64,000 nt of DNA from positions 1 through 64,000 of the IMG/VR virus record IMGVR_UViG_3300027728_000006; one strand, written 5' to 3'. The notes under the pieces are model-generated. The model worked only from the letters and a program-made list of their open reading frames with translations. It had not been told where the DNA came from and searched no databases. Positions 1-64,000 of the stretch are shown piece after piece; the first letter of the stretch is position 1, and each line of letters starts with the position of its first letter. Source of the DNA: a virus. A program made the translations under genes and the position numbers.

Positions 1-385
1 TTTCTTTTTCTTCAAGAAGAGGATTTATCATAGTAATAATGCCTTCACGTATTCTTGCACCATATTCCTGCGCCGTTGTATTTTCGTCTCCTAACCCACA
101 ACTTAAGTAATGAGAAAGGTTAGATAAAACATCCATTGCTGCATCTCTTTGGTTGCAAATTTTATTAACTTCCAGCATATTTTCTACTGCAAGAGTATCG
201 TATTTCCGCTTTGCTTCGTCACGCTCTGCAATTAACCTGCATTCCCGTTCGCCAGAGATACCTAGCAATCTAGCCTGTTCCAATGATTCTTCTAGTGCAT
301 CGTCTCGCTCACGTTCCAAATTAATACACTTTGTAGCCCACTCTTCGACATCTAAGGCACTAACATAATGTGGTGTGTCGCTCAT
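1..385 (-). CDS. Hypothetical coiled-coil phage protein, 3' end outside the window
   Basis: Hand translation from ATG at 385: MSDTPHYVSALDVEEWATKCINLERERDDALEE...AERDEAKR...; open to the window edge; not in the ORF track. Confidence 0.65.
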   Translation of the reverse strand, partial: MSDTPHYVSALDVEEWATKCINLERERDDALEESLEQARLLGISGERECRLIAERDEAKRKYDTLAVENMLEVNKICNQRDAAMDVLSNLSHYLSCGLGDENTTAQEYGARIREGIITMINPLLEEKE

Positions 386-693
386 TTTAAATTTAAATTC
401 AAAAATGCTTCTTCTTTTTGTTTTGCCATTTCCATCCAAGCTTTCTGTCTCTCTTGAGACTCTTTATTTGCTTTAGGAGTATCACAAAGCTTCCAAAACG
501 CATTGTTAATTACTTGTTGTTGTTTTTTGTCGGAAAGCTCTCCGTTGCCAATTCGGTGGCTATAACTCCAATCATCAGCATTCTCAACTAACTCTGCAAT
601 ACCTCCGTGGTTACCTGAGATAATGAACATATTAATCCTGTGCAAAAAGAACTCGTATTGGTTTACCTTCTGTCTGAGTGTTGGCGTCTTCAT
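382..693 (-). CDS. Hypothetical protein
   Basis: ORF track 382..729; MKTPTL at 693 is the more likely start. Confidence 0.55.
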   Translation of the reverse strand: MKTPTLRQKVNQYEFFLHRINMFIISGNHGGIAELVENADDWSYSHRIGNGELSDKKQQQVINNAFWKLCDTPKANKESQERQKAWMEMAKQKEEAFLNLNLK

Positions 694-715
694 GTAGTTA
701 ATATTAGTGGAATTG

Positions 716-1078
716 TTAGGACAGGGCAAGCTTTTTTATCAATTTTCCTGTTTCATCATACATATAATCCTCAATCATATTACCTACAACTTCTAAAGAA
801 TCAAGTTCTATATTAGAAAATAGATGATGCCAATCTACAACATAAGCACATAGATCATAGCTGTATTGTACTTCTCCCATTATTTCAATACCTAAACCAT
901 ATATGCCTTTTACTACGTCTCTCTCATAAATTTCACGCATGTTCTTATCCCGAATACCAATAAACTGGTAAAGATGTTCATAAGCAATTCTATATTCACT
1001 TGCTGTCATATTAGAAAGATCAAAGTATTCAAACTTTTTTTCTTTAGAATCCCAAACTTTAAATTTTTTATTATTCAT
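716..1078 (-). CDS. YopX family protein
   Basis: KFKVWD...QFIGIRDKNMREIYERDVV...EVVGN motifs. Confidence 0.85.
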   Translation of the reverse strand: MNNKKFKVWDSKEKKFEYFDLSNMTASEYRIAYEHLYQFIGIRDKNMREIYERDVVKGIYGLGIEIMGEVQYSYDLCAYVVDWHHLFSNIELDSLEVVGNMIEDYMYDETGKLIKKLALS

Positions 1079-1096
1079 TTTTCTTTTTGAATTTTA

Positions 1097-1207
1097 TTAA
1101 AAAGACTTCTTCAATCCCCTTTTTCCAAGCTTCAGAAAATTTGGATGATTTTCCACTTCGGTTGCTAAATTTTTAGCACCTTTAAGTTTTTTTAGTTCTT
1201 TGCTCAT
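1097..1207 (-). CDS. Small hypothetical protein, possibly frameshifted
   Basis: MSKELKKLKGAKNLATEVENHPNF...; the -1 frame continues SEAWKKGIEEVFLIKFKKKNE* to 1071. Confidence 0.4.
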   Translation of the reverse strand: MSKELKKLKGAKNLATEVENHPNFLKLGKRGLKKSF

Positions 1208-1239
1208 GTAGGTAATATTAGAGATTATTTCTGGAACTG

Positions 1240-1518
1240 TCAATCTTTATTTTCATCTTCTCCAAAAATTAATTTGTGCAATCTATCTAAACCTTCTTGA
1301 TGAACTTCCCATTCCTTTTTAAGACCCAAACAATAGCAAATCTTTTCTGCTAAAGGATAAAGAAAGTCTTGTTCGTATTTCAAGTATACATAAAGATAAT
1401 AAGGTTTTTTAGTCTTAAACAATCTCATTAACCACATGATTATATTTGCAATCAATTCAGAGAATCTAAATAAACCCCCTACTATTACATGAGATACTAT
1501 TTTTTGTTTGAGTGTCAT
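1240..1518 (-). CDS. Hypothetical protein
   Basis: ORF tightly packed with its neighbours. Confidence 0.55.
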   Translation of the reverse strand: MTLKQKIVSHVIVGGLFRFSELIANIIMWLMRLFKTKKPYYLYVYLKYEQDFLYPLAEKICYCLGLKKEWEVHQEGLDRLHKLIFGEDENKD

Positions 1519-1520
1519 CA

Positions 1521-1751
1521 TTACATTAATTCTTTTGGTGGAAAATCATCTTCTAATTCAATCCAGCCTTGAAATTCATCTGGATTTTCATTGTAATATT
1601 CTGTGTTACAAATTTGCCATTTCGGAATATATGTATTTGATTCACAATAATTCTCATCCTTCCAAAGAGCAAGAACTACATTTGTGTAACCATTTACTTC
1701 TCTAATTTCTGGAAGTCTATCGGTAATAATATCTGATCGTTTAATTTTCAT
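1521..1751 (-). CDS. Hypothetical protein
   Basis: ATG-start ORF in an operon-like array. Confidence 0.6.
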   Translation of the reverse strand: MKIKRSDIITDRLPEIREVNGYTNVVLALWKDENYCESNTYIPKWQICNTEYYNENPDEFQGWIELEDDFPPKELM

Positions 1752-1752
1752 A

Positions 1753-2061
1753 TTAAGGACTAGTCGTAATTGGATATGGATAATTCTTCGGCCAATCTAT
1801 TTTTTCTTTATTACGAAACTTAGAAGGTTCAAATGATGTAGGAAGTAATGGTGAGCTATTTTTCTCGTCCAGCAAATTCAAACCATCCACAATTCTTTTG
1901 AGGTTGGAAAGCGTATACATATTAATCGATCCTTCAGAAGCAATTTTTCCTTCACCCAAAGTATAAGGATGTACTTCAGAAGACCAACCAAATTTTGGAA
2001 CACTAAAATTAAGTTCTGCTCTCAAACAAAGTTTCCATCGTTCTCCGTTATAGATTTCCAA
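1753..2061 (-). CDS. Hypothetical protein, possibly the C-terminal part of 2091..2528
   Basis: Its frame stays open upstream of the TTG into the preceding ORF. Confidence 0.5.
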   Translation of the reverse strand: MEIYNGERWKLCLRAELNFSVPKFGWSSEVHPYTLGEGKIASEGSINMYTLSNLKRIVDGLNLLDEKNSSPLLPTSFEPSKFRNKEKIDWPKNYPYPITTSP

Positions 2062-2090
2062 GAAGTATGTTGGTCTATTTTTGCAATGAA

Positions 2091-2528
2091 TTACGTCAGA
2101 AGGATAAATTCCACTTTGTTTGGTTTTGGTTTTTCTTCTTTAAATTCTGATTTATTATGATATTCTCCAAAAGAATTCCAATCTTCTTCTGTCATTTTTT
2201 GATCAACTTCATCGTAGAAGATCATTTTGTCTTTTGTAATTTCGTACTCTTCGCATTCCTTTTCTATTGCATCTGCTTCTTGTTGCTCATATGATACTTC
2301 GTCAACTGGAGTTTGTTTATTTTTTAAAGTGTCTAATACGATAATATCTGCTACCTTGTACCAATCGTTTGTTTTATTAGAAGAATGTTCAAGACAGACA
2401 TATTCACCTGAATCAGAAAATTCTGAAATAATTGCTTCCCATTGAAGAGTTTGACGGCATTTATGACAGTATAAAATTCTTGTATTTTCTTTGTAATCTT
2501 TAATGTTTTTTGATCCTGTTGTTTTCAT
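2091..2528 (-). CDS. Hypothetical protein with CxxC
   Basis: YCHKC...VCLEH; acidic C-terminal half. Confidence 0.6.
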   Translation of the reverse strand: MKTTGSKNIKDYKENTRILYCHKCRQTLQWEAIISEFSDSGEYVCLEHSSNKTNDWYKVADIIVLDTLKNKQTPVDEVSYEQQEADAIEKECEEYEITKDKMIFYDEVDQKMTEEDWNSFGEYHNKSEFKEEKPKPNKVEFILLT

Positions 2529-2566
2529 AATTTATTTCAAAAAGTATAACACACTAAAATATATTG

Positions 2567-2731
2567 TCACACAAAAGGAATACCAGCAAAGAAACATAAA
2601 AACGATGCTATTGCTAAGATTGGATTGCCAAAAGTTCCTTCTTTAGATCCCTTGGCACACATTAAGCCAAAGATAAAAACTAAAATTGTTGCAACAATAG
2701 GAAACCAAATTGCTGAGAATGTAATAGTCAT
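2567..2731 (-). CDS. Small membrane protein (two hydrophobic segments)
   Basis: Hand translation MTITFSAIWFPIVATILVFIFGLMCAKGSKEGTFGNPILAIASFLCFFAGIPFV*. Confidence 0.5.
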   Translation of the reverse strand: MTITFSAIWFPIVATILVFIFGLMCAKGSKEGTFGNPILAIASFLCFFAGIPFV

Positions 2732-2734
2732 GAA

Positions 2735-3178
2735 TTATTTTTTAAAGGGACAATCACTCAACCAACAATCACAAACCAAACATTCTCCATTATGATCTGG
2801 ATTGCATGGTAATTGAAATATATTACCAACAACTTCAAAGTAATATTTCATATAGTCCATTAAGATTTTAGTTTCAAAAATATTCTTACCTTTGACTCCA
2901 AATGATGCTTTGTCTTCAAGCCATATAACTTCCCCAAATAAGTCTTCGGTTTTAGTATAGCCAAAGCGTACTCTGTCACCTTCATATATGTCTTTTCCAT
3001 TTCGATCAATAAATCCAGTCCATTGTTGTACAACATATTCATCCCCCCCAGAACCATTCTGAAGGTTTTGAAATTGTCCATTCAAATAAAGAACATAATG
3101 TCCTTGATATCCTTTGTCTGGATAGAAGAATCGTTTTTCTAGTTTATCCCAAGCTCGGAATTTTAGTTGTCTTTGCAT
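2735..3178 (-). CDS. YopX family protein with Cys-rich C-terminal tail
   Basis: KFRAWDK...QWTGFIDRNGKDIYEGD...EVVGNIFQ followed by CNPDHNGECLVCDCWLSDCP. Confidence 0.9.
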   Translation of the reverse strand: MQRQLKFRAWDKLEKRFFYPDKGYQGHYVLYLNGQFQNLQNGSGGDEYVVQQWTGFIDRNGKDIYEGDRVRFGYTKTEDLFGEVIWLEDKASFGVKGKNIFETKILMDYMKYYFEVVGNIFQLPCNPDHNGECLVCDCWLSDCPFKK

Positions 3179-3240
3179 ATTTTTTTCTCTTTACACTAAC
3201 TTATTTTTTTTCCAGGTCAAGCTTTTAATTTATGTTGGCA

Positions 3241-4071
3241 TTACTGTATAAAATGGTTATATAATTTCTGATCCCAATATTTCCGTTCTTTGAATTTTAC
3301 CTGAGCCTCTGCTGAGAGTTCTTCAAATTTTATTTTTTTATATGTATTTTCATTTTTTTTGTTTGCAAGCGCTTCTTTATCAAAAGAGTCCGAGTTAAAG
3401 CATTCTAACAATATTTTTTTAATTGCTTTTTCCGTATCCTTGCTATCGTATATATTGAGTGACTTAAGAAACTCACAGGCTTTATCGAAGTCTTCTTTTG
3501 TTAATTCCCTTCCCCGTGGCGGGATATCTAATGAATTTCTAATCAACCAGCTATCTTGTAATTGCAATGACATTACGTGTTCTTCAAAAGAAGATGATTT
3601 AAATATTCCATGAGTGCGTTCATGCTTTGATTTTTCGGAAGTAAGGTAATGATAAAGGGATTGCTCTCTAGAAAATGGATCTCTTAATATTATGAATTTA
3701 TACAAATTAGATTTATTCAAAACGTTGAAAAGGGGCTTTAGCAATGTATCAGTAAGCCTAAAGCCATCTGGTTTAATAAATACTGAATGTATAGATAATT
3801 TTTGTAAAATATCTTCTGTTAAATCATCGATGCTCAGATTCCAAATTATTTTGCCATCGTTTAAAGACGTAAATTTATCACACTGATTTAAAAAATTCAA
3901 ATCATCAAATGCAATAAATTTTGCAATATGCCTTTTTGATTCTGACAAAACTCTAATTATACGAGTTTTATTTTGACTTAATTTTCTGGCTTCATTGAGA
4001 AAACATTGAAACACGTAGGTTCCGGAATTTTTCGGAATGTGATAAAATACTGGGATGGTATTGATTTTCAT
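3241..4071 (-). CDS. Sulfotransferase family 2-like protein
   Basis: 5'-PSB-like HIPKNSGT and 3'-PB-like LRDPFSREQSLY; C-terminal DQKLY. Confidence 0.8.
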   Translation of the reverse strand: MKINTIPVFYHIPKNSGTYVFQCFLNEARKLSQNKTRIIRVLSESKRHIAKFIAFDDLNFLNQCDKFTSLNDGKIIWNLSIDDLTEDILQKLSIHSVFIKPDGFRLTDTLLKPLFNVLNKSNLYKFIILRDPFSREQSLYHYLTSEKSKHERTHGIFKSSSFEEHVMSLQLQDSWLIRNSLDIPPRGRELTKEDFDKACEFLKSLNIYDSKDTEKAIKKILLECFNSDSFDKEALANKKNENTYKKIKFEELSAEAQVKFKERKYWDQKLYNHFIQ

Positions 4072-4095
4072 AATTTAAATTTAATATAGCGCTAT

Positions 4096-4377
4096 CTATT
4101 CTAGTTGTTTTTGTATTAAAATGGTGATTTTTCTACAATTACCGTAACTATCGTAAAGAAACATGGAGGAATCGGAAACCTTTACTGTTTTGTTGTCCTT
4201 TTCAAAAAAATGAATAGTTTCTACCATTCTGGTTTCATCTAGTGATAAATACATGAATTCTTGATCCGGATATCCTAAGTCATAAAGTTCTGGATACATT
4301 AGGGTTCCGCTGTTCAGTTGAACGGCTGAAGCTTCCTGTATAAGCTCAAAAGCCTCTTCAATAGATACAGTTTTCAT
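4096..4377 (-). CDS. Hypothetical protein
   Basis: ATG-start ORF on the coding strand. Confidence 0.6.
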   Translation of the reverse strand: MKTVSIEEAFELIQEASAVQLNSGTLMYPELYDLGYPDQEFMYLSLDETRMVETIHFFEKDNKTVKVSDSSMFLYDSYGNCRKITILIQKQLE

Positions 4378-4437
4378 AAATTTTTATCAAGTTCTTGATA
4401 TTTTAAGTGAAAACTTTAACACAAACTTGTAATGTTG

Positions 4438-5349
4438 TCAATAGTTTTTATCTCCAGTTAATAAACTTCGAAAGTTCCCCACTAGAAACTTGGATTTTTC
4501 TTTTTGCCAATCTACATGTTTATACTTGTTCTTGTATGCTTCGTTTAAGAAGTCTTCCGTTAAGTCGTCCCACTTATCTACTATTAAAAGCGGTAAATTG
4601 TAAATGTCTCTTAGTTCTCTGTGCGCGATATAATTAGTTACTACGGGTACTGTTTCGGATAGAATAGACTCGCATATCTTAGGAGTCTGAATTCCATTCC
4701 CTAATGGGCATGCAAAGAATTTATAATCACTCAGCTTTTCAAAATAATCTAACGGATCACAAAACATATTATCCATGAATTGAGAGCTACGCGTGAACTC
4801 TGCTAGCAATCCTCTGTCTTGAACTGTTTTGGTTACTGAAGGCCATCTACTACCAAAAGCAGAACCAATTAGTCTGGTTTTAGTTTTTGGTTTGTTTATT
4901 TGGTGTAGTATTTGATCTCCTCCACATCTTAACATATAAGCCATAATCGTACCCATAGGTATGGTGGTTACCCAATCACATTCTATGTCTTTTGCTTCAT
5001 AATAAATATGTTTAAATAGATGTTTAACTTCTTTTAAATATTCAATATTTTTACTTAAATGTATATCATCTCCAGCGCACACAAGACTATCAAATTCGCC
5101 TGGATGATTCGTAAGAATGGTTTTTATCCTACGGAGTCGGGCAACATCACAATAAACATTATTTGTCGTAAAGTCAGTATTAACATTTATTTGTTGATGA
5201 ATTATACTAATATTAAAGTTTTTAAACACGAGCGGTATTATTAATAAGTGTTTTTCAATTTCTTGCTGTGATAATAAATTTGACTTAAACCATGTTAAAA
5301 AACGCGGATCATATCTAAAGTTAAGAATATCGTGAATAGAATTAATCAT
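4438..5349 (-). CDS. Exostosin-like (GT47-like) glycosyltransferase
   Basis: YKFFACPLGNGIQTPKICESILSETVPVV and LPLLIVDKWDDLT resemble the exostosin C-terminal motif. Confidence 0.7.
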   Translation of the reverse strand: MINSIHDILNFRYDPRFLTWFKSNLLSQQEIEKHLLIIPLVFKNFNISIIHQQINVNTDFTTNNVYCDVARLRRIKTILTNHPGEFDSLVCAGDDIHLSKNIEYLKEVKHLFKHIYYEAKDIECDWVTTIPMGTIMAYMLRCGGDQILHQINKPKTKTRLIGSAFGSRWPSVTKTVQDRGLLAEFTRSSQFMDNMFCDPLDYFEKLSDYKFFACPLGNGIQTPKICESILSETVPVVTNYIAHRELRDIYNLPLLIVDKWDDLTEDFLNEAYKNKYKHVDWQKEKSKFLVGNFRSLLTGDKNY

Positions 5350-5412
5350 TATTTATTACTTGTATGTTTTTCTTTGTATGGTTTAGCAATTCTAAATTTA
5401 TACTAACGTTTT

Positions 5413-6150
5413 TTATATAAATTGATTTAAAACCTCAAGCATTTTTTCTACTTTTTTATCTGCTATGCCTTCAGATCTGTAACATCCAGCAATATGAACT
5501 ATAGAAGACTCCTCCAGATTTATTAAATTTATTTCACTCCACATATTTCGCCGTTGTATTCCATATAAATGCACATATTTTGACAAAGTCGGAGTTAATA
5601 AATTTTTATCACACGCTAAAAACTCATTAAAGAAAGGTTGCTCGGATGATTTTATACCTTTAAATCTTTTAAATCTTTCTATATATTTTAGTAAATCTTC
5701 TAATGCTAATTTTTGATTTTTATTGAAACCGAATGTGCCAGCGTTAAACGCGGGTCCTTCCACGCATTGTTTTTCAAAAAGTCTAAAAAATTTAGGCATG
5801 ATTCTATCTTTCTCATTGATGCTGAATCTCTCTCTTACTCCGTGAATAACATCTTTATTACTATTAATAGTATCAAAAATATTACTTAACGGCTTTATTG
5901 CGAATGCGTCCGAGTCTAAATATAAAAAATTATCATAATGGTGAAACGACTTCCACTTCACTATGCTATATTTAGCTGTATAAAATGGGTCGAATTCTGG
6001 ACAAATAAATGACTCTACATCAAGACCAAAATCCACTGGCGTTATGCAGCAAACGTGTATTTCGGGGTTATATTTTCTCAAAAGTTTCAAATTATGCTTA
6101 AAGCATTCTAAATAAGACTCATCGAATGCGTAATATACAAGGTTTTTCAT
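5413..6150 (-). CDS. GT-A fold glycosyltransferase, GT8-like
   Basis: LYLDSD (DxD), FNAGTF, SEQPFFN, IVHIAG. Confidence 0.75.
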   Translation of the reverse strand: MKNLVYYAFDESYLECFKHNLKLLRKYNPEIHVCCITPVDFGLDVESFICPEFDPFYTAKYSIVKWKSFHHYDNFLYLDSDAFAIKPLSNIFDTINSNKDVIHGVRERFSINEKDRIMPKFFRLFEKQCVEGPAFNAGTFGFNKNQKLALEDLLKYIERFKRFKGIKSSEQPFFNEFLACDKNLLTPTLSKYVHLYGIQRRNMWSEINLINLEESSIVHIAGCYRSEGIADKKVEKMLEVLNQFI

Positions 6151-6199
6151 AAGATCATATAATTTCCTTTTAATTCAGTTGTTAATTCATTCTTCATAT

Positions 6200-6817
6200 T
6201 TATTCCTTACTGTAATTATACGTCAAAAAATCTTTATCATAAAGTTTGTTTACAAGAATTTTAGCTTCTAAACTCAAAGAATGCCCATGTGGGCTATGAC
6301 CAAATTTTCCCAACTTTTTTTCTCTCAATCCGAGCGTATTGCATATATTTTTAAAATCTTCTTCTAACGTTTCAAATTTTCCAATATAATCAATTGGTTC
6401 GTCTAGTATGCTTCCATATACGCAATTTTCTCTGTGTGTTTCATTCTCGACTTCTTCCCTTTTATAAAATCGGCAATCATGCTCTATTAAAATAGGGGTT
6501 CCGAATAATTTTTTATACTCATTTATATGTTGATCCGTAATTATACCAGCGAACGGAACGGCATCGCCATAGTAAATTTTACGCATTTTATCAAAAGTGG
6601 TCATGCTCAGCATTCTTGAATATGGATCGCGGACAAATGAAAATTTAAAATAGTCGTTCCAATATTCAGAATAAAGTTTCTTAGCTTGACTAGCAATCAA
6701 ATGCTTTGTTTTCCTGTCAACATTCCACCAGTCGTCCCCAATTAATGCTCGCTCAATACTGGACCCTGCTGTTCGAGGGATATGAATAAATATGCATTTT
6801 AGTTCGTGCGAGATCAT
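6200..6817 (-). CDS. Sulfotransferase family 2 protein
   Basis: MISHELKCIFIHIPRTAGSS, FSFVRDPYSRMLS, YIGKFETLEEDF, DF..YNY. Confidence 0.88.
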   Translation of the reverse strand: MISHELKCIFIHIPRTAGSSIERALIGDDWWNVDRKTKHLIASQAKKLYSEYWNDYFKFSFVRDPYSRMLSMTTFDKMRKIYYGDAVPFAGIITDQHINEYKKLFGTPILIEHDCRFYKREEVENETHRENCVYGSILDEPIDYIGKFETLEEDFKNICNTLGLREKKLGKFGHSPHGHSLSLEAKILVNKLYDKDFLTYNYSKE

Positions 6818-6824
6818 AATATTA

Positions 6825-7523
6825 TTAAAATTCAATTGGCGTCCACTCGTCAAACACAAATATATCTCCGTGCCATCGGGGTCCGCCTTTAGGATAAAAA
6901 ACGCTTTTTGAATGACTTAAAAAACCCATCCACCAACTAAACGTTCCCTTACTTAGAACTAAATTACCAAAATCTTTTGCAAAATTTATAGTTTCTACTG
7001 GCTCATTTTCATACAAGGTTAAATTGAATTTATTAATCAAGTGCGTTATGATTTCGTTAGAAGGGTCGTCGCTACTAATATATCCTTTTTTGAATTTAGA
7101 TTGTTCGATAGCTTGAACATAATAAGCAAGACTGGGAACTCTATTGTTTGGGACGCAATCTCCCAATCTAACATGAATAAATAAATCATCTTTGTGTTGT
7201 TGATCATATTGTAAATCGAATTGATTTAACATTTCTTGTTTGTATTGTAAAATAAAGTTTTTGTTTTGACAGCTATAATTTAAATACAAACCATGATCAA
7301 TACTTTGTTTACTTAAGATTTTGTTAAAGTTTATTCCAGTAACTGTAACTGTGTTTTCAAATATTTGAGTTCCTTGCTCGTAAAATCTGGGCTGTAATAT
7401 TTGCATTTTTTCAAGTTTTGCATATTTTTCAACTTTAATGTCGAACTTTTTTGACATTATGCTGGCCGCACAATTTCTAAACATTGCATTTCCTAACCTG
7501 CCTTGGTCTTTAATTGTAATCAT
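6825..7523 (-). CDS. GT11 alpha-1,2-fucosyltransferase-like protein
   Basis: GRLGNAMF, IHVRLGD and GTFSWW motifs. Confidence 0.82.
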   Translation of the reverse strand: MITIKDQGRLGNAMFRNCAASIMSKKFDIKVEKYAKLEKMQILQPRFYEQGTQIFENTVTVTGINFNKILSKQSIDHGLYLNYSCQNKNFILQYKQEMLNQFDLQYDQQHKDDLFIHVRLGDCVPNNRVPSLAYYVQAIEQSKFKKGYISSDDPSNEIITHLINKFNLTLYENEPVETINFAKDFGNLVLSKGTFSWWMGFLSHSKSVFYPKGGPRWHGDIFVFDEWTPIEF

Positions 7524-8452
7524 TTTAATTTTAAAATCTCCCTGAGTCTACACAAGTCTACACTTGATTCTCTTCGGTTTATTAGTTTTATAATTTGGGA
7601 TTCTATTGTTTCATTAGATATCCACGCCAAATCAGATGCTAATTTTTGAGTTATCCAGTTAGCTTTTAAATATTGATACACATTTTCCGCATTACCTCTG
7701 TAAAGAACAGCCCAAAGACCACAATTTCCGGAGTAGGTTATTATATGTTTAGTTTTTGACATAATAATAATAGCAGCTAAAAAATAACAAGCGTGTTGTT
7801 TCCTTTCATGTCTTGGCAGAGAATGATGAACAGATGACTTCGGATCATGATTTATCATAGACAATTCATCAAACCAAAAACTATTTGGAAACCTCTGTTT
7901 AAATGCTTCTGCAAATTCAAGCTCGTCTGTTTGTATTAAGAATTTTATATGTGGATTCTTTTGTAGGATTTCTTCAGTCTTATTAAAGAATTGTTCATAC
8001 TCGGCTAATCCGGTTTCACTTGCTTTGTCATTTCCTCTATAATAAACGGAACATATATTATCGTAATCTAGTTTATATTTTTTTTCTAGTGTTTCTATAA
8101 TATTTCTTATTGTAATGCTAGGGGAAAAAAATGCTTTTATTAATGGCACAACGTTTTTAAAATCAATATTTTTGTATTTTTGATATTGCCGAGGAAGGAA
8201 ATAATTAATTTTCTCTACTGTTGATGCAATAGCTGTTTGCTCAAAAAAATATTTTGTTAAGTCGTCTACTGTATCGTCAACTTCTTCTTTGTAATTTCTA
8301 AATTGCGCTGAAGAATCTACGGTTCGAGGCAACTCGTTATTTTTATTAATAAAATTAATAATTTGTTTCAGTCTAACCGAGCAATTAGAAAAAAAACCAG
8401 CTGTTTTACAATGGCTTGTTTTTAATATTAAGTTTTTATTATCAAAAATCAT
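7520..8452 (-). CDS. Fucosyltransferase-like protein (NodZ/GT23 or O-FucT-like)
   Basis: AGFFSN, SVYYRGNDK, LIQTD, MSKTKHII...N motifs. Confidence 0.65.
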   Translation of the reverse strand: MIFDNKNLILKTSHCKTAGFFSNCSVRLKQIINFINKNNELPRTVDSSAQFRNYKEEVDDTVDDLTKYFFEQTAIASTVEKINYFLPRQYQKYKNIDFKNVVPLIKAFFSPSITIRNIIETLEKKYKLDYDNICSVYYRGNDKASETGLAEYEQFFNKTEEILQKNPHIKFLIQTDELEFAEAFKQRFPNSFWFDELSMINHDPKSSVHHSLPRHERKQHACYFLAAIIIMSKTKHIITYSGNCGLWAVLYRGNAENVYQYLKANWITQKLASDLAWISNETIESQIIKLINRRESSVDLCRLREILKLK

Positions 8453-8457
8453 TAAAT

Positions 8458-9510
8458 TTATTTTAATGGCAATATCTTTTTTAATTCCGCTACATCAATA
8501 GTGCAATCGATTTTTTTCAGCATATGTATTGTTTTTTTAGTTTTTTCCTGAAGATCAGGCTCATCAGCAATTTCTTTTAGCACTTCTGTAGGCAGAATGC
8601 AAGGAATTATATAATATTCAGCAAAAACTTCGATTGCTCCTGCAAAAAGTCTGCTAAAGGTCTTTTTTTTAGTGGGGCAAAACTCTATAACTTTTGGTTT
8701 TTTCGCGGGATCTAAAAAAATTAAATTACTCATAACTCCTCCGTGTAGACCTACTAGAATCTCGACATTGCTGAAAATTTCATATTGTTTAGAAATGGGA
8801 ACACTGCTTCCGTCGCACTCTTCTCCGTTAAAAAAATAAAATTCCAGATTATTTTCTTCTGCATATTCTTTCAAATACTCTATAATATTATTTTCGTTTT
8901 GTTGGGTTATATTTCTACCATGACGAGCAGAGGTGCTACTTCTAGAGCAAAATAGCAAAAAATTTTTTGGCTTGTTTACTATAGGATTTTGCTTGTGAAA
9001 AATTGACTTCAAATTAGCAACATTGTTTAATTTATTAATATAAGATGTGGGGCAATGATTCACTATCTCTAATTTATCAAAATTCAACAAATATTTTTCT
9101 TCCGAAGTTGAACTGATAAATTTAATTCTATCCGATAATTTTAAGTTGAAAGTTTCTATTACTTTTTCCATTAAGGGCGTCTTGGTTATTAAAATGCAGT
9201 CATATTCGGGGTAAGTGTCGTCAACTGAAAAAATTTCTGAAAAAACTTCTGAGTATATGTGTCCATACTGATTAGAATGATTTAAATTTAAAATCATCAT
9301 ATTCTTTGCATTTATGACGGTTTCTTTTATTTGTTTTATAAGCCTACTTCGAAATAAATTAGACCAAGATGGTTTTACCATCACTTCAATAAGTGAGTCT
9401 GCAACGTATGCGTAAACTGAGTCTGAAGAGGTAAAGCCTCTAAGATTTTTTTGCTCGATTTTTCTTTTTAGAATAAAATTATTAGTATTTTTTTCCATAA
9501 CATTTTTCAA
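8458..9510 (-). CDS. GT61 family glycosyltransferase
   Basis: QYGHIYSE, SR...R, QYEIF...LVGLHGGVMSNLIF...KVIEF. Confidence 0.8.
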   Translation of the reverse strand: MKNVMEKNTNNFILKRKIEQKNLRGFTSSDSVYAYVADSLIEVMVKPSWSNLFRSRLIKQIKETVINAKNMMILNLNHSNQYGHIYSEVFSEIFSVDDTYPEYDCILITKTPLMEKVIETFNLKLSDRIKFISSTSEEKYLLNFDKLEIVNHCPTSYINKLNNVANLKSIFHKQNPIVNKPKNFLLFCSRSSTSARHGRNITQQNENNIIEYLKEYAEENNLEFYFFNGEECDGSSVPISKQYEIFSNVEILVGLHGGVMSNLIFLDPAKKPKVIEFCPTKKKTFSRLFAGAIEVFAEYYIIPCILPTEVLKEIADEPDLQEKTKKTIHMLKKIDCTIDVAELKKILPLK

Positions 9511-10142
9511 AATTCATATTTAAAATTACTTATGTCCCATTCGAATAATTTTCCTATAGTATTTTTTGTTTCCTCGTCGTAATAATCTGCGTAAGGGATT
9601 CTTGTTGTAAATTTTTCTATATTATTTACTTGGGGTATGCCGCAACTTAAATCAAGTTGTAATTTGTCTTTTATATTAAGAATGTCTTTTTCGATATGCT
9701 CTAATCTAATTACGTAATCTAAAAAAAACTTATTTTGAAAAAACATATATGGTATAGTAGCCACTTGAGAATTAAAATCGTTTTTATAATATTTATAAAC
9801 ATACTCTTTAAATGACATAATATTCGAATCTTGAACATATCTTGGCATTTCTTTGTCGGGTCTTTTGACTGTGTAGTAATCGTATTCTTTATACCTGGTA
9901 TGATTATAGAATGATACCGCCCTATCCCAAGGGTTTCTTATTATAGAAAACTTGAAAAAGTCTTTGATTTGAAGATTTTTTTCTGTTAATTTGTCTACAT
10001 GGATCTTTAAAGAAGCATGTTTAAAAGCGTGAATATTTGGATATTCATTTCTCAATTTAAGAAAACCTATGAGGTTTTCTATAGAGGTTCCCCCACATTT
10101 AGGTGGATGAGTGAATATAAATTTTTTATTTAAATCGTACAT
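9507..10142 (-). CDS. Sulfotransferase family 2 protein
   Basis: FTHPPKCGGTS, IRNPWDRAVSFY, YADYYD...D...F.Y.F. Confidence 0.88.
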   Translation of the reverse strand: MYDLNKKFIFTHPPKCGGTSIENLIGFLKLRNEYPNIHAFKHASLKIHVDKLTEKNLQIKDFFKFSIIRNPWDRAVSFYNHTRYKEYDYYTVKRPDKEMPRYVQDSNIMSFKEYVYKYYKNDFNSQVATIPYMFFQNKFFLDYVIRLEHIEKDILNIKDKLQLDLSCGIPQVNNIEKFTTRIPYADYYDEETKNTIGKLFEWDISNFKYEF

Positions 10143-10203
10143 GATTAAGCTTAAAAATTGATAAATTTATTATATCATGTTTTTTTTAAATACTCCATAA
10201 TAA

Positions 10204-11052
10204 TCAACAGGATTCTTTATGCAACTTGTCATCCAAGTGAGTTCTTATTTTAAAGATTTTTTGAGCATTTGGAGACAATTCTTCAAATTTTATTTTTTTA
10301 AAATTTGTTTTGTTCTTTGTTAGGGTGTCCCAAGGTTTGAGTTCGATGGTTCTTACGTCGAAATTATAACAAATCTTGAAAGCTTCCAGAATTGCTTCGT
10401 CTGTATTTTTTATATTAAAAATATTAAAAGATTTTAAAACGTCAATGGTTTCATCGTAGTGAGATTCGCTTAATTGTATGTCGTCGCTTACGTTTGCAAT
10501 ATTTCTGATCAGCCAACTGTCTTCCGCTTGCTCCGATAATAAATACTCTTCAAGGGTGTTGAATTCAATTGAGTGGTGAGTTTTTTCATGGATTGAAGAA
10601 TCCGACGTAATATAATTATAAAGCGATTGAGCCCTTGAAAAAGGATCTCTTGATATTATAAACTGGTACAAGTCATAATTCGAAAGTAAGTCTAGTATGC
10701 TTTTAGCGCATTTAAAGCCGCGAGATTTAATAATAACTCCAAATAAAAAAACATTTTCGAATAAATCTTTTGGTAGATTATTAATATCTATATCCCATTC
10801 TACGGTGGAATGTTTTTTATCAAACACTGTAAGAGATTCGCAATAATAATTTGGGTCTCCAACTAACAGTTGTGCTATCGTAAAGCCTGCCTTAGTAATG
10901 TATAAGCACTTTATAGTGTCCTGTCCTGGGAGGCGAATTTTAAGCCAATTTGTATATTTTCGCCTATAATAACGAAATGCAATCAACATCCAATCTGATA
11001 CATAAGTGCCGGCGTTTTTTGGTATGTGATAAAAAACTGGAATTTTATTCAT
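10204..11052 (-). CDS. Sulfotransferase family 2-like protein, paralog of 3241..4071
   Basis: IPVFYHIPKNAGTY, RDPFSRAQSLY, DSWLIRN and KKIKFEELS shared with the paralog. Confidence 0.8.
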   Translation of the reverse strand: MNKIPVFYHIPKNAGTYVSDWMLIAFRYYRRKYTNWLKIRLPGQDTIKCLYITKAGFTIAQLLVGDPNYYCESLTVFDKKHSTVEWDIDINNLPKDLFENVFLFGVIIKSRGFKCAKSILDLLSNYDLYQFIISRDPFSRAQSLYNYITSDSSIHEKTHHSIEFNTLEEYLLSEQAEDSWLIRNIANVSDDIQLSESHYDETIDVLKSFNIFNIKNTDEAILEAFKICYNFDVRTIELKPWDTLTKNKTNFKKIKFEELSPNAQKIFKIRTHLDDKLHKESC

Positions 11053-11133
11053 ATTTTTTTCTCTCTATTCTAACTTCTTTTATAAAAGAAGTAACGTTCG
11101 AGTTTTTATCGCTTTTTAATTTATAAAGGCTTT

Positions 11134-11364
11134 TCATCTTTCTCCCTTTGCTTTTTTCATTTTGTGTATGTTTTTATAATCTGCAGTACCGATAGTATCT
11201 GAATACTCAAACATTTGAACAACATAAGCATAAGCATCATAAAGACCTTCCGAATATCTCCTGTAATATTCGTCTCTCAGCATATCATTTTTCAGACCCT
11301 CATTTAAATCTTTATGATGGAGAGCCATATAATAAATGTTGTTTAAATGTTTTTTGTTAGTCAT
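11134..11364 (-). CDS. Hypothetical protein
   Basis: ORF track. Confidence 0.55.
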   Translation of the reverse strand: MTNKKHLNNIYYMALHHKDLNEGLKNDMLRDEYYRRYSEGLYDAYAYVVQMFEYSDTIGTADYKNIHKMKKAKGER

Positions 11365-11382
11365 GGAGATTTTTTATCATTT

Positions 11383-11583
11383 TTAAAGTTTAAATTGCTT
11401 ATCGTTTCCAAAATGTATTGAACAAAGAATATCTACACAACCATGAATTTCTCTCATTAAATCTGGATGTGGGTTACTATAGAAACTTTCTGGATAATCT
11501 GAACTTGTAGAAATAGAACGAACTGGTTCCAATGTTTCAGAGTCTTTTATCGTAATTTCAACAAAATATCTTTTTTCTTTCAT
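11383..11583 (-). CDS. Hypothetical protein
   Basis: ORF track. Confidence 0.55.
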   Translation of the reverse strand: MKEKRYFVEITIKDSETLEPVRSISTSSDYPESFYSNPHPDLMREIHGCVDILCSIHFGNDKQFKL

Positions 11584-11598
11584 GTAACCAATATAGAG

Positions 11599-11934
11599 TT
11601 ATTCGAAGGACAAGTCAAGCCAATTCGTATCTTCTGGTATTATTTCTACATTTACTCCAGCTTCTTTGGATTTGTTAATAATGTTTTGCAATACTCCACG
11701 TCCATACATATTAAATCCATAGGTATCTTTGTGGCACTTATAAACACTACCAGAATAACCTTCAAACAAATAGAAATCTTCTTCTTTTGTTACTTTTTTG
11801 ATTCCAGAATTCATTTTCCATGAATCGCCATTTAAATAACCTCCATACCAACAAGCAAATACTTTATAGGTCAAAGGAAATTCTCCTCCTTCGATTTTAA
11901 CTACTACCCATTTATCAGGTGTATATTTGTTCAT
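11599..11934 (-). CDS. Conserved phage hypothetical protein
   Basis: YTPDKWVVVKI...WYGGYLNGDSWKMNSGI...GYSGSVYKC, a pattern I recognise from large phages. Confidence 0.7.
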   Translation of the reverse strand: MNKYTPDKWVVVKIEGGEFPLTYKVFACWYGGYLNGDSWKMNSGIKKVTKEEDFYLFEGYSGSVYKCHKDTYGFNMYGRGVLQNIINKSKEAGVNVEIIPEDTNWLDLSFE

Positions 11935-11958
11935 AATTAAAAATAGTCTGGAATATTT

Positions 11959-12396
11959 CTAATAGCTTGATAAAGTACCCTCCACAAGCATTTTAATATC
12001 CTGCCCCCCAGCAATTTGTAATAGTACACCTAATTTCTCCGACAATTCTTGCAAACCTTCGACCACTTTGGCATTGGTTTTGAAATCGTAATCGCTGTAT
12101 TTTGGTTTTAAGTCATACAGCGCGGCATATTGCTCAGCCTCCTCTATTGTCTTCCAGGTGCCTTTTATCCTGCTTCCGGTTGCCCATACCTGAACTTCTT
12201 GATCGGGGTTTAAGGCTTGCAGATGAGCGCGGATTTGTAAATAAATTTGTTTTGTTTCCTCTTCAAGCTCTTTGAATGAGTTTGCCTTTGGTTTTTCGGA
12301 AAAATTAAATGGGAGAGAAATTTGATTGATCCAAGCTTCCTCGCCAATCAATTTTCTGACCTCTTTCGCGGAATATGCCTTGCCTACTTTTAACAT
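11959..12396 (-). CDS. Minimal nucleotidyltransferase-like protein (pol-beta superfamily)
   Basis: VWATGSRIKG...SDYD matches the GS...DxD motif. Confidence 0.6.
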   Translation of the reverse strand: MLKVGKAYSAKEVRKLIGEEAWINQISLPFNFSEKPKANSFKELEEETKQIYLQIRAHLQALNPDQEVQVWATGSRIKGTWKTIEEAEQYAALYDLKPKYSDYDFKTNAKVVEGLQELSEKLGVLLQIAGGQDIKMLVEGTLSSY

Positions 12397-12426
12397 TATT
12401 TTATAGAATTGAAATTATTCTCTATT

Positions 12427-12663
12427 TTAATCTAAATTAATAGTGTCAAACCAAGTTAGTTCTACTTCCTCGTCCGTTTCTTCAAGTATAACACCAGTCG
12501 AAGATGAGGCAACACTAATTTTCTTTACGGTATAAACTTGTCCAGATACTAGCTTCTTTGCATTCTCAATTCTATTTGTAAACCAATGGGGTCCAGCTTT
12601 TCTGAACTCAATCTTATCTCCAACTTTGGTGTTTTGGTATGTTGCGTAGTTTTTAGGCGTCAT
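12427..12663 (-). CDS. Hypothetical protein
   Basis: ORF with ATGA overlap to the upstream gene. Confidence 0.6.
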   Translation of the reverse strand: MTPKNYATYQNTKVGDKIEFRKAGPHWFTNRIENAKKLVSGQVYTVKKISVASSSTGVILEETDEEVELTWFDTINLD

Positions 12664-13034
12664 AGAAGTTTAGGGTGTTCGAATTTATTTCCAATTACTT
12701 TTATCTTCCAAGTATAAATAGAATCAGAAAGATCATGTAATAAACTATGTGTAAGTGTTCCTTCAGTGTCTTTAGTCTTAATCAAATAAGCCGCATCCTC
12801 ATAGTATATAATTGCAGTGTATTTTTTAGAATTTTTCTTTGTTAAAGGTCTTTCAAATTCGATAATATCCCCTTCCCAAATCTCTTTACCATTACAATCT
12901 TTTATGTCTGTATATTGAGAAGGAATAAGCATATCATCTCGTTCAAACAACTCATCGACATACCCGCTATATTTGTATTGTTCTACAAATGCTTTGCCTG
13001 GCGGATTCCAGAAACGAAACTTTATGGTTCTCAT
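12660..13034 (-). CDS. YopX family protein
   Basis: MRTIKFRFW...QYTDIKDCNGKEIWEGDII...VIGNKFEHPKLL. Confidence 0.9.
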   Translation of the reverse strand: MRTIKFRFWNPPGKAFVEQYKYSGYVDELFERDDMLIPSQYTDIKDCNGKEIWEGDIIEFERPLTKKNSKKYTAIIYYEDAAYLIKTKDTEGTLTHSLLHDLSDSIYTWKIKVIGNKFEHPKLL

Positions 13035-13046
13035 CTTTTTTATATA

Positions 13047-13310
13047 TTAATCTCCAATAAACACTCTACTCAAAGTTCTTAAAATATCTTTTTTAACTAC
13101 GGCTTTAGGGTTATAATAATCAATTATTTCAACTCTATCTGTTTTAGGCGTAGTATAGTCATCTAAAAAATCTTTTGCTCCGTTCAAACTTTCAAAATAA
13201 AAATCATAATGCACATTAGACCACCCAAACAATACTTTTTTTTGAGGATAATATTGCTCTTTATCGATTCTTTTTATTTTTTTTATCCTGTACATTCTTT
13301 TATTTTTCAT
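13047..13310 (-). CDS. Hypothetical protein
   Basis: ORF track. Confidence 0.6.
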   Translation of the reverse strand: MKNKRMYRIKKIKRIDKEQYYPQKKVLFGWSNVHYDFYFESLNGAKDFLDDYTTPKTDRVEIIDYYNPKAVVKKDILRTLSRVFIGD

Positions 13311-13492
13311 CTTGCTTCTATAAGAACTTTAATTTGTTCAGGTGTCCAGTTTTTTTCAATTGCTTCTTTAATAAGTTCTGCTCTTTTGTTTTTGTCTTCT
13401 CTTTCTAATTTAGACATATAGCAAAGAGTAAGCATAATACAACTAAACATAATTGCCATGAATACCAACGTTGGGTCAATTTTTTCTTTCAT
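13307..13492 (-). CDS. Small membrane-anchored protein
   Basis: N-terminal hydrophobic segment. Confidence 0.55.
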   Translation of the reverse strand: MKEKIDPTLVFMAIMFSCIMLTLCYMSKLEREDKNKRAELIKEAIEKNWTPEQIKVLIEAR

Positions 13493-13493
13493 G

Positions 13494-13760
13494 CTATTTA
13501 TTAATCAACTCTTCGTAGTTTTTATTCAAGGTTTCTAGATAATGCCCGAAATCATCGATTTTTTGATCATCGTTGCTCACATTATAAATGTAGTCAAAAA
13601 GAAAATCTTTCCCCTCTTCGGTGAGGTTTAATCCTTTTGACAGTCTTTCAAAGTAGTCATCTTGAACGTCTTTAAGCTTATCAAAGAAGCTCTTGACTTC
13701 GTGTATTGCATCTTCTGGATGTTTGCCTTCCGGCGTATATGGTTTTGTATAATCACTCAT
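13494..13760 (-). CDS. Hypothetical protein
   Basis: ORF track. Confidence 0.6.
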   Translation of the reverse strand: MSDYTKPYTPEGKHPEDAIHEVKSFFDKLKDVQDDYFERLSKGLNLTEEGKDFLFDYIYNVSNDDQKIDDFGHYLETLNKNYEELINK

Positions 13761-14035
13761 TTCTCTATTGTATAGGTTGTTTTTATTTTTACAAGCTCAA
13801 ATTCTAAAAAATTTTCATTTCCATAATTTGGAGTATTGTTGAAAGCGCTTGTTCTTAAAAACATTTCCAGATACCCCTTGCTATCACTAACAAGACAATC
13901 TTTAAAATCTACTAAGATAATACAAGAAACTATAACTTCAATTTCATCATTTCCAAACCATACCCATTTTTGAGTAGGTTTATGATAAACTGCATATTTA
14001 TATTCTGTGAATGTTTCGTTATTTTTCTTTTTCAT
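13757..14035 (-). CDS. Hypothetical protein
   Basis: Probable start at MKKKNNE. Confidence 0.55.
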   Translation of the reverse strand: MKKKNNETFTEYKYAVYHKPTQKWVWFGNDEIEVIVSCIILVDFKDCLVSDSKGYLEMFLRTSAFNNTPNYGNENFLEFELVKIKTTYTIEK

Positions 14036-14106
14036 TAAAGTAACAATAAGTTGCAAACAAAATACTCAATATAACCAAAACCCATGTTAAAATTAGCACA
14101 AACATA

Positions 14107-14364
14107 TTATTGCTTTTCCTTCCATCCCCATTTAAGATTAAACCAAACGTGTTCTTTTTCCATCATTTGTTTTGTAAATTTAAGATCCTTCTTTCCCTCG
14201 GCAACAAGCCATTTTTTAAACTCCTCTGATTGATCTTTTGTCCAGGTTTTTTTAGAGTACCAGTCCTCCTGCTCCGCAAGGTTTTTATCAAATTTTTCAA
14301 GCCCAACCATCTGAAACATTTTATCTAGCGCTTTTTTAAGAAATTTGTCGTATTTTTTATTCAT
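14107..14364 (-). CDS. Hypothetical Trp-rich phage protein
   Basis: WY...TWT...F..W...WF.L.WGW pattern. Confidence 0.6.
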   Translation of the reverse strand: MNKKYDKFLKKALDKMFQMVGLEKFDKNLAEQEDWYSKKTWTKDQSEEFKKWLVAEGKKDLKFTKQMMEKEHVWFNLKWGWKEKQ

Positions 14365-14434
14365 ATTGTTTTAATTTGTCGGGTTATTGAGTTAGGGTGA
14401 CTTAAGCATAGTTCTGGATTGTTTCTACGTTTTT

Positions 14435-15157
14435 TTAAGTGTAATATGTTTTATTTTTAGTATGTATTATTACGGCTTTTGGCTTCAAATTATGGTGAGT
14501 TAGTTCCATATCGTGAATATTACTGGAAATATTTAATATATACGGACAGTCTATATACTTATCTATCATTCCGAATGAAAATGAATACTGATGCATGGCA
14601 AAATCATAATTAGTTAGCTGTTGTTCTATTTCATTGGAAATAAAAATATAATTAATAAAATCAATAAAATCTTTGGTTCTATTATATAGCGCAACTCCGT
14701 TCATGTGAGCTTTCCTTTCTAGCTCATGTTCAGGGTCATTCATCCAGGGCATAAGCCCATAATACGCAGAGCCTATGATATACCAAGTTTTTCCAAGGTT
14801 AGATTCGAATTTTTTTATTTCTTCATCAAAATTTTTTAATAGAAAGCAATCGCATTCCAAAAGCAGAATTTTGTTAAATTCAGTTTTTTTATAGTTAATT
14901 AGAAAATGGAAAATTCTGGAAGTTGGATTGGCTGAATCCTCCTCGTCTATATGAACTATATCAATATTTGCTCCAGTTGGAGTCTGAAGCGTTTTAACTA
15001 TGTCAATTGATTGAAAATTGAGAAAAATAACAATTTTAGTATCTTTTTGTTTAAGATTGTCATAAATTCTAATTAGAAGTTTTTCGAGTTGTTTGTTTTC
15101 TATTTCATTGTGAAATGATTGAATGAAAATTGCGTCCATATTACATACCTTCAACAT
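14435..15157 (-). CDS. Putative GT-A-like glycosyltransferase
   Basis: LLLECDC (ExD), IIGS.Y, HMNGVALY, NYD, VIIHTK. Confidence 0.5.
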   Translation of the reverse strand: MLKVCNMDAIFIQSFHNEIENKQLEKLLIRIYDNLKQKDTKIVIFLNFQSIDIVKTLQTPTGANIDIVHIDEEDSANPTSRIFHFLINYKKTEFNKILLLECDCFLLKNFDEEIKKFESNLGKTWYIIGSAYYGLMPWMNDPEHELERKAHMNGVALYNRTKDFIDFINYIFISNEIEQQLTNYDFAMHQYSFSFGMIDKYIDCPYILNISSNIHDMELTHHNLKPKAVIIHTKNKTYYT

Positions 15158-15974
15158 AGGGGATGAGGTGCCTGCGATTGCAGGATTCGGATTTTATAGA
15201 TAAAAACTTTGTTACAGATTTTTCTTCACTAGAAATCAAAGAATCAATTTTTTCATTCAATGCTTCTAGTATATCTATAGATTCAGGGCTTAAATCTTTA
15301 AGCGTAGGCGTAGCTTTTAACTTGTATTTATCTGAAACTTCTTTTATAAGGAAAATTTCTTTTATTAAGTTTATATTTTCATTTTGTTCTGAGTTAATCT
15401 TTGATTTTAAATAGTCCATAAAAAGGGGATTTATTTGATCTGAAGTAGGCTGGAAAATATTCCCTATAGGGAAATTGATGCCAATTTTTTCACAAAGTAA
15501 ATTAAAAAAATCCTTTTCTAATGCTTTTTCGTAATATAGAAACGATATATTCTCCTTTCCGAAAACCTCTGTCAAGATTTCTGCGCCGTTGATAAAGTTT
15601 TCAATTTTAGTTTTAAAAAAATTTTGGAAAAAAGCTTCGGCTTTCGTAAATCTGAAATTTAATGGAATTTGATAAAAGCTGTTCATAAAGTCCTTCATGA
15701 GCAAAGATAATAAATTTTCTATTATTAGAGTAAACTTAAAAGTAAAGCCGGAAGATTCAAAAATTTCTTTAATTATAGAGGCATCTTTTCTGTTTAAGTT
15801 TTCTAGGAAACAAGACGTTAATAAGATATTTTTTTTATCTCCATTTCTCTTCAAAAGAGAATAAACAAATGATTCAAAATCTACCTCAGAGCTTTCTCCT
15901 TCTTTAACATTTCCAAATTTAATTAGTGGTTGTATATGTTTATTATATTTGTCTTTTGAAAAGAAAACACCCAA
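15141..15974 (-). CDS. Hypothetical protein, weak sulfotransferase-like resemblance; true start uncertain
   Basis: NILLTS, VFGKENISFLYYE; frame open well upstream of the TTG. Confidence 0.45.
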   Translation of the reverse strand: MGVFFSKDKYNKHIQPLIKFGNVKEGESSEVDFESFVYSLLKRNGDKKNILLTSCFLENLNRKDASIIKEIFESSGFTFKFTLIIENLLSLLMKDFMNSFYQIPLNFRFTKAEAFFQNFFKTKIENFINGAEILTEVFGKENISFLYYEKALEKDFFNLLCEKIGINFPIGNIFQPTSDQINPLFMDYLKSKINSEQNENINLIKEIFLIKEVSDKYKLKATPTLKDLSPESIDILEALNEKIDSLISSEEKSVTKFLSIKSESCNRRHLIPYVEGM

Positions 15975-16096
15975 TTTAGGTTTAGAAAAATTAAATAAAT
16001 TAATAAAATCTAATTGAGGATAATCCTCTTGAAGTTTTAATTCTGATTTTTTTAAAATAGAAAAAGTATTGTCAAATAAAGAGTAATTTGAAAATA

Positions 16097-16339
16097 TTAC
16101 AAATTTAATTTCTTTTTTTTTATTGATTTTGTTTTGTCCATTAATAAGTTTACTAGCATTCTTTCTACGTCAGAAAATAAAATTGCATTTTCTTTAATTT
16201 CTTCTTTTACCTTAAGAAAAAGGTAATCTAAAATTTTGTCAATTTCTTCATTAAACTGAGCTGAGGTCGGCTTCTCACTTGCTGGGATACTAAATCCAAC
16301 GGGTTTTGGAGCTTTATATTCTGCATTGTTGCTAATCAT
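16097..16339 (-). CDS. Hypothetical protein, partial paralog of 16386..16655
   Basis: ILDYLFLKVKEEIKENAILFSDV vs MLSYLFVKVKEGINRQTILLEDV. Confidence 0.55.
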   Translation of the reverse strand: MISNNAEYKAPKPVGFSIPASEKPTSAQFNEEIDKILDYLFLKVKEEIKENAILFSDVERMLVNLLMDKTKSIKKKKLNL

Positions 16340-16385
16340 AATGATATTATTATATATACATGTATATCAAAAGCAATAAAAATTT

Positions 16386-16655
16386 TTAAATATTCCAAGA
16401 TATAGTAGTGATAGAATCACCACATTGCTCACAAATATCTGGATCGTGTTCATAATCATCAGGTTGAAACAGTTTCACAACATCTTCAAGAAGAATTGTT
16501 TGACGGTTAATACCTTCCTTTACTTTAACAAAAAGATAACTTAACATTTCATCGTATTCTTGTTCAGAAACTTCGGAAAATTGTTTGTCATTCACTGTAA
16601 AATTAAATGCAGTACACCCTGTAGTTTCTATAAATTTGTATTTAGTAGTTTCCAT
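16386..16655 (-). CDS. Hypothetical protein with C-terminal CEQCGD
   Basis: GCTAF...CEQCGD. Confidence 0.65.
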   Translation of the reverse strand: METTKYKFIETTGCTAFNFTVNDKQFSEVSEQEYDEMLSYLFVKVKEGINRQTILLEDVVKLFQPDDYEHDPDICEQCGDSITTISWNI

Positions 16656-16789
16656 GTTTTTCTAGTATTTCTTTTTCTACAATTTCTTCAAGTTCTTTCA
16701 TATCCAAATGACTTTGTTTTCCAATATAATAACTGGAAACACAAGCAGATAGTATTAATAGAAGAATAACTGATAATAATAAAATTTTT

Positions 16790-17149
16790 TCAAGAATTTG
16801 CGTTATAATCTTCATACATTTTAATAGCATCTACTGTTTCGTTATATAGACTCTCTCCTACTATCGTGATTGGTTTGTCTTGTGTCACTGCATTTACATG
16901 TAGAACAACAGCGTAAAGTCTTCTTGCAATCTCTTCTAGTTTTTGGTTTAAAATTCCAACTGGTTCACAACAATAACAACACCCCTGAAAACCGTTTACA
17001 AAATTCTCTTTTTGTTTTTCTACAAGAATTTTACCGTATCTTTCAATTGCCTCGATTGTATAAGAATCTAATTTTTGTAAGCATCCATCAGCAGATAGAC
17101 CGCTTTCATAAAATGCATATTCTTCAATTTGTTTCTGATTCATCATCAT
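16790..17149 (-). CDS. Hypothetical protein
   Basis: Probable start near MMMNQ; contains GCCYCCEPVG. Confidence 0.55.
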   Translation of the reverse strand: MMMNQKQIEEYAFYESGLSADGCLQKLDSYTIEAIERYGKILVEKQKENFVNGFQGCCYCCEPVGILNQKLEEIARRLYAVVLHVNAVTQDKPITIVGESLYNETVDAIKMYEDYNANS

Positions 17150-17630
17150 CGTTTTTTTCTCCTTTAGCGTCTTTCTCTTTCCAATATGCTTCGGTTGATT
17201 CATTACAAGCTACATAGCCATCTTTCCTAGCTTGTTCATAGGAAAGAGTTCTATACCAACCACCTCGCTTACAAACTGTTCCGTCTTTGCCTGTAACTTC
17301 ACATGTATGAGCAGACCTTATTTCAGCTTCTGTGATAATATCATCAATAATAGCACTTTCAATACTATTTGCACCATAAGTACTTGTATAGAATGAAAGC
17401 GTTCCAAACTTCTCTTTGATGGTAGTAGCAATAACCTGCACTTCTCTATCGTCTGTTGAACAGAGGTCGCAGAAATATTGCAATTTCTCCATGCATTTAT
17501 CGAGAAGATTGTACCAGCCCGACTCTGTATCTATGCCCCACGCCATGCAAGTTTGCATCATATCGCCCTTATAATCCTTGAGAATTTTTGGATATTTTTC
17601 TACTAGCTTTAGCTCTAGTTCATGTTTCAT
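17124..17630 (-). CDS. Conserved phage hypothetical protein
   Basis: GW...IKEKFGTLSFY...TCEVTGK...GGWYRTL; start MKHELE sits just downstream of a promoter. Confidence 0.7.
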   Translation of the reverse strand: MKHELELKLVEKYPKILKDYKGDMMQTCMAWGIDTESGWYNLLDKCMEKLQYFCDLCSTDDREVQVIATTIKEKFGTLSFYTSTYGANSIESAIIDDIITEAEIRSAHTCEVTGKDGTVCKRGGWYRTLSYEQARKDGYVACNESTEAYWKEKDAKGEKNDDDESETN

Positions 17631-17637
17631 ATATCTA

Positions 17638-17665
17638 ATAATAATGTATTTTAAAGGAATGTCAA
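17638..17665 (-). promoter_or_regulatory. Sigma70-like promoter
   Basis: TTGACA-N16-TATTAT-N7-ATG. Confidence 0.6.
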
Positions 17666-17667
17666 GA

Positions 17668-17943
17668 CTATTCTTCCCAACACCAATTTTTATAATCCCA
17701 GTGCCGAGAATCATAAATTCTCAGCCCTGCTTCAAACCCTAAAAAATTTAAATTTACACTCAAACCACCATGATCTTTTCCAATTGGACAAAAATCTAAT
17801 TCAAATTGAAAAATGTTATACCCTGAATAAAATGTTTCAAATTCTAAGTTTTTATATTTAGAAAGTTGTTTGTAAAAAGAAAAATATTTTTCAAAATCTT
17901 TTCTTGGTTTGCAAAAATTTCTTAATGATAAATTAAAATACAT
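17668..17943 (-). CDS. Hypothetical protein
   Basis: DHGG...IYDSRHWD. Confidence 0.65.
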   Translation of the reverse strand: MYFNLSLRNFCKPRKDFEKYFSFYKQLSKYKNLEFETFYSGYNIFQFELDFCPIGKDHGGLSVNLNFLGFEAGLRIYDSRHWDYKNWCWEE

Positions 17944-17949
17944 TCATCT

Positions 17950-17977
17950 ATATTAGCTTATTTTATGAATATGTCAA
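17950..17977 (-). promoter_or_regulatory. Sigma70-like promoter
   Basis: TTGACA-N16-TAATAT-N6-ATG. Confidence 0.6.
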
Positions 17978-17978
17978 T

Positions 17979-18016
17979 AAAAAAACCCTATCTGAAGGCT
18001 TGAACTCCAGATAGGG
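17979..18016 (-). terminator. Intrinsic terminator
   Basis: CCCTATCTG...CAGATAGGG 9-bp stem followed by T7 on the minus strand. Confidence 0.8.
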
Positions 18017-18122
18017 AATATTATATTACCAGAGAATATTTTAGACGTTTACAAGTCTATCTTCAAATTGCTTAAAGTCAGGAAGATCTAGAACTACTTC
18101 GTCCAAAGTGAAGGTTTTGAGA

Positions 18123-18506
18123 TTATTTTAAAAATTCTGCGAAATAAACATCTCTATCTTCCGATCTAACTCTGACTGCCTCTTTTGCAATCTGTAGAGG
18201 ATTGTCTTTAAATGCACGAACTCTATAACTGCCCCAAAAATCATATGTCCAGAGTTTATTTTGTCCTTTTGGGTACATATAAGCAACTATTGCGTGACCC
18301 TTTGGTTTCTTAGTCTTCACATCAATCCATTCATACCTCAGAACTTCTGACCAAACGTCGTATTTTTGCAAGCCTTCTCGGAAAGCAATTGCTGTTGGAA
18401 GACAGGCATTTCGTTTGGTTTCCATCCAAGATTCTGTGTTCGTTGGAGTATTCACACAGGATGTAAAAATAATACAAGTTATTAACGATAAAAATGTTTT
18501 TTTCAT
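18123..18506 (-). CDS. Lipoprotein with possible Cys-His-Asp (transglutaminase/papain-like) triad
   Basis: Signal peptide with lipobox FTSC; NACLP, GHAIV, TYD. Confidence 0.55.
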   Translation of the reverse strand: MKKTFLSLITCIIFTSCVNTPTNTESWMETKRNACLPTAIAFREGLQKYDVWSEVLRYEWIDVKTKKPKGHAIVAYMYPKGQNKLWTYDFWGSYRVRAFKDNPLQIAKEAVRVRSEDRDVYFAEFLK

Positions 18507-18515
18507 ATTAGTTAC

Positions 18516-18728
18516 TTATCGATAAATTAACAATACTTTAGTTTTAAATAATTCTGCTTCTCTGCAATCGTCATACTCTCCGTAATACCATTCTCTCTTA
18601 AATGGACCACATACTTCTATTTGCTTTGTTCCTACTGGTAATGCATAACCCCCTTCGTATCCGTTAACAAGGATAAGGGTTTCTGGATCTAGTTTTTCTA
18701 GAATTTCAATTAGTTCTTTAGCTTTCAT
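18516..18728 (-). CDS. Conserved small phage protein
   Basis: MKAKELIEILEKLDP...GYEGG. Confidence 0.65.
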   Translation of the reverse strand: MKAKELIEILEKLDPETLILVNGYEGGYALPVGTKQIEVCGPFKREWYYGEYDDCREAELFKTKVLLIYR

Positions 18729-19803
18729 ATTTTTGATTTATTAGTTTGGTCCATTGTTCTTTGTTGATTATTTTACCATCTAAAACGGAAAATACAAATG
18801 AAGAATTTTCCTTAAAGTTTCTTTTGATCATTATTGCTTGGTCTTTTCTTGTTTCCACTTTTCTTATATCATGCACTACTTCTAGGATATGGTCAATATA
18901 TTTTTTTGCTTTTTCTCCTGCTTCACAAATTTTTTCTAGTTCGTCCTTTAATTGAACCGCTATCTCATAATCAAATTCAGTTTCAATTATTTTGTAAAAA
19001 ACATTATAACAAGGCATCTCTTTTTCGATATAAAATTCTATTAAATTTTTAGTAGAACTGAGTTGCGACTTAACTCGATGACAAAATAAATACCAATCCG
19101 ACTTCAACTTGATTCTATTCTGTCCATTATTGTAAGAAATCACAATGCCTTCTTCGCCTTTCCAATTCTTAATGTATTCGGATATTTTAGATAGATCCCC
19201 GATGTCATTAAACACATAAGTTTTTGGAGTGGGTATGTTCCCTATCTCTCTCCAGATCTCTGTTAAATCTCCAGAAGAAACAATAGTCATGTCGTTTTTG
19301 TTTATCGCCCCGAGTAGATAAAATTCTACATCTTTTGGTCTAATGACTATTACATTATTGGGAGTAACAATTTCAAACAACAAGCTGAGATGTTGGTTTT
19401 CTTTTAAGAAATCTGCTGCCTTTGGATATTTTTGAGGAAGCAATTCGAAATCTTTTGCGTTTTTCTGAGTTGAATAAGAAACCGCTCCTCTGGTTCTCAT
19501 TGAGAATTGGCTATTTACATGGTCACAAATAATCAAAGAGCCGTCTTTTTTCTCATCGCATTTCCAATCGCTAAAATTTTCTGGATTAGGATAGCAGTTT
19601 ATTTTTTCACCATGATTGAAAAACTTAGGCCAACCTGAAGACAACACGTTTCTATCTTTATCAGTAATGAGAGAACGATAGAATAAATTGTTACTATTCC
19701 ACTTCGCGTCAATTTTTGGAGTTATCAAATAACAATCTAAATCACAAAATTTATTTTCAACGATATTGAAATATTCCTCTTCTGCTGGAAGACTTACCTT
19801 CAT
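18718..19803 (-). CDS. RNA ligase, T4 Rnl1-like
   Basis: PKFFNHGE, motif I EKKDGS, FEI, EEGIV, KLKSDWY. Confidence 0.85.
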   Translation of the reverse strand: MKVSLPAEEEYFNIVENKFCDLDCYLITPKIDAKWNSNNLFYRSLITDKDRNVLSSGWPKFFNHGEKINCYPNPENFSDWKCDEKKDGSLIICDHVNSQFSMRTRGAVSYSTQKNAKDFELLPQKYPKAADFLKENQHLSLLFEIVTPNNVIVIRPKDVEFYLLGAINKNDMTIVSSGDLTEIWREIGNIPTPKTYVFNDIGDLSKISEYIKNWKGEEGIVISYNNGQNRIKLKSDWYLFCHRVKSQLSSTKNLIEFYIEKEMPCYNVFYKIIETEFDYEIAVQLKDELEKICEAGEKAKKYIDHILEVVHDIRKVETRKDQAIMIKRNFKENSSFVFSVLDGKIINKEQWTKLINQKYES

Positions 19804-19809
19804 ATTATA

Positions 19810-20520
19810 TTATGATTCTATATTGCTCCAAATTTCGTTAATGTCTAAAAGTTTATGCACGCAACCATTAACTCTTTCGGTCCAAGAACTATGAAAATGT
19901 CCATAAAGATGGAGTTTCGGCTTGCAGAGTTTACAAATTTCATCCATAATTGCCCTTTCCTCTGTAAGATCCTCTATTAGATAAGCATCTTCTCTTGCCC
20001 AACCATAAACCATTTCGTTAAACTGCTGCGGAAAGCACCAGGTTGGAGCAGTATGGGTTACGAGAATATCTACTTCCTGGCATTTTTCCCTATCAAATTT
20101 AACCGCTTCATCTTCCCAATATGAAATGCCTTCTTTTCTGGCGGCTCTGTCAATAGAAACAGCGCCGCCAATAAATTGAATTTTTTTACCATTATATTCC
20201 ATGATGGTATAATCTTCTATCAATTCAAAATTACTTAAAGAAACTCTGTTGACACCTTTAAAATAATCAGGGCCGTCATGATTTCCGCGAATAGACATGA
20301 AGGAGATATTTCTATCTTTAAACTCCATATTAAACCATTTATTATTTTTTTCTTGAGTTTTATTATCGGTAAATCCAATGCCCGAATCCCCAACGCTAAT
20401 CAAATAACAATCACTTATTTTTTTAGCATCTATAATATCAAAAAGATAAGACCATTCGCCATGGTGATCTCCTAAGAATAAAATTGGCTTACTGCCATCC
20501 AGAGTCTTCATCGTTGTCAT
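19810..20520 (-). CDS. Calcineurin-like metallophosphoesterase
   Basis: GDHHG, VGDSG, RGNHD, GGAVSID, THTAP, GHFH. Confidence 0.9.
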   Translation of the reverse strand: MTTMKTLDGSKPILFLGDHHGEWSYLFDIIDAKKISDCYLISVGDSGIGFTDNKTQEKNNKWFNMEFKDRNISFMSIRGNHDGPDYFKGVNRVSLSNFELIEDYTIMEYNGKKIQFIGGAVSIDRAARKEGISYWEDEAVKFDREKCQEVDILVTHTAPTWCFPQQFNEMVYGWAREDAYLIEDLTEERAIMDEICKLCKPKLHLYGHFHSSWTERVNGCVHKLLDINEIWSNIES

Positions 20521-20779
20521 TATTATATAATCTATATTCTTTTATTTCTTTTGTCAATACTTCTTTCAGTTTAAACAATGCCTCATCATGAGAATTGCAT
20601 TCCTCTACGATATCACCTAAAATATATCCCCAATGTTGCACATTATATTTTGGGGATTGACCATAACTCCATTTTGTTTCGACGTACCAATGGAAATCCC
20701 TATCTTTGCAATGATCTTTTCCCGTTAGAGATCTCCATTCTTCTGTCAATTTTGTAATTTCTTCTACAATTTCTTTCAT
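20489..20779 (-). CDS. Hypothetical protein
   Basis: ORF track. Confidence 0.6.
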   Translation of the reverse strand: MKEIVEEITKLTEEWRSLTGKDHCKDRDFHWYVETKWSYGQSPKYNVQHWGYILGDIVEECNSHDEALFKLKEVLTKEIKEYRLYNNDNDEDSGWQ

Positions 20780-21417
20780 TCTGGTTCTGTCTTGTAAGGT
20801 TCTTCTATTATGACGAAATAAAATCCAGCAATTTTTTCAATTTTGCTTTTGCTTCCTTTAGGGAGCGGTTTGTTTTTAAATGATTTATCGGCAATTTCCC
20901 ATGCTTTTGTAAAATCTTTTGACTTTGCTGCTTTATCCATAGCTTCTTGATATCTTTGTGGAATTTTAAATTCCTTTCGCGGCTTCCAGTATCCATTAAC
21001 TGCATCAATAATTTTAGGAATCGGAACATCAGAATATTGCATTGGTCCATTACCAGAAACGTTCATAATGGTTCTATAGCCATCATTTTGCTGATAATGG
21101 AGATATTGTTCAATTACTTTTTTAATTTCCCAAGCGGCAGTTCCGTCTTTCATTTGCTCGCAACCGACTCCGTAATACGAATTCGGATTTGTGCAAATAT
21201 CTTCATTTCTAAATGCCAATGTCCTAACAACGCTTTCAATTACATGAGTGTCAATATAATTTAAGCAATCCTTGTCAATAAAGGCGGTGGACATAGCCAT
21301 TGCAATTTGACCAGATCGTAGGCGGCTATAAACTTCAAGCGCCGTTACTAGAGTGGCGAGATGTTTTTCATCAAACTCTATTAATACTTTTTTAGATTCT
21401 GTTTTTTTCTTTTTCAT
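20776..21417 (-). CDS. Hypothetical protein
   Basis: ALEVYSRLRSGQ motif. Confidence 0.65.
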   Translation of the reverse strand: MKKKKTESKKVLIEFDEKHLATLVTALEVYSRLRSGQIAMAMSTAFIDKDCLNYIDTHVIESVVRTLAFRNEDICTNPNSYYGVGCEQMKDGTAAWEIKKVIEQYLHYQQNDGYRTIMNVSGNGPMQYSDVPIPKIIDAVNGYWKPRKEFKIPQRYQEAMDKAAKSKDFTKAWEIADKSFKNKPLPKGSKSKIEKIAGFYFVIIEEPYKTEPE

Positions 21418-21419
21418 TT

Positions 21420-21767
21420 TTAATCTTTTGTTGAATATGAGAAGTTGAATCCTCCATACCTTGAATATTTTTCGTCTACTTGTCCGGATTCAAACCAAAC
21501 ATCTGCATATTTTTGCGCGGAATTATCAAATTCTTTCATTTCCACGTCGAAGCCAAGTTTTTCCAATTCCAATGCGCAATCAGAATCTAAATCCCAAGGT
21601 GGACCATCATAAAGATTAAATTCTGAAATATATTTCACAAATTCCTCTTCACTATTGCCTGTATATGGATTTTCCTCTAAATTTTTGAAGTCGTCGTCGT
21701 CTAGTTCTACCGCCTCACTTGCTAAGTACAGCGTCACGTTTTCTCTTTTTCGAATAGTATATTTCAT
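21420..21767 (-). CDS. Acidic hypothetical protein
   Basis: Start MKYTIR downstream of TTGACA-N17-CAATAT (21778-21806). Confidence 0.6.
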   Translation of the reverse strand: MKYTIRKRENVTLYLASEAVELDDDDFKNLEENPYTGNSEEEFVKYISEFNLYDGPPWDLDSDCALELEKLGFDVEMKEFDNSAQKYADVWFESGQVDEKYSRYGGFNFSYSTKD

Positions 21768-21821
21768 ATCAGTGAGCATATTGATTTATTTTTTAGTAAA
21801 TGTCAATATGATTTAAAAAAC

Positions 21822-22260
21822 TGGAGGCGAGAGGGGTCGAACCTCTGTCTTTATAATATCATCTAAAAGGTGCTACATGCTTTAATGAATTTGACATTTT
21901 TTGACTAAAGGCTGTCTTGGCTCATTCGCCATCTTTTAAAGTCTGCCTACACGAGCGCAAGGTCTCGTATTACCTCTGTATAAGTTTTTCTATGATCTCT
22001 AACAGTTCATCAAAACCTCTGCAATTCAAAACGGATTTAGAGGATTACCGTTAGGCTCTTAGGCGGCGAGAGCGTAGGACTCTTCTTCAAAGCCGGCGAG
22101 AAACTCGTCGGCATTGTTGAATATGTATTCAGCTTCGGCTAAAAGATCAGAAGTATTGTCTTCTGCATTTAGTTTTTTAATCGATTTTTAAAGAGGCCAT
22201 CGATTAACCTCTACATGCACTTTTAAATCTCAATTATAAATCGAGAACCTGTACACCCCC
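21822..22260 (-). ncRNA. ssrA: tmRNA (one-piece), tag AEDNTSDLLAEAEYIFNNADEFLAGFEEESYALAA
   Basis: 5' GGGGGUG pairs with 3' CGCCUCC-A including G3:U70 and an A discriminator; T-arm AGAGG-UUCGACC-CCUCU; PK1 (GAGG/CCUC and UUAAUCGAU/AUCGAUUAA); resume context UAAAU-GCA; tag ORF 22166..22059 ends YALAA-UAA; CCA not encoded. Confidence 0.95.
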
Positions 22261-22266
22261 ATAATT

Positions 22267-22276
22267 TCAAAGAACA
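22267..22276 (-). promoter_or_regulatory. BoxA-like element just upstream of the tmRNA
   Basis: TGTTCTTTGAAA on the minus strand resembles the rrn/tRNA-leader boxA. Confidence 0.45.
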
Positions 22277-22279
22277 ATT

Positions 22280-22361
22280 GCTAGAAAGTTTTTCATTGGC
22301 TACCGTGTTTTTAACACGCTGGACGAATTTTACTTTTAAACTCTGCCTAATCGAGTCTAGC
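22280..22361 (-). ncRNA. Candidate structured RNA (three-way junction) upstream of the tmRNA
   Basis: GCUAGA/UCUAGC closing stem, AUU-GGC/GCC-AAU stem, hairpins GAGUUU/AAAUUC and CGUGUU/AACACG. Confidence 0.5.
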
Positions 22362-22374
22362 ATAAATATATACA

Positions 22375-22560
22375 CTATATTAGTGATTTAAAGTCTTTAA
22401 TCAATTTATTAGCATCATCTTCAAGATCGCTTAGCCCGATCATAAGCTTCTTTGCCCTGCTTGTGTCTTCATGATAATGATCTAGCGTCCTATCCTTCAT
22501 TAGTTTTATTTGATCAATTATTTCAGAAACCTCAACCATTTGTGAATATGTGTCGTTCAT
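22375..22560 (-). CDS. Hypothetical protein
   Basis: TAATG overlap with the ligase gene. Confidence 0.55.
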   Translation of the reverse strand: MNDTYSQMVEVSEIIDQIKLMKDRTLDHYHEDTSRAKKLMIGLSDLEDDANKLIKDFKSLI

Positions 22561-23570
22561 TAATCTTTGTAGTTTCTATTAATTAATTTAAATCCAAGCG
22601 GGCGACGAGAAGAATATCCGCGAGGATAAGAGGACGGTCTTACCACTATTCCTTCTCCCTCTAATCCGCTTTGATATTTTTGTTTATCTGCCAGTTCTTG
22701 AAGTTTTTGCAATGGATTTACCCAAAGTTTTATATTGGAGTCAAGTCCTAATTTGCACACGAGCGGAACAACATCACAATGTAAAGAATTTTCGCAAAAA
22801 TCCTTCATCTCTTCATAAGTCATATACTTTTTATTTTCACTAATTTGAAATACAAAAATCTTAACATCTTCCAGTTTAAGCTGATTGCGCTGGATTCCAT
22901 TACCACAAAGTTCGCCCTGGATTGTTCCCGTCCAATTTTCTGGAATTGTAAGTTTTTTTGCCGCTTTCCAGAAGGTATTATTTTCAGTTTCTTTTTTGGA
23001 AAGATTTCTCGTACAAACTTGTGTAAGAGCGCCGTCTTCAATAATTAAAGTTACAGAGCTTCCATCCAGCTTTTGCGTGACTGTAATGTGAGAATCGTGA
23101 TTAAGAACCTTTTCTACTAGACTTGGATCATTCAGCCCATTATCTTCATCTGTTTTAGATATGATGTTTGTTGGAAAATCTCCCAATGTTTCTCCAGACA
23201 AATTAGCGGGAATTTCTTTTATATATTTTGTAACGCCGAGCAATTCCGTTAAATCATATCCTTCTTCATATTCTTTGAAATTATCCGGAAATTCGCTCAG
23301 GGGAATAATTAAACCGCTGGAAAATTCTCCACGGAGTTTAATGTTTTTGATTCTAATTACTTTGTCTGGATTTTTTTGATCAACCAAGAACTCGGACCAA
23401 TTATAACGTGGGACAATGGTATCGATAGTAATAAAAACTACTTTATCACCATCTTTGTGAATTCCTTTTTTAACAATGGTTTGCCAACCTAAAATCTCTG
23501 AAATTTGTAAAGAGTCGGCGTTGAGATGGTCTTTGATATTTTTTATGATTTCAATTGATGCTAATTTCAT
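22560..23570 (-). CDS. RNA ligase, DRB0094/Rnl2 family
   Basis: MKLASIE...NADSL...GWQ N-terminal domain, LRGEFSSG, KTDE, QKLDGSS, QGEL.G.GIQ.N, EGIVVR, FKLIN. Confidence 0.9.
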   Translation of the reverse strand: MKLASIEIIKNIKDHLNADSLQISEILGWQTIVKKGIHKDGDKVVFITIDTIVPRYNWSEFLVDQKNPDKVIRIKNIKLRGEFSSGLIIPLSEFPDNFKEYEEGYDLTELLGVTKYIKEIPANLSGETLGDFPTNIISKTDEDNGLNDPSLVEKVLNHDSHITVTQKLDGSSVTLIIEDGALTQVCTRNLSKKETENNTFWKAAKKLTIPENWTGTIQGELCGNGIQRNQLKLEDVKIFVFQISENKKYMTYEEMKDFCENSLHCDVVPLVCKLGLDSNIKLWVNPLQKLQELADKQKYQSGLEGEGIVVRPSSYPRGYSSRRPLGFKLINRNYKD

Positions 23571-23578
23571 ACTTTTGT

Positions 23579-23607
23579 ATAGTATGAGCTATTTTCAATT
23601 TAGTCAA
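23579..23607 (-). promoter_or_regulatory. Sigma70-like promoter
   Basis: TTGACT-N17-TACTAT-N8-ATG. Confidence 0.65.
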
Positions 23608-23615
23608 GAAGAATA

Positions 23616-24215
23616 TTAACTTCTTACCACGCTTTTTTCTGAATTGAATCCATTGGTCCAAACGGCTTGCCATGGGTATGGTGCATTTCCGGTTCCACTT
23701 GACAGTATACCATATCCGGTATTATTATATTCCCAATTCGAGCCGTTCCACAGTACGGTTTCATCTCCGTAAGTGTAAGCTGGTCTGCCGTTTGATAAAG
23801 ATGTTGGATTTAAAATTCTCCAAGATTGTCCGCCAACTGGAACTCCGCCAATATACCAACCATCCATTTTCACGCCAGCTTCATTATCTGGTAAATCAGC
23901 GAGAGGATCGGCTGGATTAAAATCTGGCAAATTTGTAATCAATTCCCAGCAATGGGCATATTGTTGTGAGTATGGCGAGGATCCAATTGCGCATGTTATA
24001 TTTTTAAATACATAAAGAGCGCGAGAATTCATATTGGTTTCAAAATTTCTGCCGAGTGTCACTACGGCATCATTCAGACTGTATTGTATTCCAGTAAAGT
24101 CGCCTCTAAAATTGTAATTTACAACTGGCTCTGGCGCGCTATAGTTTAAAACTTTAAGTTTACCATCAGCTTTAAGTTTACCATTAACCTTTAATATTAA
24201 ATTTTCTGTCGGCAT
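23616..24215 (-). CDS. Hypothetical Trp/Gly/Asn-rich protein, possibly virion-associated
   Basis: NGRPAY...WNGSNW...PW...W beta-rich motif. Confidence 0.55.
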   Translation of the reverse strand: MPTENLILKVNGKLKADGKLKVLNYSAPEPVVNYNFRGDFTGIQYSLNDAVVTLGRNFETNMNSRALYVFKNITCAIGSSPYSQQYAHCWELITNLPDFNPADPLADLPDNEAGVKMDGWYIGGVPVGGQSWRILNPTSLSNGRPAYTYGDETVLWNGSNWEYNNTGYGILSSGTGNAPYPWQAVWTNGFNSEKSVVRS

Positions 24216-24246
24216 GATATTTAATACACTTATTGTTTGATTTTAT

Positions 24247-24753
24247 TTAAGTATTTTTTGGCTTACACCATGAGTTGAAGTAATTTTGACCCCACCAAAC
24301 CAATATTTCCTCGCCCTCATCAATATCTTTTTCGGCTGTAAAAATTACTAAATCTAAATTTGGATATATTTTAAAAGAGGCGTTTTTTGTTTCGTCTGAA
24401 TCCGCTGAGTTATATACTGACCCATTGCCAAATAAGATCATTCCAGTATTACCATGAGTTTGGCAGTCTTTACATTGGCAATTATTCCAATAAGCAAACT
24501 TGATAATAGAAGAATCGTGAATGTATTTTCTTTTCCAGCTCATTGTTAGAGCATGACAATACTCTATTACTTCATTTTTTATAATTTTTTTATTCGCAAA
24601 TACGCCAAGTCCCTTCCCGAAAGATTCTCTTACACGTAAATGATCATTTGTAAATCCCTCTGCTCTTACTTTTATCCAATTTTCTTGGATACTTTTCAGA
24701 TCCGACTCGCTGTTATTTTTTTCGCTATTTTGATTGTCTTGATTTTTTTCCAT
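24247..24753 (-). CDS. SET-domain protein
   Basis: GKGLGVFANKKI..NEVIE, G.GSVYN, FTAEKDIDEGEEILVWWG. Confidence 0.8.
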   Translation of the reverse strand: MEKNQDNQNSEKNNSESDLKSIQENWIKVRAEGFTNDHLRVRESFGKGLGVFANKKIIKNEVIEYCHALTMSWKRKYIHDSSIIKFAYWNNCQCKDCQTHGNTGMILFGNGSVYNSADSDETKNASFKIYPNLDLVIFTAEKDIDEGEEILVWWGQNYFNSWCKPKNT

Positions 24754-24761
24754 ATTTCTTA

Positions 24762-25151
24762 TTATTCCCAACAAAAAATTACATTGTTAAATTTTTCTAG
24801 TCTTCTGATTAAATTGTGTTGTATTAGTTTTTCCCATATCCTGTATTTATTAGCTAATCCAGCGCCCAACTGAGATATATAAAATGTAATATTTGGCGAA
24901 TTTTTAATTATTTTTTCCAACTTGTCCAATTCTTCAAAAAATACAGAAGAATACTCCTCCGGTTTATAGAATGACCCATCACAGTTATCTGGAAATTTTT
25001 TTGTGATAAAACCTATTGCTCTTTTGTGAAATCTTAATTTTGCCGCTCCGCCAGTTCCTCGTCTTTCCAAGTTGTCTCCAAATACAAAATACGCGTTAGA
25101 ATTAGCATCTAAAAAAGATTCTGTTACAATCAATGAACTGTACGTTGCCAT
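24762..25151 (-). CDS. Macro-domain-like phage protein
   Basis: FVFGDN...GTGGAA and SQLGAGLA glycine-rich loops. Confidence 0.55.
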   Translation of the reverse strand: MATYSSLIVTESFLDANSNAYFVFGDNLERRGTGGAAKLRFHKRAIGFITKKFPDNCDGSFYKPEEYSSVFFEELDKLEKIIKNSPNITFYISQLGAGLANKYRIWEKLIQHNLIRRLEKFNNVIFCWE

Positions 25152-25168
25152 TTTTAGAATATCTTGAA

Positions 25169-25399
25169 TTAATCTTCTTCGCTTTCCCGAAAATTTTTAC
25201 TGCTTTTCTGCTGCCTCATCTTTTTTATTTGTTGTTTTTGGTCTTCAGACACAATCCCGAGTATGTCTTCGCGCCATGTTCTATTTGCCTCTTTATTTGA
25301 AATTGGAGGCTCGCCTTTTTTTGGCTTTTTCTTTAACGCTTCCCTTATCTCTGCCATCACAGGAGAAGATTTTAACGATAGCCATGTTGCAGTATTCAT
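25169..25399 (-). CDS. Basic hypothetical protein
   Basis: ORF track. Confidence 0.55.
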   Translation of the reverse strand: MNTATWLSLKSSPVMAEIREALKKKPKKGEPPISNKEANRTWREDILGIVSEDQKQQIKKMRQQKSSKNFRESEED

Positions 25400-25465
25400 A
25401 TTTTTATTTAATAGTTGTAATTTTTAATTTATTGTATGTTTTTAAAGATTGTCAAGTTTAATTAT

Positions 25466-26134
25466 TCAATAAAAGTAAACCCAGATTTTATCATTTGGTT
25501 TTTGAAGAATATTCAAGCCCCTATAAAACTCTCCACCAAGTCTAAGGTTTTTTATTAAATTTCCATAAGCTTCTGGGGTGTCTTCAATTTCTATTACATT
25601 CCCCTCTAGATAATTTGAGCTAAATTTGTCGTTTGATTCCGGTTGTTTTCCGGCTTCTTCGTATTCAGATCCTGTATTGTTAAAATGTTTAAGATTTATA
25701 TCATTTTTTGAAAATTCTTCCTTTTTTTTGTTATTTTTAAACTCTATCTGAAAATGTTCGAACATCACCTCCTGCTTTTCAAGCCCTGTTTTTAAAAAGT
25801 CTTTTTGGTTTTCAGTAATTTGATAAATAATTCGTCTGTAACTATCTAAGGATGAATCTTTATTCTCCGCGATAAATGTAGTAAACCTTCCTCTGCAGGA
25901 ACAATTCTGATTTTCAAGAGAGCTTACTACGTCTGCATAGATTTCATCTTGATTTTCATATTCTTCTACTACGCTCCTCCTAAATTCTTCTGAAAAATGT
26001 GAAAGATCTCCATAAAGATTTACCATCATACTTGGAGCAATCCTATTATTTTGTAAATTTTCTTCGCTTGAAAAGTAAGAATAAATATTTTCTATCGCTT
26101 TGAATTTTAATTCCTCTAGATTTAAGTTTTCCAT
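25466..26134 (-). CDS. Hypothetical protein
   Basis: NQNCSC motif; probable start MENLNL. Confidence 0.6.
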   Translation of the reverse strand: MENLNLEELKFKAIENIYSYFSSEENLQNNRIAPSMMVNLYGDLSHFSEEFRRSVVEEYENQDEIYADVVSSLENQNCSCRGRFTTFIAENKDSSLDSYRRIIYQITENQKDFLKTGLEKQEVMFEHFQIEFKNNKKKEEFSKNDINLKHFNNTGSEYEEAGKQPESNDKFSSNYLEGNVIEIEDTPEAYGNLIKNLRLGGEFYRGLNILQKPNDKIWVYFY

Positions 26135-26182
26135 GTTTTTTACGTTTTTTATTTTTTTATTTGACATCTGTATATATATTTT

Positions 26183-26485
26183 TTAAAGTATGTTATTTTT
26201 ATTTGCTATTTTTATAATTAAAAGAGTGCTTGCCCCCCCGCAAATTCCCGAAAGAATTAAACTTATCAATTTTCCATCATTTAATTGCAAAATAGCTGGG
26301 AAAAATACAAAATTGCACAATAATCCAATCCAAAAAGACGAGCACTCCATGCATAGCAACATTTTTCTAAAAAATTTTGGGGCTCTTTTTGCCACAAAAT
26401 TTCTAACTGGCATAAAAAGTTCTGAAAGGGACCATATTATACTTATCCCACAAGAAACAAAAAGGAAACATATTAAATTGTTCAT
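26183..26485 (-). CDS. DUF1360-like membrane protein
   Basis: Hydrophobic; LF.PVR and LLCMECSSFWIG. Confidence 0.6.
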   Translation of the reverse strand: MNNLICFLFVSCGISIIWSLSELFMPVRNFVAKRAPKFFRKMLLCMECSSFWIGLLCNFVFFPAILQLNDGKLISLILSGICGGASTLLIIKIANKNNIL

Positions 26486-26542
26486 ATTTTATTATATAGC
26501 AAGTTTTCTTTTTTTAAAAAAGTGTATATGTTTTATATAGAA

Positions 26543-29500
26543 ATGCGTGAAAAAATCAAAAGGATAAAGGTTAAAATTAAAGGTTTTGGCTCTAAAATGG
26601 ACAACAAGGCTAATGGCGGTGAAGGTTTAGTCGATTGTGAGTTTTTGTCTGTTGGTCCAACTTACTCATTGGCAATAGATTCCGAATCTAAATTATTCGG
26701 CTGGGGTGAAAATTTTTCTGGCATTTTGGATTTTGAGCAAAATGGCGTAAGTCAAAAAAAGTTTAAAAATGTTTCGGCTGGATATAATCATGCAGTTGGG
26801 GTTTGCCTGTCGGGAAGCGGTGTTAACTCAAGTTTTAAACGGTATGATTTAAACTACGCGAGCGCAAATTCTCAATTTGACTTTTCTCTTTCTTATACTG
26901 GCAACTGGAGTTCTCCATTTTGGATTCCAAAATCTAGCCTTGACCCATACTCTGGATTTAATAAAAGAGTTATATTGACTGGAATTTTTGATGCTGGACT
27001 GATTATAAAAAAATATCCATCTGATGAGAGTATTTTGCAAGAAAAATATACTGAGCCTACTTTTTTTTCTGGTAATTTTGACTTGAAGAATGATGAGTCT
27101 TTTTCATTGCGCGTTTATCCAAAACCCAGATTGTTGTTACCTGGTTCTACGAATCCTTGGTCTTGCACATCAGTAGTGAAAGTTTTTCAAAATATCGAAG
27201 ACACGTACGTAGTAACGGGGTGGGGATCGAATGATTCTGGTAAGCTTAATTTTGTAAATTATCAAAAAAATTTAATTAATCCTAAGTTTGCATTGGCTTC
27301 CAATGACTTTTCTTTAATTTTACTTCAAAATGGAAAGGTTAGTGGATTTGGATCGAATGCCTATGGTCAAATAAGCAATTTAAATGCTTTAAATAACATT
27401 GTGGATGTTTCCGCAGGATATGATCATTCTTTATTTCTAGATAGCAATGGTTCAATTTATTCTAGGGGTTCAAATGATTTTGGTCAACTTGATTTTCCTG
27501 GCATCAACAATGTTTATCAAATTGCTGCAGGAGGAAATACTTCTGCAGTTTTATATAAGCAAAATATAGATTCAACTGATTATAGCATTTTTGCAGTCGG
27601 TGACACAGAAAGTTTTAATTTTACACAGATCAATGCTGTAGAGGATGCCGTTTACTTGAATGTTTCAGCTGCTGCAATTATTGTAGTTTTAAAAAATGGA
27701 AGCGTATTGAGGTTTAGTAATGATCAAACTTGCGTTAGCGGAGTGGGCGATTTAAAAGACTGTATTTATGGATTAGATGGTTGGAATTTTTCTCAATTTA
27801 TTATTTCTGACGGAGCTAAAGATGTAAATTTTTTAGAGGTTGGTGCGGACTTTTCATTTGCTGGTAAGTCGGATCAAGTTATAGAGAATATAAATATTGA
27901 TACGGCTATAAGAAAACAAATAGAAAATATAGATGGTAAAAATTATATAAGAATGGATTCATCTTTATTTAATATAAATTTTCAATCAGGATCATATCAA
28001 AATTCATTATCTGATTCTTTCCTAAAGATTTCTGGAGCTTCTTTGTCAAACAAAAGGGTGAGTGGGGAAACTTTTACTTATTCATATTTGGACGATCCAA
28101 TCATAGAAGCAAATAACGGTTTAAATTCATATCTGGTTGATGATTGGGCTTCAGATTTAGCGCTTGCTGACCAAGATTATAAAAATGAAATAATAAACTC
28201 TGGGTTTATAGACCCATTGTCGTTCTCCGGAGCGGATCCATTTTTAAGAGTTAAAAGAAGTTTGGGTGACATTAAAACTAAAAATTACAGTTTAAAAATT
28301 TCAGATAAGAAAAATCAAAGAAATTTATTGACCGATTTGAATGAAGAACCAAATAGATTCGTTTTTTCTTGGAAAAATTTGCCTGTTCAAAATTCTCCAT
28401 CTGAAGACTTAATTTCAGATGATAGGGCTTTTATTATTTATGATAACAGAACTGGAACAAGCTCTAAAAATGTATTCGCTTATGCTTTTGAATTCGAAAA
28501 AGGTATATTTTCAAAAGAAGTTAAATTTGCACAAGATGATTACAAGAGGTATTTCTATAATCCTATTTTAAAAATTGAGCCAAAAATTATTAGTGGCTGG
28601 CATTCTTTCACTTCATCTTTCCAGTCTATATGTGTTCAGAAAGAGGGGTGTGGACCTGGGCTGCCACCTCCGCCAAAAGAGATATGTATTGATGGGGCTA
28701 GTGGAGAATATTCTTTTCCTGCTGGGGGTACTGGCAGGACTCAATTGCCTCCAACTGGCACTGGCTATGACATTTGGTTGTCAAAAATAAAATCTGATTT
28801 TTTAAAACCCCCAACTACTTCTTTGCCATCTAATTCTTATTTGTATGAGCGGGGAATTTCCACAGGCGCCTTGAAAACAGAAATGATTTTTAGCGGGTCT
28901 AGTGGTATTATATTGTTTGGGGACTTCTTCTCTGGAGACTCGCTAACTTTTAAGCCGTATAATATTGACGCATTGGGCGGTTATAGCGGATTATATAAAT
29001 CGCTATACCTTGAATCTCCACCATATTCAGAAGTTCCTGGTTTTACTTTAAAATTTAAAACTGATTTTGACACTCCGTCAGAATTGTTGAGTTCTCTTAA
29101 TGACAATTTTGCTAATTATAACTTAAATCCTGGTAGAGATGATCGTTTATGGTATTGGGGAATGGGATGCGCGACTGGACTGGGCGCTACTGGCGTTTTC
29201 GAAAAAATAACTAGACCGCTTGCTGACGCTTTTTATGTTGAGCCAGGGAATTTTTTTAGCGGAGTCAGTGAAGAAACTCTAAAACATTGGAGTGGTAGAA
29301 TAATTGGATTTAAGGCAAATTATTATCATCAAAGTGGATTTAGATTCAGCTTGCAAAAAAATTCTAGAAAAATAGAAGCTTCTTCAGCGCAATTGGGTGG
29401 ATATAAATTTGTCCTGCCTAACAAGATTTCTTTATTTGGATCGAATGATCGTATTAACTGGAAGCTTTTAGATACTCGTTCTGAAATTGTTTGGTCTGGG

Positions 29501-31495
29501 TTAGAGCCAACTCAAAAAAAGGTTGATATTAGTTATTTTAATTCTGACTTGACTATGTTAAAAGAACTTAATCATATATCTGGATATGACAAAAATTCTA
29601 TGGATGAAAGTATTATCAAAGCCCAATCTGAGGTAGATATTACTTCTTTTTCTTTTTCTCAGCCGGTAACAGATCCTCATTATCAGTTTAGACAGTTACT
29701 TGATATGTCTAAAACTTATCTCAGACAGGAAAAACCGTTTTGTCAAGCAGAGATTGTGGAGGAAAATGTTCCTGTGTTTTATATTGGATCTGGAAATAGG
29801 TGTGGGGAGAAAGAAAGTGGAGCAAAAGAGAGTGGCGAAAAGGAAACTGAAGAAAGTGGTTCTACTGCTGATCCGTTAATAATGGAATCGGTTAGGACTG
29901 GATGGACAATTGACTATAAAAAACTTTCGATGACGGAAGCTGATTTATTTAATCTGAATTTTGATTATCTCAAGGTTGACTTTGAAAATTTTAAATCTTC
30001 TACGGAATTAAATGAATTGAGTCCGCTTAATTTTTTCCACGTTAATAAAATTAACTTTTTTTCTCTTGAAGGTGTTTCTCCTGAATTGCAAACTACTATT
30101 GATTGTTGGGATAATGGAATTTATGAAATTACACCAAGTGGAGATGTTCCAGTTAATATAAGTGGTTTTTTTACAGCTGATGTTAGAGCGCAAGATAGTG
30201 GGGTTAGGAAGTTTACTTCCGCGTTAATAAGCGGCAAATTAGTGGATAAAGCTTATGGAGACTATATAAAGATGAATAGGCTTAGTGGGATCATAACCTC
30301 AGATTCTGGATACGCTATTTATTCTGGTCCGCTATATGCAACTGGAGAATTTTGTACTGGAATATCTGATTGGTTTTACAACTCTGATACTAAAATAGTT
30401 GATTTAAAAAAAGATTTTTGTTCTACTTTCAATTCTGGATCTGGAGCCTTTTCTGGTTCTTATTTGAGAATAAAACCTGAAATTGTTAATAGAGATTTAG
30501 CTGCTGGAAGGTTTCTAAATCCTTCGTACGAAGTAAATTTTGAAACTGGAATTTTCTATAGTGGATTTTTTTATGCAAAAGAATATGTTTCTGGATATAC
30601 TGGCTATTTAAAAGTTCCATATTCTATTACTGGCTATTCTACATCTGGCTTTATTGACTTTGCTAATAATTTAAATGGGTCTTCTTTTGGATCTCAAATC
30701 AAGGTGATTGAAAATCCTTCGAGTTATGACCAAGCTTCCGGCTGGTTTAGAATAAATGAAAATTTATTGGTAACTGGTGATTTTTTAAAATTGAATCAAA
30801 ATTTTATTTTTTACAATCCTGATTCTGGAAATGCAATGGCTCCAACAAACTTTAGTAACTTTAATTCGCTATGCGATATTTTAACTGGTGATCTATATTC
30901 TGAATTATTTAATTCTAAATTTGAAATTTATGAGGACAAAACTATTTTAATAAAAGCTTTGCCATTGGGGGATTCTGGAAATTATATTGATTTTAATTTT
31001 CAATCTACTTCTGGAGGTATAAGTGGAGCAAATGGATATTATTATAATGGCTTGTTTTTGAGTGGCGGCAAAACAGTTTACCAAAAAATTTCTGGAACTG
31101 GCGGCTACTCTTATGCTATAAATATTAGTGGATATCCTGTAACTGGTTTTTATTATTCCACTAGTGGCTCTGGTTTGATTTCTGGGCCAGTTAATTCATA
31201 CCAAGGAGAGAGAGAGTTTACTGGCGCTTGGGCTTTGGCAACTGGAACATCTACTCTTTTGCAAAATTTAAGTTTAGTTGAAATTACTGGCGGGCGTTAT
31301 TCTGGAAAATATTTAGAGGAAGATCTTGGACTTTATCCTGGGAAGCTTAATATTGCAGTTGGCTATAAGGATATATTTAGTATTGGAGGTAGAGATGCTG
31401 CTTTGTTAACAATTCGTGATGAGAATTATATTTATGTTAATAATAACGAATTGATAACTGGTTCTGGGATTAGTATAATAATTAAAAATTATTAA
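26543..31495 (+). CDS. Large RCC1/BLIP-II repeat protein, probable virion or adhesion protein
   Basis: Repeats such as VSAGYDHSLFLDSNGSIYSRGSNDFGQL and GWGSNDSGKL; LFGSND..W.LLD (F5/8C-like); SG/TG-rich C-terminus; start codon uncertain (26522/26528/26543). Confidence 0.7.
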   Translation: MREKIKRIKVKIKGFGSKMDNKANGGEGLVDCEFLSVGPTYSLAIDSESKLFGWGENFSGILDFEQNGVSQKKFKNVSAGYNHAVGVCLSGSGVNSSFKRYDLNYASANSQFDFSLSYTGNWSSPFWIPKSSLDPYSGFNKRVILTGIFDAGLIIKKYPSDESILQEKYTEPTFFSGNFDLKNDESFSLRVYPKPRLLLPGSTNPWSCTSVVKVFQNIEDTYVVTGWGSNDSGKLNFVNYQKNLINPKFALASNDFSLILLQNGKVSGFGSNAYGQISNLNALNNIVDVSAGYDHSLFLDSNGSIYSRGSNDFGQLDFPGINNVYQIAAGGNTSAVLYKQNIDSTDYSIFAVGDTESFNFTQINAVEDAVYLNVSAAAIIVVLKNGSVLRFSNDQTCVSGVGDLKDCIYGLDGWNFSQFIISDGAKDVNFLEVGADFSFAGKSDQVIENINIDTAIRKQIENIDGKNYIRMDSSLFNINFQSGSYQNSLSDSFLKISGASLSNKRVSGETFTYSYLDDPIIEANNGLNSYLVDDWASDLALADQDYKNEIINSGFIDPLSFSGADPFLRVKRSLGDIKTKNYSLKISDKKNQRNLLTDLNEEPNRFVFSWKNLPVQNSPSEDLISDDRAFIIYDNRTGTSSKNVFAYAFEFEKGIFSKEVKFAQDDYKRYFYNPILKIEPKIISGWHSFTSSFQSICVQKEGCGPGLPPPPKEICIDGASGEYSFPAGGTGRTQLPPTGTGYDIWLSKIKSDFLKPPTTSLPSNSYLYERGISTGALKTEMIFSGSSGIILFGDFFSGDSLTFKPYNIDALGGYSGLYKSLYLESPPYSEVPGFTLKFKTDFDTPSELLSSLNDNFANYNLNPGRDDRLWYWGMGCATGLGATGVFEKITRPLADAFYVEPGNFFSGVSEETLKHWSGRIIGFKANYYHQSGFRFSLQKNSRKIEASSAQLGGYKFVLPNKISLFGSNDRINWKLLDTRSEIVWSGLEPTQKKVDISYFNSDLTMLKELNHISGYDKNSMDESIIKAQSEVDITSFSFSQPVTDPHYQFRQLLDMSKTYLRQEKPFCQAEIVEENVPVFYIGSGNRCGEKESGAKESGEKETEESGSTADPLIMESVRTGWTIDYKKLSMTEADLFNLNFDYLKVDFENFKSSTELNELSPLNFFHVNKINFFSLEGVSPELQTTIDCWDNGIYEITPSGDVPVNISGFFTADVRAQDSGVRKFTSALISGKLVDKAYGDYIKMNRLSGIITSDSGYAIYSGPLYATGEFCTGISDWFYNSDTKIVDLKKDFCSTFNSGSGAFSGSYLRIKPEIVNRDLAAGRFLNPSYEVNFETGIFYSGFFYAKEYVSGYTGYLKVPYSITGYSTSGFIDFANNLNGSSFGSQIKVIENPSSYDQASGWFRINENLLVTGDFLKLNQNFIFYNPDSGNAMAPTNFSNFNSLCDILTGDLYSELFNSKFEIYEDKTILIKALPLGDSGNYIDFNFQSTSGGISGANGYYYNGLFLSGGKTVYQKISGTGGYSYAINISGYPVTGFYYSTSGSGLISGPVNSYQGEREFTGAWALATGTSTLLQNLSLVEITGGRYSGKYLEEDLGLYPGKLNIAVGYKDIFSIGGRDAALLTIRDENYIYVNNNELITGSGISIIIKNY

Positions 31496-31498
31496 ATT

Positions 31499-32200
31499 AT
31501 GGCTGGACAAAATTCTAAAACTTATAGAACTTTAGCTCTTCCTACTAAGAGTAGCGCTAACTTGGCGTACCCATTTCAAATTACCGAATATGACGCTTCC
31601 TTGGGTGGAACAAAGCCTGATGGATACGATGATGTGGGTGGTGATAAAACTTTTCATATGGTTCGAACTGGAGATTGTTTTAGAACTTTTTCCTATGATC
31701 CAAAGCATCTTATAAACATAAGGGGGATAAATTCTGGCTTTGAATGGGTAGAGGATGGGAAGGTTTTTATTGATTTTACAATTTTAGGTAATCTCCAGCC
31801 ATCTGGAGATGCATTTGTAAGATGTGAAAAAGTAGGAAAAGATTCGGCTGGTAAAGGGGGAAAGGATATTATTGATCCAGGTGGATGGGTTGATTATCCT
31901 TCTATGTTCAGATTAATTCCAGAGGATGAATTGGATGATAAAGGATATATATCTAAAGTTGCGGACTATCAGGTTCAAACAAAGTGTTATTTATTACTTG
32001 GCTTGAGGTCAGATGATTCTCAACTTGTTAGCCCTAATGCTACAAAAACGTCTGGTGAATTTTCTATACTTCAAAAAGCCAACTCTAATTTGATTATGAT
32101 GGCTAGCCAGCATAGAGGCACTCCTGTTTGTTTTCCAATGCCTTGGCATGGCGGAGCTAATATTTCTGGAGTCGTAATTGGATCCAGTCAGTCTTCTTAA
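31499..32200 (+). CDS. Hypothetical protein, probably structural
   Basis: Co-oriented and adjacent to the RCC1 gene. Confidence 0.6.
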   Translation: MAGQNSKTYRTLALPTKSSANLAYPFQITEYDASLGGTKPDGYDDVGGDKTFHMVRTGDCFRTFSYDPKHLINIRGINSGFEWVEDGKVFIDFTILGNLQPSGDAFVRCEKVGKDSAGKGGKDIIDPGGWVDYPSMFRLIPEDELDDKGYISKVADYQVQTKCYLLLGLRSDDSQLVSPNATKTSGEFSILQKANSNLIMMASQHRGTPVCFPMPWHGGANISGVVIGSSQSS

Positions 32201-32206
32201 TTTTGT

Positions 32207-33265
32207 ATGATTGAGCCAAATAGTCCAATTTTTGTAAATTACCTGGGGGAAATACCAATAAATCCAGATGATTTACCATTACCAGACAATCAGTATCGCA
32301 GAAGACTTTTTGTTGGAACCGGTTCAGATAGACCAATTGGATTTACATTTAGAGAAATGGCTCTTTTGTATTGGAAGGTTAGATCTTTTAAATTTAGTGT
32401 AAATGGAATATTACCGCCAAGAGATGCTCTTACTGATTTTCTAATGGCTGGCGGGGCTTCTGGAGGGGTTGCTCAAGCCTCTGGAGGATTAGAAGTAGTT
32501 GCCGCGCTTGGCAACTCATTACCGAATTCATTTAATGCATCTGGATCAACTAAGGTATCAACAGCATCAAGAGTTAGAAACAGAATAAAGGATAGAAATA
32601 TAGAAGAAGCTTCTCTTGAGGATTTAAATAATCTTAATTTGGCTCAAAAGTCCAATAAGGATAGAAAAATATTCGGTGATGATAATGGTCCTTACGCCGC
32701 TAAGGTTCTACATACTCGTAGAAATAGAGATAATAAAAAAACCGGAAATGATTACAGAGCCGTAAATGTAAACGAGGGAAGCTTGCCTGCAGCTGGTCCG
32801 GTGCATAAATTTTCCAATAATGGATGCAGTCTTGTGATAGATTTCTCGTACATAATAAAGAAAAAATTTCTTTATTATCCTAGGATCATTGTGACAACTC
32901 CATGGGGAAATTCATGGGTCAGCTTTTCTTCGGAAACAGAAACAGAATATGGCTTAAAGACAAATTTTAACACGTCTTATTCAAGCGCGTCAAGCATTTA
33001 TGCAAATGTTTTTTTCAAAAATGGAGGACTTATTCCTATATATTATTTTTCAGAACTTCAAGTAGGACAAACTGGCATGAGAGGTCTTATGGGTCCAATA
33101 ATAAATGGAGATATTTCTATCATGAGCCAGGGATCCTCGAGTGGATCAGCTAGCACAACTAGCTGCTGCTCTAGATTTTATTATGATGACTCTGACAAAT
33201 ACAGACTTGAAAATGCTAAGGAATGTAAAAATTGTGAGCAACTTGGAGTTGGATTAAAACTTTAA
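32207..33265 (+). CDS. Hypothetical protein, probably structural
   Basis: EMALLYWKVR motif; end of the plus-strand island. Confidence 0.6.
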   Translation: MIEPNSPIFVNYLGEIPINPDDLPLPDNQYRRRLFVGTGSDRPIGFTFREMALLYWKVRSFKFSVNGILPPRDALTDFLMAGGASGGVAQASGGLEVVAALGNSLPNSFNASGSTKVSTASRVRNRIKDRNIEEASLEDLNNLNLAQKSNKDRKIFGDDNGPYAAKVLHTRRNRDNKKTGNDYRAVNVNEGSLPAAGPVHKFSNNGCSLVIDFSYIIKKKFLYYPRIIVTTPWGNSWVSFSSETETEYGLKTNFNTSYSSASSIYANVFFKNGGLIPIYYFSELQVGQTGMRGLMGPIINGDISIMSQGSSSGSASTTSCCSRFYYDDSDKYRLENAKECKNCEQLGVGLKL

Positions 33266-34077
33266 ACTTTCTTCTTAAGCCTTTGAATAAGTTCGAAAAT
33301 AACCTTGTTCGGCACATTACTTGGCTCATTCCAATCTTCCGCTTCTACCTTTCCTTCTTTTTTCAAGGTTTCTTTTACTTTTTCAAAAGTAATATTTGTT
33401 TTTTTCATTAGGTCTATCAGAACATTTACAGGATGAGTCGATGAAACTGCTGAGTGATCACTTGAATCTTGCGGCGGCTGCCCTTTGTTTGAATCTCCAA
33501 CTTCATCGCTTCCAACGATATTTATTCTTAAAAAATTTCTTACGGCTCTAACAAACGCTCTGTTTTCAGCAATAGCCATCAAGTAATCTTTGGCAAAACT
33601 TTTTGTGTTTTCAATATGGGCGTCGGCTAGCGATGAGAATAAGACTGGCTCCATCTCTGTTTCAAAATTAGGGATCCATTCTATTGTGCATTTAACAGCC
33701 ACATAGCTGCTACTGGCTTGAACTACGTCATACGCCACGCTTCTAAAGCCTCTAGTTTGCGCGAGGTCTTTAATGCCAGCTAAAAGAATCAAAAGTTGGT
33801 TATCGGGAAGGCTTGATATATCAACGTCCTTGCCTTGGTTTTTTAAGGCATCCCTGTTAGCAACTAGATATTCTCTACCTATCATCGCTCTCCAGTTAAT
33901 GGTTCCGTTGACATTAAATTCATATTTTACGCTAGGTAAAAGCCCGCGTTCGTCTCTTTTGAAGAGAGTTAGTTCTTTTTCTAAAGAAGAGGACTCGCCC
34001 TCATCGCCTACATCTGGCAGGTTAACGGTTTCAATTGTTTCGATTTCTTCGCTTGTATTTTTTGTATTTTTTTTCAT
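33262..34077 (-). CDS. Putative ssDNA-annealing protein (Rad52/RecT-like)
   Basis: LLAGIKDLA...ADA...AIAENRAFVRAVR; located in the replication block. Confidence 0.5.
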   Translation of the reverse strand: MKKNTKNTSEEIETIETVNLPDVGDEGESSSLEKELTLFKRDERGLLPSVKYEFNVNGTINWRAMIGREYLVANRDALKNQGKDVDISSLPDNQLLILLAGIKDLAQTRGFRSVAYDVVQASSSYVAVKCTIEWIPNFETEMEPVLFSSLADAHIENTKSFAKDYLMAIAENRAFVRAVRNFLRINIVGSDEVGDSNKGQPPQDSSDHSAVSSTHPVNVLIDLMKKTNITFEKVKETLKKEGKVEAEDWNEPSNVPNKVIFELIQRLKKKV

Positions 34078-35307
34078 CTATTTTTTGAAAATGTAAATAT
34101 TATCGTAATCTTTTTGTAAAAGAAGGTCAAGATTTTTTATTTCTTTGAGGTCTTGATAAAACGACCTAGTTAAAGCTTTTTCTTTCAAAGCCGCCTCGCT
34201 GATATATGTTGACCCATCTGAATAGATTATTCTATAGCTTTTATAGAAGCTTGAGCCCTTGATTTTTTTTAATAATTCCTGCTGCTTTTCTTTAGTGTCC
34301 CTTTTTTCTATTTTATATACTTCGCATACATCCAATAGGTTTAATTTTAAATTATTAATTTCTTTTTCATTGTCCATTATAGATTCGTCGAATAGAAATT
34401 TGCAATTTAATCCTAGCTTTATCAGTTCTTTAATGAAGAGTTTAGTGCTCTCTGATGAATCTTTTACGTAAAAGGTGAATTCTTCTAGATTTTTTTTAAT
34501 TTCGATATTTTTTAAAAACTCCACGTCGAATTTTTTATCAGAAAAAATCCTGCACTTTCTCTTGGATAGATTTGTTAAAATGTATTTTATATTATTTCCA
34601 TCAATTACATTCGAATTCAAAAGATCAAGTCTTAGATTGAGTGTTTTATCGGGAGCTTGCTGTACATAGAAATCAAAATTAGGAACTAATTCTATTTTAA
34701 GATTAGAAAAATCTTCTCCAAGGTGAAGAGATTGTATGTCCAGATTATTTTTAATTTTAAGAAATTTTAAAACTTCTTTAGACGCTTCTTCCGGCTTAAT
34801 AAGATTAATTGTTTTCGGTTTTTCTTCACTAGAGAAAGATGGCTTGTTGCCATTCCTGTGAGACTCTATCATCTTGTAATCTTCTTTTTTACTCCAGTAT
34901 GGGTAAATATTTTCGGCGTAAATTACTGTAGATAGGCAAACTATCTTTTTTTGGAAATAGGAGGCGAAATGTAGGCTCATCGTATCACTTCCAAGGTAAA
35001 GTTCGCTATTCTTGATTAAATGAGCAGTTTGCCTCTTTGTGCAGCCGAGAGCGCTGTAGCAATTATTTATTAGTTTTTCTTTTTCGGCTCCCACCTGAAC
35101 GATTTTAATATTTTCTTTTTCTAAAAAGGGTAGCATGAAATCAATCACCTCGTTATAATAATCGTAATTTTTAGACTCCATGCCGCTTCCAGCATTGAGG
35201 CAAATATATTTACTATTACCAAATGGCAATGGAAAATATTGAGTGATTATTTTAGGTAATCCAATTTTTGCGCCGCAGTTCACTGCGTATTGTTCTAATA
35301 TGTGCAT
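34078..35307 (-). CDS. GT9-like glycosyltransferase C-terminal lobe plus extra domain
   Basis: MHILEQY, ICLNAGS...KNY, IVQVG, LIKNSELYLGSDTMSLHFAS. Confidence 0.7.
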   Translation of the reverse strand: MHILEQYAVNCGAKIGLPKIITQYFPLPFGNSKYICLNAGSGMESKNYDYYNEVIDFMLPFLEKENIKIVQVGAEKEKLINNCYSALGCTKRQTAHLIKNSELYLGSDTMSLHFASYFQKKIVCLSTVIYAENIYPYWSKKEDYKMIESHRNGNKPSFSSEEKPKTINLIKPEEASKEVLKFLKIKNNLDIQSLHLGEDFSNLKIELVPNFDFYVQQAPDKTLNLRLDLLNSNVIDGNNIKYILTNLSKRKCRIFSDKKFDVEFLKNIEIKKNLEEFTFYVKDSSESTKLFIKELIKLGLNCKFLFDESIMDNEKEINNLKLNLLDVCEVYKIEKRDTKEKQQELLKKIKGSSFYKSYRIIYSDGSTYISEAALKEKALTRSFYQDLKEIKNLDLLLQKDYDNIYIFKK

Positions 35308-35317
35308 ATTTTATAAA

Positions 35318-37327
35318 TTAGAAATTTTTTATGTCAAAAGCAAGCTTATCTTTGCCGTTGTGTATATAGTTTAAAATTCTTTGCGTTCCTATGTGTGGAA
35401 GAAAAGTTATTTCAAAGTATCCTTTATTTCCCCCTTGCCCCTCTGACCACAATAAATTGTCCATAATTGGATAATAATCTATGACCTTGTGAATAAATTC
35501 ATTTCCATCTAGGATGTCTGCATATTGTTTTTTTGTAGCAAAGTATATATTATAATCAGGATAAGTTTCTTTTATTGATGGTAGAAGCGACGTACACCAG
35601 AAAACATCTCCAGCGCTTTGAGGCATAACGAAAAGTAATCTTTTTCCTTCGTCATTTTTGTCTAGAATGTCTTTAAAGTCAATTTTTTCTTTTTTTTGAA
35701 TTTCTTCTGAAGCTACTTTTCTAAAGTAATTTTCTATAGTTGCTCTTTCTGTATTTTTTCCAAGCTCTGTACACCAGTATTGAAAACCTTCATTTGATTC
35801 TTCTATCTCCATGTCGAGAATACTTTTGTATAAAACTTTTATCCATTCTTTATCCATTAAATTGGATGGAATAATTGCTTCTGGGTTTTGCTTTCTAACC
35901 TCTTTTGATTCAAATGAGCTTTCATCTTCATCATTTATAAATGGAGTATTGTCTAAATAGTCTTCTATTTCTCTTGAAACATTTGATATTCCGAATTTTT
36001 TAACCGTCCATTCTCTTGCTTTTTTGCCCCAGTCTTTTTTTTCCTCTTTACTTAATGAGATGAACTTGTCCAATTGTTGCTTGATTGAAGCTGGGTAGGT
36101 TGATGCTTTTATAAATTCAGTTCCATGTTCTAAATATTTTGCCCAATCTAGAGGTAATGAATATGCTTCCGGCTCGCAACATTCCTCTCCGCATGAGTAA
36201 TTTGTGACTAGCGTAATAAGTTCAGTAAGCTTAGCTTCTTGAATAGGAATTTCTTGCCCCCCACTAGTGAATGGATGGACATATACATCCATTAAATTGT
36301 AAATCTCATTAAGCTCCTCTTCCGAGATTCCAAATCCAACACCTGTAGTAATTTGAGATCCGCGTGCTCTGCAGCAATTGCAATTTTTATTTTGAGCATC
36401 CAGAGGCTCTTCCGTTTTTTGTCCAAACTCATCCAATACGAAATTGTCATTATCTTTTTTAAATTTTTCTAATCTATCGTCAAATGACTTAACTTCGTAC
36501 TGTCTGCAAGATCTGCAAATATAAGTTGTTAATATTTCTTTTGTATCAACCCCATATTGATCCGCTTGCGCTTTTATATTCCAACCTTCTGAAAAGTTCG
36601 TATGCAAAAGTAAATAAGCATTTTTTATCTCTGGATGTGAATCTCTCCACATTTTGTAGCCCTCCATTAAGTTGGGTACAAGTTTTCTAAGTTGGTTTCT
36701 GAATACGAAACCTATAATAATGGCATCTTCTGGTAGATTGTTTTTTACCCTTAGCTCTTTTCTTTTTTCATCATTGAGTCTGTAAAATTTCGAGTCATCA
36801 ATTGGTCCATGTATAGTTTTTACATGTTCATGACCAAGCCTATGAAGTTCTTTTTCGGCAAAATTGCTCCAAACCCAGTAATTTTTAATGTCTTTAGCTT
36901 TTTTAACTGCAAGTGGCAATATTGGTAAAGAGTCTAGCGTGATCCAGAGGCAGCTATTGATTTTCTTGAACCAAGTTTTATCGATATTATAGTCCACCCC
37001 CCAAAAATCTTGAGTTCCGATATAAATATCTGGTTTAATATTTTTAATATGTTCGTCGATTGTATGCGCACCATACCCAAGTGTTCTTGCTTGATTTGGA
37101 TCTTTTACTATTTCTTGGATTTTTGATTGGTCGGATGGCACGCTTCCATAACTTTTCCATGGAGTAGCTTGTAACTCTGGGGATCCCTCGTTAACGCTAC
37201 AACATACATGATGAATATCATATTTTTCAGTCTTATAAAGACTCGAAAGAAGAGTCTTCATTACTCTACCGAAACCTGTTTTAGCTAATGCGAAATCAGA
37301 GTGAAATAAAACCTTTTTTTTTCTCAT
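35318..37327 (-). CDS. GT4-like glycosyltransferase with Cys-rich insertion, fused to a GT9 N-terminal lobe
   Basis: TGFGRV, RNQLRK, IYNLMDVYVHPFTSGGQEIPIQEA; C-terminal SAGDVFWCTSLLPSIKETYPD...FAT. Confidence 0.8.
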   Translation of the reverse strand: MRKKKVLFHSDFALAKTGFGRVMKTLLSSLYKTEKYDIHHVCCSVNEGSPELQATPWKSYGSVPSDQSKIQEIVKDPNQARTLGYGAHTIDEHIKNIKPDIYIGTQDFWGVDYNIDKTWFKKINSCLWITLDSLPILPLAVKKAKDIKNYWVWSNFAEKELHRLGHEHVKTIHGPIDDSKFYRLNDEKRKELRVKNNLPEDAIIIGFVFRNQLRKLVPNLMEGYKMWRDSHPEIKNAYLLLHTNFSEGWNIKAQADQYGVDTKEILTTYICRSCRQYEVKSFDDRLEKFKKDNDNFVLDEFGQKTEEPLDAQNKNCNCCRARGSQITTGVGFGISEEELNEIYNLMDVYVHPFTSGGQEIPIQEAKLTELITLVTNYSCGEECCEPEAYSLPLDWAKYLEHGTEFIKASTYPASIKQQLDKFISLSKEEKKDWGKKAREWTVKKFGISNVSREIEDYLDNTPFINDEDESSFESKEVRKQNPEAIIPSNLMDKEWIKVLYKSILDMEIEESNEGFQYWCTELGKNTERATIENYFRKVASEEIQKKEKIDFKDILDKNDEGKRLLFVMPQSAGDVFWCTSLLPSIKETYPDYNIYFATKKQYADILDGNEFIHKVIDYYPIMDNLLWSEGQGGNKGYFEITFLPHIGTQRILNYIHNGKDKLAFDIKNF

Positions 37328-37328
37328 T

Positions 37329-37820
37329 TTAATCTTCTTGACTTACTGTATTGCTGGAGGAAACACTGAAGGATGCTTCGAGGCTAAGTTTCAGCCATTC
37401 TCTTAGTTTAATTGATTCATCATTCGTAAAGCCAACTGAAAAAATATTTTCTTTGTCTTTTGTGTCAGAAACCCTTAATCCAAATCCTGACATTACTCCT
37501 TCTTTAAGATATGGCGAAAAAGAAATTGAAACTCCAGAATCATTATTAAATTTATGAAAAGTTGACCACTTTTCTTCTTTTTCAATTGCTCGAATAATAC
37601 CAGAAACTTCAACATCATTGAATTTGATATTTTTTTTGGCGCTCAAATTGTCTTTATTACCCTTGAATGAGCCAATTTTTTTCTCAGCATTCCATGAGAA
37701 TTGTTTTATAAAAGAAACGTAAATCCCACCATCTGCTTCGTTAAAAGCGATGGAAACGGCTACTCCCTTGTTGCTTGCATTTGGTTTGTAAAATTGAATA
37801 TTGTTTATAGTCATACGCAA
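37329..37820 (-). CDS. Putative ssDNA-binding protein (PC4/Whirly-like)
   Basis: Beta-rich duplicated fold with acidic tail, directly downstream of the polymerase gene. Confidence 0.4.
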   Translation of the reverse strand: MRMTINNIQFYKPNASNKGVAVSIAFNEADGGIYVSFIKQFSWNAEKKIGSFKGNKDNLSAKKNIKFNDVEVSGIIRAIEKEEKWSTFHKFNNDSGVSISFSPYLKEGVMSGFGLRVSDTKDKENIFSVGFTNDESIKLREWLKLSLEASFSVSSSNTVSQED

Positions 37821-37831
37821 ATATTATATAT

Positions 37832-40432
37832 CTATTCTATCTCTTCATCTATTAATTCTTCATCTTTTATATCTCTGAGAGCCATGTATATTTTTGCAGT
37901 CTGAATCCCTAATTTATCCACATAACAAGCGTTCCCATCCTTCTTGGTTCCTTTTATAACTAACACGTCGCCTTCCTTCGGAAGATTTCCATCATTATCT
38001 TTTTTACATTCCTCAAGCTTATCCCATTTTTTAGATGAAAAAATAAAGCAGTCAACGGATCCAGTTTCGTCAGAGACTGAATACTTTACATATGGGTTCC
38101 CATTCTTTGATGTTCTTTTTACGATTTCATTCACCACTCCTACGAAAAATAGACTGCTTTTGTCACTCAATGAGTTGCAATATTTAATATCTTTAATATT
38201 TTCATTCTTCTTGCCGAAGATGGAGGAAAGACTTTCGCTGTAAGACATACCAAGAAGAGCTCTTTCGTAAAAAAAATTTGCCAATTCTTCATTTCTACTA
38301 TTCAACAAGTAAATAGTTTTAAATTTGTCATAATCCCTTTTAATTGTAGAAAACCTAGAACTCTTAATGATTGAACCACCTTTTTCATCTTTTATGGTTT
38401 CGTTCAAGGCTTTTACGCAATTAAGAACATCATCAAATTTTCCAGATTCAATTAATTGTTTTGTTAAAATTTTCTCTCTATCTTTTAGAAGATTCCACGT
38501 TTGCGCTTCTAAAACCAATCTGCTCCTAGATTTATTGTTTATACTTTGAAGAGCACCGGCTTGAATGAGCGCTGAAAGAACGCCTATTGATATCTTGGCT
38601 TGCTTTGCGGCGATGAATAAGTCAATTTTTGAATTATATTCGCCTCTAAAATTGATCATTTTTTCAATCACTTTTTTACTAATACCTTTGATTGCAGATA
38701 ATCCATATCTAATATTTGCGCCCTCTATCTCAAAGTCTTCGCCACTTTTCGCTAGGTCTGGAGGCAAAAGCTTAATTCCAAAATCCTTCATTTCTATACT
38801 GATAATATTAATTTCATTTAAACTATCCTGCTCGTTCTTTGCCATCCTCAGAAGAGCTAGGAAGAATTCTTTAGTGTGATTAAATTTAAAATATATAGTC
38901 AATGCTGCCATTGCGCTATAGGCTGCGCTATGAGAAAAGTTAAATTGATAGCCAGCACTGTCTTCACATACTTTCCAAATAGCGTCAGCTGTTTCTTTTT
39001 TTATATTTGAAGATTTGCACTTCTCATAAATCTTTGGCTTCCATTTCGCAATTTCTTCTGGGAGTTTTTTTCCGATAGCTCTTCTAATCTCTTCTGAATC
39101 AGAAAGAGAAAACCCAATTTTATTAAACATAGCCATTACCTGCTCCTGGTAAAGGCAAATGTTTCCGGTTTTTTCCAATACTGATTCGATAATTGGATCA
39201 ATTTCTGGCTTAACCCCAGTATTTGCATATGTTGCATATTGATCTGCGTAATCTAATGCTCCTGGTCTTGCAAGCGCAACTACAGCGCTGAGTTGTTCTA
39301 AATTTTTTGGCTTGACTTTTTGACAAACCTTATAATTTGTATCCGCTTCAATTTGAAATAAACCTCTTGGATTTTTTAAATCTTGAAGATGCGCATATAT
39401 AAGTTCATAATCTTCTAGATCAATTTTTTTATAATTTATACCCACTAACTTTGAGACTTCATGAATTACCGACACACTCTTTAAGCCAAGAAGGTCTAGT
39501 TTAATATTAATTTTTGTTGCCCAGTCCATTGTGAACGAGCTTACGGATTCTTTATCAGATGTTAATTCCGTTGGAGTAGTTTTATTTAGCAAATCGTGAC
39601 TAACCACAATTCCAGAAGCGTGAACTCCCTTATTTCTAATTAAATTTTTAAGTTTTAAAGCAATTTGATATACTTGCTTATTTTCATCGCACCAATTTTT
39701 AAATTCTTCGTTTGTCTCATAAATCTCCTCTGGCTCAGCTACTTTTCCAAATTTAGAAGTAAACAAAGGGGTAATTTTATTCATCTCTACTTCATCTTTT
39801 TCACCGATGATTTTTCCGCAATCTTTAATTAGAGCCTTACCAGAAAGGGTGGATACTGTAAGCATCTTGCTTGTTCTTTGAGGATACTTTTCTTCAAGAT
39901 ATTTTATGACTTCTTTTCTTCTATAATAGCAGATGTCGCTGTCAATATCTGCGATCATTTTTCCGTCAAGATATGTCACTCCATTTATAACTTGCTTTTT
40001 AGCTCTGGCTTCTGATACAAATCTTTGAAAAAATAATCCGTATTTTACTGGATCTACCCCAGTTACGCCAAGTAAATAAAGAACAAGGCTTCCGGCCGCT
40101 GACCCCCTACCAAGTCCAGTTGGAATATCGTTTTTATTACAAAAATTAAAAACATCCCAAACTATCAAAATATAATCTACAAAATCAAGTTTATAAAGAC
40201 TTTCAACTTCTTCAGTGACTCTTTCTTTGTACTTTGATATATCAAATCCTTGAGCCTTCCATTCTGGCATCTTTTCTTTAAAGCCTCTATTGCATAGAGA
40301 TTTTAAAATTTCTAAACTATTCGCATTTTCTGGAATAGCAAACTCGATGCGATCTTTTTTTTCGACTTCTACTTTTGGGCACCGAACACCATAAAATGGA
40401 AGGTTAAGTTTTGAAAAATTTTCTAAAAACAT
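37832..40432 (-). CDS. dnaE: DNA polymerase III alpha-like catalytic subunit lacking the N-terminal PHP domain
   Basis: GLGRGSAAGSLV, LFFQRF, ADIDSD, GVHASG, KLDLLGL, LYQEQVM, YQFNFSHSAAY, C-terminal OB fold. Confidence 0.92.
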   Translation of the reverse strand: MFLENFSKLNLPFYGVRCPKVEVEKKDRIEFAIPENANSLEILKSLCNRGFKEKMPEWKAQGFDISKYKERVTEEVESLYKLDFVDYILIVWDVFNFCNKNDIPTGLGRGSAAGSLVLYLLGVTGVDPVKYGLFFQRFVSEARAKKQVINGVTYLDGKMIADIDSDICYYRRKEVIKYLEEKYPQRTSKMLTVSTLSGKALIKDCGKIIGEKDEVEMNKITPLFTSKFGKVAEPEEIYETNEEFKNWCDENKQVYQIALKLKNLIRNKGVHASGIVVSHDLLNKTTPTELTSDKESVSSFTMDWATKINIKLDLLGLKSVSVIHEVSKLVGINYKKIDLEDYELIYAHLQDLKNPRGLFQIEADTNYKVCQKVKPKNLEQLSAVVALARPGALDYADQYATYANTGVKPEIDPIIESVLEKTGNICLYQEQVMAMFNKIGFSLSDSEEIRRAIGKKLPEEIAKWKPKIYEKCKSSNIKKETADAIWKVCEDSAGYQFNFSHSAAYSAMAALTIYFKFNHTKEFFLALLRMAKNEQDSLNEINIISIEMKDFGIKLLPPDLAKSGEDFEIEGANIRYGLSAIKGISKKVIEKMINFRGEYNSKIDLFIAAKQAKISIGVLSALIQAGALQSINNKSRSRLVLEAQTWNLLKDREKILTKQLIESGKFDDVLNCVKALNETIKDEKGGSIIKSSRFSTIKRDYDKFKTIYLLNSRNEELANFFYERALLGMSYSESLSSIFGKKNENIKDIKYCNSLSDKSSLFFVGVVNEIVKRTSKNGNPYVKYSVSDETGSVDCFIFSSKKWDKLEECKKDNDGNLPKEGDVLVIKGTKKDGNACYVDKLGIQTAKIYMALRDIKDEELIDEEIE

Positions 40433-40470
40433 ATTCTATGTTAGATATTTAAACGTTTTTGAGTTAGTTG

Positions 40471-41124
40471 TCAAATTTCAATTTGATATTTTAATTTGTT
40501 CCAGACTTGAATATTTATATTTAAATCATAAAGAGCGTCGTGCAGCTTACTTTCGTCAAGTTCTATAGATAAATTTTGAGCTACCTTGCTTAATGAGTTT
40601 TTAGAACCCTTGACTATATACCTGAGCATTTTGTACTGATAAAACATAAAATTCTCAGATTTTTGATATGGAATTCCGTTATTTATACCCTTTGCTATTG
40701 ATAGCGTATCAAACACTTGTTTCTTCGCAAGGATATCTGGACACTTTCTACCCATTCGCTCATAGATGGCTTTAATGAGGTAAATATCAAATCCGAGAAT
40801 ATTGTGACCAGCTATCGCATCACAGTCTTTCAAGTGATCGGAGAGTATATTGAAAGCATCAATTGGTTTAACGCCATCCTTATTCATTCGGTCCTCAGAG
40901 TAAGAATGAGCCATTTGCCTTGCGCCTTTTGAAAATTTAAAATCATCTCCCCAGTTTATTAGTATGTCTAATTCGGAATTTTTGCAAATTTCTCCCCCAA
41001 CTGTTTTAATCAAAGCCATCTGCCATGGAAGATTAAATCTATAATTAAGGCAAAGATTGGCGGTTTCAAAATCAATAAAAAGAATTTTAATTTTCTTATT
41101 AAATCTAACGAGGTCTTCTTGCAT
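40471..41124 (-). CDS. DEDDh 3'-5' exonuclease (DnaQ-like)
   Basis: IDFET, GHNILGFD, FDTL, LHDALYD. Confidence 0.88.
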   Translation of the reverse strand: MQEDLVRFNKKIKILFIDFETANLCLNYRFNLPWQMALIKTVGGEICKNSELDILINWGDDFKFSKGARQMAHSYSEDRMNKDGVKPIDAFNILSDHLKDCDAIAGHNILGFDIYLIKAIYERMGRKCPDILAKKQVFDTLSIAKGINNGIPYQKSENFMFYQYKMLRYIVKGSKNSLSKVAQNLSIELDESKLHDALYDLNINIQVWNKLKYQIEI

Positions 41125-41125
41125 T

Positions 41126-41887
41126 TTATTTATTTTCTAGAAAGGATTCGAGACAAAAAGAATCACTGCACATGTGATCAAGATTAGGTTTTTGCAACTC
41201 ACTTTTCTTGCCCAAGCATCTAATCGTCAAATAAGCTAAAAAGTCTTCCCTATTTTCGTAATAGATAGATTGTATTTTTATTAACTCTGAGGCTGGAAAG
41301 TTTGATTTTACGAATGAAAAAAGTTTTTCCTTATAAATTGAATCAAACGGTAATTCATTTTCCTCCCAAAAAAATGTTGGGGTTGTCCAAAATTCAGAAG
41401 GGGCGCAAGAACTCATCCTAAAATGATTATTAAAAAGATAAGAATCGTAAAATGGAACGCCAAGTGAAAGAGAGGGGCACCAATATTTTTTCAAATTTTC
41501 AAAATCAATTCTAGGAACGTAATAAAACCCGTCTTTGGCGGCAGTAGAAAAGATTGAACTTAAATTTTCATAGCCGTCGGCATCATTTAAAAAGATAATA
41601 TATTTAGATTCAGTTTTTATTGACGCTTCATTTTTTTCAGCAATATTATTGCAAACAGTAATTCTTAATCCAAAATTTACATTTACATCGAGGTCTTTAG
41701 AATTAAAGTAAAGCTCCAATAAGCCGGACATATTATCATCAACCAAAAAAGCATTCTTGATATTATTATCTTTAACCAATTTCAAAATTGACCTTGGTCC
41801 GACTTCACCTTCATGATTTTTTTCCAGCGTTAGGATGGATCGATTCATTGAATAATGAGACTTGAAAAATGGTATAGTGTCGTCCAT
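41126..41887 (-). CDS. Stand-alone PHP domain of DnaE
   Basis: KSHYS, LVDD, FGLR, GYENL, GFYYVPRID. Confidence 0.8.
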   Translation of the reverse strand: MDDTIPFFKSHYSMNRSILTLEKNHEGEVGPRSILKLVKDNNIKNAFLVDDNMSGLLELYFNSKDLDVNVNFGLRITVCNNIAEKNEASIKTESKYIIFLNDADGYENLSSIFSTAAKDGFYYVPRIDFENLKKYWCPSLSLGVPFYDSYLFNNHFRMSSCAPSEFWTTPTFFWEENELPFDSIYKEKLFSFVKSNFPASELIKIQSIYYENREDFLAYLTIRCLGKKSELQKPNLDHMCSDSFCLESFLENK

Positions 41888-41893
41888 TTTTTG

Positions 41894-41921
41894 ATCATAC
41901 ATGTTCTTTAAGACATGTCAA
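41894..41921 (-). promoter_or_regulatory. Sigma70-like promoter, leaderless geometry
   Basis: TTGACA-N16-TATGAT-N6-ATG. Confidence 0.65.
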
Positions 41922-41924
41922 ACG

Positions 41925-42929
41925 TTATTTGAACGCTGGGCAACCAGAGTAATCAATTACTTCGATTTCCCATTCTTGTTCTTTTTTATTTTTTTCAATT
42001 TTTTCCAATGCTTCCTGATACTCTATATGTGAAGAGACTCCTTTGGCGGTTCTTTTGGATTCATCTTTTTCAATAATTTTATAAAAAGTCATTGGATTTT
42101 TGTAGGGACATGTCCATTTTCCCATTTGGCATAGCCAACTCTTTTTTCTATCAAAGTAAGCCATGTTGTTCGTGGCAGACTTTTCATCTATTTTTTCTAT
42201 AACAGATGTTATGTATTCTAAATAATGCTCCAATCCGTCGATTTCATTCTCAGAAAAATTACTGTCCTGGTACGGGCTGTCTGGGAATCTCATAAAAAAG
42301 AAACTAGCCTTGTAGTTTTTATAATTTTTCCATATTTTTCTAGCGACGAGGGAATACATCATAGCTTGAATGTTGGCGTCCTCATCGTCTCCTTTAAATT
42401 TTTTAGAAGAACTCTTGTAGTCTAAAATCTTAATATCATCGCCATCTATCTCTACTCTATCAATAAAACCCCTAATTGCATACCTTGGTGACTCATTGAC
42501 TATGTTAAACTCATATTCAGAATCTATAATTTTAGAAAAGTCCTTGTCTATGAATTCGAATTTCATAGTTGTCATCACCATGTCGCAAACAGTTTCCCAA
42601 TTATCTTTAGTTGGAAGCTTCGCTTTGATCGGTTTGACGGGCTCCTCTTTTGAGATTTTTTCTTTTAAGAATTGATTTTCTAAAAATCTTTTAATGGCGG
42701 GAATTTTTTCTGGAGATCCAGCATTCCATATTTTTTTAATATAATGTTGGTGCTTGGCTTTAGAAATCAATTCAAAAAGATTGTGAACAACCGTCCCCCT
42801 GCTGGCACCGCTATTTCCCTTTTGCGGAATGCCTAACTCATAGGAGGCATAATATTGCCAAGAGCAAGAATCGAGGGTTTTTATTTTAGAAGCTGATAGG
42901 TATGTGGGTTTTTTTAATTGTTGTTCCAT
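41925..42929 (-). CDS. PD-(D/E)XK nuclease (RecB/AddB/Cas4-like)
   Basis: LSASKI...C, RGTVVH, RGFIDR, ILDYKS, QAMMY, C-terminal cysteines. Confidence 0.85.
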   Translation of the reverse strand: MEQQLKKPTYLSASKIKTLDSCSWQYYASYELGIPQKGNSGASRGTVVHNLFELISKAKHQHYIKKIWNAGSPEKIPAIKRFLENQFLKEKISKEEPVKPIKAKLPTKDNWETVCDMVMTTMKFEFIDKDFSKIIDSEYEFNIVNESPRYAIRGFIDRVEIDGDDIKILDYKSSSKKFKGDDEDANIQAMMYSLVARKIWKNYKNYKASFFFMRFPDSPYQDSNFSENEIDGLEHYLEYITSVIEKIDEKSATNNMAYFDRKKSWLCQMGKWTCPYKNPMTFYKIIEKDESKRTAKGVSSHIEYQEALEKIEKNKKEQEWEIEVIDYSGCPAFK

Positions 42930-43843
42930 TCTTGAATTTCTTTCTCTGACATTTCTCCAAAATCATTTTTCGGAGGTAGTTTTATTATTACTTGATTTTT
43001 ATCAAAATAATCAAGGAATTTCTTTTTTGCAGTTTGTGCTGCTAGATTTCCAGCATTGCTTTTTTTATCATTAACTGAGTCATTATTGAACGATATTATA
43101 ATTTTCTCAGGATCTAGTGAGACAAGCGTGTAACACAATTCGTCTAAGCCTGTTAAGCCAAATGTGATAACAAAATTTCTAATACCAGACTGCCAAAGTT
43201 TTAATCCATCGCCAATGCTTTCAATAACAATGCAGGTTCTAGAATCTAGGATATAATCTTTAGTCAAAAATAATGGGTATCTCCATTCGTTCTTTCTTCC
43301 GATATGTTTCCATTTTGGTGGATATTTATCATTCATGCCTCTCCCAGAGAAACCTAAAATATTCTTTTTCTCGTCATAAATTGGAAAAACATATCTCCCT
43401 AGCATTTTTCCACTGTAACAAAGTCCTCCCTCGAAAAGATCTAAAGTTTCCTTTATTATTCCCCTTCCAGACCAATAAGAGTAATCGCTTTTGAGTTTTG
43501 AAAGAAGAGATTTGTCATAAAATTTAATATAATCAAGTTCCATATTTTCAGTTTGTGAGCTTTCTTGAATGTGATTCGAGAAATTTAAATTCAATTTTTT
43601 AAGCCAACTTTTTGCATAGCCTTTTGGCTTGCTCAGGCTAAGTTCTATCAAATCTTCAAGTGAGCCGCAGTAGTTTCGAGCAAAATCTATCCATCGTCCA
43701 TCGTCTTTCCTGATACAAAGAACACTATCATTGCCAGAGTCTCTGTAAATTGGCTTGGTTCTCCAGTCTCTTCCGTTGTCAGAAAGCTTATAGCCAAGAT
43801 TTTCTAAAACGTTTCTGATTGATTCTGAATTACAAGAGTTCAT
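42914..43843 (-). CDS. dnaG: DNA primase (TOPRIM)
   Basis: YW..RGI, RYVFPIYD...GFSGR, PKW, VIESIGD, NDFGEM. Confidence 0.85.
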   Translation of the reverse strand: MNSCNSESIRNVLENLGYKLSDNGRDWRTKPIYRDSGNDSVLCIRKDDGRWIDFARNYCGSLEDLIELSLSKPKGYAKSWLKKLNLNFSNHIQESSQTENMELDYIKFYDKSLLSKLKSDYSYWSGRGIIKETLDLFEGGLCYSGKMLGRYVFPIYDEKKNILGFSGRGMNDKYPPKWKHIGRKNEWRYPLFLTKDYILDSRTCIVIESIGDGLKLWQSGIRNFVITFGLTGLDELCYTLVSLDPEKIIISFNNDSVNDKKSNAGNLAAQTAKKKFLDYFDKNQVIIKLPPKNDFGEMSEKEIQEWNNN

Positions 43844-45335
43844 CTTTACTATTGCCACCATCTACGGGGCGTCCCTCCTTATCGAAAATTTGAAATTGAA
43901 GACCGTTTTTCTTAACAAGTTGATCAAGGCTTCCCTTTTCCTCTACGTTGAAATTCTTAACATCGAAAGATATATAATTGCTTACATATTTTCTTTCTCC
44001 GTTGACAATTCTTTCAACCAAGTCAACGTGACCGCTGGCTTCTTTTCCTTGGAAGCGGCTGGCAGTTGTTACCAATTTATGAGAACCGCATTCTTCCCCA
44101 TCTTCTTCAATTTCATCAATCGTTTTTCTTCTAAAGATGCCAACATAAGATGCGAACCATTGGAGGCGGTCAGATAGAGCGATAGCGGAAGAGTCATCAG
44201 TGAATCCTCCTGCTTTTCTATTCTGACTTTCTCCGCTTCTATTCATTTGAGTGGAAGTCAATACTACACAATTCAATTCTTCACCAAGCTTCTTGAGTTT
44301 ATCGGTCTTGTCTCCGATTACTTGATATTCCTTCCAGGATTCAGAAACTCCTTCTCCTGTCATTTTAAGATAATCATATGTGATAATAGCGTTTTCTCCG
44401 CGACCAACCTTGGAATAATACCATCTGCGAGCTATTGACATGATTTCACTCGTACTTTTATTTCCAACTTTCAAATGATGAAATTTGAAATTTTTAATTT
44501 TTGTCCAAGTGGCTCTAACTTTTTGAACCATTTCTGGATTTTTTCTCCAATTTCCAGTATCTATGTACCAAAATGGCACGCCAGAAATTGACGCGATCAG
44601 TCTTTTTTGAACATCAAGCGTTTCCATTTCAGTATCCAGGTACAAGCACGACACTTTGCCATTGTAAGTCTCATTGCATATCTTATAATTTAGATCGCAA
44701 AGCATCGTGGTCTTTCCAGATTTTGGACGAGCAACAAAAGCATACAAATTTTTTGGTCGAAGACCTCCATATAGGCGATTAAAATCTTTAAATGGAGTGA
44801 GAAATCCCGAATCATCAACTGGATTGTTTCCAATTTCTTCAATTTGCTCCATAGCATCTTCGAAAATATTTACAGGCTCTTCAAATAAGTCATAAACGCT
44901 AATTTTTTCATTATAAATTGCATCTGCAGCAGCAATAATCTGATCTGCTGACATTTCCTCTTTGGCGATCATCTTCTGCTTTAACTTCTCTGCAGTTTCA
45001 TGAATTTCCCTTTTGATTGTAAGGGTTTTAAGTTTTTTAGCAGATTCAATAAACGCTTTTTCAGATAAGTTTATTAGGCTTAAGCTCTCAAGATAATCAA
45101 ATATGTTTGTGGAGTTTTTAAATGTTATACCAAGATTGTTAATTTTTTGGCTAATCAGAACATTATCAACACTTTCATTCTGAGCAATTGTATTTTTAAT
45201 GACGCTGAAGATTACAGAGTGGATATTATGGTAAAAATCTTTCTCATTTACAAATGAATCAATTTCATAAAATGATTTTGGATATTTTAAGCATCCTGTG
45301 ATTACGTGTTTTTCTACTGGCAGAGAATAAATCAT
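43830..45335 (-). CDS. dnaB: Replicative helicase, DnaB family
   Basis: ARPKSGKT Walker A, DTEM, YDYLK, TQMNR; N-terminal domain EKHVI...DFY...H. Confidence 0.92.
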   Translation of the reverse strand: MIYSLPVEKHVITGCLKYPKSFYEIDSFVNEKDFYHNIHSVIFSVIKNTIAQNESVDNVLISQKINNLGITFKNSTNIFDYLESLSLINLSEKAFIESAKKLKTLTIKREIHETAEKLKQKMIAKEEMSADQIIAAADAIYNEKISVYDLFEEPVNIFEDAMEQIEEIGNNPVDDSGFLTPFKDFNRLYGGLRPKNLYAFVARPKSGKTTMLCDLNYKICNETYNGKVSCLYLDTEMETLDVQKRLIASISGVPFWYIDTGNWRKNPEMVQKVRATWTKIKNFKFHHLKVGNKSTSEIMSIARRWYYSKVGRGENAIITYDYLKMTGEGVSESWKEYQVIGDKTDKLKKLGEELNCVVLTSTQMNRSGESQNRKAGGFTDDSSAIALSDRLQWFASYVGIFRRKTIDEIEEDGEECGSHKLVTTASRFQGKEASGHVDLVERIVNGERKYVSNYISFDVKNFNVEEKGSLDQLVKKNGLQFQIFDKEGRPVDGGNSKDELL

Positions 45336-45390
45336 ACTTGTATTATTAGCATCTTTTTTAATCTAGTCAAACTAATACGGGGCCTTGTTT

Positions 45391-45645
45391 TCAATCCCCC
45401 TCATCGTCCTCATATGAATTCATAATGTCTTTTTTCATTCTTTCAAGTCTGCACTGCTTGTCAGCTTCTAGCCACTCCATTGAAAAATTTTTAATTTGAG
45501 ATTCGTGAAGCGCGCTATCATAGCTTTCGTAGATGTTTGGCAAACCGTCAGATCCTAAAACTATCATCATATATGCTCCACCACTCATTTCTTCAAGCTG
45601 CAATAAAATTGATTCTGGCAAGAGAAAATCATTGTCGTGTTCCAT
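45391..45645 (-). CDS. Acidic hypothetical protein
   Basis: ORF track. Confidence 0.6.
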   Translation of the reverse strand: MEHDNDFLLPESILLQLEEMSGGAYMMIVLGSDGLPNIYESYDSALHESQIKNFSMEWLEADKQCRLERMKKDIMNSYEDDEGD

Positions 45646-45649
45646 TATT

Positions 45650-46063
45650 TTATAAAATTAAATTAAATTTTTCTGCCATTAGTTCTGCTGATAAATCTTT
45701 AGTTTCAAAATCGTATATCTCTAGAAATACAAAACCATTGGATTCTATCCAATTTATTTTTTCAAAATCTCTCTTTATGGATTTCAAGAAGCCAACTCTA
45801 TTTTTATGAAAAAACTTTACAAACTTCTCATGCTGTCTTCCAGACGTCTCTATTGCTATTTTTTTTGTAAAATTTATTAGATCTATCCTAAGCTTGCTGC
45901 CTGGAATTTTAAATTCTTCGCAGACCACGTCTGCTATCCAGTATTTTTTAAAAAATTGTTTTGTAGCAAATTGAGGCGCACTTTTAGATGGATGATCCCA
46001 TTCTATTGAATATTTCGTATGGCTTACCTTGGTCGGTCTGCCTTTCATGTTGGAAATAATCAT
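45650..46063 (-). CDS. Vsr/DUF559-like endonuclease
   Basis: EEF.IPG..LRID...IAIETSGRQH...RD..K. Confidence 0.7.
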   Translation of the reverse strand: MIISNMKGRPTKVSHTKYSIEWDHPSKSAPQFATKQFFKKYWIADVVCEEFKIPGSKLRIDLINFTKKIAIETSGRQHEKFVKFFHKNRVGFLKSIKRDFEKINWIESNGFVFLEIYDFETKDLSAELMAEKFNLIL

Positions 46064-47145
46064 TAATTTAAACAGATTTCTTTAAATTTATTAAAAAGAT
46101 ATTCGGACGCTTCTTTATTATTGGCTAAGGCTAGTCTTAAGTTTTCAATGCCTTGTATAGTTTCTGGAAAAGAGATATTTTTATTTTTTAATTCCTCTAT
46201 TAGGGATGGGTCTATTTTGATCCAGGCTCCTGCTTTTTTAGCCATTTCCCAAGTCAACATGAGGTCTGCAATTTCATAATCGATCCAAACTGAATTTCCA
46301 TTTACTTGATTGTGCCTTATTGGGTATTTTATTTCTTTTCCATCTTTTTCATTTGGAGATTTTCTAAATAAAATTTTAGCCCAGTGACCAATATTTTCTT
46401 CTTTTCCATTTGTAGTAGAAGTTATGTAGTCAGCCTTGTATCTCGGAGCAAATTCAAAAATCCAATCTGAATAGTGAAGCAGTGCGGATCCTCCAGATGC
46501 ATTTGTCAACCTTGGATCCGTTTTGGCATATTGATTTATTTTTACCTCGCTTCTAACTTGGGAAATCATTGCGCAAATATGACCACCCACAGAAAAGGGT
46601 AAAGCCATCTTCCTTAAGAAGTGAGAAGAAATTACAGCTCCTCCACTAACTTTCACCGCATCTTCGAAGGATTTGTCTTTGTCACCTTTGGGTATAAGAG
46701 CGTCCATACTGTCAATAATGAAAAAGTAATTTGTACTTTCTTCGTTTGTTTGAACAAGTTGATGAATTAAATTAGCTACAGTTTCATATATATTACTTTT
46801 AAATATAAAGCAGGTTCCTTCCTTCCAGTCTTCTGCATTTTCTACAAAATTTACTCCAGATCTTTCTATCATGTTTTTGGAAAGTCTTCCTTCGGCTTTT
46901 ATGTAAAGAGCTTTTCTATTTTTGGAATTAGAAAGAAAACTTTTCATTATTGAAAGAGCGCAACTGGTTTTTCCTCCTCCGGAAACGCCACAAAACCTCA
47001 TAATTGAGGGATGGATTCCTCCTCCCAACTCCACGTCGAATATGAGACTTCCGGTAGAAATCGTATAATCCACATTCTCGGAAAAATTAAAGTGATCTTC
47101 TTTGTTACTTTTTAGATAGCTTGCTAATAGGTCTTGCGATTTCAT
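46063..47145 (-). CDS. recA: RecA/UvsX-like recombinase
   Basis: ISTGSLIFD..LGGG, GVSGGGKTS, IIDSM, ISQVR, SGGSALLHY. Confidence 0.88.
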   Translation of the reverse strand: MKSQDLLASYLKSNKEDHFNFSENVDYTISTGSLIFDVELGGGIHPSIMRFCGVSGGGKTSCALSIMKSFLSNSKNRKALYIKAEGRLSKNMIERSGVNFVENAEDWKEGTCFIFKSNIYETVANLIHQLVQTNEESTNYFFIIDSMDALIPKGDKDKSFEDAVKVSGGAVISSHFLRKMALPFSVGGHICAMISQVRSEVKINQYAKTDPRLTNASGGSALLHYSDWIFEFAPRYKADYITSTTNGKEENIGHWAKILFRKSPNEKDGKEIKYPIRHNQVNGNSVWIDYEIADLMLTWEMAKKAGAWIKIDPSLIEELKNKNISFPETIQGIENLRLALANNKEASEYLFNKFKEICLN

Positions 47146-47531
47146 TTTTTATTGTTTAAAAAGTCTTTTAAAGTTTTTATTTTTTTAGAGTTTTCTTTTT
47201 CTACTAAATCTTCGCCATGCTTTTCGGACGAAAGTATTTCAGTGTTGTGTTCTTTTTCTAAGGTTTTTATTTTAGAAAAAAATCTTTTGTGTTTTTCATT
47301 TAGAAACGACCTACCCTTTGGGGTGAGGAACCAAGCAAGTGATGGAATTTCAAATTCTGGTATAGCATGCCTCCAGAAGGCAGGATCGTCGCATTTTTTT
47401 ACTAGATCCTGCATTAGTTTCATCTCCTTTGGCCAAGAGATGGTTTTTTCTTGGCTTTTAGGTAGTTTTAAGCAGTTTAAAATAAATTCAGTTTTAAATC
47501 TATTTAATTTGAAATCTTTTTTACTTTTCAA
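47142..47531 (-). CDS. Hypothetical protein
   Basis: ORF overlapping the recA start. Confidence 0.6.
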   Translation of the reverse strand: MKSKKDFKLNRFKTEFILNCLKLPKSQEKTISWPKEMKLMQDLVKKCDDPAFWRHAIPEFEIPSLAWFLTPKGRSFLNEKHKRFFSKIKTLEKEHNTEILSSEKHGEDLVEKENSKKIKTLKDFLNNKK

Positions 47532-47566
47532 GATAAAAAGTAGTATCCTTTTTTTTTAAAGAAAGA

Positions 47567-47755
47567 TCAAGCTTTTTTTTCAAACACTGGACAAACCGCA
47601 CAGAAGGCGGAGTTTATTTCTGGAATTTTTCTTAAAGTGCATTCGTAAACAGTTTTTTTCTGCTTATTACAGGGGCATCCTATAAAGACTTCTTTGGGGG
47701 CACCTCTATGAGCACATAAGTCCATTTTTTCTTGCCCATCTAAAACCGGTTTCAT
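47567..47755 (-). CDS. Small Cys-rich protein
   Basis: C..., CPC, C..., CAVC. Confidence 0.55.
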   Translation of the reverse strand: MKPVLDGQEKMDLCAHRGAPKEVFIGCPCNKQKKTVYECTLRKIPEINSAFCAVCPVFEKKA

Positions 47756-48885
47756 ATATTTATATTACACAATTTTAAATCATTTTCTACCATTTTTTTT
47801 ACCAATTCGTCAAATGAAATTTTTGGAATCCAGTTTAGCTCTTTTCTTGCTAGAGTCGAGTCACCTAATAGAATGTCCACTTCAGCGGGTCTATAGAATT
47901 TTTTATTAATTTGCATCAAAACTATACTTGGTTTATTTTCCAATACGTATTTCTCATTAATTCCTTCTCCAACCCATAAGCCGTCAATTCCTGCGAATTT
48001 AAATGCTTTTTCAACAAATTCTCTTACAGTATGTGTTTCATTTGATGATAATACATAATCTTTTGCATTTTCTTGGTTAAGCATAAGCCATATGCCTTTA
48101 ACAAAATCTATAGCATGGCTCCAGTCTCTTTTTGCATCAATGTTTCCCAATTCTAATGGAGAAAAATAAGATCCCGATCTCATATGACTTCTTATTCTGG
48201 CAACATTTGTTGTAATTTTTCTTGTTACAAATTCAATGCCCCTTCTTTCAGATTCATGATTAAATAGCCACCCTTGAATAGCATATAGATCGTATGAATC
48301 TTTATATACTTTTACTAATTGTCTAGCTGCTGCCTTGCTTGCTCCATATGGGCTTCTTGGCTTCAATGGGTGTTTTTCATCCTGTGGAACGTATGAAACG
48401 TTTCCAAATTCTTCACTGGATCCAGCTTGATAGAATCTGCAGGTTGGCTTGTGCAGTCTGATAGCCTCTAATATATCCAAAACAGAAGTTGAATTAGCTT
48501 GCCATGTCTGCCTTGCGAAATCCCAACTGCTGGCTACGAAACTTTGAGCTGCTAGATTTATAAAATAATCCGGCTGAAGCTTTTCGATAATTCTTAAAAT
48601 TGAATGTGAATCAGTTAAGTCAAAATTTAACAATAAAAATCTAGGGTTATTGATATGGCTGATATTGATATGATTGTAAACGCTCAATCTTCTAACTCCA
48701 CCTACGATAAATAAATCAGTATTCTCAAGAAGATGTTCTACCATATAACTCCCATCTTGACCAGTAACACCAGTCACGATGCAGACCTTTTTGCCCAAAA
48801 GGATTTTGTGCGCATCATCTATATTTAGAATGTTCGCATTGTCTATTTTTTTACCGATATATGCCTCTTGTAAATTTTTATTCAT
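47752..48885 (-). CDS. gmd: GDP-mannose 4,6-dehydratase
   Basis: VTGVTGQDGSY, NLAAQSFV, YQAGSSEEFG, PRSPYGASK, FNHES.RRG.EFVTRKI, RPAEV. Confidence 0.95.
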   Translation of the reverse strand: MNKNLQEAYIGKKIDNANILNIDDAHKILLGKKVCIVTGVTGQDGSYMVEHLLENTDLFIVGGVRRLSVYNHINISHINNPRFLLLNFDLTDSHSILRIIEKLQPDYFINLAAQSFVASSWDFARQTWQANSTSVLDILEAIRLHKPTCRFYQAGSSEEFGNVSYVPQDEKHPLKPRSPYGASKAAARQLVKVYKDSYDLYAIQGWLFNHESERRGIEFVTRKITTNVARIRSHMRSGSYFSPLELGNIDAKRDWSHAIDFVKGIWLMLNQENAKDYVLSSNETHTVREFVEKAFKFAGIDGLWVGEGINEKYVLENKPSIVLMQINKKFYRPAEVDILLGDSTLARKELNWIPKISFDELVKKMVENDLKLCNINI

Positions 48886-48894
48886 TTAAATATT

Positions 48895-49461
48895 CTATTT
48901 TCTTACAATGAACATCATATCGTCATATCTGCCAATATCAGCCCTAAGGTCTACATGTTGAATATTTTTTTTGAATTCTTCTGGAACAAACTGATCAAGT
49001 ATTGAAAAATGTTCGTATCTTTGGATATCTTCTATAACTAAAACTCCGCCATTGTTAAGTTTCGGCAAATATAATTTGATAAAATCGATTTGGCTTTCTA
49101 GCGAATGTGGCCCATCGTCTATCATGATGTCAAAATTTGGTAATTTGCTGGCTACGTCTTGACTATATGCGTTTGCAAATAGCTGATTGACATTTTCTAT
49201 ACTTCTATATCTGTCTAAGATCGCTTGATCTGTAATGTCAAGTCCATAAATATTTGCATTTTCAAAATACTTCTCCCACAAGAACAGAGAGCCACCGTGG
49301 CATATTCCTATTTCCAGAAGATTTATTTCCTTGTCTTGAAATTTTAAAAATTCATTTTCATAAAATCCCTTAACATAGTTATGGATTGTATTTTTATCTG
49401 TCCCTGTGTCGATATTGTCAAGAACGGGATCTTCGCTTAAGATTTCTATTAATTTTTTCAT
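48895..49461 (-). CDS. Class I SAM-dependent methyltransferase, probably sugar O-methylating
   Basis: TDK...H.Y, LLEIGI..GGS, GLDI, IDDGPH, GGVLVIED. Confidence 0.85.
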   Translation of the reverse strand: MKKLIEILSEDPVLDNIDTGTDKNTIHNYVKGFYENEFLKFQDKEINLLEIGICHGGSLFLWEKYFENANIYGLDITDQAILDRYRSIENVNQLFANAYSQDVASKLPNFDIMIDDGPHSLESQIDFIKLYLPKLNNGGVLVIEDIQRYEHFSILDQFVPEEFKKNIQHVDLRADIGRYDDMMFIVRK

Positions 49462-49462
49462 T

Positions 49463-50599
49463 TTATATTTCTTCTATTTCTGGGATCATTACAAATAACC
49501 TGCCTGTATAGCCGTAATCTCTAAGAGACTTGGCTATGTAATCTTTAAAGTTATGCGCAAGTATAATAATATTATCTGGACAATATTCGGTTTTTATAAT
49601 TTCCCTTGAGCAAATTTTAATACCAGTGCCAGGACTGAATTTGTTTTGCTTTTGAATTGTGTCGTCAATTATAAAATTAATATCTTCGTCTATTAATTTA
49701 AGGGAGTTCAAATAAATGCATCCCTTTGCTGCAGCGCCAAAGCAATAAGTTTTTCCGGTTAATTTTTTAATAAAAAGCTTATCTTCAATTAGTTTGTTTT
49801 TAATTACGCCTTGCCAATTTTTAAAATCAAAATCGTTTTCCTCTTTTAGGAAGGTATTTATCAAGTTTGTATTTTCAATGTCCGATTTAACGTTAGATGA
49901 GACTATTCTTAGCGAGCCACCATGAATCTCTTGTCGAGATATGTCTATTATTTTTAAACCATATTTTTTAAATAATGAATATAAGGGTGTCAACAACCAG
50001 TAGAATACATGCTCATGATATATTTGATCAAATTGATTTGTTTTTACTGTATCTAGAAAATAAGGAAATTCTAGTATCCATCTGCCATTTAAATTTTTTT
50101 GAATTCCATCTAGGAATTTTTCATAAAATGGATTGTGTTGAAAAACATTTGTGGATGTGATCAGGTCAAACTTATTTTCGAAAACCACATCTCCCCAGTA
50201 ATTATTATAATAATTTATTCCACTTTTTTCATTATCCTCTTTAAAAGATTTGCTTGCGTCTACGTTGTGCAGGTTTAGTTTTTTATTGCTTTTTGATTGA
50301 AAGGCTTTAAGCAATGCCCCATCATTTCCACCTATGTCTACTATATTCTGTGGATCAAATTGTTTTGCATATTCCCACATAGCTTCACAATGTTTTATAT
50401 ATGGAACATTTATAGATGATCTGTATAAGTATTCTTCAAACATCTCTCCAGATGGAATTTCAACATCTAGCTTCATTAATAAATTATCTTCTTCGATAAT
50501 TTTCAATCCGAACGTCTTTGTGCTCAGGCTTTCCTGTTTTGTTTTACAAAGGTTATTTACTAGCGGTAGATTTCCAAGATTTATGATTTCTTTTTCCAT
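49463..50599 (-). CDS. NDP-hexose C-methyltransferase-like protein
   Basis: LGNLPLVN, YLYRSS, DIGGNDG, FDQIYHEH, HGGSLR, FGAAAKG. Confidence 0.88.
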   Translation of the reverse strand: MEKEIINLGNLPLVNNLCKTKQESLSTKTFGLKIIEEDNLLMKLDVEIPSGEMFEEYLYRSSINVPYIKHCEAMWEYAKQFDPQNIVDIGGNDGALLKAFQSKSNKKLNLHNVDASKSFKEDNEKSGINYYNNYWGDVVFENKFDLITSTNVFQHNPFYEKFLDGIQKNLNGRWILEFPYFLDTVKTNQFDQIYHEHVFYWLLTPLYSLFKKYGLKIIDISRQEIHGGSLRIVSSNVKSDIENTNLINTFLKEENDFDFKNWQGVIKNKLIEDKLFIKKLTGKTYCFGAAAKGCIYLNSLKLIDEDINFIIDDTIQKQNKFSPGTGIKICSREIIKTEYCPDNIIILAHNFKDYIAKSLRDYGYTGRLFVMIPEIEEI

Positions 50600-50600
50600 A

Positions 50601-51455
50601 TTACCATTTCCAGTTTTTCAAACACCAATCTATTGATTCATTTACTTCAGACATCTTTATGCCGGTCGAAAGTAATTTGCTATTATTTGTAATGCAATTC
50701 GAGCGAGGCATGGAGCTTATATGTTTATAAAAATTATCTATTGTTAGAAAATTTGCTTTCTTGTTTGGAGTAATCGTATTTACCAACTTTTTGACTATCT
50801 CTATTGATGAAATGTGACCACTGTTAGTTATGTTATATGTGCCAAATGGTATTTCTAATTTTATTGAATCTATGCAGGCTTTTACAAACTCAACCTTGTT
50901 TGAAAGTGAATTATTTTCTGACACAAGTGTATCGTAGTTAATTATTTTTGAAATGTAATTTCTATTATTATATTTATTTTCAAAAGGCAGTCTTATTCTC
51001 CATATGTAGCTTTTTTCATATGACGAAATATATTTTTCCGCTATGATTTTTGTGCCAGTATAGAAACTGCAATTATTAAATTTAAAGCTAAAGTTTGGCT
51101 CGTCTGCCTCTTGCCACCCATTTGCATTTGGAGCTTCTCCATTATATAAACAACCGGTGGAAATATGGCAATATGCTATTTCAAGTTCTTGGCTTATTTC
51201 TTTTAATAAAATTGGTAAAACTACATTGCCGCTTATTGTTTCATCTTTTTGATTTTCGCATGCTTCTATATTTGGTTTACCAACAAATGCGGCGCAATTG
51301 ATTATATATTGAAAATTATGGGCTCTATGTATTTCAATTATATTTTTTTTATTGGCTTCTTGATGCTGAAGCGTTCTATAGGGAATTGAGTTTTCTTCAA
51401 ATTGTTTTTTAAATTCCGTACCTATGTACCCCGTAGAGCCTACTAGCAAAATCAT
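50601..51455 (-). CDS. NDP-4-keto-6-deoxyhexose epimerase/reductase (RmlD or NRS/ER-like)
   Basis: GSTGYIG, GKPNIEACE, STGCLY, SFYTGTK, PRSNC. Confidence 0.82.
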   Translation of the reverse strand: MILLVGSTGYIGTEFKKQFEENSIPYRTLQHQEANKKNIIEIHRAHNFQYIINCAAFVGKPNIEACENQKDETISGNVVLPILLKEISQELEIAYCHISTGCLYNGEAPNANGWQEADEPNFSFKFNNCSFYTGTKIIAEKYISSYEKSYIWRIRLPFENKYNNRNYISKIINYDTLVSENNSLSNKVEFVKACIDSIKLEIPFGTYNITNSGHISSIEIVKKLVNTITPNKKANFLTIDNFYKHISSMPRSNCITNNSKLLSTGIKMSEVNESIDWCLKNWKW

Positions 51456-52159
51456 ATCTTATATATGTGACTCCATGTATATTTATCTAAAATATTTGGT
51501 AGATCGTTAGGAAGGCAGGGTTCTATACTGTATGCGTCTGATGATTTTAAATGCGTGGCAAGGTAACCTTCCAAACCATGCACGTCAGCATAAAATGTTT
51601 GCCAATTTTTTGAAAAAATTGATTTATTTTTAAACCAGAAAAATGCGCCGCTATAATGCCATGGAACGAACGACAACGCTGAATAGGGTCTATCTAATTT
51701 AAAAGTACCACAGCATTCATAATTTTCAAGTATATTGGAAATGTATTCGAAGTCATCCAAGTTTTTTGTATACATTGTATGAGGCCATAAGATGGATATT
51801 ACTGACTCTCTTGCAGAATTATAGTGTGTGACCGATTTCGTGTGACCATAAAAGGTATACTCACTATCATCTAATGAATAAACAGATGGCATTAATTTTG
51901 TAATGAATGGATGAAGCTCATACCAGTTATTTGTTTCGGAATTTTTGGTAAAAAAGAACTTTATATCTGGAAAATCTTTGAAATATTCAGTTACAAATTT
52001 TTCTGCAAAATCCTGATCTTGATCAAAGTTTACATTTATTACCTTTTTTCCATTAAATTTAACAAGATATTTTTTTAAATTAGATAGATTAAAGTATAGA
52101 ATGGGATTTATATTCGTTAAACATAAGTGATATATCAAATTGTATTTAATATTTTTCAT
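51452..52159 (-). CDS. Putative glycosyltransferase-like protein
   Basis: YGHTKSVT and WHYSGAFFW motifs; sugar-cluster context. Confidence 0.5.
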   Translation of the reverse strand: MKNIKYNLIYHLCLTNINPILYFNLSNLKKYLVKFNGKKVINVNFDQDQDFAEKFVTEYFKDFPDIKFFFTKNSETNNWYELHPFITKLMPSVYSLDDSEYTFYGHTKSVTHYNSARESVISILWPHTMYTKNLDDFEYISNILENYECCGTFKLDRPYSALSFVPWHYSGAFFWFKNKSIFSKNWQTFYADVHGLEGYLATHLKSSDAYSIEPCLPNDLPNILDKYTWSHIYKI

Positions 52160-52161
52160 TT

Positions 52162-52827
52162 TTATATTTTCCATTCTGTTAAAAATTGAGAGCAATAATC
52201 TACATTTTTAGGTGGGGCGTCTAAATACTCTCCATACCTATCTCCAATAAATTCATTCTGTACGCTGGTAAATGGTAATATTGTTTCTATTGCGAGCCCT
52301 CTGTATTCGTCATATCCTTTTTCGCAAAAATTGTAAAAATTATCTAATTGATCTTCGCATATGATTTGTATCCCAGATTCCGGAAAGCCATGTCTTCTAC
52401 ATGGAAATGAAGTCCATCCGCTTGTGAGGCTGTTTATATAATTTACAATTTTATCCGACATTAAGAATATGTCGGATTCTATATGTATGATTTTTTTATA
52501 ATTAAATTTTTTCGCATATTCCGCAGCAAATGAAAAGCTTCTAAACCAACCTGGATAATCTAGTATACCTTTTCTTCCAAAATTGTTCTGGAAATAAAGT
52601 ATAGAATTTTTGAAATCATCTGACTCTTTATTCGTATCTTGACAGGGAATTGCTTCAACGGATTTAATATTGGGAATGATTGGGCTTCCGTCATCTATCA
52701 TTAATATTTTGTCAGTGTTTAAACTTATAGAGTTGTAAAATTTTAACCATTTTATATATCTATTATCCCAAAGATATTCGCTGTCAGAAAAACTAGTGCA
52801 AAATAATAAAGTTTTTAAATTATTCAT
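52162..52827 (-). CDS. Putative GT-A-like glycosyltransferase
   Basis: LMIDDGS and IIHIESD. Confidence 0.55.
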   Translation of the reverse strand: MNNLKTLLFCTSFSDSEYLWDNRYIKWLKFYNSISLNTDKILMIDDGSPIIPNIKSVEAIPCQDTNKESDDFKNSILYFQNNFGRKGILDYPGWFRSFSFAAEYAKKFNYKKIIHIESDIFLMSDKIVNYINSLTSGWTSFPCRRHGFPESGIQIICEDQLDNFYNFCEKGYDEYRGLAIETILPFTSVQNEFIGDRYGEYLDAPPKNVDYCSQFLTEWKI

Positions 52828-53053
52828 ACTCCTCAAAATTAAGAAGCAATGGATTTGATTTTCTTGTGCTTTTCAGCGCAATTTTATTATTTAGTTCTGC
52901 TTCTGTTAGAACTACAATTTTTTCAGAGCCTCCAAAGAGAATATTTAAATCATCTTTGTCAAGAACTTGATCTAGCAGGATATTAAAATCTACTTCTGAA
53001 TTTATCTTATTACTTAAAGAAAGTGAAAATTTTTGAACATGTCCTTTTACCAT
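52820..53053 (-). CDS. Hypothetical protein
   Basis: ORF track. Confidence 0.5.
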   Translation of the reverse strand: MVKGHVQKFSLSLSNKINSEVDFNILLDQVLDKDDLNILFGGSEKIVVLTEAELNNKIALKSTRKSNPLLLNFEEYE

Positions 53054-53091
53054 TAATTATTATGGTAATGTAATGTTTTTTTTAAAATTTT

Positions 53092-53526
53092 TTAATCAAT
53101 ATTTTTAGTATATATATCAGAAACAAATTTAATAGCTTTATTGTAAATATCTTGATAATCTTCTGTGGATGGCATTGAGTAATTAGAGATGGCGTTCAAA
53201 TAGTTCATTTTTTCATCTTTAAGTTTTTTATTTATTTCAAGCACTTCTACTTTTATTTGCTTATTGATATTTTTTTTCCAATTTTTTAAAAAAAAATCAC
53301 TCATCGATTCATCTAAAGCTTCATTCCTTCGATCAGAACAAAATGCATTGAACATAAAAAATACCATATTTGAAATAATGTCCTGAGAAAATCTTGCTTT
53401 TAATTGTTCTAAAACGGCGTTATTTGAAATTTTTATATTTTCAACAAGATTATTAACATTAATGTCTTCTAATATCTCGCTTGGAAGGACTGATGGATCT
53501 TTTTTTTCGTTTTTATTTTTTTTCAT
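53092..53526 (-). CDS. Hypothetical protein
   Basis: Probable start MKKNKNE. Confidence 0.55.
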   Translation of the reverse strand: MKKNKNEKKDPSVLPSEILEDINVNNLVENIKISNNAVLEQLKARFSQDIISNMVFFMFNAFCSDRRNEALDESMSDFFLKNWKKNINKQIKVEVLEINKKLKDEKMNYLNAISNYSMPSTEDYQDIYNKAIKFVSDIYTKNID

Positions 53527-53578
53527 ATCTCGTTGAGTATATGACATATTACACATTGAAATGTTGAAGTAAAGCGGA

Positions 53579-55234
53579 TTACGCCTCACAACTTTTACAA
53601 GCCAAGATATTTCTCGACAGTTCCTGACTTGGAGACGCTGATCTTTGATAATAAAACGTTTTAATACCCATTTTCCAACCTTCTATTAGTAAGGTGCTAA
53701 CATCTTTAGCTGGGGTTGATGGTGGGATCATTATATTTAATGATTGACTTTGGTCAATATATTTTTGTCTTTGAGCAGCTTGAATAACAATTTCTTTCTG
53801 CGAAATTTCACCAAAAGTTTTAAACACGTCTCTTTCTTCTTGAGAGAGAAAATCTAAATGCTGAACACTTCCTCCTTTTACCAAAATTGACTTCCACGTT
53901 TGGCTGTCGTCTTTGCCCTTTTGTGTTAAAAGTTTTTTAAGATATGGATTTTTATATGTAAAATTTCCTTTTGCAAGTTTATTAACAAAATAATTACTAT
54001 TAAGAGGCTCAATTGATGGAGAAACTTGACCTAGTATAAAACTAGAAGAAGTCGTTGGGGCGATGGCTAGGGTAGTTACATTTCTACGCCCATATCCTTT
54101 CAATAGTTCCGGCTCGCCAAATATTACGGCAAGATCCTGTGTAGCCTTATCGGATTTCTCTTTGATAGTCTTCCATATTTGATTATTTAGGATTTTAGAT
54201 TCTAGTGATTCGAATGATATCATCTTATCTTGAAGTAAGGAGTGCCAACCTAATACTCCCATACCCAACGCTCTTTGGTTCTTTGCAAACAAATGTGCAG
54301 TTTCCATAAATTTTATGGATTTTGATTTATATATAAATTCTTCGTTAACTGAATCTAAAAAATAAATTAAAGTTTCAATTGCGTCAGTTTCTTTGATTTT
54401 ATCCCAATGAAGTAAATTGAGCGAAGAAAGAACGCAAACAAATGACTCCTCTTCCGAATTAGAAAGTTGAATTTCAGAGCAAAGGTTGCTGTGACTTATT
54501 TTCAGTCCCTTATCCTTATAAACACTTGGAGCATTATTATTAACGGTATCAGTGAATTGAATGTACGGGTAGCCAGTTTCAAACCTTTTTTTAATAATAT
54601 TTGCCCAGGTTTTTCTTTTATCTTTATCTCCATCAACCATTTCTTGCATCCACTTGTCAGTAATAGTGATACCAATGCTCATATTTTGAATCGAATGACC
54701 AATGGATCTAATCTGCAAAAATTCTTCAATATCGGGATGTTCAACTGGAAGGTATGCGGCAAATGACCCTCTTCGAGCAGAACCTTGAGAAATTACATCT
54801 GAAATAGTGCTGAACAGCTCCATGAAATGAACTGGACCGCTTGATTCTCCACCAACGCTTATTTTTGTACCTCTTGATCTAAGATTTCCAAAAAAACCAG
54901 AAGTACCGCCGCCTAGTTTTGACATCATTCCAACTTCAGAAACTTTTGAAAGAATCGATTCCATTTTGTCAGATAAAAAAGAACCAAAGCAACTTACCGG
55001 TAACCCTCTACTGTTTCCAAAATTAGTCCAGACCGGAGTTGCTAAAGAATAAAAACCCATAGACATGTAGTTTTTAAATTTTTCAGCAAATCCATCGATT
55101 CCTAAAATTTTTTCTGCATTATGTGCAATTTGATCTACTCTTTGCTCAGGTGTAGTTTCGCCTTCGAGATAACCGCCTTTGAGAAATTGAACTGAATCTT
55201 CATTTAGCCAGTAATATTTTTGATTTGTATCCAT
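53579..55234 (-). CDS. nrdA: Ribonucleotide reductase class I alpha subunit, short, no ATP cone
   Basis: VSCF, GGGTS, SNLCSE, VCVL, IAPTTSSS, DQSQS, TFYY, CKSCEA. Confidence 0.95.
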   Translation of the reverse strand: MDTNQKYYWLNEDSVQFLKGGYLEGETTPEQRVDQIAHNAEKILGIDGFAEKFKNYMSMGFYSLATPVWTNFGNSRGLPVSCFGSFLSDKMESILSKVSEVGMMSKLGGGTSGFFGNLRSRGTKISVGGESSGPVHFMELFSTISDVISQGSARRGSFAAYLPVEHPDIEEFLQIRSIGHSIQNMSIGITITDKWMQEMVDGDKDKRKTWANIIKKRFETGYPYIQFTDTVNNNAPSVYKDKGLKISHSNLCSEIQLSNSEEESFVCVLSSLNLLHWDKIKETDAIETLIYFLDSVNEEFIYKSKSIKFMETAHLFAKNQRALGMGVLGWHSLLQDKMISFESLESKILNNQIWKTIKEKSDKATQDLAVIFGEPELLKGYGRRNVTTLAIAPTTSSSFILGQVSPSIEPLNSNYFVNKLAKGNFTYKNPYLKKLLTQKGKDDSQTWKSILVKGGSVQHLDFLSQEERDVFKTFGEISQKEIVIQAAQRQKYIDQSQSLNIMIPPSTPAKDVSTLLIEGWKMGIKTFYYQRSASPSQELSRNILACKSCEA

Positions 55235-55300
55235 ATATAAAAATTTTATACTTTAGAATAACAGAATTTTTACTGTTATCAAGCAAATAAAATTTAATTT

Positions 55301-56290
55301 TTAAAAAAGATCGTCTTCAGAAAACGACTGGGAGTTTTTTGAATATTCGGTCGGACGAGAATTGAAAAAATCAGTTTTGCCGTTGCCCAAAAGCTGCTCA
55401 TCAAACCACATTGTTTTATGAATAGCATCTTTATCTACTTCAAATAATTTTGCAAATCCGATTTCAGACAATGCGTGGTTCATTCTGTTTTTAATAAACT
55501 CTTTTAAGAGGGGAGAGTTGAAAGTATCGTGATCGTATCCATTTACAATCCATTCTATAATTTGACATTCATGCTCTATTGCTTCTTCAGCTTCTGAGCG
55601 AATTTTCTCTACAAGTTCTTCATCGAACAACTCTGGATATTCAGATCTAATTGTATTGATGATTTTAATCCCTATTTTAGCGTGCAAATCTTCCTCTCTT
55701 GAGGTATATTCAACTTGTTTGTTTGTATCTTTTAATACGTTTTTAAATTTTCCAAACCAATTGATTGTATAAAATTGAGAAAAAAGAGCAATATTTTCTA
55801 CAAACAGAGTAAAAAGAATAATGGAGTAAACGAATTGTTTTTTATTGTCTTCATGAAATCTACGAAGATACTTTTTAAGATAATTTACCCGCCCTTTGAT
55901 AATCTTCTCTTTTAAGATCATGTCGAAAGAGTCTTCAATTCCAAGAACTTCAAGAAGCCTTGAATATGCATGACCGTGAATAACCTCTATATTAGCCATA
56001 ACGTACCCAAGATCATTTAGGCTTGGGTGAGGCAAGTTGTCTCCAAGTTTAGCCCAAAACTTTTTAACAGAAATTTCTAATTGACCTATCGTTGACAAAG
56101 ATCTGACAATAATTTCTTTCTCTCTTTCTGATAACTTGACTTTAAAATCTTGGATGTCAGACTGAAAATTGAATTCTATATCTGTCCAAAATCCATTATG
56201 CATCGCTAAAATAAAATCTTTAGACCATGGATAAAAATCTGGTTTCAAGGGGATAACTTCGTCAAATATTTTTACAGTTTTATTTTCCAT
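55301..56290 (-). CDS. nrdB: Ribonucleotide reductase class I beta subunit
   Basis: FW, EVIH..AYS, VENIALFSQF, REEDLH, DFF...PTEY. Confidence 0.93.
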   Translation of the reverse strand: MENKTVKIFDEVIPLKPDFYPWSKDFILAMHNGFWTDIEFNFQSDIQDFKVKLSEREKEIIVRSLSTIGQLEISVKKFWAKLGDNLPHPSLNDLGYVMANIEVIHGHAYSRLLEVLGIEDSFDMILKEKIIKGRVNYLKKYLRRFHEDNKKQFVYSIILFTLFVENIALFSQFYTINWFGKFKNVLKDTNKQVEYTSREEDLHAKIGIKIINTIRSEYPELFDEELVEKIRSEAEEAIEHECQIIEWIVNGYDHDTFNSPLLKEFIKNRMNHALSEIGFAKLFEVDKDAIHKTMWFDEQLLGNGKTDFFNSRPTEYSKNSQSFSEDDLF

Positions 56291-56381
56291 ATTGTTTTAG
56301 TAATGGAAAATTACACGTTTTTTAGAACGATGTCAATAAGCGAAGAGATATTGAAATAATAAACCAAATCAAGTGTATCTT

Positions 56382-56777
56382 TTAGTTTTCTATTGAAATT
56401 CCGAATTTTTTAAGCTTTTGGTTTGCTTTTGAGGTTTTTTGGTCTGCTAATTGAGCAGAATGCTTGACGCCATTTTCTTTTTCGTAATTTTTATAAAATT
56501 GTTTTTTAACAGGATCAGACATTTCTCCACCACGCTTTTCAGAAAGCTCTTTGCTTTCTTTTAATAAGTCTCCGATTGTTCCTTTTTTGTTCCTACTTTT
56601 TTCTACAAAGCTTTTCGAGTTGTATGGGTCAATTCTAGAATCTATAGAAATATTAGGAGCAGAATAAATTCTTTCAAATTGAACTCCATCTTTTGAAAAT
56701 TTATGCACTTCATTTACACTTTGAAATATTTCTACTAACTCGTCAGTTTCTGGATGCTTGTATAAATAAATGGGCAT
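56382..56777 (-). CDS. FmdB-like protein without cysteines
   Basis: MPIYLY...E..Q...ERIYSAP. Confidence 0.55.
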   Translation of the reverse strand: MPIYLYKHPETDELVEIFQSVNEVHKFSKDGVQFERIYSAPNISIDSRIDPYNSKSFVEKSRNKKGTIGDLLKESKELSEKRGGEMSDPVKKQFYKNYEKENGVKHSAQLADQKTSKANQKLKKFGISIEN

Positions 56778-56778
56778 T

Positions 56779-57867
56779 TTATGACTCTACGATTTTAAGA
56801 ATATGATCTAGCGAATTTGACCAAGTTAATTTCTTGGACATCTTTAATCCATTTTCATTAACTGGATTAGACAAGAATCTTTTCTCCGCCTCTTCGCATG
56901 CTGAAATGAAATCATCTGGATTCCAATCAAAATAACTCCCTTGATTAAAGTCGAGTCCTTTTTTGAAGAAGACTCCGTCGTAGGCTTCTATTTTTCCACT
57001 TGGCTGGACCATAACTGCATTTTCATTATTAGCCCAATCTTTATAAGCATGAGCATTTAATACAACAGCATGTTTTCCAAGGCATACACTTTGGAATTCT
57101 GGAAGCCCCCACCCCTCTCCAGAGGACATTCCTATTGCAATGTCAGAATGATTTAAAAAATCATTGTATAGAGAATTTGTAGGCATGAAACTAAGAAAAT
57201 TAATATTAAAATAATTTACATTGCCTAGTATATTAGAAATAGCTTGATTCTGCTGATTTTGATCAAGAAATGGATTTTGAATGGCGCAATTTAATTCATA
57301 CTTACTATTATTGCCATATTTCTTAGCCCAACTTTGTAACAGCTTGTGATGTTGCTTTCTTTTTTCCAACTTTCCGAAAAGAGCAAAACTGATCTTATCG
57401 TCTCTTGTTTTTTCACTTCTTGAAAAATGAAGGTTATCGAATCCAAGTGGTGCAAAATGAACGTTATTTAGCCCAACTGATTCAAATATGGCTTTTGTGT
57501 AATTAGAAGAAACTATTACGTTCTTTTGATTTCTTAAAATGTTTATTTCTGTTTCGGTTGGGGAATCAAGCTCATAAAATGTAAAAAGCGTTTGATTCTT
57601 TGAAACAGAAGACATTGATCCGTTTATATGCCAAAGTTTAATAGTGGAATTATCCCTAGAGTGCCTAGCTTCGGACTTTGTTGAATTTTTTTGAAGCCAA
57701 TTGAAAAATTCTGTATCTAACTTATCAAATGATGACAGGTCGGCTCGCTCTCCCATTGGGAAGAGGACGGGGTCAATGCTTCTTTGCTTTAAGGCATTAA
57801 GGATTCCGATTGCACAATTTCCAAAGGAAAGCCCGTTTATAGGAAGCTCTAAGGATAGATTCGGCAT
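56779..57867 (-). CDS. GT4-like glycosyltransferase
   Basis: LSFGN, GKLEKRK, SSGEGWGLPEFQ. Confidence 0.82.
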   Translation of the reverse strand: MPNLSLELPINGLSFGNCAIGILNALKQRSIDPVLFPMGERADLSSFDKLDTEFFNWLQKNSTKSEARHSRDNSTIKLWHINGSMSSVSKNQTLFTFYELDSPTETEINILRNQKNVIVSSNYTKAIFESVGLNNVHFAPLGFDNLHFSRSEKTRDDKISFALFGKLEKRKQHHKLLQSWAKKYGNNSKYELNCAIQNPFLDQNQQNQAISNILGNVNYFNINFLSFMPTNSLYNDFLNHSDIAIGMSSGEGWGLPEFQSVCLGKHAVVLNAHAYKDWANNENAVMVQPSGKIEAYDGVFFKKGLDFNQGSYFDWNPDDFISACEEAEKRFLSNPVNENGLKMSKKLTWSNSLDHILKIVES

Positions 57868-57868
57868 A

Positions 57869-58159
57869 TTAAAATGGAATTTCGTCGGTGTCTTCTTGAG
57901 AGGGGATCTCAAGAACCTTTGAGGTTGATTGCTGAGAAGAATTTTTCGTTTCTTGAGCAGCGGCTTTTTGTTCGGAAAGGTAAATCCTAAAATTAGGTGT
58001 GTTGTCTCCAGCCTTCTTGTATTGGTTAGAAAAAACCACGACTTCTACCCTTTCTCCGTTTTCAAGTTGGACGTAACCAGTTTTGAACTTATTGCCAGCC
58101 TTAGAGGTTTTTTCCCAAAGGGCTCCAATTTCTTTGTTTTCTTTATTTTTATTTTCCAT
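57869..58159 (-). CDS. DUF736-like putative ssDNA-binding protein
   Basis: EIGALWEKTSKAG...PNFRIY and acidic tail DEIPF. Confidence 0.6.
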   Translation of the reverse strand: MENKNKENKEIGALWEKTSKAGNKFKTGYVQLENGERVEVVVFSNQYKKAGDNTPNFRIYLSEQKAAAQETKNSSQQSTSKVLEIPSQEDTDEIPF

Positions 58160-58184
58160 ATGAAATCCTATTCTGATATATTTT

Positions 58185-58784
58185 TTATTTCAAGTCAATG
58201 TATTTTATATTATTTTTTGCAAATTTTATAAATTTATTATGCCAGTTTATCACAGTTTGTATAGTTACCCCCATATCTTTTGCAATGTCCGTATACGTTG
58301 TATTTTTATTTGATAGATATTTTTTTTCAATTACTTTTTTTATTTTTTCGTTCCCAAATGATTTTATCAGGGTTTTGATTTTATCAATGTTTTCAGCATT
58401 TAACTCTTCGGTTTGTTTATTTTCACCAGTTCCAAAAATTTCATTCTCTTCCCCAGATTTATTTTCTATGAAGAAGTCAGCTTGAGATGGTATATTTTTT
58501 TTATTTTTATTTATACAATTCAAACAATAATATCTAGCTTGATTAGCCAACCAGGTTGAAAACTTGCTTCCGTAAGATGGATCGTATGATCTAATCGAGT
58601 TGAAGATCACAAAGTTTTTACTCGATAAAATATCGTCTTTTACAAAAGAGGGGCACGCTAAGCTGTACGTATATTTTTTAAATACATCTATGCATATGCC
58701 GCTATGCATTTCTATTAGTTTTTCTGCAGAAAAACTATCTCCGTTTTTTGCCGCCTCTATTAAATTTTGCTCTAAGGTTTTCAT
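58185..58784 (-). CDS. Phage sigma70-family RNA polymerase sigma factor
   Basis: LIEAAKNGD, YDPSYGSKFSTW (region 2), TYTDIAKDMGVT helix-turn-helix (region 4). Confidence 0.85.
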   Translation of the reverse strand: MKTLEQNLIEAAKNGDSFSAEKLIEMHSGICIDVFKKYTYSLACPSFVKDDILSSKNFVIFNSIRSYDPSYGSKFSTWLANQARYYCLNCINKNKKNIPSQADFFIENKSGEENEIFGTGENKQTEELNAENIDKIKTLIKSFGNEKIKKVIEKKYLSNKNTTYTDIAKDMGVTIQTVINWHNKFIKFAKNNIKYIDLK

Positions 58785-59453
58785 TTAAAAAATATTTTTA
58801 ATTTTACTGTTTATCAGGTTTATTGCTGGAATAGACTCAAAAATTATTGAGTTCTGCTCTTTCGAGCAAGTTTTCCACGTTAGGTTTAAATCTGCAATTG
58901 AAGCAATTTGAGGGAGATTTTTACTTTCTGATTCGTGGGCTGGCGGGATGCTGCTGCCATCATCGATGGTTCTATTTAATGTTATTATAATAGAATTCAT
59001 ATAAGATCTGATAAAGTCAGTTTCGTCCAATTCGAATTCTTTAAATCTAAGATCCGAAACTATTGCAATATTACCGCCAGACGTAAAAAATGAATTTATC
59101 TCTGGCATCAGTTTTTTCCACCAATATGTCCCGTCGCTTAGCGATCTTTGAGACTGACCATAAGCAATCAAAATACTTCTTATCTTATTTTTGTCTTCGG
59201 TATCCTCTGTGAAAGCTGAGATACCAAATTTTTCTTTACAAAATGAATTGAGATCTTGCCTGAGAGCATAGGCAAAAGAAAATATCTTTGAGTTTAAACC
59301 CAGATGATTGGAGTACTCTGATAATACTTCGGACAAGGTATTCTTACCGCATCTAGCAAATCCAGAAACCCCAATTATCAGTCCTGAGTCAAAATTTCTA
59401 TTTTGAATCAGAAGCTCCGATAGGAGCTTTTTTTTGCTTTCTTTATCTGGCAT
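58785..59453 (-). CDS. dNMP kinase-like P-loop protein
   Basis: IIGVSGFARCGKNT, SFAYALR, VSDLRF..E, HESE. Confidence 0.8.
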   Translation of the reverse strand: MPDKESKKKLLSELLIQNRNFDSGLIIGVSGFARCGKNTLSEVLSEYSNHLGLNSKIFSFAYALRQDLNSFCKEKFGISAFTEDTEDKNKIRSILIAYGQSQRSLSDGTYWWKKLMPEINSFFTSGGNIAIVSDLRFKEFELDETDFIRSYMNSIIITLNRTIDDGSSIPPAHESESKNLPQIASIADLNLTWKTCSKEQNSIIFESIPAINLINSKIKNIF

Positions 59454-59459
59454 GGTGAT

Positions 59460-59488
59460 ACCATAGTATTAATTTTAATAATAGTCAA
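59460..59488 (-). promoter_or_regulatory. Sigma70-like promoter, leaderless geometry
   Basis: TTGACT-N17-TATGGT-N6-ATG. Confidence 0.65.
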
Positions 59489-59752
59489 GATTTATTCTCG
59501 GCCATACTAGCGCAGGTAATCATTTTTCGTAGTTCGTATTTTGAAGGGAGCGAAACGCCAGAAACAGGCAGAACGCAAAATCCGAGACTCGCAAGCTCTT
59601 CTGTTTATTTTTTGCATTTAATATAAAACGTAACCTGTCGGAGATATTCGACGCAATAGAATTTATTCTATCATATTTTTATCTGTAATACAAGCTTTTT
59701 TTTTACAAAAAAACAAAATTTGAAAATTATAGCGGAGTCGCCATGATAAATA

Positions 59753-60139
59753 ATGCCGGACTTTATACATTTAGGAATATCAATAGGAAGTATTGTTTTT
59801 CTCATACAGCAAACTGACTTTGTGTACGAGTATTTTAGCCTTTTCACGCGAATCACTAAAAATAAAAAGCTTGAAGAATTTTTAAAATTCGACTATTACC
59901 AGAATTCAAATGGATATTCCAGCTATGTAGAATTTATCTGCTCAAGAGATTGGTCTGAAAACTTTATCATGTCATTTTTATCAAAATTGATATCTTGTTT
60001 TTTTTGCTTAAGTTGCTTTTTGAGTACAGCTTGCGCAATCGTGTTATGTTCAAAATTCTTATTTGGATATTTCTTGATATCCGTATTGACGTTCTATATA
60101 CTTTTTAAAATAAAAAACGCCATTTTTAATAAAAAATAA
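59753..60139 (+). CDS. DUF1360-like membrane protein
   Basis: Hydrophobic; KLISCFFCLS. Confidence 0.55.
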   Translation: MPDFIHLGISIGSIVFLIQQTDFVYEYFSLFTRITKNKKLEEFLKFDYYQNSNGYSSYVEFICSRDWSENFIMSFLSKLISCFFCLSCFLSTACAIVLCSKFLFGYFLISVLTFYILFKIKNAIFNKK

Positions 60140-60156
60140 GTGTATAATAAAATATT

Positions 60157-60774
60157 ATGCCCCTTCCGAAGCCAAAAAATAAAGAAAAGAAAACAGAGTT
60201 TGTATCTCGTTGCGTTGGCGACGATCAAGCTGGAAAAGATTTTCCCGATCAAAAACAAAGAATTGCAGTTTGTTATTCGCAGTGGGATAAGGCAAAAAAA
60301 GAGGCTTCAGCATCTGTTGAGCTAAACGACGATGAGTTTTTGTTTTTTGTTGAATCAGATTGTTTGGAGTGCGACGGCGCAATTTCCGCATCTGAGGAAG
60401 AACTTACGCTAGAAAATTTATATATTCCAACCGAAAAAGAATATCTTAGCTCTGAAGAAATTGATCTTGATGAAGCAGAATTTGTCGAACTCAATATGGA
60501 TGAATTTTTAAAAACTAAATCTGTAAATGCTTCAGAATATCAAGGTAGAAAAGTCACACTAAATAAACCATTTAGAACTCCAGGCGGTCCTAAAAAATCT
60601 GCTGTGTATGTAAAAAATCAAAGCGGAAAAGTAGTTATCGTAAGATTTGGCGACCCGAACATGTCTATCAAGAAAAACATCCCAGCAAGAAGAAAAAGTT
60701 TTCGCGCCAGACATAAGTGCGATCAAGCAAAAGACAAAACTACACCAAGATACTGGGCTTGTAAAAGCTGGTAA
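60157..60774 (+). CDS. Conserved phage protein (N-terminal MPLPKP domain, acidic linker, basic C-terminal domain)
   Basis: FVSRC...QRIAVCYSQW; YQGRKVTLNKPFR...VRFGDP...SFRARHKC...YWACKSW. Confidence 0.75.
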   Translation: MPLPKPKNKEKKTEFVSRCVGDDQAGKDFPDQKQRIAVCYSQWDKAKKEASASVELNDDEFLFFVESDCLECDGAISASEEELTLENLYIPTEKEYLSSEEIDLDEAEFVELNMDEFLKTKSVNASEYQGRKVTLNKPFRTPGGPKKSAVYVKNQSGKVVIVRFGDPNMSIKKNIPARRKSFRARHKCDQAKDKTTPRYWACKSW

Positions 60775-60794
60775 AACTAAAAGATAATAAAATT

Positions 60795-61268
60795 ATGAGC
60801 AATAACTTCTCGAAAACTAAAGAAAACGGAATTGACACATTTATAGTATCTTTTAATAAAAAAGAAAATTTTGTCAAATCATCAGAATATGAATCTCCAG
60901 AACAAGAATTAATGGATCTTAAAGAAGATTTATCTGAAATGGTGATTGGATCATTAGGAGCAGTCAAGTCACTTTCTGAAAATATATTGAACAATCTTTC
61001 AAATGAGCCTGTGATGGAAAACTTGTCAGAACCATTCCTGCAGCAAATGGCATCTTTAGCGGAAGATTATATTACAACTATTCATAATTATTGCATGTTC
61101 AGTCAAGATCCTTCGGAGGAAATGGAAGAAGCTGAAGCGGCAAAAAGAAGAGGATTGTGGGACAATATAAGGGACAAAAAGAAAAGAATGGGTAAAAATT
61201 ATAAACCCGCCAAGCCAGGTTCGCCAGACAGACCTTCTCAAAACTCTTGGAAAAAAGCTCAAAAATAA
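60795..61268 (+). CDS. Hypothetical phage protein
   Basis: C-terminal GLWDNIRDKKKR...PGS.DRPS...WKKAQ. Confidence 0.65.
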   Translation: MSNNFSKTKENGIDTFIVSFNKKENFVKSSEYESPEQELMDLKEDLSEMVIGSLGAVKSLSENILNNLSNEPVMENLSEPFLQQMASLAEDYITTIHNYCMFSQDPSEEMEEAEAAKRRGLWDNIRDKKKRMGKNYKPAKPGSPDRPSQNSWKKAQK

Positions 61269-61271
61269 ATC

Positions 61272-64000
61272 ATGAATATCTTTAATGTTAATAATATCAA
61301 ATCAATTTTACCATTTTTCTTACCTAGCTCTGGCGGAATTCTAAAAGCCAATGTGAGTGAAGCTGATCAAATTTCTGAAATTACAATAGATGGCGAATTA
61401 ATTGAATTCGAATCAACGTCCTCCTCTGAAATTTCTTTAAAAATTCCAAGTTTAACAAGCGGAATTAAAAGCATTAAATTTAAAACTCAAGGCTATACAA
61501 CTGAAAAACCTAATGCTTTTACAATTATTCCTCCTGCGACAATCAATCAAGTAAAAAATAACGACTCCATAACGGAAAAAACAATCTTAAAAAGGAATGA
61601 AAAATTAAAAATTCCCAAAAGCGGAGGATCCTTTAAGATAGTAGGTTCCGGCTTTGAGTTTGTAAATTTTATAAAAATTGATAAAATAAATATAATTGAT
61701 TTTAAGATATTATCTAGTTCTGAAATCGCAGTAACCATACCCCTTACACTCTCCGGCAGAAAAGAAAAAATTTATATAAAAAACCTTGCTGGAGAAGAGA
61801 GCGCATTTGTTTTAAATTTAAATATAGATAACGAATTACCAACCATCACTTCTATTTCTCCAGATTATAAAAAAATAAGTGAATTGCCTCTAGAGATAAC
61901 AATCATTGGATCCAACTTTGATTCTGACTTTTTAGAGGTAAAAGTCGATGAAGAAATTCAAAATATAAAATTTTCAGATTCCTCTATTGTTAAATTTGAT
62001 TATTTAAATAATTCACCTGGACTTAAAAATATTTCGATCGAAACAAGTTCTGGAAAAACAATTCGCAAAAATTCATTTTTTAACTTTGCCTCCCCAAATA
62101 TCAGTAATATCTCTCCACACAGTATTTCTCAATTTGGCGGAACTTCCATAACAATAACTGGATCGGATCTTGATATTTTTGAAAATGTTCAACTTGGTGA
62201 AACAAATTGCGCCATTCTAGAAAAAACGTACAATTCTTTAATTTTTACTTCTCCTGCTTTTGAAGATGATGGGCACAAAAATTTAACATTAAGTGGACCA
62301 TTTCAAACAATAGTAGAAACAAATATTATCGAAGTAATTTCTGAACCAGAAATCTCTTCGTTTTTCCCCAATATTTTAAATCCGACAAAAGTAGAAAGCG
62401 TAAAGGTTTTTGGAAAAAATCTTTTAAATTTAAAAAACCTGCTAAATTCTTCAGATGAATCAAACATAGAGTTCTTAGCATATAATAATTTTTCAGGAGA
62501 AGCTAATATATATCCAAATTTGTCAGGGCAAGGCAATCAGACGATCCAATCGGAATCATCAATTGGAACAGTATTAGATACTCAAAACATTTATTCATAC
62601 AATACGCCAAACCCAGTAATTTTAAAAATTGAGCCCTCTGTCTTACCAAGTTACAGTTTATCTATAAATGAATCTGGACAAATTTACAAATCTGATTCTT
62701 CTGGAATAATTTATGGAAATTATTTTTTGCCACCCCTTTCCGTAAAGATAGGAGGACAAAATGTAAAAATTATCACAGGGTCAAGCTTAAATACAAATAG
62801 TTCAATACCAGTAATACTCCCCACTGGGCTAATTGGATATTCCGATATTGAAATTACAAGCAATGGAAGAACGTCTACTTTAAACAGCGGTACCAATTTT
62901 TCTAATCTTCCAATTTTTGAAAAAGTATATCCTGACTATTCGTGGTCCGGAGGCGGACAAATGATAACCATAGAGGGTCAAAACTTACTCGGAAGTGAAA
63001 TCTTTATAGAACAAGGAACTAATTTAAACCCAACATTTGCTAAAATAGAAAATACAAAAATTAATTCAGATCAAAAGCTATCATTTTTTACAATTCCTGG
63101 ATCCGGAGGTTGTCGAGGTCAATATATGGGAACCTGCTTGGATCCAAAAGGACAAGACGGACCTAGAATTATAAAAATATCAGGACGCGGCGGAGATTTT
63201 CTTTATTCTGGTTTAAATTATGTAAACGAACCAAAAATAATAAGCGCCTATCAAACAGGATTCGACACTATCTGGGGCGCACTCCCATCTAATACAATAT
63301 TTTTAAACGGAAAAATAAATGTAAATTACGACCCAAGCACATGGAATAGCTTTAACGGAAAGAGTGTTAAATTTTATCCAGGCAATTCAGGAGCTTTTTC
63401 ACAATCAGTAAGCCCAAAAATAAACGGAGTAAAGTTACAAATTTTAACAGATCAAAGCTCCGCCACTGGACTAGCTTGTAAGATTCCTTATTTAAAATAT
63501 TCGCTTTCGGGCAGTAATAAGACAGTATTAGGCTTTTCTGGGAACACCCAAATAACAGTTTCTTCCGGATTGTCTGCAGAATTACTAAATAAATCTTCTT
63601 TTATAGATTCCTTGGAAGATTTTAATTCAAGCCAAGTGTTTGTGGACAAATATCTTGCCTATAAAATATGGTACCATAATGGAGTTTCTGAAAAAGACCA
63701 CTCGATTGACGACTGGTACGATACAAGCTACAGTTTTGACGGCTGGAATAAATACGGACAAGGAAATCCAACACCGCAACCCGCTCAATTAAAAAAAATT
63801 AAACCATTAGAATATGTAAAAAAAGCAAAAGTTAGACTTGACAATGGAACCAATTATCAAGTAGGGCCAGGCTATTTGGCTGGAATATCAACGCCCAACG
63901 TATTATCATTCAGCTTGCCGTCAAATGCAAAAATTGGAACTCTCATACGAGTAGAAATAGGGCAGCTTGGATACAATTGCACAACTACAATTCCAGGATT
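61272..64000 (+). CDS. IPT/TIG-repeat protein, 3' end outside the window
   Basis: Hand translation MNIFNVNN...; repeats such as PTITSISP...ITIIGSNF, PNISNISPHSISQFGGTSITITGSDL and GGQMITIEGQN; absent from the ORF track, consistent with no stop before the edge. Confidence 0.75.
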   Translation, partial: MNIFNVNNIKSILPFFLPSSGGILKANVSEADQISEITIDGELIEFESTSSSEISLKIPSLTSGIKSIKFKTQGYTTEKPNAFTIIPPATINQVKNNDSITEKTILKRNEKLKIPKSGGSFKIVGSGFEFVNFIKIDKINIIDFKILSSSEIAVTIPLTLSGRKEKIYIKNLAGEESAFVLNLNIDNELPTITSISPDYKKISELPLEITIIGSNFDSDFLEVKVDEEIQNIKFSDSSIVKFDYLNNSPGLKNISIETSSGKTIRKNSFFNFASPNISNISPHSISQFGGTSITITGSDLDIFENVQLGETNCAILEKTYNSLIFTSPAFEDDGHKNLTLSGPFQTIVETNIIEVISEPEISSFFPNILNPTKVESVKVFGKNLLNLKNLLNSSDESNIEFLAYNNFSGEANIYPNLSGQGNQTIQSESSIGTVLDTQNIYSYNTPNPVILKIEPSVLPSYSLSINESGQIYKSDSSGIIYGNYFLPPLSVKIGGQNVKIITGSSLNTNSSIPVILPTGLIGYSDIEITSNGRTSTLNSGTNFSNLPIFEKVYPDYSWSGGGQMITIEGQNLLGSEIFIEQGTNLNPTFAKIENTKINSDQKLSFFTIPGSGGCRGQYMGTCLDPKGQDGPRIIKISGRGGDFLYSGLNYVNEPKIISAYQTGFDTIWGALPSNTIFLNGKINVNYDPSTWNSFNGKSVKFYPGNSGAFSQSVSPKINGVKLQILTDQSSATGLACKIPYLKYSLSGSNKTVLGFSGNTQITVSSGLSAELLNKSSFIDSLEDFNSSQVFVDKYLAYKIWYHNGVSEKDHSIDDWYDTSYSFDGWNKYGQGNPTPQPAQLKKIKPLEYVKKAKVRLDNGTNYQVGPGYLAGISTPNVLSFSLPSNAKIGTLIRVEIGQLGYNCTTTIPG

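Follow-up and report, generated by a model that had tools for sequence, protein, structure and literature searches.

The peptide tags encoded by tmRNAs are textbook short degrons, and the sequence ahead of their last few residues is usually thought to be of little importance. In Escherichia coli the front of the tag is bound by the adaptor SspB and its C-terminal LAA by ClpX. That SspB assists the delivery of ssrA-tagged proteins to ClpXP was reportedly described by Levchenko in 2000, and Hersch, Baker and Sauer are said to have found in 2004 that a wider spacing between two binding sites improved delivery in engineered tags. Longer tags do exist: according to PMC8403727, which cites Gur and Sauer (2008), the ssrA tag of Mycoplasma has 27 residues, and its extra hydrophobic and aromatic residues have shifted recognition to Lon. 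Phage-encoded tmRNAs have been reported from the mycobacteriophage Bxz1 group and Bacillus phage G (PMC4131195) and from huge phages (PMC7162821). Approximately 2.3% of sequenced phages carry ssrA, and methylophage Melnitz has a permuted two-piece tmRNA behind a glutamine riboswitch (PMC9004378). The roles proposed for these RNAs are sustained translation or protein degradation during infection (PMC4131195, PMC9004378, PMC7162821). A long or phage-specific tag is not described in any of these three papers, and the supplement of PMC9004378 gives no tag sequences with which lengths could be compared. Phage tmRNAs and long Mycoplasma tags are known; a family of phage tmRNAs in which a long tag is conserved appears to be new, in that a full-text literature search found no paper describing one.

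The locus reported here lies in the first 64 kb (the window) of a 104,351-base IMG/VR viral contig from lake water, estimated to be 67% complete. The window holds a one-piece tmRNA (ssrA) gene of 442 nt on the minus strand (21819–22260), which scores 92.8 bits (E = 8e-35; gathering score 47) over the full Rfam model RF00023 (model positions 1–374); the tmRNAs of its relatives score 125–135 bits against the same model. ARAGORN calls the gene at 21822–22260, also on the minus strand, as the only RNA gene in the window, and nhmmer finds homologues in 24 related loci. The initial annotation, made from the sequence alone, had placed a complete tmRNA here and proposed a scan with Rfam and ARAGORN. 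The gene was found by both programs and the completeness and position hold, although the strand had not been given and ARAGORN assigns a tag of 25 residues rather than the 35 that had been proposed.

In its general architecture the RNA resembles the one-piece tmRNA of E. coli (tag ANDENYALAA), with which it shares a tRNA-like domain carrying G3:U70, PK1, a GCA resume codon 12 nt further on that is preceded by A at -4 and U at -5, a template that lacks a start codon and closes with YALAA and a stop codon, and further pseudoknots before the T-arm. The 5′ strand of the acceptor stem, GGGGGUG (22254–22260, minus strand), contains the G3 of the G3:U70 alanine identity pair and pairs with 21823–21829; the 3′ strand, CGCCUCC, and the discriminator A occupy 21822–21829. 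The T-arm (21830–21846) has the stem AGAGG/CCUCU and the loop UUCGACC and is aligned to the Rfam model with high posterior probability. PK1 (22179–22212) consists of stem 1, in which 22208–22212 pair with 22192–22196, and stem 2, in which 22200–22205 pair with 22179–22184. Compensatory changes were found in ten of the 11 pairs of PK1 across 33 family members, with 98% of the cells paired, a result that none of 500 shuffles reached. The Ala acceptor stem, T-arm and PK1 that the initial annotation had recognized can all be read in the sequence, and PK1 additionally has the support of covariation. Every structural mark of a working tmRNA is present in the gene; charging, tagging and proteolysis are without experimental evidence.

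The gene departs from its bacterial counterparts in several respects. The template has 35 codons where that of E. coli has ten, and the RNA is 442 nt long compared with approximately 360 nt. In comparison with a standard bacterial tmRNA, the gene lacks an encoded CCA, lies in a phage genome without smpB, and encodes an invariant acidic helical core that is found in the phage family only. We note that the discriminator A is followed by GUU in place of CCA (21819–21822), and that CCACCA is encoded in many relatives.

In order to compare tags, 50 related viral loci were collected through the RNA ligase that neighbours the gene. A tmRNA was detected in 24 of these by nhmmer, compared with only nine by ARAGORN, and a scan of viral contigs with the tag alignment added at least 80 further contigs. 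The combined set comprises 100 loci, among which there are 51 different peptides and, when codons 6–23 are compared, 52 different coding sequences.

The reading frame of the tag is the point on which ARAGORN and the initial annotation differ. The GCA (Ala) codon at 22164–22166 on the minus strand, 12 nt after PK1, is the consensus resume codon in the Rfam alignment, and all 51 distinct tags begin with Ala. It is preceded by the putative frame-setting sequence CUAAAU (22167–22172), of which the A at -4 is retained in 99 of 99 relatives and the U at -5 in 96 of 99. The resume codon of E. coli tmRNA likewise lies 12 nt after PK1, and its U85 and A86 match the U at -5 and the A at -4 seen here (PMC2481249). 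When read from this GCA the template comprises 35 sense codons (22062–22166), in a frame that is kept in 100 loci, and ends at a TAA (22059–22061) whose place is shared by the stop codons of the relatives (86 TAA and 14 TGA). The frame from 22166–22164 translates as AEDNTSDLLAEAEYIFNNADEFLAGFEEESYALAA, which reproduces exactly the tag written in the initial annotation. A rescued protein would gain 36 residues, namely the charged Ala and the 35 that are encoded.

ARAGORN places the start at a GAA ten codons later (codon 11), both in the window and in nine relatives, which would make the tag only 25 residues long and the preceding ten codons an untranslated spacer. This site is not without merit, since the UUAGCC ahead of the GAA provides U at -5, A at -4 and G at -3 and resembles the UAGUC of E. 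coli. However, it lies 42 nt after PK1 rather than 12. Furthermore, its A at -4 is the third base of Leu9, a codon that occurs in the family as TTA, CTA, TTG and CTT, and this base has become G in 16 of the 52 distinct coding sequences through the synonymous change of TTA to TTG, whereas the corresponding A upstream of GCA is invariant. Codons 8–10, which the shorter tag would leave untranslated, evolve as coding sequence, with exchange of Leu and Ile at codon 8, four Leu codons at codon 9, four Ala codons at codon 10 and a pN/pS of 0.22. Together, the spacing from PK1, the invariant A at -4, the Ala-first tags and the behaviour of codons 8–10 favour the 35-codon frame, and we regard the 25-residue tag as improbable. 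As shown by comparison among the relatives, translation is predicted to resume at GCA 22166–22164 and to proceed through all 35 codons. A resume codon mapping further downstream, and so a short tag, would have refuted the initial annotation; the spacing, the A at -4 and the codon data all speak for GCA. In practical terms, ARAGORN returns a tag that is ten residues too short and fails on approximately half of the family.

The family tags are 32–35 residues in length, apart from two variants of 45 residues that occur on two relative contigs. The window tag is long, as had been claimed, at approximately three times the usual length, but it is not the longest in its family. Within the tag the sequence LLAEAEYIFNNA is nearly invariant across the family, with a pN/pS of approximately 0.1. 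The conserved core of the window tag, LLAEAEYIFNNADEFL, is encoded by codons 8–23 (22098–22145, minus strand) and has been seen only in the phage family. Among the 52 distinct coding sequences the core residues Glu11, Ala12, Glu13, Tyr14, Ile15 and Asn17 are invariant, and Leu9, Ala10, Phe16, Asn18 and Ala19 are nearly so. For codons 11–23 the mean entropies at the first, second and third codon positions are 0.26, 0.11 and 0.76, respectively, and the pN/pS is 0.095; in a smaller, earlier set of tags the variable sites numbered 5, 5 and 19 at the three positions. The codon-level check that had been proposed for the additional residues thus gave a pattern dominated by third-position variation, and the absence of amino-acid conservation that would have counted against the initial annotation was not what was found. 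Such a near-invariant core amid free synonymous turnover is strong evidence that the peptide has a function beyond its LAA end.

Conservation in a template of this kind could in principle reside in the RNA, and one part of it does. A hairpin of six base pairs (CAGAAG/CUUCUG; 22148–22165, minus strand) starts inside the resume codon and covers codons 1–7; among the sequences of the subfamily, of which 19 are distinct, 99% of its positions pair. Its two inner pairs show compensatory changes in this subfamily, and the linked replacements EDNT, DDDM and ENYI in the peptide arise because these pairs covary. A second subfamily, with NTDA(I/L)L, lacks the hairpin over codons 1–7. Part of the conservation in codons 1–7 is accordingly owed to the RNA hairpin, and the AEDN start that the initial annotation had called ordinary, while present, is in part shaped by it.

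It might be argued further that the whole template is conserved for RNA structure or function, for example by making the ribosome stay longer or by binding RNase R or S1, with the peptide irrelevant beyond LAA. The template does fold somewhat better than shuffled sequences (z = -2.3), which, with the covarying hairpin over codons 1–7, lends this idea some support. It is difficult to reconcile with the concentration of variation at third codon positions, with the free exchange of synonymous codon families, with the template pN/pS of approximately 0.1 and with the conservative nature of the amino-acid replacements (Leu/Ile, Phe/Ile and Asp/Ser/Ala). The other two frames of the template are, moreover, closed by stop codons in nearly all members. 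We consider a purely RNA-level explanation to be very unlikely. Judged from its codon pattern, the acidic helix-prone module is under strong purifying selection as a peptide.

The window tag contains ten acidic residues and no basic residue, giving a net charge of approximately -10, and this character is general in the family, in which the tags have on average about ten acidic residues and 48 of the 51 variants have no basic residue. An AlphaFold2 (AF2) prediction on the tag alignment (mean pLDDT 74.5) gives a helix over residues 4–17 (pLDDT 79–89), a break at Asn18 and a second helix over residues 19–33 at lower confidence, in keeping with the acidic, helix-like character that had been inferred. 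The template closes with YALAA (22062–22076), a putative degron of the ClpX/ClpA type, for which degradation is inferred only. Most of the distinct family tags retain this kind of end (LAA in 42 of 51 and AA in 47 of 51), and a few relatives end in EAA, LEA, LTA or LAV instead. The tag is composite, with the usual YALAA protease signal preceded by an acidic helix-prone module with LLAEAEYIFNNADEFL as its core.

We also note a direct repeat of 11 nt at 22061–22071 and 22091–22101 (ten of 11 positions identical, 30 nt apart and in frame), which encodes LAG in one copy and LAA in the other. The end of the tag may once have been duplicated internally and have left this repeat behind, but the support for this is weak, and the LAG is not retained across the family.

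The Mycoplasma tag is the closest precedent for the length observed here. It too is unusually long and rich in hydrophobic and aromatic residues, and it illustrates that length can go with a different recognition. Mycoplasma has, however, lost ClpXP, whereas the phage tag keeps a ClpX-type LAA end. The phage tags are also longer (32–45 residues) and much more acidic, and we see no resemblance between the two by eye, no tool having been used. The system of SspB and ClpXP offers a likeness of another kind, in the logic of a two-part tag with an N-proximal adaptor element and a C-terminal LAA. It differs in that the phage encodes no SspB and in that the 'spacer' is the most conserved part of the phage tag. 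In summary of the comparison, an uncultured lake phage family keeps a tag that is three to four times longer than usual.

The phage itself belongs to a group without a cultured relative. The record encodes a DnaE-like polymerase, a DnaB-like helicase, a UvsX-like recombinase and NrdA, and two RNA ligases and a metallophosphoesterase surround the tmRNA gene, all of which agrees with the phage setting assumed in the initial annotation. The DNA polymerase (37832–40432, minus strand) is of the DnaE-like Pol III alpha type, and no counterpart in the 50,697 deposited phage records reaches 30% identity to it, from which the absence of a cultured relative is inferred. The label 'T4-like' was considered and rejected, given the DnaE-like polymerase and an identity of less than 30% to any cultured phage.

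In 41 loci the same RNA ligase precedes the tmRNA gene, which lies 1.1–4.5 kb downstream (18718–23570 in the window). In the relatives, genes for tRNAs (Tyr, Glu, Thr and Met) usually come after it; there are no tRNA genes in the whole 104 kb record. No neighbouring open reading frame was consistently linked to the tmRNA in a sample of loci that had been selected on the tmRNA itself, and a scan for promoters and terminators performed no better than on shuffled sequences. The gene is accessory and dispensable in the group, since one close complete relative (G005, the L008 record of 202,880 bases), with 87% identity in the RNA ligase, lacks a tmRNA altogether.

With regard to origin, phage tmRNAs are generally thought to be host-derived (PMC9004378), and the present gene could have been captured recently as a host ssrA, in which case its tag would simply copy a long tag of the host, without phage-specific adaptation. 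The occurrence of bacterial tmRNAs with the same start, CUAAAY-GCA-GAA-GAY-AAY, is compatible with such a capture, although their tags have only 9 and 16 residues (L235 and L219). A search of bacterial genomes with this context in its DNA form (CTAAAY-GCA-GAA-GAY-AAY) gave 114 matches, approximately the number expected by chance and only three of them in tmRNAs, and did not identify a donor lineage. When 185,579 bacterial and archaeal species genomes (one genome each) were scanned with the two stretches of the tag that are most conserved, the pattern matched 19 times, in no case at a sequence that encodes a relative of the tag. Diversity within the phages also argues against a recent acquisition, with neighbouring RNA ligases that differ by up to 35% in protein sequence and a position downstream of the phage RNA ligase that is kept in the 41 loci. 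We find recent capture hardly credible. Equally long tags in the clade of the host would have undermined the initial annotation, and no relative of the present tag was met in the 185,579 genomes; as the host has not been identified, an unrelated long host tag cannot be excluded.

Other searches were similarly restricted in their yield. The tmRNA had no blastn match in the 50,697 deposited phage records, and the ESM Atlas returned only unnamed viral clusters with scores below 0.9. With a 45-residue tag of a relative as query, no longer protein with the core was found among 5.8 billion; the one weak match, of 87 amino acids (E = 0.08), is probably an open reading frame called across a tmRNA. So far, the tag family has been identified only in phage contigs, an assessment that is confined to sequence searches.

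The means by which the RNA would function must for the most part be inferred. SmpB (PF01668) is absent from the window, as the initial annotation had stated, and it is absent from the whole 104 kb record (67% complete) and from five complete relatives of 170–217 kb, four of which have a tmRNA. The phage would presumably use the SmpB of its host. From the canonical tRNA-like domain and the lack of a phage smpB we infer that the RNA would be charged with Ala by the host AlaRS and that host EF-Tu and SmpB would deliver it to ribosomes that have stalled because the mRNA is broken. Translation would then resume at GCA for 35 codons, and the rescued protein would receive the charged Ala and the encoded residues. 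From what is established for trans-translation, the terminal YALAA is expected to be read by proteases of the ClpXP or ClpAP type. Taking these points together, we consider it highly probable that the gene is a functional tmRNA of a large uncultured lake phage and that it encodes a 35-codon composite tag with a selected module specific to the phage family.

The role of the module is less certain. The tag probably does more than mark proteins for destruction, although its conservation is the ground for this statement and the function of the module is inferred. The helical acidic core may bind something specific. Our leading suggestion, held at less than even odds, is that the module provides an additional recognition site, through which a protease, an adaptor or a chaperone would be recruited or switched and the products of aborted translation in the infected cell would be cleared or handled as the phage specifies. 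The initial annotation had raised altered adaptor or protease routing, or an added docking surface, as possibilities only. More tentatively, the core could be an address label specified by the phage, which through its own tmRNA would equip every aborted product in the infected cell to dock on a partner that is not the usual ClpX pore. Should this be true, the partner could be an unrecognized phage protein or another protease or chaperone of the host, and ribosome rescue would become a route to the phage-controlled sorting, silencing or recycling of proteins. SspB is not encoded in the record or in four complete relatives, and ClpP was found in only one of five records searched, that of a relative; among phage-encoded SspB and ClpP candidates no partner for the module is in sight.

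The lack of a phage SspB and the near-absence of ClpP would also be in keeping with a role that is not degradative, in which the tag neutralizes rescued fragments or acts as a decoy for host proteases and so protects phage proteins. Under such a scheme truncated structural proteins of the phage could be kept soluble and out of assembling virions. The net charge of approximately -10 and the absence of basic residues from 48 of the 51 variants would suit this role, and the few relatives that end in EAA, LEA, LTA or LAV suggest that the terminal degron is not always needed. Against this, the retention of LAA in 42 and of AA in 47 of the 51 variants is hard to explain without recognition by a protease, and a role in solubility or charge alone has no need of an invariant sequence of nine residues. 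We therefore think a non-degradative role unlikely. The outcome could be a new degron, a new adaptor interaction or an answer of the phage to the broken mRNAs and stalled ribosomes that result from host defences which cleave RNA. The RNA-repair neighbours would fit the last of these and suggest that the tmRNA serves while host nucleases attack phage or host RNAs, but this neighbourhood is context and not evidence.

The sequence is represented in environmental data from similar habitats. Half or more of its sampled words are present in at least 14 metagenome runs from lake water or fresh water, and six metatranscriptome runs contain part of it. Contigs from four metatranscriptome runs, belonging to four different lake or freshwater studies, were aligned to 21400–22700. 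They are 85–95% identical and confined to 21823–22260, except for a piece of low depth at 22292–22358, and one contig of 379 nt from a relative starts exactly at 21823, the predicted 3′ end. The flanks of the gene are not covered in these four RNA assemblies. As the matches are assembled contigs of diverged relatives, the flanks of which differ in any case, they are uninformative on transcript ends and do not prove transcription of the present gene; they hint that RNAs of this tmRNA family are abundant in lake RNA.

In one metatranscriptome run (X17), a contig of a relative runs past the 5′ end of the tmRNA (22260) into the 3′ end of a tmRNA, forming a head-to-tail junction in which the T-arm and the acceptor strand are followed by UGUUG. 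This junction was seen in no DNA locus. It could reflect a circular or tandem RNA or an artefact of assembly; we note that the gene is flanked by RNA ligases.

Variation in the body of the RNA was also observed among the relatives. In approximately half of the related tmRNAs (loci L003, L004, L007, L016, L022–L026, L034 and L035) the T-arm is non-canonical, with the stem ACGGC/GCCGU and an 8 nt loop, UAUCGUAU, in place of GGUUCGA. These genes are missed by ARAGORN and their tags are equally conserved; the tRNA-like domain seems to remain functional in this variant form. In L034 there is an insertion of approximately 85 nt directly after the tag stop codon (approximately 5414–5500), and four relative loci have an insertion of approximately 30 nt in the downstream pseudoknot region, the loci listed with insertions being L034, L025, L029 and L035.
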